DNA of 63,456 nt, filler included, from Collodictyon triciliatum (lineage: Eukaryota): NCBI GenBank assembly GCA_043381765.1. It is 12 parts of 12 records of this genome, joined end to end, with 100 filler letters (N's around TTAATTAATTAA, not from the genome) between each part and the next. Parts side by side here need not be neighbours in the genome. Positions count along the whole stretch, not along the records: positions 1 to 3,862 come from JBHJMP010005058.1; 11 more parts are not named here. The stretch is one strand, 5' to 3'. Below the pieces are notes generated by a model that saw only the letters and a list, made by a program, of their open reading frames with translations, was not told where the DNA came from and ran no database searches. Both the position numbers and the translations under genes were made by a program. Of the stretch, positions 1-63,456 are shown in pieces (positions within the stretch are counted from its first letter, which is position 1; the number at the start of each line of letters is the position of its first letter).

Positions 1-344
1 TTTTTCTATCTTTTTCTTGTCTGTGATTTTCAAGACATCATCATCAATTTATTAAGGCGCCAGCGTTTGCGAATAAAACGGGGTGGAAGACGCAAGCATT
101 TCGTTGGTGAGGGAAACGAGTCAATGAAGAAAAGACAGAGAAAAGAGAAATTGAAGGGATAAAAGAGGAAGGAAACGAAAAGGGAGAAAAGGGAGGGAGG
201 GAGGAAGGAGAGACAGGATAGAAGAGGAAGGGGATATAAAGACGAAAACAGAGGGCGGAAGCAGCCAACCAGGGAGTGTGGCTGTGGCTGCGGCTGCGGC
301 TGCGGCTTCGCCTGTGCGGGCGCCAGCGAACACAAGTTGGGGCT

Positions 345-3070
345 TTACTCTGCCAACCCGGTGCTTTCCAGCTTCCAGGCGATGGACGTGACATAGCGGT
401 TTTGGCTCTCTGCCTCGTTGATGTAGGAAGTGGGCCATATGTTGCTGCAGTTGTAGCCTTGCGATGAGGCGCGGCCGGTCAGCTGCGACATGACCACGAC
501 AATCTGCTTGTTTTTCGAGGCCATGGACGTGAGACGCAGGCCGCCAGCCCACAAGCCCTTGATTTCGCTGGCCGGGAATGCGCTCCCGTTCTTGATTATC
601 TGCTTGGTGTAGATGTCTGGGCAATCGGACATGACCACGAGCCAGAAGGTGCCGCACACGCCCAGAGACGTGATAAAGTACTTTTGTTGCATGTAGCTCT
701 CCACCCAGATGGTTGGGAAGGCCTCGCTGAAGGTCATCACCTGGTTGGGCAGCGTGTGCTCCACCTTGGAGACCACCACAACCACGCACGAGTTGTGCAC
801 GTGGCCGGATATGCATGTCACCTTGTAGTTTTCTGTCCGCTTCTTGAGAATCCACTGCTCGGCAGATATGGGCGAGGAGCACTTTTTGATCTGTTGTGAT
901 CGGAATTGAGTGTTTGATGACAGGACGCAGTTCCACAGCGTGCTGCCGTCGGGCTCCTGCGAATGCACCAGTGAGGTTATGTAGAGGCCGTGGTCGCTGC
1001 CCCAGCCTTTCTCCTTCAGCCATTCAATCAAAGTGTTGTAGTCACTTTCTCGCGCAAACTTTTGAATCTGCCCTTCATGGCGGCGGGTGACCGTAAACAC
1101 CCACTGTGCCTTGCGAATGTCTTCACCAAGGATTTCCTGGATGCGCTTTGTAGGTGGGATATAGGCGGCAAGTGGAATTTGTGTGTCCATCTTCTTGGAC
1201 ACTTCCATCGCAGATGATGGGCGTGGCATCATCCATTCGTAAATTCCGTCGTTTGGCAAGCTATTCTTTCTCATTCCCTCCTCCATTAATCTGATGCAAT
1301 CGTTGTAACTCGGCTCTTCGTCAAACCTAAGCCCACGGACATACCTGAGAAAACTTTTTTTTCCCACAATTAGTTCAGTAGTGTCGTACAAATTTTGATA
1401 AGGTGTTTGTTTAAAAGCTGTTATATGAAGAACTGCAAGAATTTTTAAAAAAAAACATTGAATAAAACAAAGGATGCAAAATAGATACGTGAACTAAAAA
1501 AATTATTTAATTATTTTTTTCTGTCTAAAATCTAGATTTTCTGGGAATTTTTTCATCTCTTATGTGTAGTGTGCGTGGAATAATATGCGTATATGCTATT
1601 TTTCATTCCTCGTGTTTGTTTTGTATATTTCGTTCATACTTTTCTCATTTTTTCTCTTGTTATAGCATCGTTTGTGTCTCTTGGTCATCATTTCTATATA
1701 TTTTTCATATAAAATAAACTCACTCTTGATATTGAGCAGGCAGACCCCTGCACAAAAGTTCTATGTTGGTCCTCTTCTTGATTTCTTTAACTTTCAGTCT
1801 TTTTTCATTCTTATCTCCGGTTTGATTTTGCCATTCCAACTTCCCACGAAAGAGATAAACCATGCAATAAATGAGAGACTCCAGATCGTCTCTTCGGGAT
1901 AATTCGTGCTCATCATGCACATTAATGCTGCAGTATCTCAGTGTCCCTGTTATTCCACTGCCTCTCTTTTTGATGGGGATATGATTCCCATCTTCCTTGC
2001 GCCACCGCTGGCTCAAACCAAAGTCAACCAGATACAGTACGTTATTTTCAAGGCCACAGCCAATCATGAAGTTCTCTGGCTTGATGTCTGCATGGATGTA
2101 TCCCGTAAGGTGGAGACTGTGAAGGATTCTGATGGCCTGGATGGTCAGTGAGAGAATAGTTTTGACACAAAACTTTTTCTCGGCCGTGGAATCATGAAGA
2201 GTTTGTAGGCTCTGTCCTAATTGGGTCATCACCAAGAAATGATGCCTATCTGTAGATCCTATCAGAACACTTCTGGGGAAACCCGGGCAAGTCTTCACTA
2301 ACTGTATAATTCAGATAATCGAATCAGTTTGTATGCTTGGCGGCATAGCTCGGCATATAACTCATGGGTACTTTGTGCACAGATTTAAATAATTTGATCC
2401 TTTTTTTCCTTTATTCGATTCAAAGTAAATAATTTGATCCTGTTGTCAAAAATTAAGTGCGACTAATTGTTCTTTGTATTTATGTTAATTTTCATTATTC
2501 TCTTCCTGGTTGTTGTTGTTGCTTCTTTTCAATTTGTGTATGCTATGTCAATTTACTTTGTATCGTTTCTGTTTTAATTGTATCTATGTATAACAAATAA
2601 TAATAAAATTGTTCATTTATATGTGTATTATTACTATGATGATGATTATGATGATTATGATTATGATTGTGATTGTGATTATGATTGTGATTGTGATTAT
2701 GATTATGATTATTCCACCCATTTATTTTTTGCTCAAGTGAATCTTTTATCGCATATATATATATATTTCAGTCCATTAAGATTTATCAACAGAAAACAAA
2801 CTTTGTTGGTTTTTCCAAATCCTGAAAAGACTCACAAACCTGCATAATATCGTTTTCTGTCCGCAAGTGGGGCGGCTTTTGCTTCGGATCAGCCTTTTTC
2901 TCTTCAAACTTCACGGCAAAAGCTTCTCCGTCGATCAGTCTCCGTGCAAGCCGCACTTCCCCAAACGATCCTTTCCCAACCGAATGGTATATGAGAAATT
3001 GCTTCGACAGAACCTCGCCTCCAAGCACCTGACCCTCCAGCGTAAGGCTCTTTGATTCTCCGCTTTGCAT
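345..3070 (-). CDS. Casein kinase 1 family kinase with MUT9/MLK(PPK/AEL)-like C-terminal five-repeat domain; exons 3070-2840, 2301-1724, 1353-345
   Basis: Kinase motifs GKGSFG, AVKFE, HADIKPENF, LVDFGLS, GTLRYCSINVH, SRRDDLESL. GT-AG splicing keeps the frame (231+578+1009 nt). The C-terminus has five ~50-aa repeats (GLYITSL, NYKVTCI, KYFITSL, GLRLTSM, NRYVTSI). Confidence 0.9.
2386..2440 (-). mobile_element. Micro-retroposon copy 1 (CTTTGAATCGAATAAAGGA7) with perfect 15-16 bp TSD, in CK1 intron 1
   Basis: taaataatttgatcc at 2386-2400 and 2426-2440 flanks the insert at 2401-2425. The same insert core recurs on other contigs. Confidence 0.75.
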
Positions 3071-3738
3071 CACTGCTGTCTGATCTTTTCGAGTAGGTAG
3101 GAAACACCCGATCTGGTTTACACTCTGCTGGATTAAGAAAAAAAAATACTTAAGGGGAAAAAAACTTTTGTGTATACAAACAAAAGTGCTTTTTTTTTTT
3201 TTTTTAACAAGCTCAGCATGTTTTTCCTTGTAGAATAATTCCATTTTCACTTCACGAGGGAATTAGAAAAGTATGTCTGTGTAGAGCGATAAAAGAATGC
3301 AATAGTAAAGTGTCTGTCCCTCTCAAAAGCAGGCAGAAACTAGTGTCGACCATGCCACAGACCACCTACGGCTTTTGCTGTGCACCCTTCTTTGCTTAGC
3401 GTTTTTTCGTCTTGCTTCACAGCCAAACTCACATTCACCCTTGTCATGATGTTGTGTCCTTATTCTCTGGATCGAGAGCAGGTGCGGTACCGGTAACAAC
3501 ACTGAAAAGTCGCACAAAAAAAGGCTGAAAGACAAAAAGAAAAAGAAGAGGCAAAAAGGAAGAAGAAGGAAAGAAAGAAGAAGGAAAGAAAGAACAAAAA
3601 AAGGCCTGGCAAAGGCATCCATCCTTAATCTGTCCGCAAGTGAAACCCGCATCAATGATCAAAGTCTGCAGTGAATCTGCAACGCGTATAGGAAAGGGAG
3701 AGGGAATCTGTCGACTGATTTGGTATGAACTCGCAAGG

Positions 3739-3861
3739 TTAGCTTTTATGAGGTCGCAGCAGCCTCAAAAGTGCGTTTGCCGAGCCCACCTTCACTTTTG
3801 CGTCGTACTGGGCCACATCAAAGTCGCCCTCGGCCTCACCCCATTGCTTGGCCTGGAAGAT
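3739..3861 (-). CDS. ATP12: ATP12/ATPAF2 F1-ATPase assembly chaperone, C-terminal fragment (cut by contig end)
   Basis: Reads IFQAKQWGEAEGDFDVAQYDAKVKVGSANALLRLLRPHKS*, matching the recalled ATP12 C-terminal Q..kWG.vE..hD pattern. Confidence 0.6.
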   Translation of the reverse strand: MFQAKQWGEAEGDFDVAQYDAKVKVGSANALLRLLRPHKS

Positions 3862-3862
3862 T

Positions 3863-3962
3863 NNNNNNNNNNNNNNNNNNNNNNNNNNNNNNNNNNNNNN
3901 NNNNNNTTAATTAATTAANNNNNNNNNNNNNNNNNNNNNNNNNNNNNNNNNNNNNNNNNNNN
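3863..3962. other. Artificial 100-nt contig spacer (N-TTAATTAATTAA-N); recurs at 9611, 15344, 21077, 26808, 32536, 38263, 43995, 49721, 55445, 61166
   Basis: Identical all-frame-stop linker inside N runs. The flanking microsatellites and genes do not match across spacers. Confidence 0.97.
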
Positions 3963-4085
3963 TATTGTATTTGTATTGTATTTGTATTGTATTTGTATTG
4001 TATTTGTATTGTATTTGTATTGTATTTGTATTGTATTTGTATTGTATTTGTATTGTATTTGTATTGTATTTGTATTGTATTTATT
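3963..4085. repeat. 11-bp tandem repeat (TATTGTATTTG)n at contig start
   Basis: Seen directly in the sequence. Confidence 0.9.
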
Positions 4086-4103
4086 TGGCAAACATTCCAA
4101 AAG

Positions 4104-6863
4104 ATGAGCGAAGGAGAACGACTTAACCGGAGGGATTGGGAAACCAAAGCTTTGAATCCTGCCGTCCAAGCCTTAAATGAGGTTCTAAACTCTTCTTTCC
4201 TTTCCTTTGTTTAATTTCTATTCTTTTGCATGTCTGGCTTCAAGATGGACATATGTGTGAGGGATTCAAAAACACAAACGAATCTCAGTTTTTTCATACA
4301 TGCATCTGACCTCAACACCTGGACCTCCCTTTTCTCTTTTCTGTATTATTCTTTAATTTCTTTTTTGGTTTGTCTTATAGCGTTTTAAGACCACCTGCGA
4401 GAATCGAGACAAGCTTATCCAGCAGCAAACCGAATATCTGGGCCTGATTCAGAAACTAAAAACACTCGCTGATGAGGTCACCCATCCCGTGATGGTTTGT
4501 TTAAACTGATGATATGTCTTGCGAGGTTAAATATGACCGCAAAATCTATTATTCTTTCTAGTATTATGATGCAATGAAAATGGTCTATATGTATATACAT
4601 TCATCTTGCCCTAGGCTTATTTAGTGTACATCATGCTCCCTTTCTTTTTCTTTTCTTGTAATCAAATTTTATGCATTTAATCATCGTAATTTCTCACATA
4701 GCTCTCTTTTATATCACAGGTTCCCATAGGCTCTATTGCATTCATGCCTGGAAAACTGATTCACACAAATGAAATTAAAGTTTTTTTGGGAGAAAACTAT
4801 TTTGCAGAGACTTCCACAAAGCACGCAGCCGATATTGCACGGAGGCGGCTGCAGTGTAATGACTATGTTTTTATCCCATGGTATTTCTTTTGGCTCCACT
4901 TCTGGTCTTTATAGTTGCCTCGTATTTTGATATATATCTACCATGCAGTCCTTAGTGAAGAGCTTAATCGCCTTGATAAAGAAAAAGATGAAATAGTCTT
5001 TGAATTAGAGCAGATTGCCGAAATGAAAAGCGAGTTACACGTTAGTATTGTTTATCTTGAATCATTAAACAGAAGTGCTAGAGAATGATTTACTTATATA
5101 TATTATGTTCATATTGTGTATCATGCTCTCTTTTTTTTTTTTTGATTCAAAATCATATTCCTATTATGAGATATGCAGACTGTATATTCTGCTTAGCAAG
5201 CATTCTCAATTTACTCCGTTATGATGAATTTTCTCCAGGGCGCTGTTGATGGTGATGTTTTTGATATTCAAGAGCCTTACACGGAAGAAGATGAGGCCAA
5301 AGACCGTGAAAGATATCCCCATCTCTTCAACCGGGGCGATGCAAGTATTGAATTCTCTTATTCATTTACATAAACAATTCGTCATCATTGCGCTCTATGA
5401 AATGATACTTCTTTCTTCTTTCTTTTTTTTCTCTTAATATCGAAACAGAATCCCAGGCTGAAACATCCAGTAAATCGGAGACTGATTATAGAAGCGCAGA
5501 GGATTCGAACAGGGAAGCAAAATCGTCTGTTGATGCAACCACAAGTCCCAAACCTGTCTCTGAAAGCAAGTCGAGTGCGGCTAAACCCCCTCCGAAGCCA
5601 TTAACCGCCCCGCAGCCCTCAAAAAAGAAAAAGAGTAAGAGAGGCAACAAAGGAAAGCACTTGCACCAAATCCACAAACTTCAAGCAAATGCAGAGGACT
5701 CTGCCTCTCATGATGAAAACGACCCTGAGGATGCAGAAAATGCCAGTAGTGGCGACGAGGAAGACAAGCAGGGACTTAAAGTCAAGTTCTCAAACGTGAG
5801 CGAAAAAAATACATAAATCACTCTGAAGTGGACTCCAACTCTTTCATGCATATGCTATAACGCACATATTTCTCGATTGATTAATTATGCGCTAGTCCTG
5901 AATCGGATTGTGAAAGAGAAATCATTAAATCGATAATTTTAAATTTGAATGCGCCATGTTTCATCCTTTACATTCATTTTTATTTCTATCTTCCTTCTTT
6001 ATTTTTTTAGAACAAAACCTATGATTATATTGAACGCAGGTGAAACTGGGGAAAACATGTGGTGTTGTAACCCAAGTGTCTCCAAAGTCCATTCTCAAAA
6101 AACCACCGCAAACACCAAAAGAATTTTCAGAGGTTTTCTTTCCCTAGATTTTTTGAATGAAAATAGTGAAATCTTGATTGTGTTTTATTTATTTCCAACG
6201 AGTTCACAATAATGCTGTAATTATCGACTTTTAACTTCAATTTCTTTCAAATTCATCCAGTATTTGGAACGCACGAAAGACCGGTACAGCCGTGCCCATG
6301 GTGATATCCAGCCTGACTATATGCCAAGTAACTATCTTCCATACTGCATCACAAACACAACGCCTCTTGTCACTACATTTCGTGATTGCAAACCCGGCAT
6401 ATGCTTGTCCTCCACCACTAAATCGTGTTTATTACCATCGCCCAGTGTACAACCCAAAGGCTTTGGAGTTGAAAAGATTGTCTGATTCCCCGGCATTAAC
6501 ATCACAAAATGCCGACACGGAATCACCGTCTCCGTCTCCGTCTCCATCACCATCACCATCACCATCACCATCACAATCTCCAAATATCGGTCCTGTTTCT
6601 GCCACTGTTGGCAACTCGATGCCGATTGGCGATGTCGTTGTTGAGAGAGATATCCCCGAAATCGCTCCGCTGTCCCTCGAAGTATGCAATATTGAAAAAA
6701 CATCACCACATTCCGAATACCGACTCCAATGATATAATCTTGTGCATGATTTAATGGACTTCTAACCGCAAAACTTGTCCAAATCAAGCCAGCGCAGGTT
6801 CCACCTGCTCAGGAATCTGAGAAGAAAGTGTCCAAGTTTAAGGCTGCACGGCAAAAGAAATAA
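4104..6863 (+). CDS. URI1: Unconventional prefoldin RPB5 interactor (URI1/Bud27), multi-exon
   Basis: Spliced exons give HPVM|VPIGSIAFMPGKLIHTNEIKVFLGENYFAE (alpha-prefoldin/URI signature) and the C-terminal KKVSKFKAARQKK* URI box. Confidence 0.88.
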
Positions 6864-7308
6864 TAACAATAATAATGATAATAATAAGCCATGCGGTTTG
6901 GTCATCAGTTACTCTTTTGGATAGTCTTGTCTTAAGGAGAAAGATGATTACTGACAGACCAACTGGAGAATGGATAGATAGGAACAGATATGCACATCTG
7001 CGAGAGAAGAAAATGATCTAGTTGATGAGAGCATTATTCTTTCTTTTTTCTTTTTTGCTTCTTTTTATTTTAAAATTAATTCATCAGTTTGAATTACATT
7101 AAAAATGAGAATACATCTGATTAATAACTTCAGGAAACATAATGGGGATTCATGCGTTAGTATATTAAATATTAATATATGTCCATACCAAGAAAGATAA
7201 AATTCAAAGCCCATGAAAGAAAGAGTTGGAGGGGGGTAGAATCGAGATGGTGAACTCGAGGCTCTCATTTTTTGTGGGATTAAGGAAGCTCGGCAAGTAT
7301 AGGCTTGG

Positions 7309-9387
7309 CTACTTCAAGCCCCCGAGATGTTTCGCGCAGAAGCATTCCAACTCCCTGAGTTCCTCCGGTAGCGTAAAGTTTCCATCTCCTTCCATGTCGT
7401 ACGAATCCCTCAATGCGGAATCTGCGCCTCTTGTGCGCACTCTGCTGCCTCGGGAGCGCGATACTGGCGTGGATGACTTTGACTGCCAAGCACGTTGCCG
7501 ATCGCCCGATTCGCTCGTTTCTTGCCTTTCGCAGGACTTGTGTCTTCTGGTGTCTGGTATTGTTTCGCAGGGCGAGGCGGAAAGGGAAAGGTTGGGATTT
7601 GAGTAAATGATGTGCTGGTGAAACGAGAAGTCTGCACTTGATGCTGTGCCGTATAATGATAAAGTCTACGAAAACTTAATTATTTTTCTTTTTTTGAAGT
7701 GATTTGAAAAATTAATTATATTACTTGTATCTCTGATTGTCTTTTTTTTAAAAAAAATTATTATTATTTTGATTTAGGTTTAGATTTAGGAGAATGTATA
7801 TTGTAGATTATCCATTTCGTGGATGGTGCCATTACCATTGGTTGGAGTCGATAGTTGTGGACGCATTTTTATTGGCTCTGGGGTTTGGGTTCTGGATTTC
7901 GTGTCTTTCCTCGGGGCAGACGGGAAAACTTGCGGGGAGCCGATCTACGAGTTGATTAGACCACATAACTTGAGAATTAGTGAGTAAGAGTATTGGTAGT
8001 CATTTATTCATTAAGCTAATATTCATTATATTTGTGTTTTGTATCCCCTTTGCTTTGAAGCAAGTCATTAGTTTATCTGAAGCAAGATGCAAACAACAAA
8101 CCTTTGGATAGCGCAGTATTTCTTCTGTGCTGTGCGGTCGCTTCAGTTGTTAGAAAAAAAAAAGCTATCATTATGATAAACCCAAAAATAGTATTGTTTA
8201 TTTTTTATCACAAAAAAAAAAGGAGAAAAAGGAGTGATTTGATGGCATTATCTAAATATTGCACAGAAATTCACTCAGAATTCAAAGTTTTGTTCATGCT
8301 AGTGAATGAATATCATCCATGAGAGAAAAGATAGACAGAGAAAAGGAATGGCACAACGTACCTCACTCTCTGTATGCGTGTGAGACGAAGACAGCATCTG
8401 ACTCGAATGGTTTGTCCGGGACGGGCTGAAACTGTCCGACATTGAGTGGGAAATGATGTCCTGGGCCTCCACCCTCCACTTCTCCAGGCGGGCCTCAACA
8501 TCGGGGCTGATTTGAAGCGTGTCTATGTTTCCCTTCTTGAGTCCTTTCTGAATTGTATGCAGTTGCTCGATGCAGTCTTTATGCTGTGTTGGTTTGGACA
8601 GATCAGACGAAGGGAATAACCGGACCGACGGTTTCTGCTGCACTCGGGTTGGGACAGACTTGAAGGAAAACTTCTCGGCCGATTTTTTGCGCGCATCGAG
8701 TGCCTGTTCGAAGGCGTCAATCTCGTGCAGGGTGACTTCGCGCGTCAGCTCGTTGCGCACTTTTTCGTGAAGAATCGTCACTTCCACAGGATTGAGGGTT
8801 CCTGTTTTCACCACATGCATCGTCCTCCAGAGCGGAGCCTTGGAGTTGCGGATGAACTCTGGAAGTGGGTCAACACGCGCCAGATAAATGTACTTTGTAA
8901 ATAAATGAATAATGCATCGATTTAATCCCATGATTGATTGGACGGATATAAGGATTCATTATAGGAGAATGATTCATGTTTTTGTTTTAATAATTGATAT
9001 CATAAAACTCTTCTGTCAGTGTTGAGAGAGATAATGAGTCCTTGGAGATTAAAGAATATGCATCATATCAGGATGTTTTACAAACACCTAGGAGGCTCGC
9101 ATAGATGATGAAAAGAAAAAAATAAAGCATATCATCGTGTTGGAAGAAATGGGTACACAAGAGAAAAGAATGTATCAAATACTAAAGAAATCACCTCCGA
9201 TTAAGCGCCGATGATTTGGGACTTCCTTGACATCAGTGCGATAGTGTGGGACGGCCTCCGGCTCCGAATGGCCCTCAGCCAGAAACACAGGTTTTTTGGA
9301 TTCGTATAGCCCGGCAGTTTCGGGAGTCACAAACGGGATTCCCAGGTCCGTGGGGAACACAAACGAGGTCGCACGATTTCGGTTCAT
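7309..9387 (-). CDS. Hypothetical multi-exon protein, low complexity
   Basis: Coding-like exons at about 9387-9190, 8880-8360, 7970-7810 and 7650-7309 with GT-AG flanks. Ends ...LPEELRELECFCAKHLGGLK*. No family recognised. Confidence 0.5.
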
Positions 9388-9535
9388 CTTCGCTTCCTTC
9401 GAGTTGGCGCGGCTTCCCTTTTGAAGGGGAGAGTAGGAAATAACGTGGTTGGGTTAAGATACATGAACACTTAAGCGGAGATAACAATGTACATATAAAT
9501 GAACATATGAAACTCAAAAAAAAAAAAAAAAAAAA

Positions 9536-9610
<75 letters not shown>

Positions 9611-9818
9611 NNNNNNNNNNNNNNNNNNNNNNNNNNNNNNNNNNNNNNNNNNNNTTAATTAATTAANNNNNNNNNNNNNNNNNNNNNNNNNNNNNNNNNN
9701 NNNNNNNNNNTTTTTTTTTTTTTTTTGTTTTTTGTTTTTTGTTTTTTGTTTTTTGTTTTTTGTTTTTTGTTTTTTGTTTTTTGTTTTAATCTTTATGTTT
9801 TCCTATATGGGAACGTAC

Positions 9819-10215
9819 ATGCTGATATTCAAGAGGCATTGCGTGCAATTGCCTTCGAGTAGGATTGGGTGGGTGCAGCTGTTGATGATGGCCACAGGAT
9901 TTCCTTTGCCGACCGCGTCCCGCACTTTGAAGAGGGACTCGGCAAAGACGCCTGCGCAACAACCAAGAAAAAGAGTAGGAAATGACTTAGAAGTCGGGGT
10001 CTCAACCTCGCAGGCTGCGCACGCGGCAGATTACCGGAACACGGCGCCAGAATCTCTTCGTCAGCGCCTTCGCCCGAAACTCGCCCGATCGTCTCGCCGG
10101 ACTCCACATATCGATTGCGGCTGCACAACCATTCGCTGAGAATCCCGTCTGCTGGGGCAGAAACCTCGGTCTGCCACTCTTGCCTGCGCCTGCTCTTTGC
10201 GCCTTTCTGCTCCAT
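9819..10215 (-). CDS. FCP1: RNA Pol II CTD phosphatase FCP1, N-terminal exons (rest lost at contig end)
   Basis: Spliced product has a barrel-sandwich-hybrid-like segment (VSAPADGILSEW...APCSGVF) followed by CTHPILLEGNCTQC, the FCP1 C-x-H...C-x2-C motif. Confidence 0.7.
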
Positions 10216-10452
10216 CGTGCCTGCTCCTTTTGTGTGTTTTCGTTTGTCTCCTTTGTTTCCTTTATTTTCTTTGTTTCACAACATTATCATTTGAAGAGAA
10301 AAAATTGAAAAAGAAGGCAAGAAGGAAGGAAGCAGGGAAGGAAAGAACAAAGGCGACCCAGAGGGCCGGTCAAGGACAGCAAAGCGCCCTCCGGCGCAAC
10401 GAGGAGGCTGCTTCATGTTGCGGTCTATGTCTCTCGGGGGCTTTATGAGGGA

Positions 10453-32727: not shown

Positions 32728-35700
32728 TTACTTTGCATTGGGCTCATTTTCTAGTTCATGTGCAGTAAATATATTCCGACGAAATTCAGCTGTAGACACG
32801 AAAATGCAATCATTAAATCTATCCAGATTATCGCTTATTCCAACAGAATAACTCTCTGTTGTGATGTTGTTCTCTGCCCAGCTAGAAGCATAGCCTAAAA
32901 AGACAAGAAAGTTTAGCATAATTTTAAATAAAGTTGACATGATGGTTAAAGTCCTCGTAATTACCACAAGATGAAGGAAAGGATGATTTTTTTTTGGAAT
33001 ATATGGGAATTATAAAATGAGGTATGGGTCAATACCTGTTTGAAATGCAAGGTCAATGTGAACAGCGGAAAAGTATTTTTTTGGTTCACCACATATGATC
33101 GATCTCGACAAAATTGAGTGCAGATTATCCAGCTGGAGCAAGGCGGCATTTTGAATATAGTTATTAACACCATTATTCAATCTCAATGGTTCTCTTCCAT
33201 GAAATTCGATCAGTTGAGTCAGGACTATAAACATGTTCTACACAAAATTAAAGAATTTTTTTTATTTACAAATAAAAATTAAGCAAAACATAATAATAAT
33301 GTGAAAGTGTATATTTTGTATATTCTTAAAGGGATTTACACAGATGAAGATACACATAATTTATTGTTTCTTTTTTTATAAAGGATCACAAGAGGAATTT
33401 TAACTTACCACCAGCACGGGGCGTGGGAGCTGAATATTATTCATAACGAGTTGAATTGAAGAATTTGAAAACGAGTTTGCCAGATAAATGATTTTTTCAA
33501 GTATAGTATGATTCATAGCAGAAGAGCTCAACACACACTTTACCATAATAGAGGAAACTGATAACAAGGAATCGGAAGAATGATATATCCTATCCCATGA
33601 CAAAATTGTGTCATTTAATATTGAAAATATTATCTCTCTCTTTCGAGGATTGGTACTTTCAATCAGATTCTGTCTATTTGACCGAGTGAACCGTAAGGAT
33701 GACTGACCGGCTATAAGAAAAATAAAAATGTTCTTACTGATATAATTATTAAAAAAGAGAAAATATTTGATCAGAATCAAGTCCTTGTTTAAATTGAATA
33801 AAGTATTAAAAAAATGGCGAATTATAATAAATAATAAATGAACGTATTGATGACCTTATTAATGGATAAATTAGTGAATTAATGAACAAATTAACGAATA
33901 AATGAACAAATTAATCAATACCTAAGCAATCTAGTATAATACTTGCCAGAGATAGTGTTCTATAGTAATCACCAGACATCAAAGCTTTTGAGTATTCGCC
34001 TTTGTAAACGATATTGATCGCTTCTGATATGTTCCTGGGTGATTCAACCGTAACATTGACTGACACTCTCCTACTCGCACCGTACCGGTTGGATATATCA
34101 ACAAATATAGTATGGTTTCCAGGGGGCAATATTGTTGATACAGAATATAGATTCGATTGATAAATAATTGTTTCTGTGTCCGAATGAGCACCTTTGAACA
34201 AGAATGTAAATACGAGTGGATAATTTTCTGGCAAGTCTTCCCAATAAATAGCATTTAGTTGGAATGAAGTAGAAAGGGCCTCTCCAAACACAGGGGAAAC
34301 ATTAAAAATACCTCCAGAAGGAGGAGTATTAGGAGAGAATGAAACGGAGGAAAAGCCATTATATGAACCATTAGATACTATAAGTCCTATATCATAAACT
34401 TGCCCATCAACTATTGAATATGGTAGGACCGTTACAGCTGTTTTTTCCTTCTTAAGAACTGTATCCAGCTTCATATTTAACATTCTGTTAGACTCTGTCC
34501 AATTGTAACTTAATGATGCCGATATTACATTTCTTAGCCTAATCTTATCTTTTGTCGGCAAATATCCATCAATGGGTAAGGGACTCCCTCTGACGATTTG
34601 ATTAGCTTCTACTCCAAGCGAAAGAGACACAGGAATAGGATTTCCTTCCATGTAAGTTAACCAACAATCGGCAACTGCTTTTCTATTTCCCTTTATTGCA
34701 TTCAGATAAAATATATATGTTCCAACAGGGAAGCTTCGGGGATTTATAGTTATTATTTTTCCAGTCCGTTTAAAACTAGAACAAGGGTCTTTGGGATCCA
34801 GAGTTTTTGATGAGCATGTCCAGTAATATGAAAAATCTCCAAAGAGAGAATCGTAGTCTATACCATTACCAATTAGTTGTACAGACTCAGAAACTCCGGC
34901 CCATCTATTAGCTCCTAAAATTTGAACAAAAATCTGGGATGGCAAAACGTTCAAATCAATAGAATAATAATTAGAACCAGTGTTACCACTCATTGATGCC
35001 AAAACCATCAAGGTAATTCTTTCTCCAATATAATTGCGAAGTGCACCAGGTGGAACGATCAATTTACTTTGTAATAGGAGACTGTCTTTTAGTCCGACAG
35101 AGACCTCGGCTGAGGAGCCATACTTGTAAAGTTTCCAGAGGATAGAAACAAAAGTAGAGTTTGTATTCACGCATGAACCAACTAGGGTGGTAGATGTGAA
35201 CGAGTATGCTAAATCAGCCCTGATATCCATGTATTGAGATCCGGATATTGTCACAGAGGGAGCCAATCCAATACCTCTGAAAGATGTAACGTTCTTGCTG
35301 CTTGATAGAGAAAGGAAATTAGTTACCGTCAGTTCGAAGGTAAATTTACTATTTTCGGGTAAAAGTTGGAAAATGGCATCATTCGGACTGAAAGATATTT
35401 TAGCTTCTGTGAAAAGGGATGCATATGTTTGGATGATCATGAAATCTATATTTGATAATTTCTGGCTTGAGTCATAGAACTTCCACAAGAATTTTAAGGT
35501 TTGAGAACCCCCGTAAGAGTTAGAGCCATCCATAACAAGGGGAGTGCAGTCACCAAAGCTGTTTCCAGTGGCAACTACGGTTGGATAGACATAAGCCTTA
35601 TAGCCTAATGATACAGTCCCTGAAGACGCCGGATAAAGTATTCTGCTTTCGTACCAAGTACCAGAGGATATGATATAATTTTCAGATATGGTTATATCAC

Positions 35701-38083
35701 TACCGATCGGGGGATAAAATTGATGATAGACTACTAAAGTTTTTCTATTTGCCCAGCTACACGTAGAGAGTGATCCAACTAGATGGAAGGTCTCTTTGCT
35801 GAGTAGATTCTGACATGAGTTATCATTTATTGCAGAACCCCAGTACCCCATATTTGTTTCTTTGTCAAACACAATTTCAATCGAATTAAGATTATCTGAA
35901 TAGTTCGCGCTCATTATAAATGGAGGATAAGAAGTATAAGCATATTTTGTGACTGAAATCAAGAACTGCTGATTATTTGGACTAAATTGTACGGTTACAA
36001 AAGCGGGAACCGTTGATGGGGGAACTCGACAGAGAGCAGACGATGAACTGACGATTATTGGTTTCGACGGCGATGGTATTGTTCCGAATATACAAGCCGC
36101 ATCCCGAACATATCCAATCTGAAAACCTTTACCAGATATAGTAGCAAAAGAACTGCCAGCCAAAGGCCCCGAGGTTGGTGCAATGGATTCGAGAGACATG
36201 TCAGAAAATACAAAGTTTTCGGGACCGATAGTCCTCGATCCAGACACTGCAGTGATTTGAACAATGCCGGGCTGATATGAGGATGCGGGTGGAATGTCAA
36301 AAGAGTAGAAGCCATTTCCCAGCGATTTCGTAGGAAATGTACGAGGAGGATTCATTCCAAATCTCACTCTTGAGAAATCATCACGCAAAAAACTACTGGA
36401 AAATACAACATTCGTTTTCTCTGATATTATTGCTATGTTTGGCGTTATGGATGTAAATCCAGAGCTGTAGAATTCAAAATGGAATTGTCTGGTTTGCTCA
36501 TTTTTTTGTCCTCCGACAATAACAGAAACAATCAAAGAAGATCCTTCGGTCTTTCTCAATGCAGGATAACATATCATTTCAGAGTCTTTGATCCATATAG
36601 TCGAATCACAAGGAACAGAATCTATGTAAACAATTTGATCTCCTTGCGAAGGCCCAAAATTTAGACCAGTCAGGGTTATGGGTATAGAGCCTAAAAGACT
36701 TGCTTTAGCTGGGAAAACTTCTTTGATTAGCAAAGGGGGATCATAAGACCAAATTAAGGTGTTTGATATAATGTTATTAATTGAAATAAAAACCGGAATA
36801 TTTTTTCCGACACCTGGGCAACTGTAAAAGGTAATATTTGTTGGCCAAACCTTTATTGGGGTTATTTGACAGCTCCCAAAGTTAACCAATATTTTAACAA
36901 ATGAATCGTTTCTGCCCAAGAAATCTCCAAATATAGATATTTCCTGGCCTCCTACGGCTGGACCTGAGTTTGGTGATATTGTGGTTAATATTGGAGGAGA
37001 ATAGCTCCAAAGTCTGTTGCTAGCGGTACTTGAAGAGCCACACACGACTTTGATATCGAGATTGGAGCCTCTTCCAGGCGGCGGAGAGACAATAATTACG
37101 GATGGACTATTATATGACATGACAACGGAGAGAACAGAGTTAAACATAACTTTGGGGCTTGAACAAAAAGCGGGGCCTCGTATGGTGACTATCGGATAGC
37201 CTCCTCCAACTTGGCCAACAGAAGGAGATATAGATGCAATTACTGGAATAAAGGTCCAATTAGTGCTAACACTTTGTCCTCCGACCTCTAAAACTAATTT
37301 CTGAAGAGAAACCACATCTTTACCCGAAGGGGTTTCAAAAATTATCAATGGATTGGATCGGAATATTATGGACGATCTGGGAACAAGATCTTCAGCGATT
37401 GATATTGAGAAATCCCCCAAGATCGAATAAGACCCGAAATTTGAGCCTGCGATAGTAACCAAGGTTTTTCCGGTAACAGGCCCACTCGTAGGAGATAACA
37501 TTAAAATTTCTGGACCAAAAAAGCTAAAAGTGACATTTGGATTAGAAATTGTGCAGTTGAAAAGCGTGGCTTTTACTAAAAGTTTTTGTCCAACACCATT
37601 AGGGACCGTAAAATAGGCTAAATGATCGGATTCTACAAATAATTGTGAAGAATAGAGTGAGCCTAAATGTACTTGGAAGAATTTAGAGCTGATCCCTTGG
37701 AGGTTACTACCATATACATATACACGTCGTTTCAAAGCAATGGACTCCACTGGGAGGTGGTCTGGAACAATCTTTTTAATGGAAGGTTCAATATATGTGA
37801 ACGTAGCGTTTGACTTACAGTTCATCCCAGAGTAACAAACATACACATAATATGAACCGGATTGCCCTTGCCCAGACACACAAAATGCACTCGTATCATT
37901 AAAGAAACCAAACTTAAAACATGGAAAACCTCCAATGTAAATATATAAATTCCCTGTTTTTTTCTGAAAATTTGTTCCAAATATAGTGATATATGTACCT
38001 CCACCAACACCGCCAGCGATGTTATCAATGTGCGATACAAAAGATAAATTTTCAAACTCCGACTGAGACGGGAAGCGAGACAA
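32728..38083 (-). CDS. Large cell-surface protein: tandem IPT/TIG domains + REJ/PKD module (polycystin-like), partial at both ends
   Basis: 4.1-kb exon with repeated I.sisP.sGp..Gg..itI.G.nF (TIG) units and the REJ motif [24 protein letters not shown]....WED...YPL.F.F. Further exons run down to about 32728. Confidence 0.85.
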
Positions 38084-38084
38084 A

Positions 38085-38262
38085 GATTGGGATTGGGATT
38101 GAGATTGAGATTGGGACTGGGACTGAGATTGAAACTGAGACTGAGACTGAGACTGAGACTGAGACTGAGACTGAGACTGAGACTGAGACTGAGACTGAGA
38201 CTGAGACTGAGACTGAGACTGAGACTGAGACTGCGACTGGGATTGAGACTGAGACTGGGATT
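38085..38262. repeat. (GAGACT)n microsatellite at contig end
   Basis: Seen directly in the sequence. Confidence 0.9.
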
Positions 38263-38692
38263 NNNNNNNNNNNNNNNNNNNNNNNNNNNNNNNNNNNNNN
38301 NNNNNNTTAATTAATTAANNNNNNNNNNNNNNNNNNNNNNNNNNNNNNNNNNNNNNNNNNNNATTAGTATTTGTTATTAGTATTTGTTATTAGTATTTGT
38401 TATTAGTATTTGTTATTAGTATTTGTTATTAGTATTTGTTATTAGTATTTGTTATTAGTATTGTTATTTGTATTTGTATTTGTATTTGTATTTGTATTTG
38501 TATTTGTATTTGTATTTGTATTTGTATTTGTATTTGTATTTGTATCACCCCATTTCTTTTGTTGACTCCCCACCAAGTTAGTTGAAACATATTATCGATA
38601 CTCTATTAATTGGCTACTACCCCTATATTACCATGCGTGCCTTGAAAGCAGGAACCAATTACGAATAAGCTTGTTATAGAAAGATTGGTAAA

Positions 38693-41073
38693 ATGACACA
38701 GTATCTCGCATTTGCCTCTGGTAAATGCGTTTGGACTCTGGATCCGTTGCAAAATACTGTGCTGTCCTCCTTCCAGCCGATTGGCAATGTTGTTCGATCA
38801 GTTGTTTGGAATCATAATAGTAAGTTTTCTTTGTTCCATGGAAGACTAGCCGAGCATGCTCTCGATTACACTTACCTTTGTTCATTCGAAGTAATCTTGG
38901 TCATGCTTTATTTATAAATACTCCTATATACTACTTCATCCTCAAAGTGTCCCCATCACATTGAATTAAAATCTTGTTAGTTTGTGAACATTCATACTTA
39001 ATCTCTATATTACAATAAGGTCAAGTATTGGCCTCTACTGGCGATAGCGGAATCATCTCACTAAATCTTCCAAACGGAAGCCCAGTTGACGCTCTTCCTC
39101 ACGAACAAGAAAGACCTCCCAGCTTGGTCAGAGTCTTTCCTATACCAGATATATAGTTTTTTTTTTGTTCATACTAAGCTGATAAAACCAAAATGAAAAA
39201 TTAAGTCATGGACGCCTTTATTTAAATTACTTCTATCTAAACGCATATATTTCCATTAAGGCATAATTTTATCGGCAACTTCCTCACATTCATCATTTCT
39301 ATCTTGTTTTTCTTACTTTGAAACCGATCAGGATGAGGAAATGAAATGCATAGGATTTACTAGCACGTCAAGACATATGTTTACTGGAGGAAGCTTGCGA
39401 GTTATCAAGTTATGGGATTTGAAAAAGAGATCTCTACAAAAAATCTTAAAGGTAAAAACCTTGGTCCTCCAAGATAATAGGAACAATTTTCCCCCTTTAT
39501 TCGGTTGAAGTTATCAGGAAAGAATCTTGGTTTTGTTTCTTTGTTTCTTTGTTTTCTTTGTTTTCTTTGTTTTCTTTGTTTTCTTTGTTTTCTTTGTTTT
39601 CTTTGTTTTCTTTGTTTTCTTTGTTTTCTTTGTTTTCTTTGTTTCTTTGTTTCTTTGTTTCTTTGTTTCTTTGTCAAAATTTTCATTTCTTATTGCACTG
39701 TAATACAAAATACTATAATCGTCTTCATTTATACATGAAATTGTGACTTCATAAAAAAATTCTATACCTCCTATTACGATTTATCAGGGACATACCAATA
39801 CAATTACATGCGCAAGTATGTGTCAAGGAGACTCTGGTATTGCATCTGGTTCAGCATCTGGAGAGACAATAATACACCACTTTGACGAGCACTGGTCAGA
39901 AACACGTTTGAATCCAAAAGACTTTCAGGTTTATTCTCTTTCAAGAGATATTAGGAACTTTTACAGTCATGAAATTTATCACCAAGCTATTTAAATATAT
40001 AATTATTTTATTTTTGCTATGAACTCATACTTTGTTTGACTCGCCTTTAATAGAGGTCACCAGTGACAAGTCTGCAAGCTTCTCCTTTTAACCGAAGCCA
40101 AGTCGTGAATTCCTGTGAGGATGGTAGCATAAGGTTGTGGGATATCACATCTCGCACAATCGAATGCGAGTTTCCCTTGCAACATAACTCTATCGCAACC
40201 GCCGTTGCTTTTTCAACTTTGAATCCGATATTTCTTGCCAGCGTTGGTCTCGATCGGAAGATTGTTTTTTATGATTTGAGCGCACAAAAGTATGTATATC
40301 ATAATATTGAGCGCATTCAATTCAGAAACTATTGCTTGGGCAAGATGGGCTAAATCAAAACAGAATTGCTATTAAAAACTATATGCAACAAGCTGCTTTA
40401 TTTTGCTATCATTTGTTGATATTCATTCTCGATAAAAATGCCAACTACTAAGAAATTATTATTCACATAAAATCACTCATAATGCCAGGGTTATTCAGTC
40501 AATCATCTTGAACGAACCCACGTGTTCATTATGCTTCAAAGATGACGGTATCACGATAGCTCTCGGTTCTGTTGATGGTATAGTACATAACCATGGAAAT
40601 ATGAAAGAAATAAATTTATCTTTCTCGATATTTACGTACCTCAGCAGGAAAGGTTACACTCACTTTATGTCTCAACTATTATCTCTCATTTAGGAAAAAT
40701 TTACACTTACGATTTGCGGAATACTGTTCAATATTTATCTACTTTTGACTCCGCCACAAGGACGCACATACCGTCTTTGTCCTTCCAATCTTTTAAGATT
40801 GCAAACAAAGTAATTTTCATATATTTGTGTGATTTATTATTTTATTTTGTGCATGGGAATAGATTTGCGATAATATTTTTTTATCGCTACATCTAACTCT
40901 ACCACATAGAAACAAAGTTCTGGTGTTTCGTCTACTTCTCACTCGACACCAAATGTAAGTATGTCCAGTTCCTCTATTGACAAAATGAAACCATCGCCAC
41001 TGGAGAGCACAAGATATAGTAGTGAACGAGGCGTAATTATTCTATAGATGATCAAATATATATTCCCTTTTTT

Positions 41074-41169
<96 letters not shown>

Positions 41170-43243
41170 TGTTCCATATGTATCACTCAACCAATGTATT
41201 ATCTACAGGAAACCAAACCCTCCGCAAGTGTTGAGTTTCATTCTTTAAGAATATCAGGTTCGCATATTCCAATACCAAAAGTAATGTTATGGAAAAATTA
41301 TCAGTCGTTTGGAATATTTGCGCAATAAATAAGATTTCACTTTGACTCTTTTTTACTACGAAATACTTCGATCAATTGAAGACGAAGGCTCAGTTCATTT
41401 TAAGGAGTATGTATAGTAATTTTTCATATAAGAGCTGTTTTCATATTTTGTTTACATATTCACATCCTGCTCCATAAAACTAGAGAAATGCAAGCAACTT
41501 CCGAAGGCTCGTTGAAAACCTCCTCTGGATTCAAGATTCCAGAACCAAAGGTATTTTTTTGAAGCCAACTAATTATATGGTTCCATTCAGAGTATCTGGG
41601 AGTTGTTTTCACCAACATGCCAAGAAAATCACATAGACAACAAAAGCTACAAATCAACTTGGTGATTCGATCAGGGTCGTGTCTGCTACCCAAACTCCTC
41701 CAGCGATGCCGCCTGGATTAAATGGGAAAGTTCCATCACATACCCCTGATGGCGTAGATTTCAACCCAAATTATAGCTCAGCGAAAGTTGCGGTGGAACC
41801 GTTATCATCAATGTACGACTTTGGAAAATCCTCTTTTATAAGTTATGCTTTTTGCTTATCACCATGTATTCACTAATTTCATATTTATCTCGAATAAATA
41901 GCCGAAGTGGCTTCGACGGACAATCACTGTCGTCGTCTCTGAAGCAAGCTTCTGATGTAACTCCAACGAGGACGCCAAGTTCAAACCAGGGTCGGCTCGC
42001 TCCAACCAATGGCGATATATCACTAAGCTCATTGTAATGAACTATCATAACATCGCAGTTTGATAGACATTTTCTGTTCGGAATAAGGGGTTAGGGTTCA
42101 GGCTCTTTTTTTCTTTTGATGCTTTTAAACTCTACATATTTAAAAGGGAGAAGAGCCGCATACAAAGACGGTCTGGTTCTGTAGACCCTGTCATGCAAAT
42201 GAGCCCGGGTAGGACAATAGTTTATGTGCATATATACTGTAAAATTGATGCACAATGACCTGAAGTATATATACTAATGCATCCACTGAAATAACACAGC
42301 TCGCGTTGGGAGAAGTGAAAAGGAAATGTATACGCGTAAGCCTGATGGTCCAATCACCACAACGGGCATCGATTTCAAATCTACAGAACTGAGCGATATC
42401 CATGGCTTTTCAGACGGTATATACACTAAGCCAGCAAACCAACCACACCAGATAGCCCCCGAACGTATATCGAAACTACAGAATGAGCCAACAAAGCCAA
42501 TTATTTCTACTAGCAATATTATGAATGAGAACAATGGTACCAGAGCCAAGGCAAATGCTTATGCTCCTGCTAGTCTCGCTCAGGATGATAGAGACCATCT
42601 TCCAACACAGGCTACTTCTGGGGATAAATTGGCTCAAAATCTAAGCACTCGCCCTCTTCCAGCACCAGCCTCAAGCGATATGATACATTCGACTCACCGA
42701 CCACAATNNNNNNNNNNNNNNNNNNNNNNNNNNNNNNNNNNNNNNNNNNNNNNNNNNNNNNNNNNNNNNNNNNNNNNNNNNNNNNNNNNNNNNNNNNNNN
42801 NNNNNNNNNNNNNNNNNNNNNNNNNNNNNNNNNNNNNNNNNNNNNNNNNNNNNNNNNNNNNNNNNNNNNNNNNNNNNNNNNNNNNNNNNNNNNNNNNNNN
42901 NNNNNNNNNNNNNNNNNNNNNNNNNNNNNNNNNNNNNNNNNNNNNNNNNNNNNNNNNNNNNNNNNNNNNNNNNNNNNNNNNNNNNNNNNNNNNNNNNNNN
43001 NNNNNNNNNNNNNNNNNNNNNNNNNNNNNNNNNNNNNNNNNNNNNNNNNNNNNNNNNNNNNNNNNNNNNNNNNNNNNNNNNNNNNNNNNNNNNNNNNNNN
43101 NNNNNNNNNNNNNNNGTCCTTATCGTAGTTTAATTTAGGTCGCGCTAAAGCGCCTCGCGGATGCCATTGAATCACGGGACGAGAAAGAGGTGCAAATAAA
43201 AGCACTTACAGATGAAATAAGGAGGCTGAAAACTTTCTACTGA
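38693..43243 (+). CDS. NEDD1: NEDD1/GCP-WD gamma-tubulin targeting factor (internal N gap 42708-43115)
   Basis: N-terminal WD40 repeats (VVWNHN.QVLAS, IKLWDLKKR, GHTNTIT...IASGSASGETIIH, LASVGLDRKIVFYD), a Ser/Pro-rich middle, and a C-terminal helix ...IKALTDEIRRLKTFY*. Confidence 0.8.
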
Positions 43244-44293
43244 ACAATCCGGCTGTAGCACAATTTTAATTGAATAAAGTGATATTGGGATAGTGGGTCG
43301 CACGACTCCGGGACAACTGGCCTAACACATTTAAGTTTGTTGATGAACCGCACTGTTGCCGAAATGACTATCAAATGTGATATATAAAATGCATTTTCGA
43401 TTCCTTGGTATTATGAGTATTTAATTCGTTGTATCATGATGCGAGTAGAAGACGCCATCATCCTGACGAGCAACCAACCTTTCTGCTTAGCGCAAGCAGA
43501 TTAACTCCCATCGAAAATATATCCAGTAACGGAAATATTATTCTTAAAGTCCAGTTCAAGCATGAATTAAATTTTCAATAAGTGTCTCCTGAAATGGTAA
43601 CATTTGTGCCGTTGTGGCGTCAAATGAACTTAAGTTCTGAAAAGGCAGTTGAAAAGCTCTTTTTTTCTCATTAAGATTGCTATTTAATTGGATTTTTTTG
43701 GATTTTTTTTTTTTTGAAAGGTGAGGTCAACTGGCCTAATTGTCCTATTTAGTGCGCCCTTTTGTTTCATCCAACCAGGTTTTGTATCTTCCGTTTTAAC
43801 TGGACATGCAGCCCTTTCAGTGCATGGCATTTGTCCTGTTGCTGGCCCGCTTGAGGATCAGCTTCCAATAGTTCTGTCATTTGTTTCTTTTTCTTTTTCT
43901 CTTTCTTTTTCTCTTTCTCTTTCTCTTTCTCTTTCTCTTTCTCTTTCTCTTTCTCTTTCTCTTTCTCTTTCTCTTTCTCTTTCTCTTTCTCTTTNNNNNN
44001 NNNNNNNNNNNNNNNNNNNNNNNNNNNNNNNNNNNNNNTTAATTAATTAANNNNNNNNNNNNNNNNNNNNNNNNNNNNNNNNNNNNNNNNNNNNTTTTGT
44101 TTTTTTTTTTTTTTTTTTTTTTTTTTTGTATGTAATGCATGTAACGTATATATTGAATGCATTTATTATCCATATACCCAAATATTCGTGTAATCTATTC
44201 AGGGCTATCAAAGCTTATCGCGCTTGCGTCTGAATATTACCTATTCATATGACAGAGAACTTAACAACATGCTGTTTTTTTTTTCCTTTTCAG

Positions 44294-46623
44294 TTGGATG
44301 GATAGCGCTGCGTCTTTCTATAATTTGGCTCCGATACTTTCTAAGAGGATGCCATCTGCAAGATTTGTTGCTATCGATTTGCCAGGCCATGGAAAAAGTT
44401 CACACCGCCCACCGGGTTAGTTTTATTCAATTCCAGTAGATCCCATCTTCTATCTTATCTCGAATCGACACTTATATGATGAGTAGGATCGTTTTACTAT
44501 TTCACTGATTACATCGGCGACGTGCACGCTTTTGTTACCAATCATTTAAAGTGGTCACATTTCGACGTGATAGGTTTTTCTATTTAAAAATGTTCAATCC
44601 TCTTCCATTTGATACATATTACCCATGATATAAAACAATTGGAAATCGATATGTCTTCTCCAACTTCAAAATGAAAACAACCAGATATACCTGAAAATCA
44701 TGCACCTTGGTATATTCCTATACATCCTCTCCTCAGGTTCTTATTTTTTTCTTCCTCTCAGTTTCCCTTGACTTATTCTATTTATGCAGGACACAGCATG
44801 GGAGGAAACGTAGGAATGCTGCTCTCTGCATCATTTCCGGAGTTAGTTCAGGTTTTTTTTGAAAAAAAAATTAACAAATGTTTTCTACTAGTAGCCGAAA
44901 AAACCACCAAAAAGCTATAATATCTCCAGTTAGTAATGCCGACTTTGGGTGAAAACTAATCATTTGATATTCATTCTCATTCGGGTTTGATGAAAGAGGG
45001 AAAATCTTGAGTAATTCACGAGAATACACGTTATGCGCAGCCTCATTTATTTTTCTAACGAATGCTTAAATATAAAGAAATTAGTGATGATAGATATAAT
45101 TGGGCCGATGCCGACGATTCCAGCAATCATGGTTTCTCGATATTTTAATATAATATGAACAACCATAAAAGATTGTTTTATCGTCACTATCATATAATTC
45201 ACATACAGTTTCCGATAGATATATTTCTTTTAATGAAGACGTTGGCTGCCTTATACTGGCGCCCATTTTGATAAACAAATTAATGAGAATGTGATTTTAA
45301 GCCATATGTTTGATATTTGATTGTAGGCCGCCAGTCAATTAAGAAAAGGCGTTTTGGAACGCTCTTTGGCTTTGGAACATATTCAAAAGGTATTTCTGAC
45401 AAATTTTGAAGCTAACACGATAATCCTTACGAATATACACTCTTCTGAAAGATGCACCAATTATTGTTTTCTTTTCTTTATATACATGTATATTGTTTTA
45501 TATTCTTCTTCCTTTTGATATCTTTGAATTTTAGTTTCACTGTGCCCACTTTTTTCAGCATATGATGTAAAAAAAAAAAAAAAAAAGAAAGAGGCATTAT
45601 AGAATAGTTTGTTTAATTGCTCCGCGTAGGGCCCGAAGCTGTATCCATCATTGGAGGATGCGATCAACCGTCTCGCAAATAGCGAGTGGTCCTCTAGCAT
45701 GAAGCGAGAATCTATCCAAATTTTGGCAGAGAGACAAGTCAAAAGGTGACTTTTTTTTTTTTTTTGTGAATCATACTTTCAGTGTTGATGGAAAATCTTT
45801 ATTCACTCGAAGAGATGCAACTTAGAGTGACGACGACAGATTCATCGACTGGCTCGTTAAAAGAGGGATTTGCATTCAATCATGACCCAAAACTTCGAGC
45901 AGCAGCACCAGCAAGATTGAGTGAAGAGCAGGTACGACGGGCTACTTATGACCCATTTCTTTTTATGTATAAAAAATCAGCAAACTAATGGTTCTTTTAA
46001 ACATTTTGTCAAAATAATAACAGAAATAAATAAAAAGGTATATGCGTATGCTGCTGCAATAAAATGTCCGGTTTATATACTAGCTGCTCTGGGTAATTAC
46101 AAAAAATTAATTTGCTTATATCTCGTGTCCAGGACCTCACAAATATCACCCCATGAAAATTTAATTTATGCGTTTGGCTGATTTACTAAAATTATATGGG
46201 TTCATATGGGTAGCATATCATAAATTTGTACAGCATGACGCAAAATGGGTTGAAAAGAGAAGAGTGGCATTTAAATCCCTTGAGGTTGCCGATATGAAGG
46301 TTTCTTTCTGATTTATCAAGCTCCTTTCTTTTTTTTTTTTAATAAATATATATAATCTCACGTCGCTATATTGTTGCTGAGTTTTTAATAGCACACCTGT
46401 TTATTATCATGATATGGATTATTTATTAATTCACTTGTTTGTTCATTAAAAAAAAATGATAGTAGTAATGATTTCCAAACCACAGGCTGGACATCACCCA
46501 CACTTGGATGAGCCGGCGGTGGTTGCTGACAAGATTCTTCGGTTCTTTGGGGAGCCTGATGCAGTGGGATTTACAGAGAGTTCCCAGAAAAAGAAAGATG
46601 ACAGTATACCAAGACTTGAATAA
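44294..46623 (+). CDS. Alpha/beta hydrolase, SERHL-like, 5' partial
   Basis: WMDSAASF, AIDLPGHGKSSHRP, GHSMGG nucleophile elbow, KLVMID..GP, HDPKLR, GHHPHLDEP. Confidence 0.88.
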
Positions 46624-46989
46624 TGTCTACTGTCCTGAGGCATGTATAGCATCCCAGATACTGACTTTGATACTAATAATAATAATAAAAAAAAAAATGG
46701 ACTGCTACAATAAGGAAATATAAAAAAGACAATGTGGGGCAAGGGAAGAAAAATGAGCAAAATATCTCCTGATGAGCACTTTCTAATAAGGGGATGAAAG
46801 TTTTTTTTTTATTTGTTTGTTGGTGACATCTTAAATCTTGTCTCTTTATTAATTGAATATTTTGATTGGTATTGTGGTCGTATTCAAAAATAAACGTTCC
46901 GGTATTACTATAGCAATCGCGCAGGTTCAGAAGCGCATTTTTTTTTTTAAAAGAGCGATTTTCATATCTAATAGAATTCGTATCATTTT

Positions 46990-49465
46990 AGATTATTTTG
47001 AAAATGTTGGTGTGAAGAAGAACAGAACAATTTGTCTGTTGCTTTTGTACGCGGTAGTCACACTTATGCAGCCAGTTCGATGTGATGGATGTGTGTGATG
47101 TTGAATTGATGGCGTGGCACCATTCACTAAAGATTATTTTCTCATCGCACTCCTATTTTTTATATAAAAAAAAACCTTTTCTAAATCTCCATCCTCAAAA
47201 ATCATATATTGGCATTAAATTATTGAATGTATTTAAAGTAACCATTTTTGCCTTAAATATCTAAATATTTTGTTTTTGAATTACTTGCTCCGAGATGGTT
47301 TCTGGTTTTAAAAGTTTTCCAAATAAAATTTGCAAATCTAGATGATTGTAAGACATTGGTGGATAATCTATATTTCTAAACACTGAATCTTCTTTCAAAG
47401 GTAATGTCGTTGAAGTTCGATTAAGAAATATCCATGAGCTTGTCGTTCCCAATTTTCGGTACATCAACCTTTTCAGAACAATATTTAGTATTTATACTAC
47501 GTTCGTTTGAACTCAATTTAAATGATTTTTTGTAAGATCTAGAAAACTGACGAGTTTATCATCGTGCTGGCATATGGGTCAGTGACTGGAAAGGAAGCCC
47601 ATATACAAGTTGTTATGTTACAATCGATGGCTTTACTGATAAACTTGAATAACTGCGTTGATTGCGTTTTAATTTTTCGTGCCGAAAGCTGCAATCCTCT
47701 ATCTACCCATTGAAGGTCGCTCAAGTAAACAATATTTGGTCTTGAAAATCCGATTTTGGGTGAAAATGGTAGTCTTAAAAAAAAAGTACACATGAAAATA
47801 TACTTTTATGTGTGTTATATCAATAGTCATTTGATTTATAACATACATTAGATTTTTATCAGCAGTTGGATAGCGGGTCATCATAGTACGACCACTTTTC
47901 ATCACGCAGAATGATATACGGATATCTTTGAGCATATTTTAGTAAATCTATATAATTCTCTCCTATACAAGTGATGTATTCTGTTAAAATTAATTACTCT
48001 GTGTTTCATTAAAGTTCGGAGGATTGAGTGGTAGCTGACATGATAGGTCTTCATTGAAAGTCTTTCGGATTATCTTCTACAAGGCGAATATTTATGAGTG
48101 ACTAATGCAGTTTAGAATTTTTATACACAAATTGTAAACATTCTAGGCTACCCCATCCAATGATAGAATAACGTCGATGTAGTAAATTTTAATCCCTTTG
48201 ATATTTGGATTTGAAAACCACTTCGTGGGACTAAAGGGATCAGACTATTTGAATGTGTACGTCACGATTAGAAATCAATCAATCATGTCGTATAAATGGT
48301 ACGCCAATGGAATTATCATTATTTTGCGTGATACTTGGTTAAAAATATAACGATGCTTCGATATGGTCATACCATCGATAAATCAAACATAGAGATCAAA
48401 GCGAGAGCCATTCCTCTTGTGCTGATGTCCCCTCCGAAAAAAATCCACTTTCCTTGGAGAAAGCGAAATAACTCCTCTTGTGTGTAATAGTGAAAATGGC
48501 AATCATCTGCGCAATCCCAAATACAGAATTAAGATGTCGTTATAATGTTTTTTTTATCTAATATCATTAAAAGAATGAAAATAAGGTAAATTATTATTTA
48601 ATTTGGATAATGTGATATGTGCGATTACCCATCGCTTTTAGTTGTAAGTTCCAGACTTTTATCTATAGGGTATCAAAAAAAAAAAAAGGAATATAGGTTA
48701 AGGTATGAAGAGAAAAGAAATTCTGTAATTGGCCGCGAATTTACTTCGATAATATATATGTATAATTTGACGTGTATATCTATTCACCTGGGATGTAGAC
48801 GCAGGGCATCGAGGAGTACATTTACATGGTTGTTTCGAATTCGTGTGCGCTCCATGACTCGCTGTGATATAGGGGATTGTACTTTCTGGTTCAGTGATTG
48901 GGCCAGAATGGCTCTTGTTGTCTGTCTGCTCAGTCAGGGCTCCTTTAATTCAAAGTATGTTTCACTGGTTTATGCTTTTAGGTGTTTGGTATTCGTGAAC
49001 TTTTATGCGAACTTGAAAAAAGGGCGAAACGTGGTTGGGATTTATTCTATTCTATTCTAATTTTATTTTATTTTATTTTATTTTATTTTATTTTATTTTA
49101 TTTTATTTCATTTTATTTCATTTTATTTCATTTTATTTCATTTTATTTTTGCAAGTTTTTTTAGTGTAGTATTTTTTGATGTCAAGAAATTAATAAATGA
49201 AAAAAATGAAAAAAATGAAAAAAATGAGAAAATGAAAAAATTGAAAAAAATGAAAAAATTGAAAAAAATGAAAAAATTGAAAAAATTGAAAGAAATGAAA
49301 AAATGAAAAAATGAAAAATGTAATTGCATTAAGTGAGAATGAAATATTACGGGACTTGCGAAATGTACTAATATCAGGTAGCAAAAAAAGCGTGGAGAGA
49401 AATGCAACCAGCAGAACAGCGTCTCTTATCCGCTTTGCTCTAGTTGTATTCGACTCAACTTCCAT
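46990..49465 (-). CDS. Type II membrane SGNH/PC-esterase(TBL/NXPE)-like protein, multi-exon; 3' end approximate
   Basis: N-terminal TM segment (AVLLVAFLSTLFLL), exon CHFHYYTQEELFRFLQGKWIFFGGDISTRG, PNIVYLSDLQW, and ...YPPMSYNHLDLQILF. Confidence 0.5.
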
Positions 49466-49653
49466 GCTGGTGCTTTCCGGTTTCCCCTATATTACATTGT
49501 CATTTTCTTAATTTTCCGAGGGCTCGAGCGCTGCCTACGCTGCAATCTGCTTTGGCTTCATCCTTTTTTTTTTTTTGCCTCGCCTGAGCTGCATACCTGA
49601 ACCAATAATTATAGCTTTTTTATTCTTATTATTATTACTATTATTACTCTTAC

Positions 49654-49720
<67 letters not shown>

Positions 49721-50197
49721 NNNNNNNNNNNNNNNNNNNNNNNNNNNNNNNNNNNNNNNNNNNNTTAATTAATTAANNNNNNNNNNNNNNNNNNNNNNNN
49801 NNNNNNNNNNNNNNNNNNNNCCTTTCTTTCCCTTTCTTTCCCTTTCTTTCCCTTTCTTTCCCTTTCTTTCCCTTTCTTTCCCTTTCTTTCCCTTTCTTTC
49901 CCTTTCTTTCCCTTTCTTTTCCTTTCTTTTCCTTTCTTTTCTTTTCCTTTCTTTTCCTTTCTTTTCTTTTCCTTTCTTTTCCTTTCCTTATCGTTGCCAT
50001 TATTCTGCGGGCATTTTTCTTCTCTCTAAACTTAATGCTAAATTCCCGCTCCAAAATAATACATAATCCTGAATGATACATTAAATAGCATACACATCCT
50101 AGTGATCGTTGAACAAAGATCCATTTATACGTTAGCCATGCCTGCAGTTTATAGGTGTATATGCAGTTATTAAATTATCAATCCCATGAACAACCAG

Positions 50198-51341
50198 ACT
50201 CGCTGCCGGGCCCAACAAAACTCTTCTTGAATTTGGTCTGCGTCGTGCTCAAGTACACCCTTAGTCGTCTTAAAGTGATCGAAAATCCTAAATTAATGAA
50301 CCAGAAAAGCTATCAAACAATACAAAAATTTTGAAAGGTGAATGTACGCATGGAAACACTGTGCATAATGATTGAACTCTCCCATTTTGTTCAGGGACCT
50401 AATGGAGGTATGTCAGCTTCGCGTTATTCATACATGGGCGGCTTCGATGGCACAAGCAATGTCCTTGCTGGGATGCTGTTCAATATTGTTCCGAGGGTTC
50501 GCCTACTCATACAAATCAAATATTGTTTTCCAGATTTATTTTTAAATAAACCAATAATACATTATCAGAGACCATCCTTTCAACAAGATGGCGCATGTGA
50601 CCAACTCGATTTTATCTACGTACTTTGTAAAATAATACGTTTTCTATTTTTCCTCCTGCAGGGAACCCACGCTCACGCATACGTTACCTCTTATATTGGC
50701 AGCGAAGAGGAAATCCAGACTCTGCGTGAAACAAGCTTTCTGTTGAACAAAAAAACAAACGAGAAGCAACTGTTCTACCCTGTCGTCGAAAAATATGCTG
50801 CTGAGGTCACTTCGTCAGCCTCCAACAAAAGTGAGCTAGTTGCATTCACAACATACGCCTTGTCGTTCCCCACCTACTTCCTCTCTTTGGTCGACACATA
50901 CGACACGCTCAAGAGTGGAGTACCAAACTTCGCCTCGGTTGCACTTGCTTTGATTGAATTCGGATACGAGCCCATTGGTATTCGATTGGATTCTGGAGAC
51001 CTCGCGTACCTTTCTAGATCCACTCGCCGTTTCTTTAAGAAGATTGGTTCAACTTACAACATTCCGACTTTCCAATCACTCAAGATTGTCGCCAGCAATG
51101 ACTTGAATGAAGTCACTATCTTGTCTCTCAATCAACAGGTTTCTGTTTAACATAAAATACGTATTTAAATTCTATCCCCTATCGTTTCCCTACCCCGTCA
51201 ATTTTATCAGTCTTAAATCCTTATTTTCCCGATTATTTCATGAAGTTTGGTTGAGTGTTACTCGCGAATAACAGAAGCATATTTATTGATTGCGTTACAT
51301 TATTATTAAAATATAATATTCGTATGTAATATCAATAAACC

Positions 51342-51439
<98 letters not shown>

Positions 51440-51689
51440 TTTACCAACAGGGTCATCAAATCGATACTTTTGGTATCGGAACTAACTTGGTTACTTGTCA
51501 AGCACAACCTGCTCTTGGGTGTGTTTACAAACTTGTTGAAGTCAAAAGCACCCCGCGCATCAAATTATCACAGGAAGTATCCAAGGTACTGAATGTCACT
51601 AATCTTTTTATTTTTCGCTTTTTTCTCCCAGTTTTTTCCGTTTTCCCGTTTTTTTGTTTTGTTTTTGGTTTGTTTTTGGTTTGTTTTTG

Positions 51690-51720
<31 letters not shown>

Positions 51721-53163
51721 CTTCAGTTTTTCGTTTTATTTGTCTTGGAAACCGCTGTATCAAAAATCCCCACATTATTTCGATGTGTTTTTAAACCCTG
51801 ATTATGACACCTCCTATCCCTTTCCAAGGTCAACCTCCCGGGCAAGAAGAATGCATACCGACTTTACAATGCAGAGAACCAGCCTATTGTGGATCTGATC
51901 ACATTGGCCAGTGAGTCGAATTAATAAATGTTTTCCCTCCGTATTTATTTTCTCTATGAATTTCGTGTTGAAAAAAACATATACGTTACCATCTTCGATT
52001 AAACATAGACTAATGCGCCTGGTTCCTCGCGCCCTTTGCATTGATACTTGCCCATAAAATTCTTCTAATTAATCCATACGAAACGTGCATATTTGCATAA
52101 TCCAAACCTTAGACCAGGAAGTTCCTCAACCCAACACGAAAATTCTATGCTGCCATCCTTTTATGGACACCAAAAGGCAATTATCTTTATTAAATGCATA
52201 ATCTTCTAAATATACTTCAATCATCTTTCTAGTAAACACAACCAACTTAAGTGTATGATTATGCTCCACCCGCGTATTAGTTTTTCTTTTCTTTTCTTGA
52301 ACAAAAATAGATAAAGACAGATATTCACAGGCATTTTGCTACTCATTTCATCGCAGACTTTTCGCTGTACCCTCAAGAGTGGAGAACCTGCTGCATGTCG
52401 TTTTTGAAAAAGGGCAAATCTGTTACGGTAAGGGCAACAACAAATAATTTACACAGTTTTTAAATTATATCCATCAAAATCAAGATTTTTTTCAAATATA
52501 GATATATGTCAGTAATATTTATAAATATACCCGTATAACGTTATTATCGTTTAGTGACTTACAATTTTGCTTACGAAAAAATCAAACCAAACCCAAACAT
52601 AATGCAATAACGAAAAAAAAAAAATAAGAAACCTTCACACTTTGATATAGACCTGCCATCCATGGACCAAATCCGCTCCTACATTCAATCCCAGCTGTCT
52701 GCCATGCGTGAAGACCATCTGCGCCCTCTCAATCCGACTCCTTACAAGGCACGCTCTACACCCATCAAATAGAAGACTGTATATATATATATATATATAT
52801 ATGAATTGTCTATTTTATCTCTTGAAGCTTTTCAGAGTGTTATCCAGTGAGTCGATACCACGCTTCTTACCTGGGTTACACCGAGCAGGTTTCAGTCACA
52901 ATCGAGCTTCGACGCTTCTTGCACGATCTGTGGTTGAGCGAGAGTGAGAATATTCTACATCGCGTAGCCATGGCAGAAAGATCAAATACCTATATGCATA
53001 TACGCATCTCTTCCATCCTGCTTTGTTTGATGCCTGGCATCAGATTTTGCGAACCGTATGCCCCCACCGTGGCAAATACGTTCGCCTATCACCTATTGCG
53101 CATTCAACTAACCGCCTCTTCCTCCATCCCACCCAAACAGTGCCTATTCCCATGCTCAGCTAA
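50198..53163 (+). CDS. NAPRT: Nicotinate phosphoribosyltransferase, 5' partial, two GC-AG introns
   Basis: [102 protein letters not shown]. Confidence 0.97.
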
Positions 53164-53550
53164 ATCAATTGACGGTCATCCTTCAAAGAGGCACCCCAAG
53201 CCATTCCTTTTCCTACGGCAGCACAGAGCTATAAACCAAAGTCGAGAAGGAAAAATAGCAAGGGAGAGAGATAAAAAAAAAAAAGAAGAAAGGAGATGGT
53301 GCGAGAGAGAGAGAGAGCCAACAACATCAACGCATGATTCACCTTATAGGATTTATGGAAAGCCACCATGTCCTTGTTTCGTTCCACCTGACGGGAGTTG
53401 GGTTGTATTTATTATGCCGACGTAATCAACTGCCCAAGTTCTTTGTTGTGTTTTTTGGTTTCGCTTTTCGTTTTGCTGTGTTGTGGTGGCAGATTCGAGT
53501 AAATGTGTCCAGCCAAGTCGCCACGGGCGCATCCGTGCAACAGCGTGGAC

Positions 53551-55210
53551 TTACGAGGAGGAATAACGCTGCGCGTTGCGATCAAATGACTTTTCCAGTG
53601 CATCGAGATTCTGGACCCACGAGTGCGTCGGGTGAGCAGAGCGCAGCTGCCTAAGTGTGGCAATGCGTGTCACTCGACACTCCAGAAGGGCAAGGCAACA
53701 ATGGAAAAAGCACATGCAACGAAACAAAGCACACATCGATTGCCGGGCGGAAAGGAAAAAAGGGCTGGTGGGTTGCAGACCACGGTGGAGGGGAGTATGG
53801 AGCCAACGACTTACTTCAGATAGACGTTCACTTTGTCACTGCCTTTGTGGAGGTGCTGCTCGCAGGCAATCATGTTGGCGAGCGTTTGGGGATCGTTGGG
53901 CGACTATCACAATAGCATCACAAACATGTGTTAAGCAACGAGGCGATTGGTCGCTTTTGGATAGAAATGCACATGGGAATAATGACGCAACATATTCCAA
54001 TATTGTCAATAACATCAAAACATGTTTTTCTGAGCAAACTGATTCCAGCTTCACAAGAGAGAGAATGGGCAGATTTTCCTTCGAATGTGCTGACCTTTTC
54101 CAAAGCCTTCTTCAAGTGTGACTCAGCCTCTGCGTAATTTGCTTGATTCAACTGGCATACAGCAAGCCCGTTCAGAAGCATCGGGGTTGCTTGGTACTTA
54201 TCAATCAATTCTTGGAAGATATAAAAGGCTTCTTGGAGTTTGGCCCCTCCCTAAGGATAGCATCAACTTAGGGTTGAAAAAAAGTAATAAAAATGAAAGC
54301 AGACAGAAAACTATTCTACTCCAACAAGAAATGTGGACACAAAAATAGCCTTGAGACTTCGTTCCGATTTTAAGTAGAATGATTTTCAAACGTATGAGTT
54401 AGATTGTTCATCATGAAGATAAGTGTTAATTGCAGGTGTAAGAGTAAATTACGCAGTACCACAGCAATATTTATCCATGCATTTGCGAGCTGTGTGAGTG
54501 TAGAGTCTTCATCACGCTGCTGCATGACTTTCAGCTCCTTTTCCGCAAGGTCCAAGCGAAACATTTTCAGGTAGATTTGAATTATCAATGCATTACTAGA
54601 ACATATACAAAGTTAGGGTTATTTTTCCCCATCTTTAGTGTCAGTGCTTTGGCATCATGAACCATACCAATTACACTATTTTGAGGTGGCAATCGCATGA
54701 ATGGTTAGCAGACCAGGTGAATATTTAGAAAAGATTTTTTTTTTTTTAAAAAAAAAAAAAAACATATCGGTTGGAATAGTATTGCATATAGGCAAAGTTA
54801 TGGTAGGATTTTAAGCTTTGGTTAGTGCACACAAACAAATAAGACATGCGTGTTACCTCTCAAGACAAAGCCGAGAGTGAAGACAGCGAAGGGCCTCCTC
54901 ATAGTTTTGTTCATGCAAATATATGACCCCGCACATGACCTGTAGCTGGGGCACGCTAGACACCGCATCCTTATTGGCCTGTTATAAAATAAGCACTTGA
55001 TTAAGAGGGATGTTGGCAAGAAATCAATCAGTACTTATATTATAACCATTGTTTTAATATTCACCAACCTCCAAAGTCTGCAGAACAGTTTCGCGGCTTG
55101 AAGGGTTGGCCAAATAAGAGGCCAAAAGCTTCACAGAAAGAAGGGCTTCGGGGGCAGAGTCAGGTATCTCATTCAAGACCATAGTGTAGTTATGCAGAGC
55201 TACATATGAT
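53551..55210 (-). CDS. COPE: Coatomer subunit epsilon, 5' partial
   Basis: IQIYLKMFRLDLAEKELKVMQQRDEDSTLTQLANAW, KLQEAFYIFQEL, TPMLLNGLAVC, DPQTLANMI, QLRSAHPTHSWV. Confidence 0.95.
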
Positions 55211-55688
55211 CTGTATAAGGTGCCAAAGATGTGTGTATGAGCTGGTATAGTTGAATGATTTTACAAGTTGCCAAAATAAAAATAATTCTAAACAACGCAT
55301 GGAATAAATTAGCAAAATATGGCTGGCTAATAGCTCGAATATGAAAGGATATTGTTTTTGTTTTTTTCTTCCTTTTCTTTTTTTTTTTTTTTTTTTTGAA
55401 AAAAAAATTAAAACAACTGGGAATGAAACTTCTTTGGGTACTGTNNNNNNNNNNNNNNNNNNNNNNNNNNNNNNNNNNNNNNNNNNNNTTAATTAATTAA
55501 NNNNNNNNNNNNNNNNNNNNNNNNNNNNNNNNNNNNNNNNNNNNACATTAAAAAAACATTAAAAAAACATTAAAAAAACATTAAAAAAACATTAAAAAAA
55601 CATTAAAAAAACATTAAAAAAACATTAAAAAAACATTAAAAAACATTAAAAAACATTAAAAAACATTAAAAATCATAAAAAAAAACAG

Positions 55689-58600
55689 GAGACCGAACGA
55701 ACGCAGAAGCCACTTACTGAAAAGAATGCTCGAGGACGAGAGCGCATTCTGATTATTGGACAAGACGTGTTTGCTGGAGGTGTTGTCTCAGCCGTCCTCA
55801 CCCGCGCTGGATACCACGGTACGCAAGTCTCTCCATTCCGTTGATTTCTACATCTATCTATGATATTCCTCTATGCATATTAGCATGAGGCATTCCTTAT
55901 ACACATCTGACAAATTTCAGACATCCTTTCATTTTCCAGATAAACTATCTATCATTCTAAAATAATGAACTCTCCTCATATATTTTATAGTTATAATGAC
56001 TGCGACCGCCAAAGAGGCCCAAACCCTCATTCAGGAGCAAAATCCAGTTTTCTCCACGGTTTTAATACAAGCAACACTGCCTGATATGAAAGGACAGGAT
56101 TTCATCCCTTTCATACGCGCTACTCATGGACGAGATATGCCTCTTGCAAGTTTGTAATTGAATTCACAAACCTTCCAAAATTCTGAATTACACTTTGAAA
56201 TCTCTTCTTTTTTTCTTCCCTCTTTGATTGTGGTTACTATTCTTGTGCTTGATCTTTAATTTACAAGAATCCTTTTCTTTCTTCCATCGCTTATATGATT
56301 TTTCTCTAATTAAGGTCATTTCTGTTGCTCTCGTAACCTTAAAAATCTTTTCCTTATCACTGACTTTTTTCAATCGTCCATTTATACAATTATTCATTTT
56401 GTTGTCATTTACATGTTTTATTTGCTAATTAAAACAGCTCATTCTGATTATTGATTTTCTTTTCTTTCTTTTGCTATTGATAAAAAAAGTTTAAATTGGA
56501 GAACTCTAAATCCCTTGATATTTTTTATTTACGCATATAATTAATTCATGATGATTTTCTTAGTTATTGCACCAAACTCGAATCAGCCTGGCCTAGAGAG
56601 TTGTTTCGATTTGGGCGCTGATGATATCATATATCCCCCGTTTCATCAGAACAGCACGAAGCAGCGAGTTGATACACTCATAGCTTTCTTCTGGCTCCGA
56701 AAAAGAGTTGACGTAATTGTCCTCTTCGTCCAATTAAATATAAATAAAATAAATCGTCAATAGTAACAAAAAGGAAAAACAGCAGTAACATACATTTATA
56801 ATCACGTTGAAAACTTTTCTGTTTCAATTATACAATTTAAATTCTCGTTATTTAGGTATTTCTATGTTATTTGAAAAAAAACCTGTAATATTTACCCATG
56901 TTGTTTGCCATTTTTTTTTATTTAAAGAAATTATTTGTTTTTGCCTAGATTCTGACCCAAGATTGTCGTGTCTTATGTTCTGAAAATGAAGCACTGTACA
57001 AAGCAAATGTAGTCATGCAGCAGAGAATAACCTCGTATGAAAATTATGTTGCAGAGCAGAAGCAATATTTGTATGAAAATGCCCTGATTAGAGCACAACA
57101 AGAGGAAGTAATCGCAGAGAGAGAAAATGCAAAGGTTTTTATCGATATTTCCACTCCAATTCATAAAGAATAAGCCTGCCCAAAATATAAGTCATCTGAC
57201 AAAAATTATAAATAAAAGGCTGAATATGACCTGGCAATAGTAATAATAATAAACATTTTTTTTTGGTGCAAATCTGTTCATTCGGATCACAGGATTGTAC
57301 TGATTTTAAAAAAATTCATAAACAGATGATAGCTTTTGCCTTACTAGACAAGACGCAAGAATTTATTTCGTGCAGGCGAAAGCTCATGGTTTATCAAGAC
57401 CGAGCAGATTATTTAGAAAAGAAATTCTTTGAAATTGTGAAATCTTCAAAAGTAATTGACTTACTTATTTCGTGAATTGGCCTTCTGCTGCATGTCTGAA
57501 AATTTCTAATAAATAATCGTACTCCGTGAATAGGGTTCTGATAATCTGCACTCTCCGAATGATTTTGAATCGTTTGTTCTCAGCGGATATTCGGAGGACG
57601 AGATGGAACCTGTTAAAATGCCAATACTGAGATTCCCAAATTCTGCACCAGACTGGATACATCTATTCTATCAAATTCCTCATTTTCAAATGGTCTCATG
57701 GTCGAAATATCTCACACAACAATTGCAACTGAAAGAATATGGCTCTGATAAAAAAACTTCATCTACTTCAGCCATATCTACAAAGTCAATATTCACATCA
57801 ATGCTCCTCATTATACAAAATAAACTGATTGACTGGGAATCCAACAGAATCACAAAAGCATATTCCCCAAAAGCTCAGAAGGATACTCTACTACAGGAAT
57901 GGCTCGAGTTTACTTTCGGTAAACCAGATATAAAGAATGACCAACAAACTACGAAGGAGCCGCAGGTGCAGAAAGATGGACAGAATGCTGAACCTTCCAC
58001 AGCAAAGAATGACCGAAAGAAAGAAACGCATGTTGAAAACATGAAGGAAGACCGCCCACAGCACAAAAAGTATTTAAAACTTAATTTACACTTCACAGGA
58101 TGTAGGCGATATGCACAGTGCTTTTGGATACGAAATTCCTCTCTGTCAAAAAACTTTTTAAACATATTGAAATATTTCTTTAACTTATCTCTCTTTCATC
58201 TATTTGACCCGAAAGGTTTTCTCCTCCCTTTCTTATCAGTATTGTAAAAATATAGACTCTCTGAAGTATCACAGTTGCGCAGAGAGCCAAGTGGGTCGGG
58301 GCACACAGTAGACCCTCATCGTGTAGCAAAACTTAAACCGTTGCCCAACTCGCCTGGTCAAAACAGTCGTCTTGTTGTTCCTAGCTTCCTCTTCACTTAC
58401 ACCACTCGTCGTGATTGGATCGTTGAATCAAAGGTTGTCCTTTATATTACATTTTATATGCATCTTTTTCTGTTCTTTCTACTCTTGAACTTTTTTTTGG
58501 GCCACTTTCGCACCACTTGATGTGGGTTTTCTGTTTGATTCTTTTAGGGATTTTTTTTTAAATGTGTACATTCAATCTTATCTGTCCTCGTGAAAGTTAC

Positions 58601-60979
58601 TCATGGCCACCATCTGATCATAATCTTCACAAATAGTTCTTGTTTGATCAAAACTTATCCCCTGACATTCGCGCGATGGCAGACTCCCTTCGGTTTGACT
58701 CTTGGAGATTAACAGATCGGCTCTGTTTCCCTGTTGCGAAGCACTTTTTTGTGCACTTCAACCTGATTGAGCATTTTTCGCTGCCATCAGAGGCTCTGCA
58801 CGGGTTCATTCTTGCCATCAGGGACATGTCTGGAACTGGGCCTTACCATAACTTCACCAGGTCGATTGATGTTGCCCAGGCAGTCTTTTTCATCCTGCTT
58901 TCATCATCAGCCATAGACTATATTACAGAGCTGGACATCTTGTGCCTTCTGATTGTTGCGCTGGGCTCATCACTCGAACACCCAGGATTCACAAACCAGT
59001 ATCTGCAGCGAACAAACCATAACATTTTTGTTTTACATGGAGTTCAAGACACAGTAGAAAAGCATATGCATCGTGTGCTTTGTACAATTCTAGCTTGCCC
59101 AGAACTGAACATCTTTACAAACATGACAGATGCCCAAATAAGCGTACCTTTTAATATCAGAATATCAAAAGATTCATGATAATCAATTGCATAGATGCTT
59201 TTCCTGCAGAGCCACCGTTTCAATCTAAGGTTTTCTCTGTTTCACGTGTTTGTAGGAAGCTCATGAAACCATAGCCGTTTTATTCCAAAGTCTGAACATA
59301 TCATCGTCCTTTGGAGCTGTGATATCAAAATTGGCTTCGCATGTTTCTGATTTTTCGCATCTAACTGCACCTTTGAGTGAACGAGGTATGTTGAGATAGA
59401 ATGCCATTTTCCACCTGGATTAACTATACTTTCGAATGTTTTTTTTTTATCCCTTCAATTTATCCGTGCTTTTCCATCACTAGACAAGATCATAATAATA
59501 AAATAAAGATGGAAACCCTTGTTGTAAAATATGCACCAATCATAGTAAAATACCGTTTCGAAATAAATGCACAGCAGAAGCATAAATACACAAAGAAATG
59601 ACAGTTTTTTTAAACTGATTAGCCACTATCTTCACAGAAAAACCAATTGGATTAAAGAAGCCAATCCAGTATCCCAATCGTATTGTCGTCCTCACGTCTG
59701 TTCTTTCACTGGCTTCGCATGTTTTTCTCTGTCGCCCGTCTTACATTATGTCCAAATGGAAAGATTTGTATATCGAAGAGCTCACAGCACAAGTGGGTTT
59801 ATAAACATGCTCAATTTATCAAATTTATTCTACACTTATCATCACACAAACATTTGCTTCCATCACATGGCTCTACTTGTCTTTTTCCCATTTCTATTGG
59901 AAAAATTGGCATCTATATTCACGCTCTGTTGATGCTTAGTTTAAATATGTATTTCAATTTCTATTTTATCCTTGATAACGTGTGTTATTAGGGGCATTTC
60001 GAGACTATACACAATATTCCACCAACTCCGTTTGCAACAAGCCGCTCAGAGGAAGAGAATCCTACAGTCCTTTGCACATACATGGTCTGTATGAGTCAAG
60101 TTCATAACGATTTACTACCAAACCACTTCGCTTAATTGATTTGATGCGTTAGCTTTTGCTGATTGTGATGCTAATTTGAGCGTTTTTTTTTTTATTGATG
60201 TTATGGCGCACATGCAACTCAGTGCGATTATATAGCGTCTCCTCTCTTACATTTTATGCGCCACATTTTCTCTGGTATGGAAGCCATCTCAACTGGTATG
60301 ACAAGAAACCGGAACAATTGGGCTCATGACGTGGGGTTTCGATTGATTTTCCATCTTTAATGAGATACTCTCGTTCATGAAGGATTTTTCTTTGGGGGAG
60401 TACACATACCAATTTCATCGTTCTAATGTATTTCTATATTTATATGGTTTCTAGTTGACTCGAAAAGCCCAACCACAGGAGCAAGCGAGAGCCCGTTCAA
60501 CATCTCCTTTAAAAACATCATCCCCGAATCCTGGTCGTCTAAACACGACCTCATCCAGCGCACGTGAGTCGATTGGATCAGCAAGTACAAAGGTAATAAG
60601 ACTTGAAATCTGTGGTAATTTGATTGTCTTTTGTATTCAGAATTATTTACTCTTTTCAATTTATTTATTATCATTCCTGTTTTTGTTCTTATTCTGACCA
60701 CTCACGCGAAAATACCGAGATGTTTGTAACTTGACTCATTGTTTTCTCACTCCCAACTGTTCTATCATCCTGTTGGTATTCTGTACAACTAGCGAAAGAA
60801 AGGAGACAGCATCACATCGAGGTCACGCGTATCATTCAGTGAGGGCGTTCGCTATGAAGACGATGTTTACTCGTATATCCCTGAATGCATTCGAGATGTT
60901 GTTAGAGCGAGGGCTTCAAAGGACTTCGAGCCAGACACGGGACTGACATCTTTTGCGGGGCCAATACAATCGAAATTAA
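55689..60979 (+). CDS. Receiver-domain + coiled coil + class I cyclic-nucleotide phosphodiesterase-like protein (RegA-like layout), catalytically degenerate, partial
   Basis: REC-like RILIIGQD...TVLIQATLPDMKG...CFDLGADDIIYPPF. PDE-like PYHNFTRSIDVAQ, ALGSSLEHPGFTNQYL, CRP....KW....EEL..QG. Confidence 0.8.
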
Positions 60980-61093
60980 GTTGTTTTTTTTTATCCTCTG
61001 AGTTTACGACTGTGTTGTGCAATGCTGAAATGTGTGGCAAGGCGCCCAACCGAACTTCCAGCATTGCAGCGCAATTATTCATGGCATATGCAA

Positions 61094-61132
<39 letters not shown>

Positions 61133-61554
61133 CACCTAAAAAAAAAAAAAGCTTCCAACAAACCCNNNNNNNNNNNNNNNNNNNNNNNNNNNNNNNNNNN
61201 NNNNNNNNNTTAATTAATTAANNNNNNNNNNNNNNNNNNNNNNNNNNNNNNNNNNNNNNNNNNNNATAATAATAAACATAATAATAAACATAATAATAAA
61301 CATAATAATAAACATAATAATAAACATAATAATAAACATAATAATAAACATAATAATAAACATAATAATAATATAGTACCTGAATATGTAAACAATAAAT
61401 ACATAAAACTAGTTGCATTTTGCATATAATAGTGAAAAAAAAACAAAGAAAAATATTGCGCATTCTTTTTAACAAGCATTCACTATTAGAATTCTCAACA
61501 AGGGGATTCCTCAAACCGATACGCTAATTCTCAATATGGCGCATCCTCAATCAG

Positions 61555-63108
61555 CTTCCAACAAGAGTCTAACCCTTCGACCTTATCAAACCGGCCTGGT
61601 AGTGCGAAGCAGAGAAGTTCTCAATCAGCAAAGAGCTTTGGTACAGCCCCCACCCCGGCAGGTGGATTTGGCGCTCCAATGAGCGGTCCAGTTATCTTAT
61701 CGCTGGTTGAATGCACCGTATGTGGTCGCCGTTTTAATGCAGATCGCATCGAAAAACATATATCAGCATGTAAAAAAGCTCAAAAGCCCCGCAAAAAATT
61801 TGACTCCTCAGCCGCTCGTGCGCGTGATACTGAATTAGAGGGATTTCGACCAAAGGTTACTTCCTTTGTATAATCTACGTGTTATCTATGACGAATTTTT
61901 CTCAATATATCATTAAATGTTCGATATTCTTGATAATCAAGCCTTAATCATATACTTTGAATCGAATAAAGGAGAAAAAAGGCCTTAAGCATAAAATCTA
62001 TCCTCGTGACTTTTTATCATAATTTTAAATCCGATTCCATTTTGAACGAATTGATTTATGCCTACATGCTAATTTTTAAAAATATGAAATATACAGATTG
62101 CAGTAGGTGATAGCCACGTTAAATATACTCATTCATGTATCATTAATTTTTATTTATTCCTCGGGCCAGAAAATCTCTACAGTAGGCCCGCAACAACGAG
62201 GCGGTGCTCCGATGAAGTCCACCTCTGGTAAAGGGAGTAACTGGAGAAGGCAGCATGAGGAGTTTATTCGAGCCGTTAGAGATGCTAAAAAGGTCTCTCA
62301 GTACGTCGCAGCTGGAGGGAACTTAGCAGACTTACCTCCTCCGCCACCTTCCGAAAATCCGGACTATGTACAGTGTCCCCACTGTAGAAGACGATTCAAT
62401 GAAAGTAAATATACAAGTCACATAATATTTTCAGTTTCAGTTTCACTATGCCTATTATTATTAATATGATTATGATTATGATTATGATTATGATTATGAT
62501 TATGATTATGATTATGATTATGATTATTATTCCATGAACTCATGCCAATGCTTCGCTATTTGTAGTCCTTTTACCTGACTTTTTTTCATGACTAGCCCAG
62601 AAGGCGCATACCTAATTGAAATACTTGTCCTAACCCAACCAATATCTCACCCGAAGCCGCCGCCAGTCGACACATCCCATCATGTGCGACCACAATCAAC
62701 AAACCCAAACCGCCGCCTCACATGCGAAACCCATCCCCGCAAAGAAAAGCAGCAGAGCCGCAACGCACTCCGCAACCGGAGCCGTTGAACCGTGCTCGTG
62801 GCTCAAACAGCCCCGCAACGCGCCGGGAAACGCAACGCCCCGACCAAAAGTCAGACAACTATCGCAGTACCGGCTTGGGTGGTCGGCCGGCGAGTGGGCC
62901 TCAAGCCAGCGGGTTTCTTCCCAGCAGCAACCCTGCGAGCGGCCAAAGGCAGCCGAGTGTCGAGAGAAGAGGCCCGAACGCTCATGCCTCGTCGGCTTCT
63001 GTAACGAGCCCGCCTCCAGCCCCTGCAAAGTTTTGTTTCAACTGCGGCCTTCGATACCAGACGGCGAACGAGAGATTCTGTTGCCAGTGCGGTTGTCGGA
63101 GGATGTAA
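61555..63108 (+). CDS. ZC2HC1A: Zinc finger C2HC domain protein 1A-like, 5' partial
   Basis: CTVCGRRFNADRIEKHISAC, NWRRQHEEFIRAVR, PPPPSENPDYVQCPHCRRRFNETAASRHIPSC, and C-terminal KFCFNCG...RFCCQCGCRRM*. Confidence 0.9.
61940..61995 (+). mobile_element. Micro-retroposon copy 3 (CTTTGAATCGAATAAAGGAGAAAAAA) with decayed 15 bp TSD, in a ZC2HC1A intron
   Basis: Insert at 61955-61980. Flanks agccttaatcatata and ggccttaagcataaa are 12/15 identical. Confidence 0.65.
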
Positions 63109-63456
63109 GTTAGCTGTTTTTAACCTGTGAAGTGCAGATGAGACACTTGAACGGAATGGCATTTAAAATCATAAAACCAGAGATGAAAACTCGACTACTC
63201 GTTGTCGGAATGCGTCAACAGTCAGAAGTAAGAAAAGCAAAATAAGAGAAAATAAAGAAGAAAAAAAAAAGGAGTTAATATCCCAAGGCATATTGACATG
63301 GAAACAACAAATGAAAAAGTAAACAAAGAAAAAATATGATCCTTTCGTGTGATCACCAGCCTCGAAAGAACAAATGCTTGTAAGGAGGTTGCAAACTTAG
63401 GACGTTGCTATCTTCCTTTTCCTTTCTTTCGCTTTTCTTTTCTTTTCTTTTCTTTT

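Follow-up and report, generated by a model that had tools for sequence, protein, structure and literature searches.

Very short poly(A)-tailed insertions with target-site duplications in Collodictyon triciliatum, probably the severely 5'-truncated ends of a LINE

An intron of a protein kinase gene of Collodictyon triciliatum (assembly GCA_043381765.1) contains a tiny insert that lies between two perfect direct repeats and carries a run of A at one end. This raises the question of which kind of retroposition could give rise to so short a unit. We addressed it in a stretch of 63,456 nt, hereafter the window, which is made up of 12 contigs joined by N44-TTAATTAATTAA-N44 linkers. The original prediction had interpreted the insert as a product of target-primed reverse transcription (TPRT), and had left the choice between a self-standing micro-retroposon and a LINE whose reverse transcription routinely stops after a few nucleotides. 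No sequencing run that shares sequence with the window exceeded a share of 0.20, reached by one presumed to be RNA; freshwater and subsurface metagenomes stood at 0.06-0.08, values from which no habitat is deduced.

Anatomy of the insertions in the window

The recurrent unit is the motif (CTT)TGAATCGAATAAAGG followed by A6-8, of which the window holds three clean copies, each enclosed by its own flanking duplication (Table 1). These duplications span 14-17 bp (16 nt in copy 1, 17 nt in copy 2 and about 14-16 nt in copy 3) and are all different in sequence; two of the three pairs are perfect, and the third, formed by the flanks AGCCTTAATCATATA and GGCCTTAAGCATAAA, agrees at 12 of 14 positions over GCCTTAA.CATA.A. 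In all three copies the duplications sit at the exact borders of the element, and the A6-8 tail, found on one side only, directly abuts the 3' duplication. Tails of this kind adjoining duplications that differ from copy to copy support the earlier interpretation as TPRT products with long, variable target-site duplications (TSDs). The statements that the core recurs on unrelated contigs, and that every clear copy has a duplication of its own, are likewise borne out, given that the window consists of 12 joined contigs and that no two of the duplications are alike.

Table 1. Coordinates of the insertions and of their flanking duplications in the window (3' and 5' refer to the orientation of the element)
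Feature	Position	Strand	Sequence and remarks
Copy 1, 3' target-site duplication	2386..2401	-	AGGATCAAATTATTTA on the minus strand; 16-nt exact repeat with 2426-2441
Copy 1, insert	2402..2425	-	24 nt; CTTTGAATCGAATAAAGG + A6 (A7 if the ambiguous A joins the tail)
Copy 1, 5' target-site duplication	2426..2441	-	exact repeat
Copy 2, 3' target-site duplication	12417..12433	-	ATCATTCACTTACATCT on the minus strand; 17-nt exact repeat with 12454-12470
Copy 2, insert	12434..12453	-	20 nt; (T)GAATCGAATAAAGG + A6
Copy 2, 5' target-site duplication	12454..12470	-	exact repeat
Copy 3, 5' target-site duplication, decayed	61940..61954	+	AGCCTTAATCATATA; 12/14 with 61982-61995 at the exact element borders
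Copy 3, insert	61955..61980	+	CTTTGAATCGAATAAAGG (core 61955-61972) + tail AGAAAAAA
Copy 3, 3' target-site duplication, decayed	61981..61995	+	GGCCTTAAGCATAAA
Old copy, probable	18970..18989	-	TGAATCGTATAAAAG + A5; 2 mismatches in 15; flanking duplication not resolvable
Old copy, probable	14546..14573	-	CACTCTGAGTTGAATAGAGG + A8; matches the final 20 nt of the L004 3'UTR at 16/20 positions
Doubtful copy	39487..39510	-	exact 10-mer CGAATAAAGG only; GGGAAAA "tail"

Copy 1 was originally described as an insert between perfect repeats in intron 1 of a CK1 gene, with a characteristic reading on the minus strand. The perfect repeats (plus strand, 2386-2441: TAAATAATTTGATCCT, 16 nt, exact) and the minus-strand reading, CTTTGAATCGAATAAAGG + A6-7 within a 24-nt insert, are both confirmed. 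The placement is right in substance: the host is a CK1-like kinase/DUF7477 gene, and the insert lies in its sense orientation within a GT..AG intron of 538 nt (2839-2302, minus strand) that separates the first aligned coding exon from the second. A word-index protein search with this gene recovered only two near matches, both EukProt transcriptome proteins (58% and 51% identity), and in the 'longer' length class it gave no match for the kinase tail. The copies scatter AATAAA signals, one of which is thus sense-oriented within the intron of the kinase gene.

Both the motif and the direct repeats around it are commoner than in shuffled sequence: 1) the 14-mer has three exact matches in the window and six with up to 2 mismatches, against 0.90 expected, and six or more were seen in none of 100 shuffles. 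2) Exact 15/15 direct repeats separated by 4-80 nt occur twice, both times flanking the motif, and were absent from each of 30 block-shuffled controls. 3) Five hits are obtained for the final 15 nt of the core, with up to 3 mismatches allowed and an A-rich tail required behind them; 60 shuffles gave 0.12 on average and never more than 1. Since they are among these five hits, 18975-18989 and 14554-14568 are probable old copies, and the intervals 18970-18989 and 14546-14573 likely represent older insertions of the same kind. The 5' end of the latter lies at least 2 nt beyond the usual endpoint. A possible 10-nt duplication (9/10) is found about 47 nt upstream of it, the intervening stretch not being demonstrably LINE-like: its similarity to the 3'UTR of the LINE fragment L004, described below, is not significant (4178 of 5000 shuffles score at least as high as the real sequence). 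Of the two decayed copies proposed earlier, the one at 18971 is hence upheld by the test of core plus A-tail, and the one at 39487 is not, as it consists of a 10-mer only, with no convincing flanking repeat. The sole repeat surrounding 39487 is a 12/15 pair, a threshold at which the window has 80 pairs and shuffles have 62, and this match may be due to chance. A further site at 34690 is doubtful as a copy of the motif.

A LINE that ends in the motif

The source of the motif is indicated by L004, a metagenome contig from outside the window. Its minus strand carries a 5'-open ORF with a match to zf-RVT (E 1.5e-7, 32.4 bits against a cut-off of 27.5), which after one frameshift continues to a stop codon at L004:205-207. 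The 3'UTR that follows measures about 95 nt and ends in A + CTTTGAATCGAATAAAGG + A10, with AT-rich flanking sequence beyond. Copy 1 is 100% identical to this 3' end over 26 nt and copy 2 over 22 nt, such that the window inserts are colinear with the 3' terminus of a reverse transcriptase (RT)-encoding element. L004 is thus predicted to encode the C-terminus of a LINE ORF2, with a 3'UTR ending in the same 18-mer as the window copies, followed by A10.

A phmmer search of 1.84 billion representatives yielded 14 matches at E<=1e-3. Four of them (P0011-P0014) are long proteins of 1226-1275 aa, 29-38% identical to the C-terminal query over the matched stretches; all four contain Exo_endo_phos and RVT_1, and three of the four zf-RVT, below its curated cut-off. 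In L004 and in the related fragments P0003 and P0017 the zf-RVT part alone is seen, and the order endonuclease-RVT_1-zf-RVT is found only in the remote relatives P0011-P0014. The LINE family is therefore undescribed, its nearest full-length relatives being those with 29-38% identity over the stretches matched to the C-terminal query. No related locus was detected with the L004 ORF in the genome-contig or viral-contig collections, nor did a word-index protein search in the 'longer' length class return a match for it.

The claim that the window contains no longer version of the insert holds for LINE protein, for LINE 3'UTR DNA and for poly(A)+TSD insertions up to 2 kb. Pfam, applied to 135 of the 139 window ORFs of at least 90 aa (the remaining four overlap a TIG/REJ ORF), detected no RT or endonuclease. 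Beyond the short inserts the window shows no DNA similarity to the LINE 3'UTR, and these inserts are also its only poly(A)+TSD structures within 2 kb, with two counted in the real orientation against 1+1 in the mirrored controls. With neither LINE protein nor 3'UTR similarity in the window, a parent LINE in the genome of Collodictyon itself is one that we infer from the sequence of the metagenomic element.

Exact matches to the motif were found in 48 stretches outside the window, none of which has flanking duplications (44 evaluated by script, 4 by eye). A metagenome scan with a 20-mer gave 20 loci comprising about 13 distinct sequences, the sole relevant one being L004; a genome-contig scan with a 19-mer gave 24 prokaryotic chance matches, and a viral-contig scan four more. 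Apart from L004, these matches are taken as chance occurrences in unrelated or prokaryotic and viral contigs. A 20-mer spanning the -19 boundary of L004 had no match in the genome-contig collection.

A LINE fragment from another collection, P0015, encoded on a contig of 561 nt, provides a comparison of a filled with an empty site. It displays an insertion of 14 residues, in the form EREIN-IFFSFIQFK-EREIN, at a point where L004, P0003 and P0017 have a single EREIN or EREIH. The antisense of copy 1 translates to FFSFIRFK, which matches the inserted segment at 7 of 8 residues, and the length of 14 codons equals that of 25 nt of element and a duplication of about 17 nt together. At the level of the predicted protein the insertion thus reads as the element in antisense, bordered by duplicated residues, and the three sister copies would show the empty site. 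The LINE part of P0015 itself begins inside ORF2, and hence is a longer 5'-truncated LINE copy.

Origin of the inserts and the recurrent 5' endpoint

These observations make it probable that the inserts are dead-on-arrival, extremely 5'-truncated 3'-terminal copies of a LINE, i.e. of a non-LTR retrotransposon of the poly(A) type with a putative APE endonuclease. We propose that the LINE ribonucleoprotein would nick one DNA strand, and that the freed 3' end, a T in the three window cases, would prime on the poly(A) tail; reverse transcription would then cover only 14-19 nt of the 3'UTR, the second strand would be cut 15-17 bp away, and the short cDNA end would be joined to the upstream end through an overlap of 1 nt. 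The outcome is an insert of 20-26 nt flanked by TSDs of 15-17 bp. What the sequences show is the anatomy, the LINE parentage of the motif and a comparison with an empty site; the succession of steps, and why synthesis would end so early, are inferred. Each of the four clean 5' junctions (three in the window and P0015) has a 1-nt overlap between the end of the duplication and the parent sequence, and this overlap fits the model of abortive reverse transcription with microhomology end joining put forward for 5'-truncated L1 (PMC2912911, which cites Zingler et al. 2005 and Gilbert et al. 2005). At all three window sites the last base of the primer strand is T, with no motif resembling the TTTT/AA-type, T-rich/A nick-site consensus described for L1 (PMC11702581), three sites being too few for a consensus. 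As the LINE-tail copies are without promoter or coding capacity, they cannot propagate.

The template-derived part is 14-19 nt in every young copy, and the 5' endpoint falls at about -18 (+/-1) in three of the four clean copies (copy 1, copy 3 and P0015); by our rough estimate the chance of such a shared endpoint among about 12 possible ones is p about 0.03. Random 5' truncation of a multi-kb element predicts neither three to five stops within about 20 nt in one window nor a shared base. The shared endpoint, not expected under random truncation, gives some scope for a template that is itself short and discrete: a cut between -19 and -18 would be made in the LINE RNA, or in an RNA sharing its tail, for instance by guided slicing or another endonuclease, and the RT-bound stub of 18 nt plus poly(A) would be copied in full, with run-off synthesis giving a uniform 5' boundary. 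In effect this would be a processed micro-template rather than abortive synthesis. The three copies ending near -18 are compatible with it, as is the fact that all five window copies have about 20 nt of template or less, or are not demonstrably longer; and longer truncated copies elsewhere, such as P0015, hint at two classes of length. However, the endpoint is not fixed: copy 2, compared with copies 1 and 3, is 3-4 nt shorter at its 5' end, as is the old copy at 18970, and the one at 14546 is longer by at least 2 nt. Nor is there a predicted structure in the tail to set a cut or stop site: the 25-mer folds at 0 kcal/mol and the last 101 nt have a z of 0.11. We regard a pre-cut template as rather unlikely. 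With the small number of copies in mind, the recurrent endpoint and extreme shortness suggest either that reverse transcription aborts early or that the RNA template is cut beforehand.

The other branch of the original alternative, a genuine non-autonomous micro-retroposon or SINE-like family that has a source gene of its own and has borrowed the LINE tail, appears very improbable. Such a family would, as here, be dispersed and share the 3' end of a LINE, and the 3' parts of SINEs usually derive from partner LINEs (PMC7245038). However, the insert consists of 14-19 nt and an A-tail, with every base identical to the LINE tail; it has no head, no A or B box, and no similarity to tRNA, 7SL or 5S, and a copy could not be transcribed on its own. 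A self-standing unit is thus unsupported, because 18 nt are too short for a promoter and no RNA-gene similarity exists at the sites: the only tRNA gene that Rfam at the gathering threshold and ARAGORN found in the window, at 17740-17812, lies clear of every listed copy. It is the branch of a LINE cut off after 14-19 nt, within the end of a 3'UTR like that of L004, that is better supported.

Three established classes were considered and rejected. An internal pol III promoter or a tRNA-, 7SL- or 5S-derived head, as in a SINE, is absent from an insert of at most 18 nt plus A-tail; a processed retrocopy of a cellular mRNA does not account for a sequence equal to the end of a LINE 3'UTR, and no host gene in the window ends in the motif; and the asymmetric ends (unique 5', A-tail 3') and variable TSDs of 15-17 nt are not those of a MITE or DNA transposon. 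An adapter, primer or assembly artefact, or a chance repeat, can be given hardly any credence: in its favour are the brevity of the unit and a draft assembly split into pieces of about 5.6 kb, but no two copies share a flanking duplication, a LINE 3'UTR in an independent contig from a metagenome closes with the same motif, a translated copy lies within the independently assembled P0015, and chance is excluded by the shuffles (14-mer matches, 15-bp repeats and core plus A-tail).

Implications and relation to known systems

As it stands, the 5'-truncated LINE tails, seen in four to six copies, belong to an ordinary kind of element and are unusual in their length distribution; a very abundant family would be extrapolated from three to five copies in about 62 kb. 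Much more tentatively, and with considerable doubt, we consider that the dominant LINE product here might be micro-insertions of a 14-19 nt tail plus poly(A), with duplications of 15-17 bp and a preferential end at -18, rather than kb-scale copies. Such a class could originate from an RT that fails at the step from initiation to elongation or, alternatively, from a cut at a fixed site in the LINE RNA, the RT-bound 3' stub then being copied to its end. If so, three to five copies per 62 kb would translate into thousands per genome, unseen by repeat finders and seeding AATAAA signals into introns, and the same hidden class of mutation may have passed unnoticed wherever LINE tails lack the complexity by which they could be recognized. 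A literature search by keywords, which does not prove absence, returned no account of a recurrent class of LINE-tail insertions of about 18 nt.

The cause and manner of 5' truncation of LINEs are still debated. A tail distinctive enough for stubs of 14-19 nt to be recognized could directly report the earliest failures of TPRT and reveal how short cDNAs are joined, as with the overlap at the four junctions here. Insertions this small escape repeat annotation, yet they come with a duplication of 15-17 bp of host sequence and place hexamers resembling polyadenylation signals within genes.

Among known systems, SINEs bearing the 3' tail of a partner LINE use that tail for recognition and mobilization in trans, but they have a promoter-bearing head and a body; the window inserts have neither and hence are not members of this class. 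Another known system is that of 5'-truncated copies of L1 and other LINEs, which are made by TPRT and healed through microhomology or non-homologous end joining. With these the inserts have in common the poly(A) tail, the variable TSD of about 15 bp, truncation on the 5' side, the 1-nt junction overlap, and a 3' end shared with an element predicted to be of the endonuclease-RT-zinc finger type. They differ from the usual truncated copies in that only 14-19 nt are template-derived in every young copy, in the recurrent endpoint, and in that no TTTT/AA-type consensus is visible at the three sites. A further parallel is offered by de novo, L1-endonuclease-dependent insertions of only poly(T) or poly(A) in human NF1, for which PMC3219598 raises the possibility that the poly(T) is a severely truncated Alu, L1 or processed pseudogene; like the window inserts, these appear to lie at the extreme end of 5' truncation. 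The NF1 insertions are isolated events, somatic or germline, to which no source can be assigned, whereas in the window 14-19 nt of unique tail name the source, and several copies are fixed.

Structure of the inserts

The short inserts in copies 1-3 each lie between their own flanking duplications (see the table) and both the motif and the repeat counts exceed those of shuffled sequence, confirming the feature described in the original prediction. On the minus strand the copy 1 insert reads CTTTGAATCGAATAAAGG followed by A6-7, while 12 of 14 positions are identical between the two flanks of copy 3, which abut the element borders precisely. In this layout one duplication adjoins the A-tail and the other adjoins the unique end, both being 15-17 bp long.

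Features of the window
Feature	Position	Strand	Details
Copy 1	2386-2401 and 2426-2441	+	same 16 nt as read on the + strand, 24 nt between; insert on the minus strand
Copy 2	12417-12433 and 12454-12470		17-nt exact repeat; insert (T)GAATCGAATAAAGG + A6
Copy 3	61955-61972 (core)	+	tail AGAAAAAA
Probable old copy (at 18970)	18975-18989		core + A-rich tail match
Probable old copy (at 14546)	14554-14568		core + A-rich tail match
Doubtful candidates	39487 and 34690
CK1-like kinase fused to DUF7477	345-3060	-
TIG/REJ protein	33914-38260	-	single open frame, at least 1449 codons; six TIG/IPT stretches + REJ domain
tRNA-Glu(CTC) gene	17740-17812	-	sole Rfam or ARAGORN match
GC-rich block	21177-24300		~53% GC over 21-24 kb vs 32-45% elsewhere
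Long microsatellites (CAATCAT)n and (ACTGAG)n	26908-27015 and 38134-38262		at contig starts or ends

Across the whole window 6 occurrences of the 14-mer were counted at ≤2 mismatches, where 0.90 would be expected, and 0 of 100 shuffles gave as many. Two pairs of perfect 15-bp direct repeats spaced 4-80 nt apart are present, compared with none in each of 30 shuffles, and both flank the LINE-tail motif; chance repeats are excluded by these shuffles. Relaxing the match to 12/15 brings in a high background (80 pairs seen vs 62 in shuffles), and hence the copy 3 duplication counts solely by its exact position at the borders. A window scan for an A-run plus a 13-mer recurring ≤2 kb upstream recovered copies 1 and 2 only, with mirrored controls giving 1+1. 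A search for the terminal 15 nt of the core (≤3 mismatches) followed by an A-rich tail yielded 5 hits, whereas 60 shuffles averaged 0.12 and never exceeded 1, and the two matches so labeled in the table are therefore probably old copies. Of the decayed copies originally proposed, that at 18971 is among these, whereas that at 39487 is doubtful. The tally is four clean copies, including the P0015 protein fragment discussed below, and two probable ones, and the density in the window is 3-5 copies per ~62 kb.

A possible second micro-insertion at 7669-7719 carries, on the minus strand, AATCACTTC + AAAAAAAGAAAA between 15-nt direct repeats matching at 13/15. It bears no relation to the LINE tail in sequence and may be due to chance (15 repeats at 13/15 stringency vs 5.3 in shuffles).

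A probable LINE parent

The 135 of 139 window ORFs (≥90 aa) that were scanned contain no RT or endonuclease domain. When public metagenome contigs were scanned once with the 20-mer, 20 loci were returned, comprising ~13 distinct sequences, 12 of which are unrelated and without flanking repeats. The thirteenth, L004 (1157 nt), is unlike the other twelve: on its minus strand ACTT directly precedes the match and completes the full A + 18-mer, after which come A10 and AT-rich sequence. Upstream of the 18-mer lies a 5'-open frame of 202 codons with a zf-RVT domain (E 1.5e-7, 32.4 bits, cut-off 27.5), which, in alignment with related fragments, reaches ...ITDFFPVLASPR and a stop at L004:205-207 after one frameshift; the stop position gives a 3'UTR of ~95 nt. 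The frameshift (L004:549-606, minus strand) lies near ...APND/SARL, where the sister fragments P0003 and P0017 are intact, implying that L004 is either a slightly decayed LINE copy or contains a contig error. An exhaustive phmmer search recovered 14 relatives of the ORF, among them P0003 (98% identical), its cluster mate P0017 (359 aa), five fragments of 59-67% identity and four full-length proteins of 1226-1275 aa, all four with Exo_endo_phos and RVT_1 and three with zf-RVT. The zf-RVT frame and the domains of these relatives indicate that L004 represents the 3' terminus of a LINE, probably of the APE type.

The L004 tail is matched without a mismatch by 26 nt of copy 1 and 22 nt of copy 2. 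Judged by sequence identity, the window's 'micro-element' is the last 18 nt of the L004 LINE plus the A-tail, this LINE, from a metagenome contig, being a putative parent for the window's organism. The inserts are ultra-short LINE tails, and the independent 'micro-retroposon' originally envisaged has to be given up, since they consist of the last nucleotides of a LINE 3'UTR and an A-tail. A SINE is rejected, as the insert lacks both head and promoter and the window's sole RNA-gene match overlaps no copy, as is a host mRNA retrocopy, because the sequence is that of the LINE 3'UTR end. A DNA transposon is excluded by the asymmetric ends and the long, variable duplications, and an adapter by the presence of the same sequence in independent assemblies at a biologically coherent position.

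Insertion sites and their genomic context

P0015, a 136-aa predicted protein on a 561-nt contig of another collection, aligns to the ORF2 C-terminus with 14 extra residues, reading EREIN-IFFSFIQFK-EREIN-I where L004, P0003 and P0017 have EREIN(V)/EREIH(V). The antisense translation of copy 1 is FFSFIRFK, 7 of its 8 residues matching this insertion, and the length of 14 codons is accounted for by 25 nt from the element and a duplication of ~17 nt. Read from a predicted protein only, the pattern is characteristic of another micro-insertion, lodged in antisense orientation inside a LINE copy; L004, P0003 and P0017 would accordingly represent three sister copies with the site uninterrupted. Similarity of P0015 to the LINE begins at ...CSLAQKV, its first 32 residues being unrelated, so that it looks like a 5'-truncated LINE copy of ~0.4-0.55 kb that received the nested micro-insertion later.

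For the kinase gene, tblastn with two homologues placed the coding exons at ~3037-2825, 2310-1708 and 1412-363 (minus strand), with splice boundaries at 2840/2839 (...CAG/GTTTGT) and 2302 (...TACAG/). These locate copy 1 inside a 538-nt GT..AG intron, where it lies 84 nt before the acceptor in the same sense as the gene. The intron also harbors an (AATCAT/AATCAC)n microsatellite (2640-2720, minus strand).

The 63,456-base window is not a single locus, its 12 pieces (ten of ~5.6 kb, the first and last cut) being joined by N44-TTAATTAATTAA-N44 linkers, with one additional 408-N gap. Its genes are eukaryotic: the kinase with its DUF7477 tail, the TIG/REJ protein, and fragments of PDEase, coatomer-epsilon and WD40 genes. 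Within the near length class of a 5.8-billion-protein collection (E≤0.001), two EukProt transcriptome proteins, 58% and 51% identical over the tail, were the only kinase relatives found, a paucity that points to a sparsely sampled lineage of microbial eukaryotes. The TIG/REJ frame, which runs past the contig end, resembles a large surface protein of the fibrocystin/polycystin-like type, encoded by a single exon. In the GC-rich block, open frames that are long and overlap one another occupy both strands, accompanied by a weak match to GNAT acetyltransferase and by (CTGTGG)n arrays; the block may be foreign or contaminant-like DNA, or else a repeat region of high GC content. The contig-end microsatellites probably explain the assembly breaks.

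Proposed mechanism of insertion

In each of the four clean copies, the final base of the duplication at the 5' junction coincides with the next base of the parent (counting back from the LINE A-tail, A at -19 in copies 1 and 3, T at -15 in copy 2 and the base at -18 in P0015). This overlap, the A-tail on one side and the 15-17 bp duplications uphold the earlier reading of target-primed reverse transcription (TPRT). The structure fits early-stopping TPRT, in which synthesis would stop early in the LINE tail and the short cDNA would be joined to the upstream end via minimal microhomology. No secondary structure able to explain the stop is predicted in the LINE tail. The priming strand ends in T at 3/3 window sites, a sample too small (n=3) to read an endonuclease preference.

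The template part is only 14-19 nt in all young copies, and an endpoint at -18 (±1 from the overlap) is compatible with three of the four clean ones, a coincidence for which we infer, as a rough estimate, p ~0.03. Such sharing might arise if a pre-cut, RT-bound RNA stub were copied to its end; we consider this improbable. A strictly fixed endpoint is disfavored by copy 2 and the copy at 18970, which are 3-4 nt shorter, and by the copy at 14546, which is at least 2 nt longer. Early abortive synthesis is the favored explanation for the short inserts. In P0015 the LINE portion starts within ORF2, showing that longer truncated copies exist elsewhere, so that insert lengths may fall into two classes; the length bias is interesting but thinly sampled.

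Early-stopping TPRT with microhomology joining is the model discussed for 5'-truncated L1 (PMC2912911), and a poly(T)-only insertion, an extreme of the same process, has been read as a severely truncated retroelement (PMC3219598). The ultra-short LINE tails belong to this already known kind of insertion.
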